64,000 nt of DNA. Source: Phoronis australis. Lineage: Eukaryota; Animalia; Phoronida. Of this stretch, positions 1 to 64,000 are shown one piece after another. The notes under the pieces are model-generated. The model was given only the letters and a program-made list of their open reading frames with translations, was not told the origin of the DNA and ran no database searches. A program made the position numbers and the translations under genes. Position 1 is the first letter of the stretch, and every line of letters starts with the position of its first letter. The stretch is taken from the NCBI GenBank assembly GCA_002633005.1, contig NMRA01000209.1:486174-550173 (forward strand), in the 5' to 3' direction.

Positions 1-244
1 TAAGGACGTAACGGGTCATTTTCACGTCGACTCATAACTAGGCAATATCCTGTTACTTGTCCATATCCAATTCGTACACGGGGATGATATTCTGGGCGAT
101 GTCGTGCAAAGTGGAAGTAAGGACGTAACGGGTCATTTTCACGTCGACTCATAACTAGGCAATATCCTGTTACTTGTCCATATCCAATTCGTACACGGGG
201 ATGATATCCTGGGCGATGTCGTGCAAAGTGGAAGTAAGGACGTA
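1..244. repeat. 117-bp tandem repeat (two full copies plus start of a third; may continue left of window)
   Basis: TAAGGACGTA... restarts at 1, 118 and 235; copies 1 and 2 differ at about one base (GATATTCTGG vs GATATCCTGG). Confidence 0.95.
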
Positions 245-3200
245 GTAAGCCACTGTCCAGTCGCGCATCCAATCGGAGTTCAGTCTTAAATCAGCAATGA
301 TGTGCTGCAGGTACAATGTTTGATTTTACTGTACAGTCACTCGTAACATAAGAGAACCAACGTGTTTGATGACTGGAAAGTGAGTGGTTGGGATGGCACC
401 AGCCGTATAGCGTTACCTTGAGAATTGTTCAATTACAATAGTGACACGATGTCATCACTCAATGAAAAATTACTTTTGTACAATGCCACATGCCAAGATA
501 GCAATCGGCATTAAGACCGTGGACATTGATTCCTTCAACCACAGAACATTTCCTCCAAGACTTGACCTGATTAAAGAACATCCGGGCGTATGGCAGAGAT
601 GAGAAGTTTTCGAACGCTTCCTTTAATACATGATTGTATATCCTCCTGCAATGACCTGTGCCCGCGGTTACAGCCCAACCAAGTTGAAAGAAGTTCCGCA
701 CACTTAGAATTGCATCGAGTTCGCCAACGTTTACAAAACATTTAAGATTGCATATCTATTTCCAATTTTAGTCCCTCTAAGGTATCGCGTGCGTCTAGAA
801 GCCCCGACAAGATTCAGTTTCATATCGGGTTTTAATCTAGGCAACCACTTCCTGTAATGGGCGTTGTATTCTCGGTTGCGCTGGCCTAGAGATGCCCGAG
901 ACAAAACTCAGTTTTGTCGGAAGGAAAGTCTCTTAACTAGTCGTAAAAGTGCCACAACAGCCCTGTATAGTCGGATGGTATATTGTCAGGGTCTTGTCCT
1001 AACACCATTGGTGGATACTGTTGATGACGTGGCGAACGTTAGCACTATCTATTGTCAGGCCCAAGTACCTATGTATAACGGTCACCTCGTGAGTCAGAAT
1101 GGTACCTGGAAACAGATACAGTTCGTGAACATATAACATAAACACGTGTGATAAAATTGGCAACGAGTAGATTTATATATCATCACGGGGCGCTGGGACG
1201 AAAAATTCTACTCAAACCTCGCTATGTACGTTTCAGTGCAAGATATTTCCATAGAAGGCAAACAAAAACCAGAACACCTGAGCAGACTATAGGAAAATTG
1301 TTTTCCAGAAATAGAACAAAACGTTACAAAAAATATCATCTTATATTTCATAGCAATCAACTTTTTTGCTATTCCTTTGATATTTACACCGACTAAGGTA
1401 TTCTGGTACAACTGAGCGATTAAAGACGATGTGCGAATAAATGAAGACTGTATATATGGGCTTCACACCACTGGAAATGCGGGGCTATAGCCCCACCCCC
1501 ACCCAATCTGTGGTACACCACCCTTAGACCCTGGGTAGCGCAGCACTGAGAAAAGTGTGGCTCATATTCCCGAGCCTCTATGGTGCGCCGCCCGTGACAT
1601 GTAAAAGGGGGAAGATGTTTGTCCACAAATTTATTGACGTACATGCATAACAGTAAAGCTATCCTGGTGTTGGCGCATGCTCTGCTTAAAAGGACTACGA
1701 CCAAAGTATGCATTTTGGAATTATTGATTGGCGAGATAGACTTCACGAAGTTATGAGACTGGAGCAGACCTATAAAACACCGAAAGTCATTTTTGTAATT
1801 AGATACGCTTTTGAAAAAGTTTTATGATGTTGATCAAAAGGGATTTAGCTCCGCCAACAGAGCGTTAAAAGGTTGCAGGTTTGATTCCACGCTGAAGCTG
1901 ATATCAAGCAGAAAACTACTTTCCCGCCGATTAAAACCACGGCGTCGAATTGCCTCATGGGGGCTCTATCTATTTCCCTGTCCATTACTTTACTCACAGC
2001 GTCAGCCATTTGTCGCGCCTTAGCAGTCGACACATTTAAGAAGTAATTATTCATTAAAACAATTGACAACATCAAAAACTACAGCAAAAGTAATGTACAT
2101 TTCAGTCAACACCCGTACAAGATAGATGTGCAATGTGTTTGATCAAAACGAGACTTCTTATTGGTATATCTTACCGATTTTATGAAGGCCGACATATTCT
2201 AGACGAATTTCACCTAAACCAGTACCTTGGTTTTGCGTGGGTGATAAAGAAGGAGTTTTTCCGAAGAACAGGTACATAGATGTACATGTACATGTAGTCC
2301 CAGTTAAAACACATTGAAAGATGATATACCAAGATGAAGGTTTTCCTGTAAACAGGCCAGCCTGTGGACTCGATCAGATTGATTGAGAACTGGACATTTT
2401 GTGGATACAGGAAAAGTCAGATTTGCATGCGTGTTCAAAATCGTTGTCCACGCCTCGCGACAGTATTGTATACTTATGTAGATATTTAGGGAAAAATCAA
2501 GCATGCAACCAAATGTAAGGTGTTACGTTTTACTCTCAATATTTCGATCGGCAAGTTACATTTTGGAGTCACAGATCACTTAAGGATGCGTCAAATTCAA
2601 CGGTACCAATGTTTATCAATGATACTCCGCCAATGAGGACAAAATTCCCTGTACTGGCTCTCTCAAACTTACATGTATATGCTTCTGATAGATCAGACTG
2701 CTTCATCAGAAGTTGACATTGGCAGACCCTAACCTTTGAGAAGTGTTGGAAACGAAGCTTTGTCAGTGCAACACACGACTACCAACGCGATGATAATCTC
2801 AATCATTGGCTGTCACTAAGTTTAGAAAATATACAAGACTTAAAGTGAGAGAACGTACACAGTAGCGGAACAACGAACAAATGTATCTACTGAGCGTGAA
2901 AATGGACGATCGTGGTGTCTATTATTAATGGGAAGAAAAAACCTAATCCAACTGTTTTACAAAGAAGCAAACCAACCGTGCAGATCCAAAAAGAAGCACC
3001 TGATAAAAGGGGAAATACGTGTCGTTGAAAAATCTTGAATCGATAAAGGCTTTTTTCAGGCGTGTGACAAGGGACTGTCTCTACAGTCAGTCATCTCATT
3101 GACGAGAATTAGCTCAAAAACGGATCAGCATGGTTGAATAGTATTGCCAGTGGTGGAGAGGGCACAAAAATCAAGACCCAGTGAACTGAAACAACGAGGA

Positions 3201-4329
3201 GTAAAATAAGAGAATGAGATTCAACAATGAAAATGTTTAACACTGTAAACGTTCTTGAAGATCACTAAGACGGGCTTACATGTATATGAGCCACGTTTTC
3301 AATGGGAGTGGCTACAGATCCCGTTTTCATAAAAGGTGATTTCAGTAGGCGTTAATTTCACTACTAACTGGAACTAAACGAATTTGATGTGCAAACCAGG
3401 CCCGTAGCCCGTGAGGGGGGGGGTTCGCGTTAAAGTAGGATACATGTGGGCAACAACACCAAAACTGTTATAGCTACTGGTTCTACTAACTGCAATGATA
3501 ACTAAGTTAGTCATAATTTTGAATTTGCTTCAATTAAAGCGTTTCTCGTACTCAGGCCCAGTGGTGTTTGCGTACATCTAGATGACAGGATCGTGCAAAC
3601 GAGGCTTCATGTTATTAATGGACAGAATGTGCGTGGTGGCTACAGCATAGGGTGACAACGGAGTCTAAAAGTTAGGTTAGCTATATAGCAACGAGAGATT
3701 TCCAAAAATTTTACTACGATGTGAATCCCTTAAAATCGACTAAAAACTTTCGTACTTGAATAAAGTGTTCTCTTGTCAACCAGTGTCAATGATCACGGCC
3801 TGGCAAACTTCAAACGAGCAACAAACTTTGTTTGATGGAAAAGATTTCTTAGGTGACATGTCACTATTCTGAAGATTCACTACTCTGAAGGTCCAAGGTT
3901 CTTTACCTTCGAAAATTCACTACTTGGAATGTCCACAATTACAAAACTACAGAAAACAATTGCAGACGGTTTGATACACGTCGTACAAGACATGCGCATG
4001 CCTCGCATGTGGGCCCATTGGACTGATCACCTGGAACTATTTGTATGCATCATTCATATATGGTTAAAAACAAACCCACGACCTCGAGTAAAGAAAGCGG
4101 GCTCTTATCAACCACGCTACACTGCTTCCTCTAATTCCTATACCATAACTCCGATAGTACATTGCTCTGGTTTTCAACTAATGAGTTTAAGCTAACATGA
4201 ATGAAGTATTGTACTTGTGTCCTTTTAGAAACCACTTAAAGGGTTTCAAAATTGGATAATTCCTCAAAAATAGATTATTCTTTACAAATGAGCCTAGTCC
4301 CGATCACTGCCAATCGTGATTCCTGAATT

Positions 4330-5670
4330 TAATAGAGAAGGCAACTTTTTCATGTCATTTTTAGTAGAAATACGGTTCATTGATTACCCCACCTACATAC
4401 ATATTTCATTTAATTAAGACTTCCCGTAATTTTATTTATTAGTCGTACCCTACTGCGGAAGTGACGTTTAAGGAGTTACAAAGTTTCCGCCACTTTGTTT
4501 CTGCGATTGAATTTACTCTCGTTTTCGTCCTGGTTTCCTAAGTTTGCCGTCACCACTTCATATCGGCGAGTACTCTACAAGCTAGGTTGTTAGAGAACTA
4601 AATACATTGGATGCCTAGTTTTTAGCAGCCTGAAAATGGCTGAAGTGGGCGACCCACATCACAGACACAGTGACGTGGTGACGAGGAATGTTTTTACTAA
4701 AGTCAGTGGGTGGATATATGTTTGAACCCGAGTTAAGAGAGGAAGAATACGCACAGATAGCTGTTGAAAGGTTGGAATGCACAGTGTGCACTGTTACATG
4801 TATACCGACTCCTATGCTCTTCCCAAGGGACGGTGACTTGAGCACCCAAACCGCTTACACCCCGCCGCGTTACTCCATTGCACACACCTGGCACGTTCTA
4901 ATTAGCTCAAATACTTTTAGTTAATAAAACCCTTAATAAATTTGACACTCCGGCCTATAAACTGGAACACGAACTGTCCTCCTCACTGGGTGTCGAACTG
5001 TGTCTGTATTCACTCCCACTACTAGACATCTCTGCAAGGCTGCTTACAGTACATGCAGGATATGGACTGAAGGTAACACCAGCACAGGGCGTATCACTGC
5101 TAGTTCCCGTAAATTCCACGCTCTGGGGTACGTTCGGAGTTATGGATGATACGATATGAAGAGGCTCCAGTCATTGAAGAGGTCACACACACCTCACTTC
5201 AAAATGCACTCCTGGGGGTCGCGACGGGACACTGCCGCGAATCAACCTCGTTGGTTTTGCAGGAACTTTGATCAATTTCAAGTTCATGACTCTATCGTAA
5301 TCCGACGACAGAAAATGCTTGCCACTCACTTGGTTATTCTCCGCCGATATGTATGTTGCATGGACTGGTAACGCTGCGCTCTTCACACAAACGAGCCGAG
5401 CACGGCGCAGTAAGCATGTCATATGTCGGAAACGATGGCATAGCCGCGTGTGACGATAATGAGTACATCTCAGTACGCAGCAACCATGCGGTGTGTTGAC
5501 TGACCCGTAAACAAACGCAAACGAAGACTGCACTTAACGCAACTAATGTAAAACAATAACCGACTCGACAGCCTACACACTAAAAGTATATGCAAACAAA
5601 ATGGCGTGAAATTCATAACTCCCTCGACGTCAATTCCGGAGTAAGGCACGACTCATCAATAAAATTACTG
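4330..5670 (-). mobile_element. Degenerate Kolobok-like DNA transposon with convergent THAP-transposase and KolX-like remnants
   Basis: Minus-strand THAP remnant (GCCVLRCTH...GKHFLSSDYDR...LIRGSVPS, 5183-5533); plus-strand YMFEPE...C-rich KolX-like start (~4715-4820); left end GAGAAGGCAACTTTTTCATG...CGGAAGTGACG matches the terminus of the 41097 element; inverted copy of that motif at ~5626-5670. Confidence 0.7.
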
Positions 5671-7815
5671 GGGAGAGAGAATTTCTTCAGTTCTGTAATT
5701 TATTTTGGACTGATGTGCATGGTAGAATTGATGTTGGCGTAGTCTCTGAATTTTGCGATTCCACAGCGAGTTACCTCAAGGAAGACGATGGTGCCCTTTT
5801 CGTCAAACTTATGTACAAGATTTTCTTCACACATCACAGAAGACAACTCATTTAAACTCCCGGTTTTCGAGCTTCTTTCAATTTTCGTTCAGTGGAATCT
5901 ACTAGCAACTAGAAACTGTCTTGCGATTTGANTGATTGTGGCAAGTCACAGAAACTGCATTGTTCCAGTCGATTTGTTGTTTCACCACAAAGACTGAGGA
6001 ATGGACAGAAGGAGCTCAGAGGGTCTGGTGCTCACCGTTAGTGACAGGTCCCATAACGCGTGAAGGTTGGCTATACGGCCTACCCAGTCAACATGGCAAT
6101 ACTGGGTCATTTCTACTGGCTTGTACCTATTGTACCGTATATCGTTTTACCGTACTGAGCCGATGTTGGCCCAATACCGATTGCTGTTACTCAGACCAGC
6201 TAAAATGACTATCGTTTAAACAGTACACGGCCAGTGCAGCTTTTTAACGTCAAAACTAGAGTTTGTTGGCTTGAAAGTGTACTGTTTTGATAGTACAGGG
6301 CCAATGTCAGCCCTGTGCTTACTTCACCTGTATCACAAAGAGATGGCGACGTTCACACCAGATGACAGTCTTTTATGTAAGAAACCATACTTGAAAGGAT
6401 GGTAGTTCAGTTGACAGAGAGTTTGGTGTTTATATTACACTGCAGCTGTACTTCTTGAGACTTAAAGGAAATATTAGCTATTATTGATAATAGTATTGCC
6501 AATCAGCATGCAGTTTATTATATCAATTTATAATTTTAAGTTAACCGTTTGACTTATCAGTACCATGTTGCCTGTGCCCTGGCTGTAGCTGTGCTGTTGG
6601 GGGGTGAGGGGGGGGGGCACAACCATTAAATATCCCGGTACCCATGCTTTAGAATGATCCTAATAAAAGGCCTTTGACAGCAAAAACCTACGTTGTCAGA
6701 ACAGAAACCCTAATGTTCAGTCATAGTGCATTCAAAACCTTAGCATGTTTTCTTGAGGTCATTTTCTAGCAAACAGTCAGAGGAAAAATTACAATGAGAT
6801 CAGAACGATGTATTAACACAATTTCTTGAGTGAAAAGGCCAAATTACCAGACAATGATTTGAGACTCTAAGTCCGTGAAGCGTCTTCTCGAAAATCACAC
6901 ACAGTATTGTCAAAACCCTAACTGGTAAAATGGGAATAAACAGGTACCACTTGATAATAGCTGCAGGGATCTAGTTTTCACTGAGTAACGGCAATGTCCG
7001 TTATTTAGTATAAACTGGTTCCAGGCAGCCATGGATTGAGAATGAAGAGTCCATTTCCCACCATGGAAAACGAAATCAGCTACTAAAAACAAAATAAATC
7101 TTACACAGGAGGGAAGAACCCCCATTCCTGAAAGCGTAGATCTACCACTGCAGTTAAAGTGGCAGAGCTGTTTCTGGTGAGTTCCTTTCACTCGATGTTG
7201 GTAAGATCTTAAATTTGTGAACTTCAACGTATTACTACGAATGAATGCAAATATGAGTGATTAAAGACATATAGAGGCATACATCTCCTGTTTTATACAG
7301 AAAGTGGTCCCCGTCTGCGAGAATTACACATATCTAGAATATTGAACTTTTTAAAACGCATGTTTATACCCTTGTAAAACCGATTCCACTCAGTGGCGTT
7401 GTCAGTTGTCTTCAAAACATAAAATCTCGACACAAGGCAAGTTCACAACTTATTGCTTTCAGTGGTTGGAGTGGAGCTCATATACTTGTAGGTGTTTTTT
7501 GGTTTATAGTCGATTTCGTTCATATTTCATTTTGGTTTGAAGTTGGCCATTTTTGACCTGGCGATATGGACTCAATACGCTTTCTCAAAGCTAGTACTAG
7601 TATGCTAAAACTCCTGTAGCATTGTTTAAAGAATTCAACTTGGTGAAGTTTTTGAAAAAAAAATGCCTCTAGTGTTCAAAAAATGTTAATGGGGTCTTTG
7701 GTCACCGTTGTTTGACAGAATTTCTGAAGACAGGAAAAGTATGTCACATTATTAGGTACGTTATCTTCTACATGTATATGACATGAGAGTTATCATGTTT
7801 ATAATTTAACTTGCA

Positions 7816-8054
7816 GGCTTTGAGAGAGAGAAAGTATTAAGACCCTGTCGCAGATATACAGTAGGTGAATGTGGCGCAGCTTGTTCATGACTTTGCAATT
7901 CAGATAAAACATTAGGGGACGCTTACAAACTTACAACAATTCCGTTGGTGGCAACTCTGCTACATCATTGCAGTGTTTCCCCCTAAAAACTGTGGCTGAG
8001 GTCGAGCAGCTGGAGGACATGCTGAGTCAAGATTCCTCACTGAAGAATTAAGTA
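7816..8054 (+). pseudogene. Decayed exon resembling transposon-associated DUF4806-type protein
   Basis: TTGCAG acceptor and GTAAG donor; reads ...FPLKTVAEVEQLEDMLSQDSSLKN* with frameshifts and stops; family assignment from motif memory only. Confidence 0.35.
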
Positions 8055-8503
8055 GTAAGACGGTTTTTCTTTCTTAATGAAATCAAACAAATATGTATAA
8101 TTTTATTAATGCTATGAGGCCACTTGGTCGTCAAGGTGTCCGCTTTCTCTGGCTTGGTCAGCATTTTCTTTTTATGGTCTTTGGTCCTTCTAGCTTCAGA
8201 AAATTAACTTGTCAAAATTCAAACTTTCCAAAACAGGATGTTAAGTCATGTAAACTTACCTTTAATTTTTACTGGTTAAGTCAATGTAAACTGGCTGTCT
8301 TCTATTGCCATATATTTGGATCATTCGCAAGTTTCCGATCTGATAAATCGTTTGAATATGTTGTGGTAGATTTTGGTCTTGTAAAACGTTGGTGTATTTG
8401 AAATCAAAACCATGCAGGACTATGATAAGAGTGTCTGAGTCAAACTTAGAAATCGAAGCTTAGAAGCCACGGTCTGATGTAAACTCAGCCACAGGCAAAC
8501 CAG

Positions 8504-9875
8504 GGCGCGTTCTCCAATATCCGTACTCAGACTCGAATCATGCTCAAACTCACACTTCATACTCAACTCGAGTACAGACTCAGCTTTGGTGTATTCATTG
8601 TCATACTCGAAAAATCTGTGCTCGAAATTTCGAGCACGTACTCAGTTTTCGAGTGTACTCGAACTGAAGTGTATCCCATCTATATTTCGAGTACGATTTT
8701 GAGTAAAAAATAGGAGTCTATGCTCAATTTTCAAGTTTGGTATGGCAGTGTGTTTGAAATCGTACTCGAAAATAAATACGAGCCAGAGAACAAAATATCG
8801 AAAGGGAACCAAGAAACACAGCAAATCTAAAAAAAATAAGTCCTCTTACCGTATCTCAGCATTTCAATTTCAGATCAGAGATAATAGTTTTCATCTTAAA
8901 TCTACTTATTCTTCACCTTATTAACCCGCCGTATCACTGTATGTTATGGCCTCTACAATTCCTGGCAACAGACGCATTGTAATCCCTTGTCGGCGAGTCA
9001 TAACAAGCGTCGAAAGCAGTCGTAGGAAAAGTCGTGTGAGAAGTTTGTGCTGCCCTTATTTCGGTATGTGTGCCTACGTTTTGTAGGGTTTCCAAAAGAC
9101 GAGGAGGGGAGGGAAGTTAAAATAATTTCGCTTCCCTGTCGGGTACATTTTTCATCATAACTTAGTCATCTATAATTCCTCAATCAATGGAATTCCAGAT
9201 TGTGTTTGCCGATTTCTAAGTAGACGTCTCGTCCCGTTCACTGCCACTGGTGAACTCTGAATGCCTGCACAAGTATTGTTTTTAAATCACGTGCCAAATG
9301 TCAACTCACTTGATACATCCCGGTAAAATACTAAGATACAGTATCAAAGTTTGACATCAGCGTATGCCTACTCAGCAATGGGTTTTATGTCAAGACTAAA
9401 TTAGCAACAGAGATGTGATGTGATAACCTGTTACATAATTCTTAAGACATTTTCGGGACTGGGTGAGGAACTCAAGAAGTAAAGCTTAATAATTGCCAAA
9501 TTTATCAAAGAAATGGCATAAGAATATTTATTGAAACTAAAAAATGAATAACAGTTACAGAACACTCAGAATTCCACGTTATAGACATACTCTTGTAGTT
9601 GTAGCGACAGCAGACGATAATGTAGGCCTAGTTCTTGGGGTGGTCTATTCCAATAGGGAGCGATGAATCAGCGCGGCTTTGCGTGATTTTGCATTTCACA
9701 TCATAAAGAGTTCCATAGCAACTCGAGTATGAGTCTCAGATTTGAGTACGTTTGGAGTCTACTCGAAATACGACATTAGATACGCTTTTTTGAGTACGAC
9801 TCCAGTGAGCACGATTTTGAGTATGAAATCTCGAGTATGAGTATGAGTCTGAATACGGAGATTGGAGACCGGGCC
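8504..9875. mobile_element. Non-autonomous PIF/Harbinger element
   Basis: TIRs GGCGCGTTCTCCAATATCCGTACTCAGACTC / GAGTCTGAATACGGAGATTGGAGACCGGGCC; CAG target duplication (8501-8503, 9876-9878); subterminal (T)ACTC(G/A) arrays; reconstructed site CAAAC-CAG-GTCTT resembles the Harbinger CWG target consensus. Confidence 0.85.
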
Positions 9876-12369
9876 CAGGTCTTATTCAGGCCCGCTAGTG
9901 GCTCGATCTGTCCTCACCGTCAAAGTTTAAAAACTGTTCACAGCTTGAGGAGCTTTCAGGAAATGTTCAACCCAATATGAAAGAGGAAATGACAAATGAG
10001 TCATGTAAATGGTTAAGTAGAAGACAGCATTGTACATTGACTTGAATAGTAGAAAATGGCAGTGAACTCGTGTGACATATCTGATTTCAGGAAAGATAGC
10101 ATTTAACATTTATTTTTTCCGTTATCTAAAAAGTCATTTCCGATCCTATTGTATACCCAAACATCGGAAATCCCAGTTTTCCTTCCAAAGCAGAGATAGT
10201 TTTAGGGCTGTGCCCGCATCGTTGACTCGTAAAAATTCTCTTGATTATCTTGGGTTGCTTCACTGGGGCCAATTGATGCATTGAAATGTGTCGACTGTGC
10301 ATGCTGGCCCTAAAGGTTTTCCAAAATGACTCATAGAATGGAGGTGTTGTGGGTCACTTTTTTCTAAAATAAACCTTGAAATGCGAACGACTGCGTTTAA
10401 AAGGTAAGTTTTACTGGCAAAGCAAGGAGCTATGCTTCAGATTATTTTATGTACTGCACCTTCAAGCACAACACAGATATCAGTTTTCAACCGTTTTCGT
10501 TTGTGATGGCCCAAACACAATATCTGAGATAGCGTTCATTCGAACATATATCATAAGTAAGTGGACAAAAATTCCATGAGAACTGGACTATACACTTAAG
10601 TGAAGTTTTTGTTTGTTCAATAATGCAAATTAGTTTATTACCATGTCAGCTCCCATGGAGGATGATGTCTGAATAATTCAAGGTTTATCAAACAGCACTA
10701 ACGTATGATAACCGGAATTGGAAGAAGCTTAGAGAAACATCCTGGCAAAAGCTGAAGGACTGCAACACGGTGGATTGGCATAGATGAAAAAGAAAGAGCT
10801 GCATGTATTACAAATGTTTCCGCAGAAAAACTGCCGCTTTGCCCAGCTGGCTTATAACATGTCCTGCAATACTGCTATAGAAGACTAAGCATAACAACAA
10901 GAATTGAAACGGCACATAAAAAGGCATAGCAGCGTTTCAAGACACCAACAGAAGTAGTAAAGATAAAGCTGCCGAAAGTTATGCAGATGTTACCCAATAA
11001 ATTCTATTAGACTTCGAAAATCTGAAACACCAAATTAACTTTAAGTTCAAATATTTTGACACATTAGTGGGTCATTTGCGAGCAGGAAAAGCATATTTTG
11101 GACCACGCTTCAAGAAAGCAAAGAAGGAGCAATTTTTTAGCTTCAAAGACAACACTGGTATGTGTTTTTGTTTTGTGAGGTACATTCCAAGTGTATTAAG
11201 TATTTTCACCTGTTGGTTGTTAGCTTGTTCAGCCCCTAGACTTCCCAGGCCTTAGACAATAGTGCTGTCTCATCTGACTTTGTAGAGATGGTGTCCACGT
11301 CACTTGTCCTCCATATGCCGAAGCTTCTCGGCGAATTATACATCACACTGATTAAAAGATCAAAGTCGTGTTGGTATAACATACATGTAAGACTGTACCT
11401 TTTGAACACTAGAGGGGTGCCTTAAGAGACAGTTAATATTTTTATCCGTCACCAGCTTGAATAAATACTCCTGAAATCATGGAATGACCAACAGGATTCT
11501 TAGCATAAGAGTCAAAAGACACACGCGGTGCTGTTCTCAACCATTCCTTGACAACTAGTCAAACTGTAAATTGATCTGGTGTTCATATCCTACACAAGGA
11601 TAATGCTACCCTCCGACTCCTCAAAACGGAGACTATGCATGTACGGTTGAACAATGCTGAGCGCTACCTCAATAGAAACATTGATTAATTTGAGCTCTAA
11701 CTGTTTTGACTTCTGATCTCTCACCTGAACAGTTTGTTCTCCACCTGAGTCGCCTGTTTAAGTATGTGATCTGTTTCCTTGAACATGGTTTAAGGTAATA
11801 AACCGAAACGTTGGATAGATATGTCGTTATTTACTTACGCGCTAATTTTTAAATTCGGCATGGACGTAAGTAAAGCCCGTCATTATGATGTTTTGGATTA
11901 TATTTCCACAATTACCGGGAAATCACGAAAACCCTTCATAGTTTATTGAGACTGGCCAATCCTAAAACTACGAATTCCAAAAAGCACAGGTACCTTAATT
12001 TCGTAACATGTCTACTTTTTCAAATGGCTAGATTTGCCTTCTGTACTGAACTACTTACAATATTGATTAATACTCTTCATCCTCATCATGGCTGTCATCT
12101 ACTCGCTGGAAAGATGAACAAGGCAGATTAAAGTGTGTGAGGGAAACTACAGGCGCACACATCATCTTTTATTGCTTGAAACAGATTTTATTAAGTGAAA
12201 GTGTCTTTAACGAATTCTCATTATTAAGGTTAACGCTTACAAAAATAGTCAAACACCCTAACTAATTGAGTTGTGCCAACCAATCACCTAGGACAGTCTT
12301 GTACTTACATTTCGTGCAACTGTACTTTTGTCTATTTATCTATTAGTTTTATTTACTGTTAACACTTAC

Positions 12370-12441
12370 TCCTGGTCCTCTGGGTGGGAAGCTCATGTTG
12401 GCCATATTTTCGTCTACTGTCAAGTACCTTGGGAGTGCAAC
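12370..12441 (-). CDS. Internal exon VALPRYLTVDENMANMSFPPRGPG of unidentified gene
   Basis: TTTCTGCTTTATCTAG acceptor, GTAAGT donor, 72 nt open in phase 0. Confidence 0.55.
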
Positions 12442-13769
12442 CTAGATAAAGCAGAAATTTAAAGTTTATTGTCAGAACGGAGCAATAATAGATTATATTC
12501 CATAACACAGTAAGCAACTTCATTAGAAACCCAGAATTATACGAAAAATTAGGTAAACACTCTTAAGTTATTATTGAGATGAGCTGTGACAGACATCTTC
12601 TTCATTTTCGTTGAGTTTCTCTCCCTGTGGCATGGAAGAAAGTGTGTTGTGCAGTGGATTAGACTGAGGTACCACACATCTATTCATTTACGATGGCCAT
12701 TAAAAGTATAAATCTACAGGAAAAATCCTCACGCCCACCAATATATTCACATTGACTTGCATCACTAACCACAACAAAAATCTTCAGCAATACGCATCAC
12801 GTAGCTCAGAGTCAATAACTTAGTCTGCTTAACTGTTCATGCCACATGGGAAGTGTTTCCGCATATTTGATTTACTATGGGCCAATGTCTTCGAATTATA
12901 CTTTTATATAATAGAGATACTATACATGTACATGTAACTGACAGGTTATTCGAAAAACGCCACCTTGTGCCCCAATTGTGAACAACCCATATTAGTGGCA
13001 GGACTTTATCCAAGTGCAAACAATAATCGGCAACCATGAAACCAGTCAAGACCATAAGACATGTCCCAGTACATTTACATGTAATACATAAACATGAAGT
13101 TGGCAATGCTGACAAGAGCATGTATACTATTTTCATTTCGTAAGAACGGAAGTAGTTATAACAATTGCATTCTTCGCCAGAATGCTTTCGCACTGGTCAT
13201 TTAAAGACAGAAATCTCGAGCACATCCTTCTTGAAGTCGACTATTTGAATAGCAGATATACATATCGTCTCGAGTCGAAATCGTAAAATACCTAAATCTA
13301 ACCATTCACCTTTTTGGGGTAAGTTTGCTGTGATTATGGCAGTTAATGAAGCGAACACAAGTGTTTTTACGGTGACAACAGTTAAGTGCCTGGCAGTGTA
13401 TTCGTTCGCGGCGGGTTATCCGCGCACGGCTGTGCATCCGCTTGCAATTAATCCCCTTCAATGTCCGTTAATGACTGTGATTCCAATCGATAAGGCCGGT
13501 AATCAGTGAGACACTGGTAGCAAAGCCCTATCGTCAGGAGTTGTCCGACTCGGAGGGTGACCAACATTACCCACTCAAAAAGTAGTTAAATTTGGCCCTT
13601 AGGCTACAGGTACAGTGGTCACTGTCGATAGACCACATGGCATTCGCTGCCAAACACTTTACTAAGCCTTTGCTCAGCACACTTCTGAAAGAATTCATAC
13701 TCAGTTACACGCCTTGTCCGTCACAACCAGAGCTTAAATACAGTGAAGGCCTTTGATGTGACAGATTAA

Positions 13770-14240
13770 AGACGAAGACAACCTTTTTCATTAAAAATAA
13801 TGTTCGATGATTATCCCAGACATATTTTTAGTTAATTACGACTTATCGTAATGTAATTAAATACTGGTGCCATACTCCGGAAGTGAAGCGACTTTTCGAT
13901 TCACATAGTCTGACTGTTTGAGCTGTCGAATCAGTCATTGTTGTACCTCGGTTGTGGTAAGTTCGATCCTCGTTTGCTTTTGCTTACGAGTCATTCAACA
14001 TGTCGCACAGTTGCTGCGTAGCAGGATGTACTCATCTTCGTCACACGCGCACTCTGGGTGTAACATTACATCGCTTTTCGTGTGGAGAACGTAGAGTTAC
14101 CCGTCCACGCAATGTGCAAAGCAGTGGTGAATAACCCAGTGTGTGACGAGCATTTTCTGCCGTGGGATTGCAAAAAATATATGTATGCTGAATTGATGAA
14201 GGTCCCTGCGAAACGACATCTGAAGAAAGTATGTCCACTT
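13770..14240 (+). mobile_element. 5' fragment of Kolobok-like THAP transposon
   Basis: TTAA|AGACGAAGACAACCTTTTTCA terminus; ATG at 14000 gives MSHSCCVAGCTH...LHRF then frameshifted VCDEHF...YMYAELMKVPAKRHLKK; homologous to 41097 element. Confidence 0.8.
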
Positions 14241-15035
14241 TACACCAAAAATCTTGAAGTAGGGTGCATTTTAGTCATAAAAGACCCGGAAGTGAAATGT
14301 TGAGGAATGCGCTACTGCGGTGGGCTAAATACTATGGGAAAAATATGGTCGGTGAACAAAATTGGACATTTCTAAATTCTTGAGCACCACATCACCGCCA
14401 AGGGGCTCTTTCCCAGCTAAAGTAGGCAGATAGGGAGGTGTTGCTGAGAGTGAGAAGTCAAAATCCAAAAAGTCTTACCGAAATAAAGAAGACCCTTACC
14501 GAGACAATACAGTCCAAATGAGGTCCAACACAATACCAAGATAAAAAATGCCTATCGGAGACCGTACATCAAAGCCAAATTATCACAGTAGCTGAGAGAG
14601 CAAAATACCACCGAGAAAAGATGGTGGCACGTCCCTAACTTACTCCTCATGTGCAAACTAATGAGTGGGGATATTTTATACAAGTTTAGACTAACTGTCG
14701 AGTATGTCTGATACAACAGAGTACTTGGTCTGTGTTCTACATAGAGACAGACCTCGGGATCAAAACCCAGTCTAGATTTCGGACGATTCAAAAGTATCTC
14801 CCGGGCCAGAGCACAGTTTTAGAGCCAAAGGCAAGTAAAGCAAGATAATCAATAATTAGGAGTATTTTATACAACATAGTCCTGGCATGTGTTCTTATTG
14901 AATAGCATATTGGCAGGATTTACAGTCAGAATGGCTATATTTTTAATTATGCATCCGTAAGGCCTCCGCCAGACTTTTGTATTGGGGAATCTTCACCAGT
15001 TAACTCTGTGACTTCTAAAGGTCTCTAGCACACCA

Positions 15036-16505
15036 GGACCCGGTGCCTAATGTCAAAGTCAAACTCGAACTCAGACTCGAACATTTCTAGGCGAAATCTT
15101 TATCAGTCGAGTCAAACTCGAAATCGCGTGCCAAATGTTCATTTTCGAGTGGACTCGAAATCGAGTTTACTCGAGAAATCGTACTCGAATTACTGAGGAA
15201 CTCTAATTCGTTGTGAAATAAATACAAAATTATAATTTTCTGGGTGATCGTCTGGTTTTGAGTGGAAACGTCACAAACACCAGCAACAAATGCAAGTATT
15301 TGAGTGATATTGCATCCAGTGAGTTCAATCTAGAAGCAGCAAAACCGTTGATTCCATTCATAATCCATGGTGCGTCAGTGTGGTATTGGTGAAAAGTTAT
15401 AATTTGAAAGCAGCTTAGGCTCACCTTACCTAAACAGGTTCGGATAGGAAACCTTGCTAGTATTTAGGCAAACGACAACCTTTTTGTTGCCAAATTACGG
15501 AAAAATATACGATTTTAAGCCCTAAAGCCAGTGTAGTTATTTTAACCAGCGTTTGGTTAGCATCCCACTTCTGCTCATAGCCTCGTTCTGAACTTCTTAA
15601 TTAACGAGCGTTGTTGTTGTCATGTATTCTATACTAGGCCTACATCAAAAGGTTTGAAAATACATTGTTGCTTCCGTCGACGGTTCTGCGTAATGCTACA
15701 TTGAACTACATGTACTTTTGTATAGAAAGACATCTTAATTGATAAAAATCAAAAACTTTCGTTTAATTGGACTTGGCTGAAACTAGAAGAACATTTTAAA
15801 ACCAATCCTTTATTGTGTTTAGAACACTACATCAATCGAACTGTCTGAAAATTTCATTTTAGCCCGATCATCCAGTAGTAAAATTATTATTTCCAAATAT
15901 AGCAAAATATGGATATTTTCGTGTGGTTCCTTACGCGTTAAAAGTTCACTTAGGAAAAACTGTGCTATGTAACCATGGTCTTAAATGCAACATGGACTCG
16001 TTCAAGTTGTAATCACGATATTCATTTTAATGCCGAAGACGTTAAGCGAATCGTCGTGTTTTTTTTACATAAGAAATAGTTGAATGAACAATTTATTGAA
16101 ATAGGTATCACGGATTGCAATTGTCTTTTAGCATGGAGACGTAAGAGCAACCAGCAATCAATCCATTGCTTCTGCCAAAAGATGTCTGTGGACAACAGAA
16201 GAAGAAAATGCTCTTATAGAGAACGTAAAGGCGTTGAAAACCACGTTGGTGATCACCGAGTTGTGGGTGGTGAAAATCATCAGCCAAAAAGGGCGGGATG
16301 GAAGATGGTGGCATACCTCATCAGTAGGTGAATATCCGTGCGCACAGTGCGAAATACACATAAGCGAATGTGATATTATGTAGTTTCAATGACAGTTAAT
16401 TTCAGTTTATCCAAAATTTGATTGACTGTATTCCTTCAATTTCAGCCATTCACTACCAAAAGGTCGAATGGCCAGTGTAAGAAAAACTTCAGAATTTAAA
16501 GCCAT
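15036..16505 (+). mobile_element. Harbinger remnant with Myb/SANT-like gene fragments
   Basis: CAG|GACCCGGTG terminus followed by ACTCGA arrays as in the 8504 element; 16187-16328 reads WTTEEENALIENVK...KRAGWKMVAYLIS, and 16446-16501 reads KRSNGQCKK-LQNLK (Myb/SANT pattern, frameshifted). Confidence 0.6.
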
Positions 16506-16673
16506 TTTGTAACAAGATAATTGTTGTTTGTTGATTGATTTCATTTTACGTTTAATAAGTTATATAAAACGTGAACGTCTACCTAAAAGTCGGAGTGTAA
16601 TTTTTTGTGTCTTATTCAACTTTATTTGGTATACATAATGTTAATGCATTTCATAAATTCGTAGTTATGTAGT

Positions 16674-17022
16674 ACAAGGAAGTAAAATCTGACAAGACCA
16701 AGAGCTAGGAAAGAAAAATCAAATCTCTCCTGAAAACTGTAGATGGCTCATTACCACGTGACACACTCAACAGAATCAACCCAAACAACACAAAAGCCCC
16801 ACATATGTATGGTAAACCTAAGATACACAAACCTGATATGCCAATGAGACCAATTATAAGCAACATTGGTTCTCCCTGACACCAACTAGCCAGATTCCTC
16901 AACAACAGCATATCCCCAGTAGTTGGAAAAACTGACTCCTACGTAAATGACTCGAAGCACTTCGTGTCAATGTTGCCATCAGTCAGCATTACACCAAATG
17001 ACACCATGGTGAGCTTTGATGC
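16674..17022 (+). mobile_element. Penelope-like retroelement reverse transcriptase fragment
   Basis: Translates APHMYGKPKIHKPDMPMRPIISNIGSP*HQLARFL...YVNDSKHF...MVSFDA, the characteristic PLE RT YGLPKIHK-PLRPI-VSFDV series, with in-frame stops. Confidence 0.9.
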
Positions 17023-18740
17023 ATGTTATAGAATGAGAAATAATGGATGGGAATTTTTTAAAAGCAAAAATTTTCTAAATTTCACGAAACCAAACTCATG
17101 CGCTAAGTCTCAAAAAATAAAATTCTGTGATTTTGAGTACAGAATCTTTCAATTGGTTTTTACGCGGAGTCACTCTTAATGTCATTTACCGGTCATCCTA
17201 GTTGACTCATCAATTTGAGACCTTTTGATCAGTTGTCCTACAGTCATGATTTTTTTCAAAAGCGGTGTTCAGTTTTAATAGTCCTTTAATCAGCAAAATA
17301 TAAAGGCTTGATGTCTAAACTTACTTTCCAAGTTACCTGTACATGCACATATAGTGTACATGTATGTATACACTTTATTATTCAAAGGCAGCGGGCTACG
17401 CATGGTATACTATACACTCACCGTTGGTGGAAAGTTCGCCCTCGTGAAAAAAATGTGAACGCCATACAGAGTAAATACGTAAACGCAGTTGTTCCCTGGG
17501 CTCTTCCACTGTAAATAGATGTAATATATAACAATACTTTTAAGTGTGATTTGGCTGATCGCAGCTTATTTTGCCTGATCTCTCAATAAATTTACTGTAA
17601 CACTTGCTACATCTTGCAAGCCGACGACACATATCACCCGTTTCCTCGACATTTCAGCTTACTCAACGTGGGAGTTGCACGGTAGGTAAAATGCATATCT
17701 CTGTTCAGTGTTCCTGAAAATGGCAGTAACAGTGAACAGTGCGAGCTTATACGTCTTTTATTCCAGGATCAGAAACACACGTTACTGAATTCAAGCATAG
17801 ATTTAACGAGCATGCAAAATGAAATCAACTTGACTAAATTGTTAGACTGCAAGTACATCAGCAGCGTTTTTCACCAAACACAGTACCATCGTGTTAATCT
17901 TTCGCACGTGCAAACCCAGGGTAACTACCCTAATGAACACGGGCAGTCATACACGTTGAAGTACATGTGTAAGTACCCTAATAGTTCGTGATCTTAGCAG
18001 TAAGAGAATAAGTACTGAGGTATGGCCATCTTTACAGTGGCAGAGTAAGTTAACTGATATGTAATACGCAGCGTGCGTTATATCTAAATTGTTATCACAC
18101 AATTTGAGTTTCTTTTTTCTAAGGGAGCGGCATTCCTCAGCTATAGCCCTTTTCGGCAAGTTCGCACTTCTGTAACACCTGTTTGTGTGTGACTCAGTCC
18201 GATCATATTCAACACATTTTAGTGAATATGCAAACAATTACAGTAACAACAACAACGAGATACCAGTAGCGTATCTCAAGATCGTTAGAGGCTGACACTC
18301 ATTCAGCTCATGTGTGCGTGCAACATGTATTTATTGTCTAGTTATTGCCATACCAAACTTGTGAAACTGAAATGGAAACCGTAGTGAACATGTACATGTA
18401 CTTGGTATGGTGTAGCGATTAAAGCTATTGAATTAGGTGCCTATTTTGAAGACGTTTTGTATGAAATAAAGACAAGTTCGCGTCTATTCCATATTACCTG
18501 AACGACAGGCGGTGGGAACTAGGGATATATGACATAAATGTTATACATTAGACGCAATGTGTCGTCAGCAAGACTTATTGAGAAACGTCCTGACGCACGC
18601 ATGTAATGCGGCGTACTCTGATCACGCTGCTCAGATGTTACGTTATTTTGCGTGAATTTAAAGACCATTGTAGTCAAATGGAATTGTTTGTTTGTTTTTA
18701 TTAATTTAACGCCATGTTGCAGTGAGACTACTGTACTTAC

Positions 18741-18854
18741 CGTCCCTTTGAATTTGATCACTGTACTTTGTCTGTAGTATCTTTCGATTCTTTTCTTAAA
18801 GGTTTTGTGTAGGACATCACTCCTGTAATTTTTGATCCTTTCACGCTTTCGCTT
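18741..18854 (-). CDS. Internal exon KRKRERIKNYRSDVLHKTFKKRIERYYRQSTVIKFKGT of unidentified gene
   Basis: Strong polypyrimidine acceptor TTCTTTCTCTATTTTCTAG, GTAAGT donor, 114 nt, open only in phase 0. Confidence 0.6.
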
Positions 18855-19365
18855 CTAGAAAATAGAGAAAGAATAAATTTGTAATTTGATTTTCACCTGA
18901 AAAGCAGCAAGTGTTCATGGGAACTGAATTTCTTTACAAGTATACTCAATATACCCGGTTTTGTGATTTCAACAAATCCTCACTGTGTCACCTGCATACA
19001 GTACATGTATGCATCATTGGCACCTCACTTGTGTGAAAAAAGCATATTTTAACCAAAAATTCATGCATGTACTTGTACTCTCTGTGTCATATGATGAGTA
19101 TTTTGGTTCTTGCAGTGTAATCATTTTAAAGCATGGCTTATGTTTGTCCGTTTAGCAAACTGTATAAGCAGTTTTAAAAGCCAGTCCACGAGAAAATCAA
19201 AAACCACTCTTGGGGTCACCGTTCCCATTCAGCTTGAACTGTGATACAAAAATCACAAACGTTGCATTTATTAACTCTTAAGAATGACAGCATGGAAGAA
19301 TAAGGTAAAATACAGCAGCGTTGGGACATGGATAGCCACGTACTTTGAAATTGGTGTCTTATTAC

Positions 19366-19424
19366 TATTTCTTGAGTTGATCTATTTCTCCCTCTCCAAA
19401 AAAACTTGTTCCACCTGGACATTC
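19366..19424 (-). CDS. Candidate exon MSRWNKFFWRGRNRSTQEI
   Basis: TTTCTGTTTTTATAAG acceptor, weak GTAATA donor; ends in phase 0, compatible with the 18854 exon. Confidence 0.4.
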
Positions 19425-19639
19425 CTTATAAAAACAGAAACAAGTCGTCCAGAACATATTTAAAAAGTCTGCTCAAACGAAAGCATCCCTAGGTTACTAA
19501 CGCTATAAACCTTGGGGCTCTTCCACGATTTTGGATAATTTAGGTAATTGAAGGTTTTCCAGTAAGATGAAATAAAAAGTCAGATTTTACTTGTTGTATC
19601 ACAATAATGTGACGTCCTTGCCCCACTATACTTTAAAAC

Positions 19640-22600
19640 AGTAGTCTCTGGGTGACCAACTGACTGGTGTTGTTAAAATTCAGATATGATCAGCATTTGA
19701 CATTAAATTTAGCATGGCGGCTAAACTTCAAGAACAAAAAATCGCTGATAAAATTTGTATTTAACATCTTATCCCTTTTAATCAAAGTATGATTAGATGG
19801 GACTGACTTCTGATTCAATCATCTAAAATCATTAAGATGTGACTGAATACTGACTGAATTATTTTTAAATACAAATACTGCATTGATATGTGTATTTACG
19901 GTGTCAAATATTTTATCGAAACTGTTGTCTTGACATCATAGTCACATTTATGACCAAGTGTATATTGATTTGCCACCGGTTTCAATTAAAAAAGTTCACA
20001 CAAGGGAACTAGAGGCCCAGGGCAAAATACATCAGTCTAAAGTTGCTCAGAGGCGTGACGTGGATCACAGCCTCGCACAGGCGGCTTGTTTCATGGCAGC
20101 AAGATGACAGAGGAGCAGCTAGCATTGTGGAAAATGTGGGCCCCATAGCTTTCATAGGTGAGAATCGCCCTGCAGGACTAATCATCCCACATACACAAAA
20201 AGCGAACAACACAGAGAAGCATGTGATGCCAGAATTGAAAGAGATGCATGCCTCCTTGTGAAGATGAGATTGACTGCATTTTCACCCTTCTCCAGAGGAC
20301 CTACACTACGAAATGCCATCAATGTGTTTTGTCGCCTACAAAGACGTCAAATTGCATGAATTTCATGTTTTCCCCGTGTGTGAGCGGGCGTCGGTTATTA
20401 CCGACAGGTGCTAAGAACTTTCGGTTGGACATTAGACTGAAGACGGGTTCGAGTTAAGCACTTTATTAATCTCAACCTTCCGAAGAAATGTTTTACGTTC
20501 CAGCCAGTGGTGCGAAGCGTTGACTTGTGCAACTTATGCAACACTTTCAGCAGCTCCACTGTAACTCTCCAGAAACTATTTTTGATCCAACTTGTTCTTC
20601 TAGCTATTGTTGGTGGTATCCCGGTTGTGTAACTTGTACCTTGAGGAGCCTTGAGGAAACGGTGAGCTTTGAGATCAGTCCATGCCAACCGTCCCTCTCT
20701 GAAGACAACTTGGTCTTGAAGAAGGGTGACAACCCTCAACTGTCTCAAGCTGTGTATGACTCCTGTTTCAAAGCCCATACACTTGTAGGAGCTGCAGATT
20801 CTACACCTTCAGCACACCTCTAAACTGAAAGGAATGTACTTGACGTGGAGCCTTGTTGCACAATCTCAAATGGAAGGAAGACGATATGTACGGAGAGTTT
20901 GTCCGAGCATATGCTGACTTCAAGCAAATCACTTTGAGACAGCCAATGTTGCCTTTGATGGGTATGTGGCAGACTCTTCGATAAAGTGTAACACGTAGCA
21001 GAGACAGAGAGCGACCAGCATCAATCCGACTGTGAACTTCATTGGAGAAAACAAATTTCATGGAGGGAGAGACAAATTCCAATCCATCGGCAGTAACAAG
21101 CAACAACTCATTGCCTTAATGAGTGATCAGCTTCAGAAAGTGGGATGCACAGTCGTTCAGGCTGAAGAGGCGCTGATGTGAACATTAAAAGGACAGTATT
21201 AAACAGTACAGTTGTGTAGTTGACCAAAGTAATCGGCGAGGACACTGACCTGTCGATGCATCTGTTCCATTACTATATGGCTGACGAGAAACCAATTATG
21301 TTTCAAATCAGACAGTTAGTCAAGAATCAATCTGAAACTATACGACTAAAGTTAAATGAAATGTGTGCTCGGTACAAGTTGTGAGCCCAGCTACTATTCC
21401 AGCATTCCTTCATAAAATGCGACCCAACGGCTTGTTGTTTATGGCGTTGGGAATAATCAGTCTTTCAGAAACTCGCGAAAGACGACCACGTCCCGCTGAG
21501 AGAGAAAAACTTGGCAGCCAAGTAATTGTTGCATGTTTGGTCGGGACAGCATATGTTCTCTGGTAACAATGCGTTACTGCCGAAATCACCAAGAAGGTTG
21601 CTGCTGCTAAGTCTTTGTTTTCTCCCGACAGTGTTCCAGCAGCTGAACCAGTCATAAGTTTTCATAGTCTCTGAGTGTACTACCAGGTCATGATATTAAC
21701 AGAAATTAAAAATCTTCAGCAACAAATCTTGAAAATGCCTGGTGATCTTGTTGAATCCTGTTTCCGTGGCGGATTTACACTTTCAATGTAGCAATTTAAT
21801 CAGTTTATCGCGTTCCAAACCTTTTCAAATAAAGAAAAGGGTTTATATTTTGAAGTCATTGACCCATAATATAACTGTGCAGCCTCGGTACACATTCTGC
21901 GACAGCGCATTCCAAACCCTCTAGTTGATTAGATTGCAGTCAGGAATTTGTGTAAAACATGTTGTAATCAACCCAAAAAAACTCTTTCAGCACCTGAAAA
22001 CACCATCTTTACTTCAAAAATGTAGCACCCAACCTGTAAAATATTTCTGTGACACAACACTTAAAAACATACTTCTGAGTAACTTGATTGCAAAGAGTCA
22101 CCATCTTTGATAATAACACAAAGTAATAGGTACGCTAATTTGGCATTTGTTTTTTGAGTCACAAAAGTATATTTGGAGCCCTGAAACGAAATCACAGTGT
22201 ATCATTACAATTATTTATCTGACAAATACATTGATATGCACAAGTTTTGTGCAATATCAATGAACGTTTTTCAAAAAATAGCGGTTAAAGCTCAAAACTT
22301 TTGTTTTGGAAACCCGATTAAATGATAATGATTTTCAGTTCTTGAATTTTAGCTGCCATCAAACTGTACATAATTTTTAACGACACCAATGAGTCTCTCA
22401 CCTCATTAGAATAGAACCAAAAAGTATGTCTCTATCACAATTATTGGAAAAATTATACCGGGTATCTGTTTTTAAGGATCTCGAAATTTATGGTGGCCAT
22501 CTTGGAAATGATGCAGTTTTAATCCATCCCATTTCTGGTTGTCAGAGTTTCGTCAGAATTTTTTCCTGTTGATGGATATGCACAATAGGGTATAACACCA

Positions 22601-22646
22601 CTGTAAAACCTTTTGTTATTGGTCAGGTGTTATGCTGACTGGATTA
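19640..22646 (+). mobile_element. Academ-type (XPG/PIN-like nuclease-containing) DNA transposon remnant
   Basis: Degenerate motifs in order: FEISPCQPSLSED...KKGD, SNKQQLIALMSDQLQKVGCTVVQAE-ADV, VIGEDTDL, LLFQHSFIKCD, FHSL*VYYQV; right end ...TGACTGGATTA resembles Academ TAGTCCAGTC termini; left boundary approximate. Confidence 0.7.
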
Positions 22647-23617
22647 TGAAGTATGAAGCTCATTCAAAGCCTCCTTTTCCTTAGTTTTATAATGTTTATT
22701 ATCATTGTTATAACGCTTCTCAGTCGCCTTGGCAACACTATAGGCATGTCAAAGCGAACCCGATTTTGGCAGACACTAAAACGACTTTCCCTTACGGTTT
22801 TCTTGAACAACACTTGATAACCCTCAAAAGATTGAAGGAAATTTGGAAGCACCTTTAAAAGTCTGCTTACCGGGCAAGCGTGACCTACATGTACATTTAT
22901 AGCGAATTACACGACAAATGCGAGAACAGATCACTCACTTAAGTTATTATTGTCCAATTTGTGAGATATGGTGCGACTTTTTAATTCATCCCTGATTTTG
23001 GCAACAAAACGAGGATTGGATAAAATCATCAATATATGGTTCACTATCTTTTAATGTGACTTTGGCTCTGCCTGAATTACTAAATTTTCTAAAGTAGGTT
23101 TCAAGTTACTTATCGTGGTGAAATGATCAGTTTGTGTTACGCATTAATTACTACTCAGATCAATTCAGATTTACTTTGATAGATGAAACCCTTGGTTAAC
23201 TTAGAAATTTAAAGCTGTGCAACGGGGACGTCATTTTTATCGCTTATGCGAGTGTGACCCTCGAGTGACCAAAATTAGTTTTTTGATGGAATCAACTCAA
23301 CAATTAGCATTCTGTAGATCCGACATATTGAAATGAGGAGGTTCGCTGGTCTCTCCAATAGTTAGCATCTGACAGGGTGCACACATAGTTTTCTTAATAC
23401 TAAACTCATTGGAGGTGCAGAATAGACTAGAATCATCTTAAAACATGTTTGTGCTATCGTCCCCTGCAGAGAAACATTTTGATCGAATTTCATGAAATTT
23501 GACAGCAAAAATGTAGTCATACAAACATTTGCAAAAGTCTCTGAAGTACCTTCATGAGGTCCATGAAATACCCTGTAGTCAAGGACTTTAAAATAGGTGG
23601 ATTATGTCATTTCTATT

Positions 23618-23785
23618 CAGTGGCGGATTTAGACCGGGGGTCAAAGGGACAATGGCTCCCACTTAAAACTCTCCCAGATTCCATTTGGCAGTTTGGGAGT
23701 GCGAATGTCTGGCGGGCAACATCCTACCTAATACTCTGCCCTAACACCCCCCCTCCCTCAACTCAAAATCTTGGATACGCCCTTG
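23618..23785. mobile_element. hAT-like MITE with 5-bp TSD
   Basis: CAGTGGCGGATTTAG...TGGATACGCCCTTG flanked by CTATT/CTATT; homologous to 37400-37570 and 54463-54608. Confidence 0.85.
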
Positions 23786-24608
23786 CTATTGGCTGTTGTT
23801 TGGAAACAAACCAAAACGCCCATTTTTAATGTGACAATAAACTGGTGGAAATATTTTTTGAAATCACCAGCACCTCGCAAATTTAAACCCGGAGTTCTGT
23901 AATGCATGCAATAATGGTCCACTGTATAAAACTAAACAATATCTTACATAAAAAGAAAATCATATTCAATTTCTAAGTTACCCAATGTCGTAAAACAACG
24001 GCCTTTTGGCCTTTTGGAAAATTGCAACGAATCCCCTAAAGGGAAATTATCAAAAGAAAACTTTCTTCACAAATCAGATGCAATGTGGATTTGAACTTGT
24101 AATTTGTGGGTCCCCACCAAATGTAGAATTCTAGCCCTGGAATGCCAACTTCGATCTCGCGCTGCTGAGGTAACGCCACGGATGAAGCATTGCTTGCGTC
24201 AGTTTGTTCCGGTGTTGGTCATATCTACGGGGTCTATTGTAATTTAATTCATAAATAATCATCATTTCGCACACCTCACCGGCATAAATTCCTTAATTCT
24301 AAAAACCAAGAGTGTTACCAAAGTGCGAAAAACAATAGGGTGTTATAGTAACAGTTTAAGGGGAAATAATTTCATTGACTCAAGAACGGTTTCTAACCCA
24401 TCAAGACAAATATCTTAGGATATGCACCTCACAGTTTGTGTGAAGAATTTACCCAGGCATTCATCCAAAATCACACGTCTTTATGTATTAATTGGACTTT
24501 TGGCGCCTTTTGATACGATTCTTCAGGAAAAACGCAGGATGCAGTAACATTTCCAAAAATGTTTTAACTGTTACTGCAAGACAGCGTGGATCAGTGGTTT
24601 GAGTTCTG

Positions 24609-24696
24609 AGGCCAGTTCCAAGAAAACTGTCTTAGCTAAGACAAATCTTAAACTTAAGTCAAGAATGAAGTTAAGTCAGTTTCTTGGAACGTTCCT
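24609..24696. mobile_element. 88-bp palindromic Harbinger-type MITE, possibly inserted in a tRNA-derived SINE head
   Basis: AGGCCAGTTCCAAGAAAACTG...CAGTTTCTTGGAACGTTCCT with CTG/CTG duplication; A-box-like GTGGATCAGTGG just upstream. Confidence 0.65.
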
Positions 24697-25762
24697 CTGG
24701 ACTCCAAGTTTCTAATCCAGGCTTTAGTGCCAGACAACCCGATATTGACAAAAAGTGTCTCCCTATTCCTCTGAGCTCAGTCTTACTAGTGAGTGAGTGG
24801 ATCTATGTAAGGTAATGAATGAGAACCACTTCGGAGTACTAGTCTTCGATTGTGATATGAGAAGAAGAAAAACTTAAAATCAGATATTTGCAGATAAAAG
24901 CTTGTTCAAATAATAATTGGTAATCATCGACAGGCAATGTGAATGACCGAAGACAAGAGACATTGGAACACGTTTTTCATGATTATCGCTAATCAAAGTG
25001 GACTCTGGAAACTAACAATAAATGTACTCAAGACAAAGGGACAGTAAGCACCAAGGATTTGTATCAAAGCCAAAAGCACAAGGGTGAAATGTTCGCAGCA
25101 ACACACACGTATAGGTAATCGTCCCTTTATCAATTTTTAGAACGGGAACGTTACATTCAAAAGCACCCGACGGCTTTAAACTGGCTAATTACGTGTGCCT
25201 GACAAAAACCAGTGAAATGTCCCGTTAAACTGAAATAGTGCTATGTTGCGTGGGAAATTACGGTAGTATGTCAGTGTCGCTGTGTGTCAAAAAGCGTTAC
25301 ATTTTGATGATGCGTACATAACGTAAGGATGGCAGGGAAAAATTAAAAAACTGGGATGGTCTGCCAAGGTCAAGACAATTGACGCCTAAATACTACAAAA
25401 AACCTCCATTTCCAGAAATCGAATGAACAAAAAGTAACTCGTTAACAGGTAGACATTACACAACTAAAAGTAATAACAATTGAAAACAGTCATAATTGAT
25501 GCAAATAGATACACACACCCTGGGATACGCAAATACAAGTAGCTGTATTTTTTTGAAAATCACACCTGCTAGTAGTGTCAAATCTTTCTTATTTTTAAGT
25601 TACTGCCGAACAAGCACTCAAATATCAAATGCCACGAAATTCTCAGCGCTAGCTCTTGCGGCTACTGTAGCTGTAATAATACATTGGTTGTGTGCAGATG
25701 TTGGTATTCCAGGACTGGAGTTACATACTTTAAGCTCTTGTGGAACGTGAGAACTATTAACA

Positions 25763-26107
25763 CATAGGCGGATTTAGGGTAGCCCAGGGCCCCCTCCCCC
25801 TTGGCTGCCGCAAAAAAATAAAAGACCAAGAGCGTGAGAAAATATTGAGTTCATTAAGTATGCCCGGTTATTAACATGCGGCTGAGGGTGGGGCGTGGTC
25901 TCAAACCCAATTGCAAGTGTAGTGGCAGCGAACCTGCACAATTGTTCTCCTTCTTGTTTATTTTTAGTCCTCCCTTTGTATTTTAGTAAGAGGGCCAGAA
26001 ATTCGAGCAATCTTACCTTTCAGGCGTGCAATCGTGCATTCCGCAGTTGCCCGACAGAAAGTGTTAGCCCACTCCCCCCCCCTTATAATATCCTACATCC
26101 GCCACTG
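25763..26107. mobile_element. hAT-like MITE with 5-bp TSD
   Basis: CATAGGCGGATTTAGG...CCTACATCCGCCACTG flanked by TAACA/TAACA. Confidence 0.85.
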
Positions 26108-26562
26108 TAACAGTACATTTTAAACCAATTGCAGCGAACGTGGTTCTTGGGGAAGCCAATCTGGGAGTTATTGATTCACAATGTTTGAAGTACAGACGAA
26201 ATAAAAACTTTCAACTCTGAGAGGTCGTATTGGCTGCTACTTAAAAGCGATTTTGTTTGATCTACATCAAGTTTCGTTAAAGACACGACTAGTCTGTTTG
26301 CGAGCTTGATGCTGGTACGTTCGAAATTTCGTAACAGTCTCCTTTCTTCTGGTGTGCAGGTAATATGAAGTAAAAAAGCGAGCGGTATTGCTGACATCGG
26401 CGATAACTGGCGAGTTGTAATAAAACGATAAAGATATAACTAAATTTTATACTTTTCTTTCCTTGGTCAAAGCCAATAACTTCAAGAAACTTTTTATCCA
26501 CACTCAGTACAATCATAAAACTAGTGGTAAAACGATAAAGTTCTTTTAAGTCGTTCACTTAC

Positions 26563-26687
26563 CCTTTTCTCAGTGAGGTAGAGACTGGTCCTGGACTGTT
26601 TGCTATCTTCTCTGTCTAATTTTTTTGATGTGCTCGGTGCCGAATCTTTGTCATCGTCCGGAACATCAAGGGGATGTACTCTGTTGT
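26563..26687 (-). CDS. Second coding exon of unidentified gene (D-NRVHPLDVPDDDKDSAPSTSKKLDREDSKQSRTSLYLTEKR)
   Basis: TTTTGATTTTAG acceptor, AGG|GTAAGT donor; phase 1 start matches the phase 1 end of the 32423-32564 exon. Confidence 0.7.
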
Positions 26688-29600
26688 CTAAAATCAAAAA
26701 CATTAGAAACATTCTTCACAACAAACCATGCCGATCGCCTAACAACTATCGAGCTTTTGGGCGCACTTGTAAGTTTCTATTAATGCGTTTCGCTAAAACA
26801 ACTCAAATTTTGCGTAGCAGCTCTATTAAGATAAGATTATTGCAGTTTTAAGGCTAAGATTAAATGATGTAATAATGACAGCAAAATAATTAGCTGACTA
26901 TGTAATTAAATCACACTCATACCATACATAAAGTTAAAATGTGATCACTCTGAAAAGGGGATTTCAGCTTTTCTAGTCAGGCGCCTTCCTCCGACGCAAA
27001 CGTCCTCGGTAAAAGCTGCTAACTGGTTTTATTGGAGGGATAGTTTACTTTTTTAAAACAGAATAAAAACTAGAGTACTAGTCAACTCTGATTTTTAATA
27101 AGAATATTTAAACAACGACAACACCGCTGCAACAAGCCAAGTCGGATTTGTAGAAATATTTAAACAACAATTTGACAAACATAACTTTATTGCAGCGAAA
27201 GCTTACACAGTGTTATCAGGAGTTAATTTTATGAAGCTTCAACGAATCACTGTTGTAATTTTGGATTTAAAAGATGACTGTTGTAAAAAAATTGCTGCAG
27301 ATAACCGCCTTTAACATAGTACATGACAAATAAATCTCACATTTTATCTGAAGTGCGTGCCAAAACAAAAACGATTCATAAGTTATTGTCAAAACACTGA
27401 AATCCTGCCAGCAATCGCTGATTGGCTGATATGTCAGTTACGTGGTTGGTGGGGCATCGACTGCTTACACATAATATTTCTTGCCAAACTCGCCGTGAAA
27501 CTTGTATCAACATGTAAAGCTAAAGACCGGACGGGGTGCATGCAAAATCTGGGAATCAACCGACACTCACCTTGCCCGTTACAGCCGTTTAAGTGGAAAA
27601 CAATACAATAAACGTCATTTTCTTGTGTAACTCTCCACCTATTCTAACAATGAAAGTACGTCGTCGTTTAAAAAACAGTAAGCTCGTGTCACGCGCACGC
27701 ACCATTTCCTAAATTTTGCGACATCTCTCGGGAGATGATGATACCTTGGCAGCAGCAAAATTCTAAAAATTCATAATGAAGTGAAACCAGTTCCGATTAT
27801 TTGTTGTGACGTGTACGCAACCTCGTGAAAGAAGAACAGTTGATTGAAGAATCGGCGAAAAAAGAAACTGGCCAATAGGTGACGCAATATTTCATGGCGC
27901 TGAAAGCCGTCGCTAAAGATTGCTTCACAACGTAAGCAGCAGAATAAGGATAGAACGCCATTTTTTACAACACCGTTAAATAATTTCCTTTACTCAAGAA
28001 AGACTACAGTTTTAATGACACTAATTTTGTGTCAGATTTTATCTTATCACATTTTTACCCACATCAATTCAAAGCTGCATTTTCATTATACAACTTTTTA
28101 CCAAGGCTACTTCGACTGAGGAACACAGGTGTGCTTACGAAGTCACGTCGTGTAGACAAGGCTGAGATCAGACAGTATTGTAGTGAGGCGCGTAGAGAAA
28201 GGTGCATGGTTAAATCAATGGCAGCAGGCTCATTGGGATTGAATATGATGAAGAGAATCTTGACAGTTGAGGTGACGGACTAAGCAGCGAAGGGTTACAC
28301 AGGGATATGCCGTTTTATCTGCAGCATGTGTATAAAATGACCTTCTGCGAGGCAGATAATGGTAGCAAATGATGGACAGACTCTTGGGAACACACCTTGA
28401 CGATAAGACCATTAGAGCCCAGCTGATGAAAGCGTGGGAGCCAATCGAGACCGGTGTTTAAAGGTACGTCCTTCTCAAACTAGCTAATACATCTGTTCAG
28501 GGCTAGTGCCAACCAAATGTAGTGATGTTAGCTATGATTCTTATCGCACCACATACGGCCTTGCTTGGTTATATTTTGCTTCTTTTAACCTTTTTGTTAC
28601 AACCTTGAACCGAGTCGTCTCCCATCTTATGCCCATAGAATTTGACCTTAAGATGTCAAATTGCAATTGGTAGTGTCCTGCATGCAAAGCGAATGTATAT
28701 GTTTTGGTAACTTCATCGGTGGACCATGGGTAAATGGCGGAGAAAAATCGATTAGTAAGATGTCGAATTTGCTGATTAATTAATTTGATTAGTCATCAAC
28801 TAAACTTGTACGGTCAACTAATAAGAGTATAACATTGTAACTCAAACAATATACAATTGTCTAGTTCAGTCAACAGGGAAGTAGTTTCAAAGACTATCGA
28901 ATAGACATTTACGGGTCACTCCCGGATTGTTCTAAAACCCCTCGACCCGTTTTTGTTATGACCGGTGGCCCTGCCCGTGTGGTTATGTCGGGGCATCCTG
29001 GGTATTTTCCAACTTTCCATTACAAGGATCGCTGCATGTCGGGCGGCGCCTTGCATCATTGGCTGATAGAAGTTTTCATTAAGGCACTGGGGTTAACTTG
29101 GGCCAACCGAAACGTTAAAATTTTGTCGATTTTTCACCCTGTGGCTGTGGCCGTCACAGGTCATACTGACCTATGACCAAGGGTAAATTTATCCTGAATG
29201 TAACCTTGTGATCGTTCGGGTGGTTTATATGTTGACATTTTGGCACATAAAATGAAAGACAACGTATCACAATATTGAATAACGAATGAGCCTTTTCTTT
29301 TGGGGTCGTAAGGAATCTTAGAAAATAAATTACACTTCTGGTGTCTTCGTGGATGAATTTGAACAATTTATTTGCTGCAAAAGGCGCCCTTACTCATTGT
29401 GGCCTCCCTTCGTACTTGTACACTTCGTATTAGTTACTTGGTGGCGCTAGTAGTAACGGATGTATCGTACATACCATATAATAGACATCAAATACTGTGA
29501 TGTCTATGGTACAGGCACACTCCATTTTATTATTCAGTTTGTCGGATCAGTGTGCGACTACAGCTTGCTGGGAAAGTTGGCACACGAGCTGTCACGCGCT

Positions 29601-29978
29601 CTGCCTGCACGAGACATGCTCTTCAGAACCAGGGTACAGCTATATTTATCTCATTGGGTACTGTATGAGTTCGTCCGATGTAACAAAGTCTCATGCAGCA
29701 AAACTCAAAATTTGAATATTTTAGCATACATCAAAACTTGGGTTATACAGTATTGCCCATACAATATTATTTTTCAATAGGCCTACAATACGTCTTTAAC
29801 GACAGTCCTGTATCTGAAATTGAATGATGAAATGACAGCATTCAACTGAGAATATCCCAGACAACACTTCAACACAAGTTTGGGGCTTTTTCATAAACAT
29901 CTTCAATCTTTTACATGAATGTGCTTTTCTTATGCTTTTATTTTTGCAAAAATCTCTGTTCAACTACGTAGCAGCACT

Positions 29979-30102
29979 GGGTCAAGGGAGTCGTGGGTCG
30001 AGGGGGTCATGGGTCGAGGGGGTCGTGGGTCAAGGTGGTCGTGGGTCAAAGTGGATCGTAGGTCGAGGGGTCGTGGGTTGAGGATGTGGGGGTCGAGGGG
30101 GC
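29979..30102 (+). repeat. G-rich minisatellite of GGGTCGT/GGGTCGAGG units
   Basis: Repeated GGGTC cores over ~125 bp. Confidence 0.85.
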
Positions 30103-31975
30103 TTTAGAAAAGTCGGTCACTCACAGCTGCTGTGAAGAATTTAATGGGGCATTCATCCAAAATTATAGATCTGTATGTAGTAATTGTACCTTTGATGCTT
30201 GTTTGTGTATTTACGTTTTTCCGTAAACATTCAGGTTGCAAAGACATTTAAAAATGTGATGAACTAATTACTCCAAGTCCCTCTCCAAAATGCAATAGAT
30301 GAAAAATGGGCAAATAAACATTTATTGGGTAGCACTGTAATATAGCGTAGAAAACTCTTTACATTGGTCGCAGTGCAGAAAATTAGAAATCGCAAAATTT
30401 AAATGATATCAATACATATAGCAGTATGTATTAACGTGACTAAGAGACTTTGGGCGATGTTTTTACGGTTGTTACGTTACTGAAAGAAGTGGATGTTGGA
30501 AAATGACATTGTTCATTAGAATTTTCTTGAGAACACTTATTGCATAGTTGTAATCATTTGAGTTTGAAAAATAGGACAGAGCTTGAATGAGAAGAGGGAC
30601 ATCTGAAAAAAACAGACAACAAAATTTCATCAGCTCTAGCATTATGTTGAAAAAAACACGAGACCCTTTGTGATGCAAACTATTTCAAACCACAGGAGTA
30701 TACACAAAATAAAAAGCCTAGATTGCCTTCAATTCTATGAAAGTCGGCAAGTAATCATTTGCGACCTAACCACACTCCTTGGTTGCATTTCGGATATCAG
30801 TGCCCGGTTGCATGAAACAGTCCCAAACATTGACTCAACTAAGTTCCCTAAATTTACTGCGGATTTGTGGACTTATGAAAATACCGATTGCCCTTTCTTG
30901 CATTGTGTTAGGTTCATTATTATGTCAACTTTTGACTTTGATACAAATCGAATGTGAACTCTATGTTGAAATGTCGGTATTATCGAAAATAAGTATGGAT
31001 CTTTTAATGTCACATCCCCAAATTAAGGACTGAGTGCCTATTTATTTTCAATGAACTCAGGGCTCAGTTTTTAGTTATATTATTAGAAAATGTCTTGAAT
31101 CAAAGAGGAGCTCATGATAAAGATGAAATAATAAAAAATATTGCATATGTGAGTACATCAAGACACAAATAAGCAAAAAAGATGTAGGGACCTTAGTTGC
31201 ATACCGGCCACAGATCGCTTTAATTAGTTTCACTACACAAAATCCTCTTGATTGGTGCCTATAATCGAAAACAAAACAAGGTGAGAACAGGTGGGAAATT
31301 TCTTAGACGCACGGCCGGCCGAAGCAAGCAAAACCTGCGGCTTGGATTAAATTGTTGCTATGACTGACGAAAAACCATGTATCCGAAATCAATAATAATT
31401 GCCTGTACGGCAATTCTGTTCGGATTGAATATCGTAAGTGTTGGAACTTCGGCCCTCGCCTGTCTGCGGTTTCATTCGCAATTGAATTGTCGGCAATAAT
31501 TTAACTGATTCTGTCAGTGTATCTTAAAATTAGTACAGTTCACACGAGTTGCCGCTTTTGTTGTCGCATGGACGGAACTGTACGAATTCACCAGGGCTGG
31601 CTGTGACGTCTGGTGCATTGTTCAATAATAATGTGACGTCATTGTTGCTATGCAGAGCACAACTTTTATGCAAATATGCCCAAGTTGTGCATTTGTTAGC
31701 ATTCGCTAGTCGATTTAAACGCCCTGACCGGAATCTCAGCTCTAGTATCCAACTTGGCCGCAAATACAGAATTTTGTATCTGTTATTCCCTTGTGAACAT
31801 TTTCTTTCCAAGGTCGCCATGCCTCGCTTCCTCTAAGGTTCTTTTACAGAATTCACTTCGTGAAAATACGTGACTCCGAGCATTGATCAAAGTTGCCGAC
31901 CGTTAGATTTCAACTTCAAGAAACACCAGTGAAAATTCATATTTCTTCCATATCATATAATCACTTTTATCATTC

Positions 31976-32622
31976 CCAATGCGATTCCATGGCTTCCGCA
32001 GAAAAACAGAGGGCCACTCATTTTTATTCTTTGATGATACAGATACAGTACGCAAAAGTTGTCTTCCTTTTAAGTCAATATTTATTTATGTTAATAATTT
32101 GTGAATGTTGTTATGGATTGTTTACCTAGAAATATTCTTTTAAATCTAAATATTGGCTTGTAATCATAACTCGCCAAGTCTTGGGTTTTCTGTGCTCATG
32201 CTATATTTTTCTTGTTATTAAACCATTTTGTACGTTAACTAGTCTTACGTTGGTTACACTATGCCTGGCCGCTTTTTTCAAAGAGCTCAAGAAATAAAAC
32301 TCAAAGCACTTGATGCCGGATGAGTAAATTTGTAGGAAACAGTTGGCCTTAAGTGGCAGACATTCCGTAGAGAGAGCGTTGAGTTCTTAGCTTTGGCAGA
32401 CTTTGTTATGAGACGTACGTACCTTTTCTCCCGCAAAGAGATCTCACTTTGTTGGAAACAAACCTCTTTGCTCTCTTCAAGAACGGTACGGTTGTTCTTG
32501 ATCCCGCCTCATCGACATCCCCATTGACGTCCCGGACCCTCTGGCGACAAGGAAAGCAGGGCATCTTTTGAACTAATAGTGACGTCATGCAATTAGATGA
32601 CGAAACCAACTTTGGCCTTATA
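31976..32622. repeat. ~650-bp block duplicated at 43301-43950
   Basis: Colinear match from CCAATGCGATTCCATGGCTT to TTTGGCCTTATAG. Confidence 0.95.
32423..32564 (-). CDS. First coding exon of unidentified gene (MPCFPCRQRVRDVNGDVDEAGSRTTVPFLKRAKRFVSNKVRSLCGRK)
   Basis: ATG to AAAG|GTACGT donor, 142 nt; TGACGTCA and TATAAG upstream; duplicate copy differs by 5 synonymous and 1 replacement change. Confidence 0.75.
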
Positions 32623-33156
32623 GTTGATAGCAGTTCGTAAATCATTCGATTCAAAAGGGTGGCGCCACAGGTCACCCAAAGCAGTATGGCTAAAATCTTG
32701 GAATTCACTTTAGAATTTAGCTGTTATACGTACACGGTAGAACACACGCTATTAAATAAGCTAAATTTAATGAGGGTTCTCGGACTTAAGCGTTATTCAC
32801 GAGCCAGGGGTGTCTTTCAGCGCATACAAAAAGGAAAAAAGGTGGTTTTGATAGTACAAAAGGCTGAAAGTCCGAAATGAAATTCCCCCGTACGACAGGG
32901 GGCGAGAGTTCAAAGAGCCGATATTTTGAAAATTTCCAATACTTCGAATCACATATAAAATATCATTTTTTCACCTTCGTGTATTTCTTGATGCTCGAAA
33001 CTTGCCATGTATCCGACATCACAATTGCTAACGTGGAAGTGTGGTGGAAAATATTTAACTAGTCATTGCAGTACCGCTAACTTTGGAATCACAAATGTAC
33101 ATGTAGAATAGATGGATGTAAACGCAATGTACTCTTCTTGTACTTTGAATGTAGAT

Positions 33157-33326
33157 ATAGGTTATCTCACATACATAGAGAAATACTACTGCCATATCCT
33201 ATCGAGAATTCATTTCACTCTGGGAATGTCCCAACGAGACCGAAGGTCGAGTTGGAACATTCCCAGATGAACTGAATTAGAGATGGAATATCGCAGCAGT
33301 ATTCCTATGTATGTGGGATAACCTAT
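33157..33326. repeat. 170-bp imperfect palindrome (fold-back element, possibly Crypton-associated)
   Basis: ATAGGTTATCTCACATACATAG...GACCGAAGGTC...CTATGTATGTGGGATAACCTAT; arms pair along the whole length. Confidence 0.85.
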
Positions 33327-34667
33327 TTATTCCATATATTTGGATTTATTTGCATCATCGTGGCAATACCTTGTTGCCGTGTGATCCGGCGTGTTGTTAT
33401 ATGACGCCATACATGTATGTACATGTACGCCAAGTACGGTTCCAAAACTGTTAAGCTTCAAAACAATCTATGAAGTTTTGAATAACCAGTAAAGTTTTAT
33501 TTCGTAATAAATTCATCGGAATTTTTGGATTGTGAAATATACAAGTTAAAGCATTGAACCATTCAATTATATCAAACGTTTGTCGGAAACTTAGAAACAA
33601 TCCATCCGGGAATATAAAAATTGAATTCCTAATTGTCTGCAACGCTTAATTTGTTGTCAGCTTCGATGAATTTCTTACTTTTCTTGGTCTATTTTCGTGT
33701 CTTAGCCACTGGACTGTACATAGAAATTGAAACATTTCCCTTGTTGGTCTCAGCACTGGAAATAACTTTGGAAATTTTGCTGATTTGCAGCACTTGATGT
33801 AAGGAGTATCTCAAAGCAGAAGCTTACGCCACGGCCAGTGTGACGGAGAGTTGAACGCTGCGAGGAGACGATTGTTTCAGTAAAAAACACATACTCATAC
33901 TCGTTCTTAGGTCTTGATTTCCTGAAAAGACCTTAGAGCCCATGGTAGATATACTGTATGCATCATATAACGAAACGTTTTTGTTGGATTTTGAATCAGA
34001 TTTTGGCAGATTTTACTAGCCGGTACCTTATACAGTTTGACCTATTTACATGTACAAGTTGTATGATGACCCATATTGAAACTTCAGCGACGTAGGCCTT
34101 ATCACCGTGCTTCAGAGATTTCATCGGTATATCTTTTCCGTTTTTAGAGCAGTAAAACTGCTTTTTCGGGAACGATGCCTTGAATTAATGACTGAGGTAA
34201 CCCAAATGATTTAGCTCAATACAATTTGGCGTTGTACATGTAGGCTACATGCGAGTTTACTCCACCACCAACGACTACACACCAGCCGTGAAATACGCCG
34301 GGCTTTTACCGTTGAATATAGTCTCCTGCACAGACCCTCGAGGTTGGTTGGGGTCTGCTACAGGATACTTTTCCATCCGCATTCTTGCAATATCATTGGC
34401 TGTTCCGATTTCAAGAAACAAGGCATTCTATTGGTCAGTTGTATAATAGGTCAAACTGGTTCACCAACATGGCGACTTCCAGTAAAAGAATGTCGATGGA
34501 TTTACAGCTGTTAAAATCTCTCTGTTTTCATCAAACTCCCGCATTTCAAAGCTAACGAGTCAAGGAAAACATCACCAGTAATGTATACGAAACATGTTGT
34601 GATAATTATCTTGTATACTGTGCTGGATTCTGAAGATTTTTTACGAAATATTTTGTGGAAGAAATAG

Positions 34668-35343
34668 NNNNNNNNNNNNNNNNNNNNNNNNNNNNNNNNN
34701 NNNNNNNNNNNNNNNNNNNNNNNNNNNNNNNNNNNNNNNNNNNNNNNNNNNNNNNNNNNNNNNNNNNNNNNNNNNNNNNNNNNNNNNNNNNNNNNNNNNN
34801 NNNNNNNNNNNNNNNNNNNNNNNNNNNNNNNNNNNNNNNNNNNNNNNNNNNNNNNNNNNNNNNNNNNNNNNNNNNNNNNNNNNNNNNNNNNNNNNNNNNN
34901 NNNNNNNNNNNNNNNNNNNNNNNNNNNNNNNNNNNNNNNNNNNNNNNNNNNNNNNNNNNNNNNNNNNNNNNNNNNNNNNNNNNNNNNNNNNNNNNNNNNN
35001 NNNNNNNNNNNNNNNNNNNNNNNNNNNNNNNNNNNNNNNNNNNNNNNNNNNNNNNNNNNNNNNNNNNNNNNNNNNNNNNNNNNNNNNNNNNNNNNNNNNN
35101 NNNNNNNNNNNNNNNNNNNNNNNNNNNNNNNNNNNNNNNNNNNNNNNNNNNNNNNNNNNNNNNNNNNNNNNNNNNNNNNNNNNNNNNNNNNNNNNNNNNN
35201 NNNNNNNNNNNNNNNNNNNNNNNNNNNNNNNNNNNNNNNNNNNNNNNNNNNNNNNNNNNNNNNNNNNNNNNNNNNNNNNNNNNNNNNNNNNNNNNNNNNN
35301 NNNNNNNNNNNNNNNNNNNNNNNNNNNNNNNNNNNNNNNNNNN
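34668..35343. other. Assembly gap (676 N)
   Basis: Run of N. Confidence 1.
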
Positions 35344-37399
35344 GTAATCCCTTTTCAGGGTTTTAAATCAATCCATACAAGACTGGGCTAGAATCTGTTT
35401 AGCCCAAAAAGCATTTATATGTGGAGAATAAGAAAACATCTGTACTAAACTGTGTTGAAAAGATTAATCCTTTTTAAGTTCCTTATCCACAACGTGTACC
35501 ATTTTTCAAGCTGCTATTAACCCAACCTCTTTTTAGAACCATCATGTAACAATATAAGATTGGTCTCGTACTAACAATGTTGTTTTTGGCCAAAATAGTA
35601 GCAAAAATCTAATCACAATTGTTCGCATGAAGATTGGCATGTCTAGCAATGTCCAGGGTCAATCTTCACGTGTGTGCTCGTGATTAGACTCTTGATCTCG
35701 TACTGTTCCTTAGTGAGATTACACGTGGCATATTGGCTTCCGTTGAACTGATAGTTTGTTTTTGCTCAAGACCTGGAGCAATAACCATGGCTTTGAGCAC
35801 TAACAAAGTTTGAGTTCTTCCAAGTCCACTAAGGAACAAGTTGAGACAGGGATATATACAGGGCTTGGCATTTTCCTCTTTTAAGAGAATTTTCTATTTT
35901 TTGTTTTTATTTCCTCTTATTTGATTTCCAGCTTCTTTTTTCTTATCATTATTTTGACTTGATTCATGCAAACATTTGTTTCAGTTAAATTTTACAACAC
36001 AAAAAATATTTCTATAACACAAGCCTATTTGTGAAATGATAGATTACCAGGAACATTTTCTTTTTAGTCATTCCAATTCCTATACAGGGGTAAGTTGTTC
36101 AGATCAAAATTTATTCTTTTTCACACAAGACGCATTCATAGCAACATTAAAGAATTAATTCAAAGGAAATCTGGAAGCAGGAAGACACCATCTGATAAGC
36201 GCATTCTGAAATCAACAATTGTGCTTGTACTTTCCAAGATGTTCAATCCACATTGTTAGTTATATAGGTATAGGGTTCATTTCACCATCCTTGGGCTTTC
36301 AGAGTACCCTCCTAAAACCATTTCAGGGGGTACTCCCACAGGTTTATACAGTACATGACACCTGGGTAATTTTTCTACAAAATGGTGCTTCAAAAAATCC
36401 CTACCAAACTTAAAAACCAAAGCAAACTTTTTCCCATGAATATAACGGTTTCACTCTGGAAGTTAAAAACACTCCAAATGGTACCTTTTTCCTACTGCAG
36501 AAGGGGTTTTAATACGATACCTGTATTTTTAAAAGTTTGGACACCAGATTCATTTTTAACAACTGGAATCACTGAGCCGACTATTTCAAGCTTAATGGAT
36601 GAAAGACAGCTGTTCAAGAATTACTACGAAAGGATTCAGTTGTTAGCATTAACCCTTGTGAAAATATTGTGCATTTGTAACATTAAGCTAATACATTATT
36701 ATTGAACTTCAAACCTCGTACTACAACCCTGTTTTTTTAGCCACAGTTTAAATGGGTGGAGATTCTTCTAGTATCATATTATGCATAACACTGAAGCTTA
36801 GGGTCCATTTGCGACACCTCTTGGGTATTTTCGTAGCTACAAATTTACCCTCAGAACATCTGGAGCAAGATGGCTATATTTTCATACTTACAAATTTTTC
36901 TTCGAAACACTTCATGTAATTGCCTAGCTTCAAATATCCTCTCAAAGATGAACGTTATCCAAAATATGGCAAGTCACGTGATTTTCAGTCTTGAGAATAA
37001 TAGGCTAACTGAAGTCTGCACACATGCAGGAAGCATTCAGCTACTAGGTGAAATTTGAGGTTATGAAAACATCCGAGGTGTTCTGGATGCCCTTGGAAGT
37101 AATTGTTTTCAGTGCATGCTCGAACTTTTGGTCATTATGACCAATCATTCTCCACTAAGTTTGAAAGTCACGCAGGTTAAATTCACCTTAAAGGAGAAAT
37201 TTAAGGCTCAGAATATATCCAAGGTTATCTGAATGGCTTAGGACCCTCAAGTTGTGCGGGGTCCCACCTCAAAGAGGGAAATGGGAAGAAAAAATTATGG
37301 CAATGAGGGTAGGAGTGTAGCTCGGAAATTGTGGCTACCTGAAGGGTTGAAAATTGTGGTGTTCTAGGGACTGAATACAGTGTCTACTGTAACACTGTA

Positions 37400-37570
37400 C
37401 AGTGACGAATTTGGGGTGGAGCACTGGCAAGGGGGCCGTGGCCCTGCCTAAAATTAACCCAGATTCAATTTGGAAGTTTGGGGGTGTGAATGTCTGACTG
37501 TCAAAATACTCTGCCCTTGCCCCTGCCCCCTCCCCTCCGGGCCCAACTCAAAATCCTGGATTCGCCCCTG
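37400..37570. mobile_element. hAT-like MITE, same family as 23618
   Basis: CAGTGACGAATTT...ACTCAAAATCCTGGATTCGCCCCTG; shared internal CAGATTC(C/A)ATTTGG; TSD not preserved. Confidence 0.75.
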
Positions 37571-38380
37571 CAAGAGACGTTTTCATTTCCTACTGTAAAG
37601 CGTAAATAATGAAACTGAAAAAGCCAAGTGAAAAGAGTTAAGCCATTGTTAATTCAGATTTATTTATTTTCATAATAAGGAATCGATAATGACATGAATT
37701 TCTGCACAGTTTGTTGATAATATAACAATATAAACAGCTACCTCACCACAGTTCCGACCGCAAACGCAACTCGCAAAATAACTTTTACTTTCGCGACACC
37801 TAGCGACCTAGTAACGTATTACCGGATGTAAGCATGCGCAGAACCAACTTCCTGGTTAAAAATTGCCAGCTGACAGCCAATGAAATCCATCGTTCTAGTA
37901 TCCTGTACCTGGGCCTTCACAAGTTATCCGTGACGTCATCTTGTGAGGCCCGGGAACCAGGTTACCGTTGAATACAGCTTCTACCATGATATACGGATTG
38001 GTTCTACTTTCCCGTATATCACAGTTGAATCCGTCGCATATACAATGGCCATATGTTCATACATGTATATATGGGATAGAACAAATAAACCCATTGCACC
38101 CTTCTTCATTATTCTATATTTCCTTGACTAAAGATTAAAGTACTACTTGTACAACAAATTACCACAAACTTTTTATTGTAGCAAAATATTATCATAACCT
38201 ACAAGGACGCAAAACAGGCTTACTTAAAAATATTTTGCCTTCTACATCCAAATAAAACGTGTGGCATTTCATTACGCACGATATGTCGTACTCGTGAGAC
38301 AACGTCCAAGTATAAATTCAAACCTTGACATCCTGGCTCCCTAATTGCAAAGGGTAGGCCTATCCTACAGTTTGGGCCGG

Positions 38381-38570
38381 GGCCCGGTCTTCAATCTCCG
38401 TACTCAGACTCGACTCAGACTCAAACTCACACTTGTTACTCAAGTCGATTACAGTCTCACCTTTGCCTTCAATGTTTTCAATGCCATACTGTATTCGAAA
38501 TTTCGAGCACGTACATACATGTATACTCGCTTTTCGAGTATACGCGAAGCGAAGTGTACTTCATCTCATC
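38381..38570 (+). mobile_element. Left-end fragment of the 8504 Harbinger family
   Basis: GGCCCGGTCTTCAATCTCCGTACTCAGACTCG...TCGAAATTTCGAGCACGTA matches 8504-8680. Confidence 0.8.
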
Positions 38571-39487
38571 TATAAATTATGGACAACAGATGTACTATAT
38601 CAGGGCCGTGGAGGGGGGGGGGGGCACAGGCCCCCAAAAAGAATTTCAGGCGTCAGGGTTCAACCGTGGCAACCGACATACGCGTGGGGCGAGGACAGTC
38701 GAGAAAAGGAAGACTGCTAAATGCAGATAAAAGAGAAAAATCAAGATGAACATTTAACAACTCTGTATCAGTGCATGGTTTACCTTTGAGAACCCTGGCC
38801 AGGACATTGTTGTTGGGGTATCCGCTTTCACATCGCATGTTGTTTAATCGCACTTGAAAACCTGCACGTAATCATTCATGCATAATATTTTCAAAAATAG
38901 AAAAATTTGTAAAGCGAAGCTTTTGCGGAGTGTATTAATTTACTTGATTTTTAAATTCAATAAGTCAAAATTTTGCGACTGCAAAACCATATTTTTCCAG
39001 AGGCCCCTCTCTGGCAAGGGATAACGGAAACACCTGTCGCTTTTTTCTCGAATTATGTATCACTTGATGTCTTGACAGATATCATCAATTGCTGCACATT
39101 TCTTGATTTTTCAAAATATTATTAATTTCATATTAAGGGGCCCAACCCTTGAAGGAGGCCATTAACGACATTCAAGTGGCCACGATTTTTATGCTTTTAT
39201 TCATCAATTCTTAAGGGTCCGCTCACTGATAGAGGGCCTAATATTGGACTTGATTACGTCTAATTTCCTGTTTTTCTGAAATCGTGCAACTGACTTTCAT
39301 GTTGAAGAGGGTCACTTTCTGCACCGCCTTGTGACCACACGACGGTGGAATGAACTGTCACTCTTTTCCAAGCTTAATGATGTTTAGTCTTTCATAATTG
39401 AGGTGTTCCATTTCAGACGGTACCCTCTTTCGGTGGAGCAGTTCGGGGAAATATATCTTTGTCCCTCTATACATGTAAATCCGACAC

Positions 39488-39620
39488 CATGGGCGGCGTA
39501 GCACTAAGGTTAAAGCCCCCCCCCTCCCAGCCCCTGCGATGCACCTCTCAAAGACTATGGGGGACCATCACTGAAAAAGTGGGGCTAAAGCCCCAAGCCC
39601 CCTTTGGTGCACCGCCCATG
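39488..39620. mobile_element. MITE with CATGGGCGG termini and 5-bp TSD
   Basis: CATGGGCGG...CCGCCCATG flanked by GACAC/GACGC. Confidence 0.75.
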
Positions 39621-40364
39621 GACGCTGCCAAGTGTTCTCGAGCGAAGTTGAGATTCCAAATTCATAAAAACACCAATATTCGTGCACAGCTCAGTAGTAT
39701 TAAGACATTCGATCCAAACAACCAAAAATGTGAAAAAATACAATATGATTGACCGCTATCGAAATGGTGGAATTTTGGAGTATGCGAAGGCTCCTAATTG
39801 TTAATTACACAAAAGTAATATTTCCGATGGTTAGCTATAGAATAATTAGAAAACGGACAATCGCCGCACAACGTTACGTCTTTTCATAAGACATCATCAG
39901 GATATGTACAGTAGGACAACAAGTGTCGATTACCCTTCTACATCCATGTGGTGAAATGAGAGTGAGAGATTTTCTGTTTTCTAATCGTACTAAGGCCAAA
40001 AAATAATGTAATTATTAAATGATGTTACTGTTTCCCATAGTATCACAAGAATAGTATCTCTTTTGAAAATGGTTACTATGAGTTGTTTGTAAGGAAGTCC
40101 CACATAGGGAAAGCACTGCTGTTGAGGCTACCATTGAGATGAACGAGTGTACTCAAATAGTCCCAATAATAAACAAATATTACAGCGTTTTTGGGGGGTC
40201 AAGTTAAACTCGTGAACCGTTATAGGTACCTCGGTAATGTGCAAAAGTATACCTTACTATGAATGCCCAATTTTCCATTTTCCACGGGTTACCCGTCAAA
40301 AATTCGCGAGCATGGCTGCGGCTATTGCTGATAACATTGATTTCTGTTTTGATTAACAAATTCG

Positions 40365-41015
40365 TTGGTTTCTGATTTACATGCTTATGTATCTACGAAA
40401 ACCGACAGGTTAATAGATGATTTTTGGCAATTAGAGGCTAATCTTTTAAGAAATGATGACGATTCATGGAATTTACTTGAAGCCTGGATATGGAAAAAAT
40501 CTATAATCAGATCCTCAAATAGTAAAGTGCACCTGGACGCTTTTTGCCTATCTAAAATAACTCTCAAATACACTGATGAAATTTGGACAATTCCCAAAAA
40601 ATTTGATCACAATTCAAATGACAATAAATACATTGCTTTTTAACTTCGGTACAAGTTTTGATGTTTAAGATCACTAACAGGGGATCAAAGGAGAATTAAA
40701 TCATTAAATCAAGGCAAACGCATAGGTCATGGATTTGATTGTTGGTTTCTGATTTACATGTTCATTTACCTATGAAAGTGGACTGATTGACGGATGATTT
40801 TTTGACCATTATCAGTTAATCTTGTAGAAATGAGAATGCTTTCATGAACTTAGTTGCAAGCAGACACCGGAAAAATTCGATCTATCATCAGATCCCCAAA
40901 TATAAAAGCACGCGAAACTATTTTTTTATCTGAAATAAGTCTAAAGGAAATTGATGAATTTCGTACAGCACTACAAAGTGTCCCAAAATGTTATCACAAT
41001 TAAAATTACAATAAA
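40365..41015. repeat. Old ~375-bp tandem duplication
   Basis: TTGGTTTCTGATTTACATG at 40365 and 40742 followed by colinear diverged sequence to ATCACAATT...ACAATAAAT. Confidence 0.75.
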
Positions 41016-41096
41016 TTGTTTAATATTGGCTTAGGAAGAAGATTATTGGGTTAAAGTTTACAAACTGTAGATCGAAAAAGACGTTCAAGTACTTAA

Positions 41097-42438
41097 AGGC
41101 GAAGGCAACCTTTTTTCATGTTACTTTTAGCAAAAATAAGGTTTATTGATTATCCGAGACATATTTTTCACTTAATTACATCTTTTCGTAATTTGATTCA
41201 TTTCTCTTCCTCTACTCCTGAAGTGACGTTTTGGGAGGCAAGAGTTTCGAGCCAATTTCTTTTCATTATAATCTGACAGTGAGAGCAGTCGAGTCAGTCA
41301 TTGTTCTACCTCGGTTGTGATAACTTCGGTCATCGTTTGCTTTTGTTTACAAGTCAGTCAACATGCCACGCCCCCTGTTGCTGCGTGCCGGGATGTACTC
41401 ATTATCGTCTCACACGCGCTTTGGGTACCTTGCGTCGCTTTCCGAAGGTTGACACACTTCGCCGTAATTGGCTAGCTCGTCCATGTGAAGAACGCAGCGC
41501 TACCCGTCCACGCAACGTACAAAGCAATGGAGGGTTACCGAGTATGTGGCAAGCATTTTCTGTCGTCAGACTATGACAGATACATGTATGTACGCTGAAT
41601 TGATGAAGGTCCCTGCGAAACAACGCCTGAAGAAGGGTACCATACCGTCGCTGTTGATTCCCGGGAGTGCCCCGTCGCCAACCCCGAGAAGTGCGTTTTT
41701 GAAGCAAGAAGCCTCGCGAGCTGTGGCCACTATATACAGTGACTGGAGGCACTTCATCTACTGTTACCCGTGCCTCCAATCGTACCCGATTGCATGCAAT
41801 TCTGGGAAATAGCAGTGATTCGCCCTGTGCTGTTCTCGCTAACACAGAACCTGTAAGCAGCCCTGCAGCGATGTTGAGTTGTGGGAATGAATACAGGCCC
41901 AGTTCTAAACCCAGTGAAGAGGACAGTTCGTCATCCAATGAACAGATCGGTGAGCCTACATGTAAGTTTGATAAGTTGATTGTGGACTTGTATTGGAGCT
42001 ACTTAAAAGGTGCCAGGTGTGTGGCGCGGGTTTCACACGGCGGAATGTAAACAGTTTGGGTGCTCAGATCACCCTCCAGTGGGAGTGTGTCGCAGGACAC
42101 TCGGGCAAGTGGGACAGTTCTTCTTCTGTACGTGAGACGATAATGAGTACACCCCAATACGCGGCAACAGCATGTTGACTGACTCGCAAACGAAAGCAAA
42201 TGACGACCGAACTTATCACAACTGAGGAAGAACAATGACTGACTCGACTGCTCTCACAGTCAGACTCTATGAAATGAAATTAGCGCGAAATTCTTGCCTC
42301 CCAAAACGTCACTTCCGGAGTAGACGACGAGTAATTAAGTAAATTACGAAAAACAGTAGATAAGTGAAAAATATGTCTGGAATAATCAGCGAACCTTATT
42401 TTTGCTAAGAATTGCATGAAAAAAGGTTGCCTTTGCCT
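41097..42438 (+). mobile_element. Kolobok-like non-autonomous transposon with THAP pseudogene and ~315-bp inverted ends
   Basis: TTAA|AGGCGAAGGCAACC...GGTTGCCTTTGCCT|TTAG; THAP remnant CCVPGCTH...FPK...W...RVCGKHF...LKKGTIPSL from ATG 41363; zinc-ribbon-like RCQVC...WECVAGHSGKWDSS at 41993-42125. Confidence 0.85.
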
Positions 42439-42744
42439 TTAGATAAAAAAATTCATTCGTCATCAACTTGGAAAAATTCTCTTTGCAGTCCTATAATGTT
42501 TTTAGTTTCCAGTAGTATTGGGCACTGAATTATTGTTCTTCAAAACTGAATCGCTTGCTTGCATTTCTTGAGTATACTACACACGCAGCATGCACGCAAC
42601 CAGCCTAACATTTTTGAGGATGTGGACCTTTTACTAAAGAAAAGAAAAAACGGAATACGTTCAGGGCTATAAATTATGCACAGGAATCCCTGCCTTGTTA
42701 TTGGACTTTTGTGTCGTTCTTTTCGGACAGTATGTTTGTTTGAG

Positions 42745-43300
42745 GCGGACCTTTTTGCCCACTCTTCCAAATGGGGGCTCGTTCTAGCCCCCCAAGCCCA
42801 CCCCCCCTCCCCTCCTTGGTGCGCGCATGCACGGAACACGTAATAACTGGCACACAAACGTTAAAAATAAGGTGTAACCATGCAGTAGGCCCGCGTAGAA
42901 TACCAGTTACCCACGGGAGCTCCATTTGAACTCAAGACGTTGTGTGTACATTTTGGGACACACTCTGTATCATTTCCCCCAGCAGCCAGAAACTGGACTA
43001 CGGGCTGTGTTTTATCTAGGGATTCTGAAACGGCCACAAGGGCACTCATACCAGTTTCCTCGGGACCTCATCTGGCCATAATAAAATGAAGTTTTCCCGA
43101 AACTGGATCATAAAACAAACCTTGACCTTCGACCCAGATCAGAGGAATAGGTGCTAATACAGAGCCCATCTATAGTTACATGTACTTCAGGCAGCTTCCA
43201 GCTACTCGTCAATGCGCTGGCCCTAGACCCATTCTTACTCTCCGTGAAACTTTGTTGGTTCACGTTTACTCAAATCCTGATGGCTGCATCCCCGGTATTA
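42745..43300. repeat. ~555-bp block duplicated at 43951-44077 plus 46787-47204 (second copy split by P element)
   Basis: Colinear from GCGGACCTTTTTG to CCCGGTATTACC. Confidence 0.95.
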
Positions 43301-43744
43301 CCAATGCGATTCCATGGCTTGCGCACAAAAACAGAGGGCCACTCATTTTTATTCTTTGATGATAGAGATACAGTACGCAAAATTTGTCTTTCTTTTAAGT
43401 CAATATTTATTTATATTAATAATTTGTGAATGTTGTTATGAATTGTTTACCTAGAAATGTTCTTTTTAAATCTAAGTATTGGCTTGTAATCATAACTCGC
43501 CAAGTCTTGGATTTTCCGTTCTCACGCTATATTTTTCTTGTTATTAAACCATTTCGTACGTTAACTAGTCTCACGTTGGTTACACTATGCCTGGCCGCTT
43601 TTTTCAAAGAGTCCAAGAAATAAAACTCAAAGCACTTGATGCCAGATTAGTAAATTTGTAGGAAACAGTTGGCTTTAGGTGGCAGACATTCTGTGGAGAG
43701 AGTGTTGAGTTCTTAGCTTTGGCAGACTTTGTTATGAGACGTAC

Positions 43745-43886
43745 CTGTTCTCCCGCAAAGAGATCGCACTTTGTTGGAAACAAATCTCTTCGCTCTCTTC
43801 AAGAACGGTACAGTCGTTCTTGATCCCGCCTCATCGACATCCCCATTGACGTCCCGGACCCTCTGGCGACAAGGAAAGCAGGGCAT
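43745..43886 (-). CDS. Duplicate of first coding exon MPCFPC...GRT
   Basis: Intact ATG, reading frame and CAG|GTACGT donor; 6 substitutions relative to 32423-32564. Confidence 0.6.
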
Positions 43887-44077
43887 CTTTTGAAGTAGCG
43901 TAATAGTGACGTCATGCAATTAGATGACGAAACCAATTTTGGCCTTATAGGCGGACCTTTTTGTCCACTATTCCAAATGGGAGGCTCGTTCTAGCCCCCC
44001 AATCCTCCCCCCCTTTGGTGCGCGCATGCACGGAACAAGTAATAACTGGCACACCCACGTTAAAAATAAAGTGTAAC

Positions 44078-46786
44078 CAAGGAGTGTAGTAGTATAGGAG
44101 AGTTCACTTGTGGGTTCGCTGTTACCGCTACTACTAGCGCCGCCAAGTGGTGAACAAGCTACGGTCAACCAGGAAGCGCCAAAACAATGGGGGACGGACG
44201 CATTTTGCAGTGCGATAAATTGCATGAATTGATCCACGAAAACCCCACACGTGTCATTTTGTAGGTTTCCTAAGGATCCAGAAAGGTAAGGATTATCTGT
44301 TATTCAATAATATGATACATTGTCTTTCATTTTGTGTGTTCTGTTCACGGTTGTTAGACAAGTCGATCGCAGTCCCGGTGCCCGGCACTGTCTGTTGTCT
44401 GCAGTGTAGGCTAGACCTACTGGGCAGCCGGCGGAAGAGGACTATGATTAACGTACGATGTGATCGTCAGCTTTTTGGATACTTGCAGTCCATGTATTCC
44501 AAATCAAAATGTCACTCTAACGATCGCAGGGATAATTTTAGGAAAACATTCCCATGGCCATGGGTGAATATGAATCGTGGTGACACGGCCATGGCACAAT
44601 CACAGCCACAGGCCACAGGGCCTTTTAAGTCTTTCATTAGTCAAGTCAGAGAATCTGTGGGTCTCGGTGAAAAGTTGTGCAGCCCTTAAAATATCCGTGG
44701 ATCGACATTTGAGTCCTAGTTTTTTTTAGTTGACACCAAGACGCTTTTGTCTCTATCACAATCACAGTACGACAGGACTTCTGTAGTGTAGTTTAGTGTA
44801 GGCTACCAGTCTCTGTGAACCTGGTGAGTATGAGGTTTGTTCCTGAGTCTCTCATTGATTTCTGTTCAGGTGCAAGCACTGGGAGCCGACCTTATGAATA
44901 GAGTGCATCCTACTTGTCCAAGAACTGCAACTTATGCTCTCATCACTTCGAGGAGTCCATGTTGATGAATGAAGAACAAGCTGGTATTGAATGCAGTGCC
45001 CGAGCAGTATTTGATGTCCCCAGTCCACCAAAAATGAAGACGTCAAAAAGTTCTACGGAAATTATGTTACAGCTGTGGAATAGGCTTTTTGCATTTCTGA
45101 TTATCGTCTCACAAAGCAAGTACTGGAACATCACGTGTAGAAAGGACAATTAGTCAAAATCTGGTTTTCGTATTTTACTAAGGTTGATCAGATTGAAACA
45201 TTTTATGAATGGTTAGCCTGTGATTTGAAGAGAGCCAAAGTGAAACTGATGGGTCTTTTAGAGTCTGAATGGTGGGCTGACATTTTGTTAAACCCAAGCT
45301 ATCCATATCATTTTGCTTCTCAATGACACTGAAACACCTCTGTGAGTAAATTAGTTATCAGCTTCAATGCATTTCGTTGGCAAAAAGAGCTGTTGTTTAC
45401 TAGTGAATAGAGAGTGAGAAGGTTGGTTAGATTTTCTTGTTGTATTGGTGTATGTGTTGCCTATTTTGTACGTTTTTGGAGATTGTGATTAATTTAAGCT
45501 CCAGTTGTGGCTAAGTAACAAATATGATCTTGTGGTCTAGCTTTAGCTTACCTGAAATATTTACTGTTATTGATAATATGAACAGTGGGTATAGAAAATA
45601 AAAATTTTAGTTTTATCATCCATTAAAAGTCTTTTTAATTCAGTTTTGTATGAAGTTGTGTGGCTAGTGAATATTTTGATTGCTGTTTAGCACCTCTTAA
45701 CTTTTTTGTCATGACATTTTGAGCTTGGACTGGTTATGGTGGGGATATACTCAATGTGGGGGGGGCTCGAATTCCCGACGATGTAGACCTTTTGCTAACA
45801 AGTGAGTGGGCGGACTAAAAAAAAAAAACGGGGACCACCACTGTGAATTGCGCGTTTCCGTTTCTTTAGTGGACTTTTGTCCCATTTTCTCGGACTTTTT
45901 GTCTCGTTCAAGCCCCCCGAGCCCCCTGGGTGCGCGCGTGGGAGAGTGCAATCGAGTTTACCCTATGCTGGAATGTCTAAGAAATAATGGGATGTTCTAA
46001 AATTATATTACGATTTTGTGGTAGTGATGAATTGCTTTCTTCTTCTTACATGTGTAACACCCACTACACCAAACAATTATTCACATTGTTAGTATCCTGG
46101 TGCATTGAATAAGGAACACATGCGAAATTGGGTGGAGGTGAAACCAGCAGTGAGCTGGGAGCAACATGTTTGTCAATGGTCAGGGGAGCAACCAAAATTT
46201 ATGACAATGGGAATGGCTCAACACCCATGTGGCATACCCCATTGGTTTTTACCTGTTTAGCACTCCTCCCATGTAACCCCCCTGGGAGATGGTCAACACC
46301 CATTTGGCGCCCACATGGTTTTTGCCTTGTACCCCCTTAGCTGTCACCTGTGGGAAATTACCCTCTGAACCCCCAGGAGCAATCATTCAAATTTTATTGT
46401 CCATGGAGGTATGAACTGTTATAAGGAAAGATAATTTGCCTTGTTAAGAACTCAAACATGAAACAAAACCGTGATAGATTTTGAAGGGAGCTTCAAAAGA
46501 ATAAAAACAAATACACTTTAATATTGATTAAAATACACATTTTCATTCTCATTCGATTATAAGTGGATGTTAGTTTACGTATTCTAACCATTTTCACTCA
46601 CACAGTAATTTTATTGCACGTTGAACGTCATTAAAGTATGAATTCATCAGTGTTTACATTGTTCGGACTGCGCTCCTAAGTAAGTATTGATTATTCACCG
46701 CTTGGAGCGCTAGTGTTTCGACCGGTAACCATTGCGGCGAATGGTAAAATGGCGGAGTGAACTCTCCTATACTCGTACACTCCTTG
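44078..46786 (+). mobile_element. P-superfamily DNA transposon, internally deleted, with THAP pseudogene
   Basis: 31-bp TIRs CAAGGAGTGTA(GT/CG)AGTATAGGAGAGTTCACT; 7-bp TSD GTGTAAC; subterminal inverted motif; spliced THAP remnant FCSAINCMN*...FCRFPKDPER|CKHW...LCSHHFEESM (44187-44285, 44870-~45050). Confidence 0.9.
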
Positions 46787-47845
46787 GTGTAACCATGCGG
46801 TAGGCCTGCGTAGAATATCAGTTACCCACGGGAGCTCCATCAGACGTTGAACTGTGTACATTTTAGGACACACTCTGTATCATTTCCCCCAGCAACCAGA
46901 AACTGGACTACGGGCTGTGTTTTATCTAGGGATTTTGAAATGGCCACAAAGGCACTCATACCAGTCTCCTCGAGACCTCATCTGGCCATAATAAAATGAA
47001 GTTTTCCCGAAACTGGATCATAAAACAAACCTTGACCTTCGACCCAGAGCAGAGGAATAGGTGCTAATACAGAGCCCATCTATAGTTACTTCAGGCAGCT
47101 TCCAGCTACCTGTCAGTACTCTGGCACTAGACCCATTCTTACTCTCCGTGAAACTTTGTTGGTTCCCGGTTACTCAAATCCTGATGGCTGCATCCCCGGT
47201 ATTACCCCCGACCTATTGCGGATGTGAGGAGGGGGCTCGGTACAAATACATGTATAGTGACATCCAGAGAACGGGTGGGGGGTGACGATAGCAAGAGGGT
47301 AGGTTGGCGAAGTCAAATTGGTTTGTGCCCCCCCCCCCTACCAATTATTTTTTTCCTTCCTGTATCTACACATAACGTGATGAGAGTGGCGTAGGCCTAC
47401 ATGCAGTAGGCTAATATCACACGAGACATTATTCCGTAGGCATGTTTACGCTTCTTGCGGTAATAGCCAATTGGATTCACCAGCTGTGGAGATGGGTGCA
47501 TTTAATGCTTTTACATAAAAGAAAGATCAAAATTTCACTTTCTGGACGAAGAATTTTTGATTTCGTCCTTAAACATCAAATTTTGACAATTTTCAACTTT
47601 AGAGCAAATAAATATAAGTTAATTTTATTTTTAAATTTCTCGTCAGGTTTTTTATAGCCCAAACCCCCCTTAAAATATTGGACTGTACTACAGTTAAATG
47701 TCACGTTATGTGATTTTACCTAAAACCGCTTTTCAAATCTTCACTTGTCGCTTACGCGTGTAGATGATTTTGCCGTGCTGAAATAATTTAAAATTTTTTA
47801 ATGTGAGTGAACATTTCATCTATCAAACAAAACTCACCACTCACC

Positions 47846-48022
47846 TTAAAAGATCCAGGAACCCTCAGTAAGCTAATTCCAAAACTTTGCACGACTTCAA
47901 CTGCATTTTTATACTCCACAGGATGTTTGCTTTCGTCCTTGAGTTCGAAATTCACACCACGCAAAATGGACGGCACACCGGCAAGTGACCGATTTGCTGT
48001 CGTTGCCCACATAGGATAGTCC
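47846..48022 (-). other. Candidate orphan exon DYPMWATTANRSLAGVPSILRGVNFELKDESKHPVEYKNAVEVVQSFGISLLRVPGSFK
   Basis: Strong AAG|GTGAGT donor, open frame, protein-like composition; weak GAG acceptor; no product recognised. Confidence 0.35.
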
Positions 48023-51000
48023 TCACAAAGGGGTGTGAAGGTCATTTATTTTATAATATGAAAATAAGGTCAAATGTTTGGAGTCCGGACGAAGAATTTT
48101 TTGGTTGGAAGTCCTATTTTTGGTTAAACTTGAAATTAAATTGGAAATTTCTACATCAAGAAAAAACCAAATAATAATTCTCCGTCGTGTTTTATGAGTA
48201 ACCCACACCCTCTAAATAATGCACCGATCGTTATACAAATGTAACCAGAGTCTAGTGCGTAAAAGATACAAAGTTTGATGAAATGTGAATTTTTCTATTT
48301 CCGTGTGGTTTGTCATGGCAGCCAAGTAAACAAATAATGCGAGTGTCTGTATCACTGCATACATGTATCTATTTTTAGCGCAATTGTGCACAGCGAAGGC
48401 CAGTTTCGTTTCAAGCAGGGTAAAGAAAGGAATTTTCATGAATTTTAACAAGTTTGTATTAGTGTCTTCAACTGATTGATTTTCTATTTCAGTACAGATC
48501 ACCTGAAGAGAATGCCTTCTTCAGTGGAACATCTTCCACTGTACAGCCGAAGTGAAGTGGCATTGTAACGAATTGGGGTGCCAAGCTGAGGTTTAGACTA
48601 TTTCTGTTCAGTCATGAGCTACATGTAACTAAAAGATTTGAGAAATAAATGAAAAGCTTCGTCTGTACTGATGAGAAAAAAGTTTCCTTGGTGATAGTGC
48701 ATCTCATGTAAAACAGGTCTTCACCTCTGTCTCAATCAACGTCTATTTACATGCAATTTTGTTGTGGCTAACTACTTTTTTATGTTCCGCCTAGTGGCAA
48801 CAATCTATAGCTTTTTGTTTGTACATGTTCGCCACTGATATTATCAGTTATACATGTACATATGCAATGTCTCAAACTTCCCAAATAAGACACAAATTTA
48901 TTTTCATTTTCGAGCAGATTACCCAAGGCACTTGCAAGAAAAGAAACTTCTCGAAAAACCTTCAGTTTTAACGAGATTGGTCAACTATCCAAAACTTTGG
49001 TACTTTTATATGATAATCCCTGGCGTTCTTTAAATTCCATTTCTTGACATAGCTCAATTATTGCTTTTTGCCAATTACAATGTATCAAACATGATCGGTC
49101 CAACAAAATGTTAACATTTTTTATTTAAGCAGTCAGTGTAAAGGAAGTGACCTTTCAATTAAAACAAATCTATAATTGCAAATTTGAATGGAGGTGGCAA
49201 TCTCGATGATAGCATTGCAAAAACCCATGAAATGAAAGACGTTTGAACTTGGGTTTTCAACTGTACAATGTTTTTAAATTCATGTTTTAACATATTGAAA
49301 TAATGGTAAACCAAAGGCATCAAGGAATGTAACCTGTAGATGCTAGTGAACATGGCAAGCTAATTATTTCTTGCTTTCGTCACTCAATCATTGAAAGGAA
49401 AGAGAAAATCAGAGGAAGATTATATAACCTAATCATTTAGGTATTACACACTTCAAATGAAAATCAAGTGCTTTCAGTCGGAACTGCATATTTGGTTTCT
49501 AGAGTGAAAAACTTTCAATTTGGTTGAGGGTTATATTTACTGTACATCAGTCAAAACTGAATATAGCTCAGTACAGTAACGATACTACTAATGTGTGACC
49601 CAAACTGGCCCAACCTATTACCATAATAACTAACCTAAAATGCACAATACTTCAAAACATTTAAGCATTACAAACGTTATTCAACGGCACAAATTCTCAT
49701 GATATGAAAGTGCATACATACATGTATAACTATTACAATAGCAACCGATTAGTGTTTCCTTAAACCAGATTTCGACAAGCATGGTTTAGAAATATGAAGT
49801 TGCAACAAAGATACTATATCCCAAGATGGCTGAGCCGGTGTAATTTGCCTAGACACACATTTGGAACAGCGTCACCTATAGGCGGGAGACCAAGTTGTAT
49901 TCAGAGACCCTCAAGCCAGGCACGAGCCTGTGGCGAAGATTGTAATTACCTTGGATAAAAACAAGATTTTTAGACATAAAACCAATTTTGAGGAATTATC
50001 ATTTATAAGTTACTTGAGGAAAACATAATTTTGGTGATGTTTTGTAAATAGGACAATTATTGTGATGCAATAAAACTAGAATGAAAGCAAACACCATTCG
50101 ACTAAATAACCAAATTACTTACATCCCTTTGAAAGCATAGAAATACAATACAATATCAATCTTGAGAAACCATCATTTGTATTCACGTGGAGGTTTATGC
50201 AATTACAATCGTGTTTAATCATGATAATATTTAACTGTAATTAACTAAGACTTTGCCAGGGCTAAGACTGGTATGAAAGCAACCGCGTGAATTCAATAGA
50301 ATGACATTTTCCACATGGTTTTGTAAATATAGCTACAGTATCAAATAAACAACAGTAATTTATACAACATTTTAGCATAATTTTTTATCATACATTACGT
50401 GATATCATCTTTTCCTGGTAATATTTATATCATTGTTCTTGTTGCTGCAAGACAGGAATAAAATAAGTATGAATAATAAATAATGCTCACTACATAAACA
50501 AACGTAGAGTAATAATAAAGAAGAGCATGTGGATCGATGTCATTTTTATTCTAACTTTGTAACACATCAGTTCAAAGACATTACAAGCTTTGTAATTTTT
50601 ACACGTAATTGATAAATTACTGAAAACAACATTCCATGTTTAGAATACATTATACAATACATGTCAATGCATAAAATAATACAGATATCTAGGCCATGAG
50701 ATCTAGCACTTCTTCAGCACTAATGTTCTGTAATAACTGCAATATTAATAACAATAAATTTGATTTTGCCAACATACCAATAACTGTCAGGGGTAATGTA
50801 TGTGCTTCGAGGGAACATTCACTACCATCCGGTACAATGAAAATGTTAGCAAGAAAAGTTTACCCACTTATACTGCATATAATTAGTCTACTTCAGACAA
50901 ATCCATCAATGTTACATGACTATTCCATATAAAGACAATGGTATCAATACAACTCCTTGGGCACTTGTGCATTAGCCTCCAACTGTGTCTCAGGGTAAAT

Positions 51001-54000
51001 ACTAATCCCCAAAGTTTTCAGAAAAATTATCGTTTAACAGGTTCACAGTAGCCCTTAATTTTAAGTTTTGCAATTTAAACACGCCCTGCTTGGGTCTTCA
51101 TCGGAACTAATACAATAGTGCAGCAACCCTGGTGTCACATAGACATGACCCAAAGAAGCTATATTTCAAAAAGAGTTCTGTCAGACAAAAAATGAGACCA
51201 ATTTCCAGAAATACTTAATGCGAAAAAACACACATTGTGATAGGTTGTGGAGTATAGCAAGTACATGCACGCGTAACCAACATAAAAAGGTGGCCTCGAA
51301 TTTTTGAGAATGTGTGTCACTACGAAAAGATTGGTAGAAGTGAACTTTTGTCTCATTTTTTACTTTTTTCGGAGTTTTTGTTTCTCTGGGACAAAGCTTT
51401 TTGTCCACTACGCCAAATAGGGGGGATCACTCGAGCCCCAGAGACCCCTGGGTGCGGGCATGGGAAACAAGCTGTGTGAGTAGAGCAGTATGTGTCAGAG
51501 AATAAAGTTTGTTTACTGTTCGTAGGCTGTCCAAACTCGATTCGCCCGTGGTACGGAAAATTACCGTAGCCCAGATGCAAGACTTCTTACATGAGGATGA
51601 CAACGACATGCTTGAGGGACTGAACAGCTACATGTATCTGTACGGCCAAACTATCAGCAATCAACCTATTGAATTGTGTGGGGGATCCTCAGAAACATTG
51701 GGTTTTGGATTTCACTTTTCCACGAATCCCAAGCTCTTGGTATCTGAGTCACTAAATCCTTACATCTTAAGAGTTATCTTTGATTGGCTTCGAATTACTA
51801 AACAAAACCCGTAGGACTACATACGATTGGTGTCATTTTTAAACCTGTAATTCTGTGAACCTCGCATTCGTTTGCAAAATATATTTATTTTTAACTTTTT
51901 TTCGAGAAGAGTAATAATGGCTGTCATACAGTTTCCATTGAACTCTCATACTTAATCTACTTTGTATCTTATGGGCAGAGCAACCAATGATTCCCTGTAA
52001 AAGACACCAAGTATTGCAGGCAAAACTTTATATTAGGGACGTGACTAGAGTGCTGTGCAGTGACAAAACTACATGTATGTTAGTGTTGTTAATTTCCAGA
52101 AGGAAATTGTTGAATTCTGTCATCGTTGGAATACACTCAGGAACTCGCGAGACAGGAATATGTACTTGAATCATGGGAGGCCACTTTCAATGTATTTTCT
52201 TCCTGAAACGTATGGGGTAAGAGATTGTAATAAACAAGTTGCTTGAAAGGAAATTTGACTGGAGTCAGTGCCAGAATCCTGATATCTATTTCTACAAATT
52301 CGCTTGATATTTTTGTTTAGTGTATGGCCAAAACCAAAGATTGTTGAAAGTTCCTTCAATGTTCTAAGACTTTCCATTTTCCGCTGTTAGATAAACAGGT
52401 TTGTTTTACCCAAAGTCGCTGAGGGAGTTTAAATTGCGAGAACAAAAGTTTGCGATGTGAAAAAAACTTTCAACTAAATGTTAATTATTTTTGCAGTTAA
52501 GTTGCACGTAAATACAGGGAACTGTGGACCAGTTGGCGTTGCTTAAGTGAGAGTTAAGTAAAACACATTTACGAGTGATTTGTTTAAGACGCTTTTTATT
52601 CCGGATAGTTAAAAATTTCACTTAATGCTGAGCAAATTTCGAAATTCCAACTGCTTGTATCCATCAATTAAAAACTGTCAACAATTCTTGAGCAGCATTG
52701 TCAAACGACCTTAAATAATTTACAGACACATCATAAACTATGCAACGCCTACCGAGAATAAATTAGAGAGACAACATTATAATAATTAGACTACTTAACC
52801 TACATGTAGGTAGCAATCAATTGAAACATTTTAAATCTGTAATCACCATTCGTACTTAGACTAACAAAACGTAGGTAAAAATAAATTAAAACATTTTAAG
52901 TTGATAAGTAGAATTCGTACATGGATTACAGTGTCAGAGATAATACTACTTTCACCCGCAACCAGGACACGACGCCACCCTGTTTTGGCCGACGTACAAA
53001 AACGTTCCTCTCTTTATAGAAAAATCAAAACCCTTGTGACTTTCATTTTTGATCAGACCCTAACACTAAGTTTGAGAAGTCAATGAAAAGTTCGTGAGAT
53101 ATGTGTACCTTCTTTGTAAATAGCACTTCTTTTTTCGTGCTTCAACGCGTGTAACTTCAAACGTCCATTGTTTAAACGCAAGTTCTCCAACACGGCTAAA
53201 TCTATCAGGCATTTTCTTGTTTTTGTATCACTGTAAAAGAAATAGTGAAACGTGGATGAAATGAAGTAAAAACCTGTTGAGGGATGGTTACTTTGATGGA
53301 GAGAGGGGCCATTTTTCAAAGAAGGGTGCAATTAATCAAAGGTTATTTCACATAAACTATACTGTCGGTAGTTGTTGGCAAACAATCTATCCATCCTTTC
53401 TAAGATCCATTAATTCAATAAACCTGCGTTTTTAAATAATAAAATGTGTCTATTCAGTGCACTATCTGATTTTTTATGAAACAATACCCATTGATGAGAA
53501 GTGTATTTTGCCGTTATTAGACCAGCGAACAGTGGCAAATGAAACACAAAGAAACAAGATACAACATCAAAGCATCGTAGTTGTGGGTAGTTTCTCAAAC
53601 TTCGCTTCATGCATGCCTGGATGAAAGAATAATTGATCCTTTCATAAATGGAAACCAAAGGCGGTTTTAAGGGGGGCAAGGGCCGCAGTGCCACTAAAAT
53701 TGACAGGGCGATTTATAAAATTGGCATGGCCACTCATAAATTAGGCAGCAAGGCCCCCTATAAAATTATCCCAAAACGCTGACAAGCACATTTAGTGGCC
53801 AGTTTGAGAACGGGAGCTTAATTTAGAGCCAGATTCCCTCATGTTATCTTGTGGCTTCTAATGACTTGCACTGTGGCCGTGTTAGTGACCCTCCCCCCGC
53901 GTGCCCGCGCAACTGGTGGTAAAATTGTGAAGCGAAGGGCACAAGCGAAAATTTAAATTTGCGAACTGAGTACGACCTTGCTTGCTCCAATTTTTCAGGT

Positions 54001-54097
54001 TCAAGTAGACCTCACATTTCGACTTAGGCGTGCACCCGAGAGTGAGTGACAGTCGATCCTGAGCCTTTCTTATTACGGATACTTCACTAATGCTACG

Positions 54098-54930
54098 CTA
54101 GGCTAGCGCAAGCCCCTCGCCAGCTCGCCATTGGCGAATTTTGAGGCGCACTGGCAATGGTGGAGCTAAGTCAATTCGCCAACTTGTCCAATATTTTCGC
54201 AACTTAAAAATAATAATTTCGAGAAACCTTCCCGGTGATTGGGGGAAATCCTACCCAGTTTTTTTTTAAGGTCACAATCAATGAAATTTCTATATGGCCA
54301 ACTTGGTGAATGTTTTCGAAACTCCAAAATAATGATTAAATTCGGGAAACCTACCCGTGGATTGGGGGAATTCCTGTCCAAATTTTTTAGGTCAACATCA
54401 ATGATATTTCCGTGTGGTTGGCGTACCCGCCCTAAAGAAGGGATAGGAGGGAACCCCTGTCCCAGTGGTGGATTTAGAGGGGGCCAAGGGGACCATGGAC
54501 CCCCTAAAATTCCATTTGGCAGTACGGGGATGCGAATTTCTGACGGGCAAAATCCTGGCTAATATTCTGCCCTGGGCCCCCTAACTCAAAATCCTGGATC
54601 TGCCCCTGTGCCCAACCGAAGTTTTTAAGGTATCATTTAATTGCCCATGTGGCCGGCGTACCCCCGCCGTAACCTTGGGATAGGGTTAACCCAGCCCAAT
54701 TTTTAGGTCTACGTTAATGAAATGCCTGTGTTTCCTGAGTTACCCTGTCGTAATGCGGGTATGGAGGGGAAGCCCTTGCCAGTTTCTAAGGTCAACATCA
54801 TGCCATGTGGCTGGCCTAACCCAGCTGTAACCCGGAGAAAGTATTGGGCTAAAAATTTTTGAAAATTGCTAAGTTTTCAGATGTTTTAGCCATTTTGGCT
54901 AATACCTTTGAAAGTCTAGCGCGAGCCTAG
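54098..54930. mobile_element. hAT-like element with internal diverged tandem repeats and nested MITE (54463-54608)
   Basis: CTAGGCTAGCGCAAG...CTAGCGCGAGCCTAG flanked by CTACG/CTATG; nested MITE flanked by TGTCC/TGCCC; recurring TTTT(A)AGGTC..ATCAATGA units. Confidence 0.75.
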
Positions 54931-56451
54931 CTATGTTCTGTAACAATAAAAAATATTTCAAAAAGAATCTTTACACGAGTACTTTCTCATGTTTATACTC
55001 AGCATGGCCTATTTTCTCTGCATGGCTGTCAAGTGGAAAACTCATTCATCAGATTGGGCCGGCTGTTCACAAATTAGATACGAGCACAAATTTTTTGACC
55101 GCGAAATTTCTCTAGCTTTAGTAGTATTTCACCAAAGGTCACGGTCTTGCATTTTGTGGGTGAACTGAATTAATGGCGGCCATAAGATGTCCGAACAGTC
55201 GTGTCTAAACCCTACACAGGTACACTCCACATCAAAATGCTGGATCCGCTCCTAGAAAGCGCAATAAATTCAATAATTAATCCACTGAACAGAAACACCA
55301 TAAGCTGTTTAAATGTCCCGTGACCTCTTTAAAAAGTCCCACGACCGGTTTAAAAAATTAGCGACCAGTTTGTAAAAAAAGGCGTCGTCATCGTTAACAA
55401 CGTCTTCATGGAATTTGGTTCAAATTATGCTTGACAGCAAATTGTCCATAGCCCATTGAAACTGAATAAAGCTGACTAAGTGGTCAGTTGCCGAAAGTCT
55501 AATCAGCTACATGTATGATCAACGGATTATAGTCACCACACTATAAACGTCATCACGTTTTCATAATCACACGCATAATTATCTCTGTTATTCAACAGAA
55601 GATGTTATTGTCGATAAATAAATGTTACATGCACACCACAACTAGTGTCCAGCACGAAAACGACCACAGAAAGTAAGAGAGAAGTCAGGAAAGAAGTTGT
55701 TTAAGAGTACAGGAAATGTTGAAAAAGTAAAAAGTATACCAAAATTCTTTACCAAATGTAAATTTCTAATAACGAGTTGTCTTTCGTTAGTAGCGCACAG
55801 TCAACGTTGAGTTCTTGTCGTAGGAAAACTAACGTACACAATCTTTTTTCTATCAATTTTTTCTCCTAGATTTTATGAACAGTTCGGTACAGTTGACATG
55901 GTTATTTTGCATTTTACTTCAGACAAAATAACAGTTGGAATTTGTCAGTTTAATCGAAAAATCTTAAAACGTTTAATTCAACATCAGAACAGGAACTCAC
56001 AAAATTTTGATAAGTTAGACAAATGGGAACAGCTGCAAAACAGAAGAAATCAGATTAATGATCGAGGGCTAGTTAATTTTTCGAACATGTGAATCTTCAC
56101 AAACAACTAAAGTCGTACAGCCTGTTTTTTGATTTATTTAATTGCCATCACAATATTGTGAACACACCTGTACCCATTCATCGCAAGCTCTATGCTTTAT
56201 ATGGAGTCACTCACACCCTCTTGTCACGCAGTAGCGCCCGCACACCCACACAAACACACAGAGATACTCGTATGCTCGTCAGGGTCAAGTCTCCTCTGAA
56301 AATCACTGCAATGTATGTAGCACATGCGTACGTTAAATTTGTGGATCACACACGGAAAACATTTCCTTAACATACATGTATATTGCATAACATCCACCAA
56401 CTCACCGTCACTATAAATATTTATATAACGTCTTTACCAGTCAACAAATCG

Positions 56452-56689
56452 TGACGTAATGGTCATAGTTCCTGTCAGAGGTCAACTAAGAAAGCGATTA
56501 TCAGAAAATCGTCGGACAAATATTTCTCTTCTGGGAACTCGGACGCGGATGGTCAAATCTGTCTTCTTGATTGGCTAGTGTCTGTTTACAGGACTTGGAA
56601 TTTACCCTTATATGAACCAGTTCCATTTGAAGAAATTCAGAAAAATAGCCTCCACCGAAGATTCAAAATTTACCTCGAAGGTGAAACTG
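56452..56689 (+). promoter_or_regulatory. Putative promoter and non-coding first exon of the peptide-precursor gene
   Basis: TGACGTAA (56452), reverse CCAAT (56570), TGTTTAC (56583), kappaB-like GGAATTTACCC (56597-56607), TTATATGAA (56608), CTG|GTAAGT donor at 56690; acceptor TTGCTTTTCAG lies 8 nt before the ATG. Confidence 0.5.
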
Positions 56690-57379
56690 GTAAGTAGAGA
56701 AGCACTGCGAGTTTTGTTAGGAACAAATGTGTTTGACTTCAGGAAAATAATACAGCGCGCAGTGTCTGATCAAGAATATATAGTTTATGTATATTATTTT
56801 ATGAAAATTGACGTAAAATTAAAAAGGTCTCACATCGTGATTTCGAAAACCAGTCACAGAACTCGCCAGACTGACTCTTGGACTGTAATTTGCTGCATAC
56901 GACTGTTGTTCATTTTCCATAGACAAACAAGCGATCAGTTGGACTGGAGATATCTTTTTCATCAATGCCCGGTCATTGACAGGGATTTGAGGCTTTCAGC
57001 AAAAGACTAAGCCTTCTCTAAACAAGCATGTCATGTGTCCGAAAATAAGACATAAACGAAATTGTCCCAATTAAAACAAAATCAACATTTGTATTGATAG
57101 CCTGAATATCAACAATTGTTTTGATGGCCTGAATCAGCTTAGTGATGGCAGGCCCAGATTAAGACCGGGTTGGCCTTTTCAGTGTGGAAACATGTTCAGT
57201 TTCTTAAGGATGTCCTGGACAGTTTGTTCGAGCTCAGAAAGTATATTCTATCATAGCATGGACAGATCTAGGGACAAAAATAATTTTTCTTGTTCCTGAA
57301 ATTTTGCCTCATACATGTATGATTTGCATTGTACGGTTGATGATATAATAAAAATCATAATTGCTTTTCAGAAACTATA

Positions 57380-57604
57380 ATGAATCTGTCGACTATTCTC
57401 ATCTTCCTTGGCCTCCTGGTCGTTTCCCACTTCCCCGAGAACGCCGATGGCTTCCGTCTTCGAAGGGCTTTCCGCAGAGTTCGTGTTCGCATCCGCCTTC
57501 GTCGTTTGGCCAAACCGGCCTGTCTCGCTGGATGCAGTCTAATTACCAATGCGTGGGGCGCAGCCGCATGTCGTCTCGCGTGCAGCAGAGCAAAACGTGA
57601 CACG
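57380..57604 (+). CDS. Coding exon 1 of secreted precursor: signal peptide, Arg-rich 4-Cys antimicrobial-like peptide and RAKR site
   Basis: MNLSTILIFLGLLVVSHFPENADG|FRLRRAFRRVRVRIRLRRLAKPACLAGCSLITNAWGAAACRLACSRAKR|DT; acceptor at 57371, ACG|GTAAGA phase-0 donor. Confidence 0.88.
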
Positions 57605-59483
57605 GTAAGAGTCATTTGCTAAAGGGATTTTGCGAGAGCTGATGTAGCTGTGTAATGACTACTTTTTTAGAAACATGAATTGCGCGTGATCATAACTTGT
57701 AAACAATTTTGTTTTTCACAAGCCAATTTCAAGGATTGTTGCCAATTTCTATCAAACGAGCAAAGTTGGCGATGATGCTATTGACTGTGTGATCAACAGG
57801 TGAGTTTCAGACGATCATACTGTACATGTATGCGCATTAGATCAATTATTTTTGACGTGTGCTCAGCGATGGCTTTCATTCAACAACTTCGACGTTGTCA
57901 CTTGGTGACTCGACAAATCTAGGTGGACCTTTATCAATTACCTACATATACTGAACCCTAAGTCATATCACCTTAACCAAATAGATCGATCGAAGAAAAA
58001 CACTTGCTACTAGGACATTGGAGAGCCTGTCTGTATTCATTGATTGGACTTTAGTTAGTCGACGGGCCGAATTAAGGTGCGAGCACTGATAAAGATTCAG
58101 CGTTTTGGAATATCCTTATCCACTGAATGAAATTCCCGTGCGCAGAAAGACTCTTTTGAGAACCTGTAACGATTCGTTGAAGAATGCAACGCGCATTTAC
58201 TTTCCATTACCCGACTATACTAAAACCGGAAGGTTATTACTGTACGTAGGACCTTCTTGACACGCGAATTTAGCCAAATATCTAGAAAACTATTCGGATT
58301 TTAACTCAGCACAAGTATACATTTTCCAAAACAACAAAGCCTGGATTTGTTCCTTTTTACCAAATTGCCACTACTTGGGTCACGTTAAATGTCTTTTTAG
58401 TAAAATTTAGCAAAAATGAAAGATACCTAATAACAAAACAACGATGTCAATAAAATAGTCAAAATTGATGTGAGGCAAATGTTCAAGACAAGATTGCAAA
58501 AAGGCCGTTTTGTATAATTTCCTAAAATAGAATAGTTAATGAAGTTATGATCATTGATGGTGTTATCATTATATCAATAACAGTCATAATAACACAAACA
58601 GGACAAGTAACAGTAGCCGAAATAGTAAGTCTGGGTAGGTCCATGTATAATTTTCAATTTAAAATTGAAGAACTTTTAAGGAACTTTGCGAGGATGAGAA
58701 TGCGCCTAACTTGGTCGAACTTCTTGCCTATAATAACTTGACCGTTTCATCGAACTTAACGTTGCTATATTTTTATTTTTAGTCGGAATTTAATGTGACT
58801 TTATTGCATCCAGCCGTTAAAAAGATACTAAACCGTGTTTTGATGATTTCAACCACTCCTTCGTTCTCTCACCTATTAATGTATCATTGATGTCTACCTT
58901 CAAAGTTAAGACAGGAATCACCTAAAAACTCATACTCCCTGTGTCACAGATGGACATTATGGTCCTTGGTGGGTGGTGTTTTACAACGGTTGCCGTATAA
59001 TTCGCTAAAACCCTAGGTCTCGCGTGCCTGTTTAGCAGACATTGAAAGGAGTTTTCAAATTCTACTCCCAAGTTTTGAGGGTTGTCCATGGTTACAGAGC
59101 ATTATTTTGTTTCAGAAAACTGGATGGGAAATTCGTTTTTAGTGTCTGTTAAAAAATCAAAATAAGGTTTGGATTACAATCGTTTATTTGTAAATGAACT
59201 GACATGTACAATGGTCGCGATTTCGACGACACACGTGAAGCCTTATCTGTCAAGTTTTTACCAAAATTGAAGTAATTTCTAATCAGAAGGAAATGCATCT
59301 TTATCCGCGGTTTCTGAATCAAAACTTCGTCGAATTGCGACATCAATTTATTTTGAAAACCACAGTTATGCATGTTATATCAGTAGATCGAAATGTCTTG
59401 TACTTGTAGAGTCCATCTAATAAAAAAACCGCAGGAGCTGTACACGGTTTGAGGGTAATGCATTTTTACACTTCTTTTTTCAG

Positions 59484-59691
59484 ACGTCACAGTTAGCTTT
59501 CCCCATTGAATTTGAGAAATACGATACCAACGGCGACCAAAAGATCAGTCAGGAAGAGTTTCTTGATGTCAGCCAACAGGCCAAAGAAAGTATTGCAGAG
59601 ATATTCCTTGTGGCGGACACCAATAAAGACACATTCTTGGACGAGAGCGAATTCTACACTGCGCCTTTAGAGTTTATTGCTGACGAAAAAG
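59484..59691 (+). CDS. Coding exon 2 of precursor: acidic domain with two EF-hands
   Basis: CTTCTTTTTTCAG acceptor, phase 0; TSQLAFPIEFEKY-DTNGDQKISQEE-FLDVSQQAKESIAEIFLVA-DTNKDTFLDESE-FYTAPLEFIADEK; AAG|GTTGGT donor; absent from ORF track (no ATG). Confidence 0.88.
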
Positions 59692-61041
59692 GTTGGTACA
59701 ATGTAGTTAATTGTATATTTCAGCCACTTCAGCTCTCATGAGAAGCTGCTAGTAATTTTGGCGTTGTGTCAGCAAGCCACTAGGATGCGAACGATTGGCC
59801 GGCCAACCGTGGTATTTCAAATAAATATCGCCGAAAGCAATAATGAAACTATCATCTGACAGCCGTGAACATGTGTTCATATGAAACTTCTTCGGTATTC
59901 TTTGTGTTGGACTAGGAACCAGATAGCTTACTGGTTCCTACTGTGGCATAAGTTGCTACACAAGTCTGTCTAGCAGCAACTGTCAACGCCTTTTAGCAAA
60001 TTGTTCATCGAAAATGACGTTCGCAGGGTGTTAGTTATCTTTTGTAGTCAAACTCTCACTTGCAACAGTGTGTGGGGTGGGGGGGGTATTTTCTACACAC
60101 TAATTAGACTTCAAAGACGCACGGTCTATGGTAATTATGAATGTACATGTCAATCATGGCACGTTGTTCATAAAATAGAGGCAGAATCGACAAGTTTCAT
60201 AACGTGAAATTTAAAACGTGCGGGGACTTCCATTTTAAAATCATATAAATGCAGGAATATTGCAGAACTACGAGTACGGACATCAGGACATAATTTTCAT
60301 GAAAGTTGACGTAATTTTTGTGATTAACTGCATCCGATTCATGTACTTTCAGACACTCTCGATAAAATAGTGAACGACTCAGATTTCGACAACATGGAAT
60401 TAGACGATGCCTGAAACATGGGCGTGGTAATCGTCCTGCACAAGACAGTAACGATGCGTGGACAGCCAATATACAGATTATGCAGGCCTAACAACTAGTT
60501 CTTAAAGCAGTACTGTTCCACGACTATTTTTACTTTCTCCTGTCCATGCATTTCACAGTTCTATAAATCCCATAGGCTGCACTTGATTTACTTAGCCGGT
60601 ACTACCAGATCAACGGCCTAAGGCCTTTCCATTGAATCTGGATAACAACTCCCGGTTTGCAGATTGGAGATGTCTTGGTCAAAGTAATCTAGCGAAACGA
60701 TTGGTGTGCCGCAACAGCCTGTTGGGTTAGAAGGGACCATACATGTAATTCGGTCATATGAGGCAAGAGCAGACCACGGCAAACCCCAATGTTCACATTT
60801 ATCAGCAGGAATAATGTAGATTTAGATCAAACAATTGTTGCAAAATAGAAATTCAAGATCCTCTAGCGGCTGACAGGAAATCTTATTGGGGAAAAAAGTA
60901 TTTCTGTGAAATCTAGATGTGACCTGTATATATTTTTGAAAAAAAAATACTGCATGCAGTTAGTTTGTTGAGTTACTTTTGTATGTAATAAATTGTTGGA
61001 TTATATTTATTTTGCTGTTTCCTGTACACTTTCGCATACAG

Positions 61042-61058
61042 AAGAGCTTCATTACTGA
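61042..61058 (+). CDS. Candidate terminal coding exon (EELHY*); alternative 60559-60566 (VL*)
   Basis: Both follow pyrimidine-rich CAG acceptors and close the frame in phase 1; AATAAA at 61698. Confidence 0.4.
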
Positions 61059-62269
61059 CATGCCCAGTGCTGAACACGCGCACTGTCTTTTCACGCACTC
61101 AGCTAAAAAGCAGAATAGCTGGAGGGTATATCAAACAGTCGCCACTCAAGGTTAGCAATGTCTTCTAATATTCACAAGAGTCTTTACAAGCAAAACTTTC
61201 CTAGATGCAAGAACTTCCCCAAGAAGCTCATGATCACGTGCTTTCTAACACTTGATGATATTTCTCGAAGCGAGACCTTGCGTTTCCGCGGGTTTCTGGA
61301 GTCTACTAAACGCAACCATGGTCAACATGCAAAACATTTAGTGTAATTCGACCCTCTTACACGTATATAACAGTATTACTGGGCACTCACAATCGAAATT
61401 CATCAGTTATTTGAAGCGAGGCACCTAAAATCATCATACTATTGCAAGTTTATGTAACAAGTCAGGGATTGTCCTTTCACCAATGTAAGTCAGAGGCTAA
61501 CAAGATCAAATAACTTTCAAACTAGTTATAAACTCATCATCCATAACAAAAATCAACGTTTGATATGAACCACTCATTGTAATCGAATTGTTCCTCAGTC
61601 TGGGCTTCCAAACAACTGACAGATCCTTATCGCACGAGACGAGGGTCCACAAGTGGAGTTGTCACAGCTTGGTCACTTTCTACATGACTATGATCTTAAT
61701 AAACAAGTACCCACTGTCATGTCCTTTGAAGCTCAAAACCCAGTTACTGTTATCACTTGGGTAAGGAACAAGTTAATACCAATTTCAAAATGAAAAATGG
61801 ATTTCATCAAAAGACAATTTGCTTCTTCAATTAAGGTGGCTTATTACAGATTTAAAATGAAATAATCATTGGTCACTATTTTTAACCTTCAAAAGTTAGA
61901 AGACAGTTTGAAAATTATTTCCCAAGCCTGCTAAAATGGCAAGTGGACCAATGCTTTGACAACTGTTACAGTAGGAAAAGTCCTCAAAAAACACTATTTG
62001 CATAATGGTACAGGAAGGTGTCCAGTTTCAATAACACACCTATCACGCAGGTGCCAGTGGTGCATCAGCAAACGACAGGGACAGCATTTGGTGGAATCTT
62101 CAATTAGGACTTTGATACACTTTTCAGAGAAACTTTAACAAGATTATTAAACTTAGGTAAAGGCGCACTAATTAATTTCATAGTTTTTTATATTAATGCA
62201 GGGATGTCGACAGCACATTAAAATTATGTATACTGAATTGGAAATTATTTTTGGCACACAAACAGTCTG

Positions 62270-62924
62270 TCATCCATTACTATGTTCAATCTTTTTAATA
62301 TTCATGTACTTAAACTTCTTTGGGTTGATTCCATATGCCTTCAGCCTGTCTGACGATATAGTCTCCTTAACATCCAAATGTTTTTTCTTTCCTTTCCTTT
62401 TTCGCTTCCGTTTGCTCGACTCTTCAGGATTCACATCACCCGTTGTTTCACCCTTACTTTCCTTCAACTTTTCTCTCTCCTTCTGAACAATCATACCCCC
62501 AGTTTTGGCAACACTGCCATCGACATCACCATTTGGTTTCCGCTTTTTCCATTTGTCTGTCTTACAGTTTCCATCAGTTATAGAATCACTATCAACACTA
62601 CAACCCTCTTTCAACACACTGTCAACATCCCCGGTTAGTTTCCGTTGTTTCTTCTTTTTTCCATTATCACTTCCAGTAATTGTAGTATCACTGGCCAAAT
62701 TAGTGTTCTTTTGTGACAGAGCCCCAGAACCAGCATCTGAGTTTATTATTTTCTTCTTTTTGTCCACATTACTTCCATCATCCATAACTTGAGTGTGCTT
62801 GCAGTCTACACCATCCATGTTCAGGGCCTTGGCAGAGGTGACAGTTTCAGCAGGCTTCTTTCTCTTTCTCCTTTTCTTGCTCACACTTTGCTGAGGCTGG
62901 GCTTCAGTAGCTTCCTCCGCAGTC
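62270..62924 (-). CDS. KRI1: Last coding exon of probable KRI1 homolog (40S ribosome biogenesis factor)
   Basis: TCTCTGTTCTCAG acceptor; Lys-rich low-complexity tail ending ISSDRLKAYGINPKKFKY, matching the C-terminal motif I recall for metazoan KRI1 (RL.A[YF]G[IL]NPK[KR]); upstream exons not seen in window. Confidence 0.75.
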
Positions 62925-63480
62925 CTGAGAACAGAGATACTCAAAGATGGAATTGTTTTTCACAGAGTGAGGATTTATGTAACAAAAGTCCACTACTATT
63001 AAGTCTAAGTTTGGAAAACATGTCACCTAGGGCCCCAGCAGATGGATAATTACCAGCTGAGTTGTGGAACTCAAATATGCAGGAGCTGTCAACTCAGGCA
63101 TGGTCCACTTGAGGAAGTCAATGAGCTAATTTCAGTTCTATCCATCTGAGCTGGCTATAGACCCTATTCACGCCGACAGGAGGCGCATTCCAAAACGAGG
63201 CTCGCTACGATAGCTCTGTTAGCTTATCGGCATAGTTCTGTGTTTCAGACCGTGTTGTTCGGCGAACGGCTAGAAAAAATACGGACACGCAACTGTCTCC
63301 TTCACAATCTCTAAAGACGTTGAGATTCGGAAGCGTTGGGTCGTTTCCACGACGAAGCAAAATATGTCCATGTAAAATTTATAAATGCTTTCGAAAAGTT
63401 AGATCATATTTTGTCACATGTCGGTCAGTTGTTAAGCATCATAGTAACGACTGGAGAATGGGCCAGCCAGGCTGTGTTTT

Positions 63481-63779
63481 CATGACTACGGATTTAGGGG
63501 GGGGGGGCATAGCCCCCCCTAAAATTGTATCAGATCCCATTTGTGAGTGTGGGTGCGAATTGCTGACTAGCACACGTGCACAACCAGGGCGGGTCTTGGT
63601 AGGTGAATAAACAACGCATAGGCGCTGAATGAACCCCGTTTACCGTTTTTTTTTAGTCAACAGGAAAGAAATCAAGACCTCTGTATCCCCAGAGTTTAGG
63701 CTGGGCACGCACATCTGCCAAAATACTGCTCATTACTGTGCCCTGCCCCCCCTAACTGAAATACCTGGATCCGCCCCTG
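63481..63779. mobile_element. hAT-like MITE in the KRI1 intron
   Basis: CGGATTTAGGGGG...CTGGATCCGCCCCTG termini shared with the 23618 family. Confidence 0.7.
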
Positions 63780-64000
63780 CTACGGGTTGAAACATTATAA
63801 TTTTTCTTTCCAAAAAGGACTGGGCCCTCAATCCCTCAAATTTGGGGCCCAATATTGGCCCTATTCCCCTCTCAAACATATTGAAATATCACGCGAAATT
63901 CCCCCTACGAGGCATAAAAATTCCCCTAGTGAAAAATCTCTCTGAGTTCACATCACCTGTAACCACACAGGTGACAATTTTTAAGAGCACAAAAGGCTAC

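Follow-up and report, generated by a model that had tools for sequence, protein, structure and literature searches.

On the forward (+) strand of the window, by which we mean the whole 64,000-nucleotide stretch of Phoronis australis DNA analysed here, lies what is likely a spliced gene, predicted from its sequence to encode a secreted precursor of 164 residues in three exons. Exon A (57372..57604; all features below are on the + strand) would comprise, directly after an AG, 8 nt of predicted 5′ UTR and then codons 1-75 from an ATG at 57380 that has A at -3, and its GC fraction is 0.57 compared with 0.37 in the following intron. Splice sites on the + strand of the window were ranked with a rough, self-made consensus matrix, by which the acceptor at 57372 reaches only the top 12%, the exon A donor (ACG|GTAAGA) the top 0.52% among 3832 GT sites and the exon B acceptor (TTTTTTCAG|) the top 0.06% among 3591 AG sites. 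The last two sites are both in phase 0, and we infer that they join exon A to exon B (59484..59691), which carries an EF-hand pair with loops at 59523-59558 and 59616-59651, across a predicted phase 0 intron of 1879 nt (57605..59483). The sole in-phase internal exon candidate in this intron, at 57800-57904, is weak. A sequence-only reading of this DNA had proposed the same phase 0/0 splice (57380-57604 to 59484-59691), and the translation is as it described, with both sites strong and in phase.

After exon B, which ends in phase 1, would come a second, phase 1 intron (59692..60352; donor G|GTTGGT, top 3.6%) and a last coding exon (60353..60414) for an acidic tail with 7 Asp/Glu in 19 codons before a TGA. 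An alternative short last exon of 5 codons (61042..61058) has an equal acceptor score (1.92). We consider 60353-60414, and with it the 164-residue precursor, more likely because it is nearer to exon B, because it is unique among 1241 AG-started open 19-codon stretches in having at least 7 Asp/Glu, and because a predicted polyadenylation signal (AATAAA, 60987..60992), with TGTA before it and T/G-rich sequence after it, lies 3′ of this exon and upstream of the 61042 acceptor. The earlier model thus stands for exons A and B, but the last exon implied by its end at 61058 is the less favoured one. Upstream, a non-coding first exon at 56410..56689, with a TATA-like site at 56412 and a top-0.1% donor at 56690, is a speculative addition to the model; a second candidate donor for such an exon lies at 55673. 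Further signal-like frames of the window, such as minus-strand ones at 10927 and 21042, lacked a convincing exon structure, and no second copy of the gene was found within the 64 kb.

Anatomy of the predicted precursor

The precursor opens with a predicted signal peptide (57380..57451, residues 1-24) that has the highest 10-residue hydropathy (3.5) among the ATG-started frames listed for the window. Signal peptides are cleaved after small residues at -3 and -1, and both are present at the predicted cleavage site after A-D-G. What follows is a linear Arg/hydrophobic arm (57452..57514, residues 25-45) containing 10 Arg and 1 Lys; finding 10 Arg within 17 residues has a probability of about 1e-8 against the window background. 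In residues 33-41 Arg alternates with aliphatic residues, giving a hydrophobic moment of 1.72 at 170 degrees versus 0.12 at 100 degrees, and residues 25-33 have a moment of 0.88 at 100 degrees. The next segment (57521..57583) runs from C48 to C68, with Cys at residues 48, 52, 64 and 68, i.e. CX3C-X11-CX3C, and is Ala/Leu-rich and nearly neutral (net charge about +1 and GRAVY 1.04 for residues 46-69). It is predicted to form a helix-loop-helix: single-sequence AlphaFold2 modelling of exon A placed helices at 32-52 and 58-74, with pLDDT of about 75 at residues 51-70 and a mean of 59. Foldseek returned no match to this model at E<=0.001, and a fold comparison gave only generic helical matches, the best Z of 4.9 among 48161 chains being uninformative.

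The segment is followed by R-A-K-R, a predicted proprotein-convertase site (57587..57598, residues 70-73) with Asp next. Cleavage there and trimming to residue 71 would leave a 47-residue peptide (residues 25-71) with 12 Arg, 1 Lys and no Asp or Glu, a net charge of about +13 and a computed mass of about 5.33 kDa when reduced. Two further sites of the RXRR type, both R-L-R-R, lie inside the arm at 26-29 and 39-42, at which convertases could fragment it. Exon B encodes two EF-hand loops (residues 89-100 and 120-131), each with D, N and D at loop positions 1, 3 and 5 and E at loop position 12, and matches Pfam EF-hand_1 (E 3.4e-11; 42.3 bits versus a cut-off of 25.4). The exon B model was of low confidence (pLDDT 58) and the EF-hand pair did not form in it. 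The pro-piece has a net charge of about -20 with the 60353-60414 exon and -13 without it, so that the charges either side of R-A-K-R are opposite: +12 for residues 25-69 and about -20 for the 91-residue pro-piece. Translation of both exons therefore agrees with the earlier description of a signal peptide ending A-D-G, a peptide with 12 Arg, 1 Lys and no acidic residue, four Cys spaced CX3C-X11-CX3C, an R-A-K-R site and two 12-residue EF-hand loops. Its expectation that automated annotation would call the product only an EF-hand protein also held, Pfam recognising nothing in exon A.

To put these features against chance, we searched 100 dinucleotide-block shuffles of the window with patterns taken from the same sequence, a choice that limits the shuffles to showing the rarity of such features only. 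The combination of signal, CX3C pair and furin site occurred once in the real window and in 0 of the 100 shuffles, as did the EF-pair pattern. The CX3C pair alone is a weak motif since it occurred 39 times in the 100 shuffles.

Relatives and known precursors

Word-index searches of proteins used single exons rather than the spliced protein as queries, by which close relatives can be missed: none of 232 candidates was confirmed for exon A among proteins of 133-2000 aa, none of 29 for exon B among those of 122-2000 aa, and no candidate arose for exon B among those of 37-121 aa. Exact look-up found none of five frames, pattern matches on metagenome contigs yielded no confirmed relative (0/249 and 0/594), and Rfam had no match across the window. 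In the ESM Atlas there was no match for exon A and, for exon B, generic unnamed EF-hand clusters at 0.91-0.92. A PDB search by sequence gave no relative of exon A (one unrelated match, E 1.1) and, for exon B, hit neuronal calcium sensors at E>=1e-5. In line with the earlier statement that no recognised named family fits, none matched the mature peptide in the Pfam, protein, PDB, ESM Atlas and metagenome searches. A HMMER scan with exon B gave 616 matches at E<=0.001, of which the best 150 listed span 178-2639 aa with a cut-off of 46.5 bits and a best single-domain score of 30.5 bits; two-loop relatives would rank among the 466 below them. The 35 inspected matches of up to 345 aa among these 150 are generic multi-EF-hand proteins with no basic Cys peptide, and the 150 include no mytimycin. 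Searching with the EF-hand exon, as had been suggested, returned EF-hand proteins but, among the matches inspected, none with a basic Cys peptide.

The closest plan that we found in the literature is that of the mussel mytimycins, whose precursors carry a signal peptide, an antifungal peptide rich in Cys, a dibasic site and an EF-hand pair in that order, the role of the EF-hands being unknown according to the authors (PMC8004829). The Phoronis precursor shares with them the signal peptide (several from Perna and Modiolus likewise end A/T-D-G), a Cys-containing cationic peptide, a basic convertase site followed by an anionic C-terminal EF-hand pair, a length close to their roughly 150-160 aa, a non-coding first exon if ours is real and, judged by eye, a similar spacing from basic site to first EF loop. 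The loop regions have 8/17 and 7/13 identities by eye with one Perumytilus mytimycin, but these sit on EF-hand consensus positions, where unrelated proteins match equally well. Unlike mytimycins, with their 10 invariant and 6 accessory Cys and a charge of 0 to +10, the Phoronis peptide has 4 Cys in a CX3C pair, a linear Arg arm and a charge of about +13, and its gene has an extra acidic tail exon; by the 10-invariant-Cys array it is not a mytimycin.

Equinin B, an antimicrobial peptide (AMP) purified from Actinia equina, likewise derives from a signal/AMP/prodomain precursor, and its closest database match is a 147-aa, two-exon, EF-hand-annotated protein (PMC11051070). It is cationic and has Cys at CX3C spacing (counted from Table 2), although the text leaves the position of the EF-hand unstated. 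Its eight Cys (CX3CX3CX3C-X5-CX3CX3CX3C, our count) set it apart from the four-Cys Phoronis peptide, which lacks the two CX3CX3CX3C runs; its charge is spread through the Cys region with no linear Arg arm, and it was modelled on aurelin, not as a hairpin. Myticalins resemble the Phoronis gene in that a cationic peptide rich in Arg follows the signal and precedes a dibasic site and an anionic C-terminal extension. The exon plan is also alike, an intron lying directly before the ATG and a single exon then encoding the signal and the mature peptide as well as the dibasic site and a few residues of the pro-piece (PMC5577615). However, myticalins are linear and Pro/Arg-rich, with no EF-hand mentioned in the text consulted, and their intron after the dibasic site is in phase 1, whereas the Phoronis peptide has 4 Cys and its gene a phase 0 intron, which excludes it from the family.

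The C-X3-C-Xn-C-X3-C spacing and predicted helix-loop-helix are also those of plant alpha-hairpinins and CS-alpha/alpha toxins (kappa-KTx, vil14a/flf14), a scaffold described as convergent in plants, scorpions and cone snails (PMC11722136); the Cys pattern by itself is not enough to classify a peptide (PMC7191063). The precursors differ, those of plants being vicilin-linked or multi-module whereas here a single module precedes EF-hands, so that the Phoronis peptide is not an alpha-hairpinin proper. Amphioxus BjAMP1 (PMC4683396), termed alpha-hairpinin-like (as mBjAMP1) in a cited title, and the ascidian turgencins (PMC7024374) are likewise helical, disulfide-bearing cationic AMPs of marine invertebrates. 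BjAMP1 has 97 aa, two Cys, no EF-hand and an anionic region before a C-terminal cationic peptide, an order reversed in the Phoronis precursor, and turgencins have six Cys. Overall, the precursor layout is not new and is already known for defence peptides of mussels and sea anemones; novelty, on prediction from sequence, seems to lie in the cargo, in which Arg and hydrophobic residues alternate along an arm attached to an almost neutral hairpin with two disulfides. The claim of a new combination of CX3C-helical peptide and EF-hands accordingly survives for the unmatched mature peptide and not for the layout. In the literature seen, which mostly excluded subscription papers, we found neither a precursor joining Arg arm, CX3C pair and EF-hands nor a cross-phylum class of EF-hand AMPs.

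Proposed function and competing explanations

We think that the gene probably encodes a secreted host-defence peptide masked by its acidic EF-hand pro-piece until convertase cleavage. In such a scheme, the signal peptide would be removed after Gly24, Cys pairs 48-68 and 52-64 would staple the helical hairpin by the Cys1-Cys4 and Cys2-Cys3 bridges of the alpha-hairpinin and CS-alpha/alpha scaffold, and the Ca2+-loaded pro-piece would neutralise the Arg arm in the secretory pathway and so protect the producing cell. A furin-type convertase would then cut after Arg73 and a carboxypeptidase trim Lys72-Arg73 to yield the 47-residue peptide, of which the arm, outside the cell, may act as an amphipathic strand binding anionic microbial surfaces while the hydrophobic hairpin inserts into the membrane. 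The antimicrobial reading is supported by the sequence anatomy, the splice phases, the opposite charges, the beta-amphipathic arm, the helix-loop-helix model and the mytimycin, equinin B and myticalin precedents. The sequence agrees with the earlier proposal that a cationic peptide is secreted and freed by a convertase from an anionic EF-hand pro-piece, for which mytimycin and equinin B are tested precedents. With its CX3C repeats and an EF-hand-bearing closest database match, equinin B makes CX3C plus EF-hands less unprecedented than was claimed. AMP genes typically show conservation, hypervariability and expansion into gene families. None of the three was seen here since no homologue of either exon was found, which weighs against the antimicrobial reading. 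We also count against it that the 3 kb upstream yielded no NF-kB-like site, the closest one being at 54365, that the 64 kb contain a single copy, that the two RXRR sites could break up the arm, that synthetic equinin B showed only weak activity (MIC 0.25 mg/mL; PMC11051070), that the intron phase of myticalins differs, and that the same Cys motif occurs in K+-channel toxins and protease inhibitors (PMC11722136, PMC7191063).

A bolder and tentative extension, which we hold rather doubtful, would see in the acidic EF-hand pair a mobile carrier module, encoded by an exon, that serves as a Ca2+-dependent mask and is shared across animal phyla by unrelated cationic defence peptides (mytimycins, equinin B and the Phoronis peptide), and in the Phoronis gene the founding representative of an AMP family not yet described. 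If so, the pair would work like cathelin or BRICHOS pro-domains, and its exon could serve as bait for many more. Unless activity or a family emerges for this single gene, the importance of the locus is moderate, many invertebrate AMP candidates being predicted yearly. Should it prove active, the peptide would be a new AMP candidate with salt tolerance, one that annotation by domains files only as an EF-hand protein, and the two halves (47 residues, about +13; 91 residues, about -20) form a small, easily made pair for a direct test of masking and its Ca2+ dependence.

The released peptide might instead act on animals, be they predators, prey or competitors, as a toxin or cytolysin built as a cystine-stabilised alpha/alpha hairpin whose Arg arm serves membrane targeting, but we regard this as unlikely. 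Cone-snail vil14a has a middle loop of 11 residues. Scorpion kappa-KTx, cone-snail vil14a/flf14 and nemertean B-IV share the Cys spacing or the hairpin fold (PMC7191063, PMC11722136, PMC4278219). However, solved toxins in the PDB gave no sequence match, the hairpin is nearly all Ala/Leu/Gly with one Arg, the Cys motif is described as convergent (PMC11722136), and both EF-hand-bearing precedents found were isolated as antimicrobials.

Somewhat less probable still is a reading in which the functional product is the EF-hand half, secreted as an acidic protein that binds Ca2+ and serves in mineralisation, adhesion, mucus or the buffering of Ca2+, while the basic N-terminal part is a sorting, anchoring or inhibitory pro-segment and is discarded. 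The canonical ligands kept in both loops and the Asp-rich tail would suit it, as would amphioxus genomes, in which EF-hand genes specific to that lineage form arrays and are linked to calcium balance (bioRxiv 10.1101/2022.05.18.492404). A discarded pro-segment, however, needs neither four regularly spaced Cys nor a strictly alternating Arg/aliphatic run, and the N-terminal Cys-rich part is the isolated active piece in mytimycin and equinin B.

We find it improbable that convertases also cut at the R-L-R-R motifs, after R29 and/or R42, so that the products would be a nearly neutral hairpin and a short linear Arg piece instead of one 47-mer. Furin disfavours Leu at P1′, and Leu follows the 39-42 site whereas Asp follows R-A-K-R. 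In addition, dibasic motifs are common within intact linear AMPs such as molluscidins (PMC5577615). Finally, an in-frame stop 15 nt past the exon A donor would allow exon A to be a single-exon peptide gene (80 codons with donor read-through) or a relic and exon B part of another EF-hand gene, but this is highly improbable given strong, phase-matched splice sites, the lack of another EF-hand exon or credible partner exon within the window, and a joined order that gives the known precursor plan with a distance between basic site and first EF loop that is, by eye, similar to that of mytimycins.

A predicted precursor and its 3' end

Translation of exon A (57380-57604, + strand) yields a hydrophobic leader ending in A-D-G, residues 25-71 (numbered from the Met encoded at 57380), which include 12 Arg and a single Lys and lack both Asp and Glu, cysteines 48, 52, 64 and 68 forming a pair of CX3C motifs, and a furin-type R-A-K-R at residues 70-73, all as the sequence-only reading had described. 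The two 12-residue EF-hand loops it placed in exon B (59484-59691, + strand) are likewise present, with D, N and D at loop positions 1, 3 and 5 and E at 12, and both sites of the proposed 57604-59484 splice are in phase 0. Exon B matches Pfam EF-hand_1 (E 3.4e-11); a Pfam search with exon A matched no family. The combination of signal, CX3C pair and furin site occurs once in the window, as does the EF-pair pattern, and each was found 0 times in 100 shuffles; the CX3C pair by itself occurred 39 times over 100 shuffles. The GC content is 0.57 in exon A versus 0.37 in intron 1. The feature is real.

The 3' boundary of exon B is in phase 1. For the gene, an end at 61058 had been proposed, which is compatible with a 5-codon exon (61042-61058). 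We favour 60353-60414 as the predicted last coding exon, because its acceptor scores equally, it lies closer to exon B, it offers an acidic continuation (7 Asp/Glu per 19 codons, the sole such case in 1241 AG-started open stretches on the + strand) and 3' of it come TGTA, AATAAA (60987) and a T/G-rich stretch, all 5' of the 61042-61058 acceptor. Exons A and B of the proposed span are retained and its end is revised. With this last exon the precursor would comprise 164 residues, the 91 C-terminal to R-A-K-R carrying a predicted net charge of about -20. More speculatively, a non-coding first exon is suggested by an AG located 8 nt 5' of the start codon, together with a donor of very high score at 56690.

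Known precursors and the search for relatives

In the available text of PMC8004829, mytimycin precursors have a part order identical to that of the predicted Phoronis australis precursor, and their EF-hand, whose role the authors call unknown, was in their view probably acquired as an exon. The Phoronis peptide is not a mytimycin, because mature mytimycins have 10 invariant Cys, versus Cys 48, 52, 64 and 68 here, and membership was ruled out on that count. The nearest precedent for a CX3C peptide joined to an EF-hand is equinin B, which the sequence-only reading did not name. As far as the accessible part of PMC11051070 goes, equinin B was purified from Actinia equina, its precursor runs signal, AMP, prodomain, its closest database match is EF-hand-annotated (147 aa, two exons), and the synthetic peptide is weak (MIC 0.25 mg/mL); it has eight Cys with CX3C spacing, by our own count, versus four here. 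The predicted precursor may work like those of mytimycin and equinin B and, as tested, belongs to neither. The precursor plan is already known; what appears new is the cargo peptide.

Partial texts of further sources describe myticalins as sharing the exon plan, but as linear peptides with a phase-1 intron, versus a CX3C pair and a phase-0 intron here (PMC5577615), amphioxus BjAMP1 as having the reverse part order and no EF-hand (PMC4683396), and turgencins as having six Cys (PMC7024374). The literature covered, largely without subscription papers, held no account of such a peptide type and no cross-phylum class of EF-hand carriers; that the EF-hand pair is a mobile mask common to unrelated defence peptides across phyla is the boldest idea here, and less likely than not.

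Word-index protein searches of mostly microbial collections, with exons A and B queried separately, returned no relative, and exact look-ups, metagenome contigs, ESM Atlas, PDB sequences and fold searches gave nothing specific. A full HMMER scan with exon B gave 616 matches; among the 150 listed, scores are sums over many EF-hands, the best single stretch reaches 30.5 bits, and the 35 short proteins (345 aa or less) examined contain no basic Cys-rich peptide. Since the collections were mostly microbial, the exons were queried separately (exon A against proteins of 133-2000 aa, all longer than its own 75 codons) and 150 of 616 matches were listed, this is a weak test and a lack of relatives is not established.

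Peptide anatomy and putative mechanism

The charge of the peptide sits within residues 25-45, the Arg-rich arm. Arg alternates with Val, Ile or Leu across residues 33-41, where the hydrophobic moment is 1.72 at strand periodicity versus 0.12 at helix periodicity; the amphipathicity of residues 25-33 leans to helix, and residues 46-69 are near-neutral and hydrophobic. A single-sequence AlphaFold2 model, with helices at 32-52 and 58-74 and pLDDT of ~75 across 51-70 and <50 across 20-43, supports a predicted hairpin around the Cys residues and is unreliable in the arm.

The locus probably encodes the precursor of a host-defence peptide that would be masked and then released by cleavage. Judged from sequence features, the signal peptide would be removed after Gly24, and two disulfides would form, 48-68 and 52-64, a pairing we infer from the Cys motif. 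The acidic pro-piece, predicted to bind Ca2+, may mask the +13 peptide in transport; cleavage after Arg73 would be followed by trimming back to Ala71, the arm could attach to anionic microbial surfaces and the hairpin could insert into the membrane.

The released peptide might instead be a toxin directed at animals, which we consider unlikely; the CX3C...CX3C hairpin recurs in plant alpha-hairpinins, in scorpion kappa-KTx and in cone-snail vil14a/flf14, a recurrence considered convergent in the portions available of PMC7191063, PMC11722136 and PMC4278219. Slightly less credible is that the EF-hand part is the functional product and the basic segment is discarded. The arm also holds two further R-L-R-R sites, absent from the sequence-only reading, and its fragmentation by cleavage, in place of one intact peptide, is improbable. 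That exons A and B are unjoined is very improbable; by our own rough splice matrix the donor at 57605 ranks in the top 0.52% among 3832 GT sites and the acceptor preceding 59484 in the top 0.06% among 3591 AG sites.

Other features of the window

The window is gene-poor, with ~40% GC; TACATGTA occurs in 37 copies versus ~2 expected from base composition. Such a profile is consistent with a marine invertebrate. A stop-terminated, Lys/Asp-rich open frame of 229 codons (62273-62959, - strand) is likely the terminal exon of a gene for a nuclear protein, in convergent orientation; it gave no Pfam match and no meaningful PDB match. A THAP-domain remnant (41283-41573, + strand; Pfam E 6.9e-4, below cut-off) and diverged DNA resembling it (~4329-4500, 5594-5671 and 42298-42433) are probably decayed transposon sequence. 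At 21042 and 10927 (- strand) lie short frames that open with ATG and include hydrophobic stretches resembling signal peptides; the DNA around them, read directly, has no convincing exon structure. An assembly gap of 676 N spans 34668-35343, and tandem repeats of 117, 16 and 27 nt occupy 1-244, 29978-30078 and 57081-57134, the last ~240 nt 5' of exon A. A degenerate repeat with a period of ~120 nt (54178-54841) adjoins a short interspersed element that recurs at 63719-63779.
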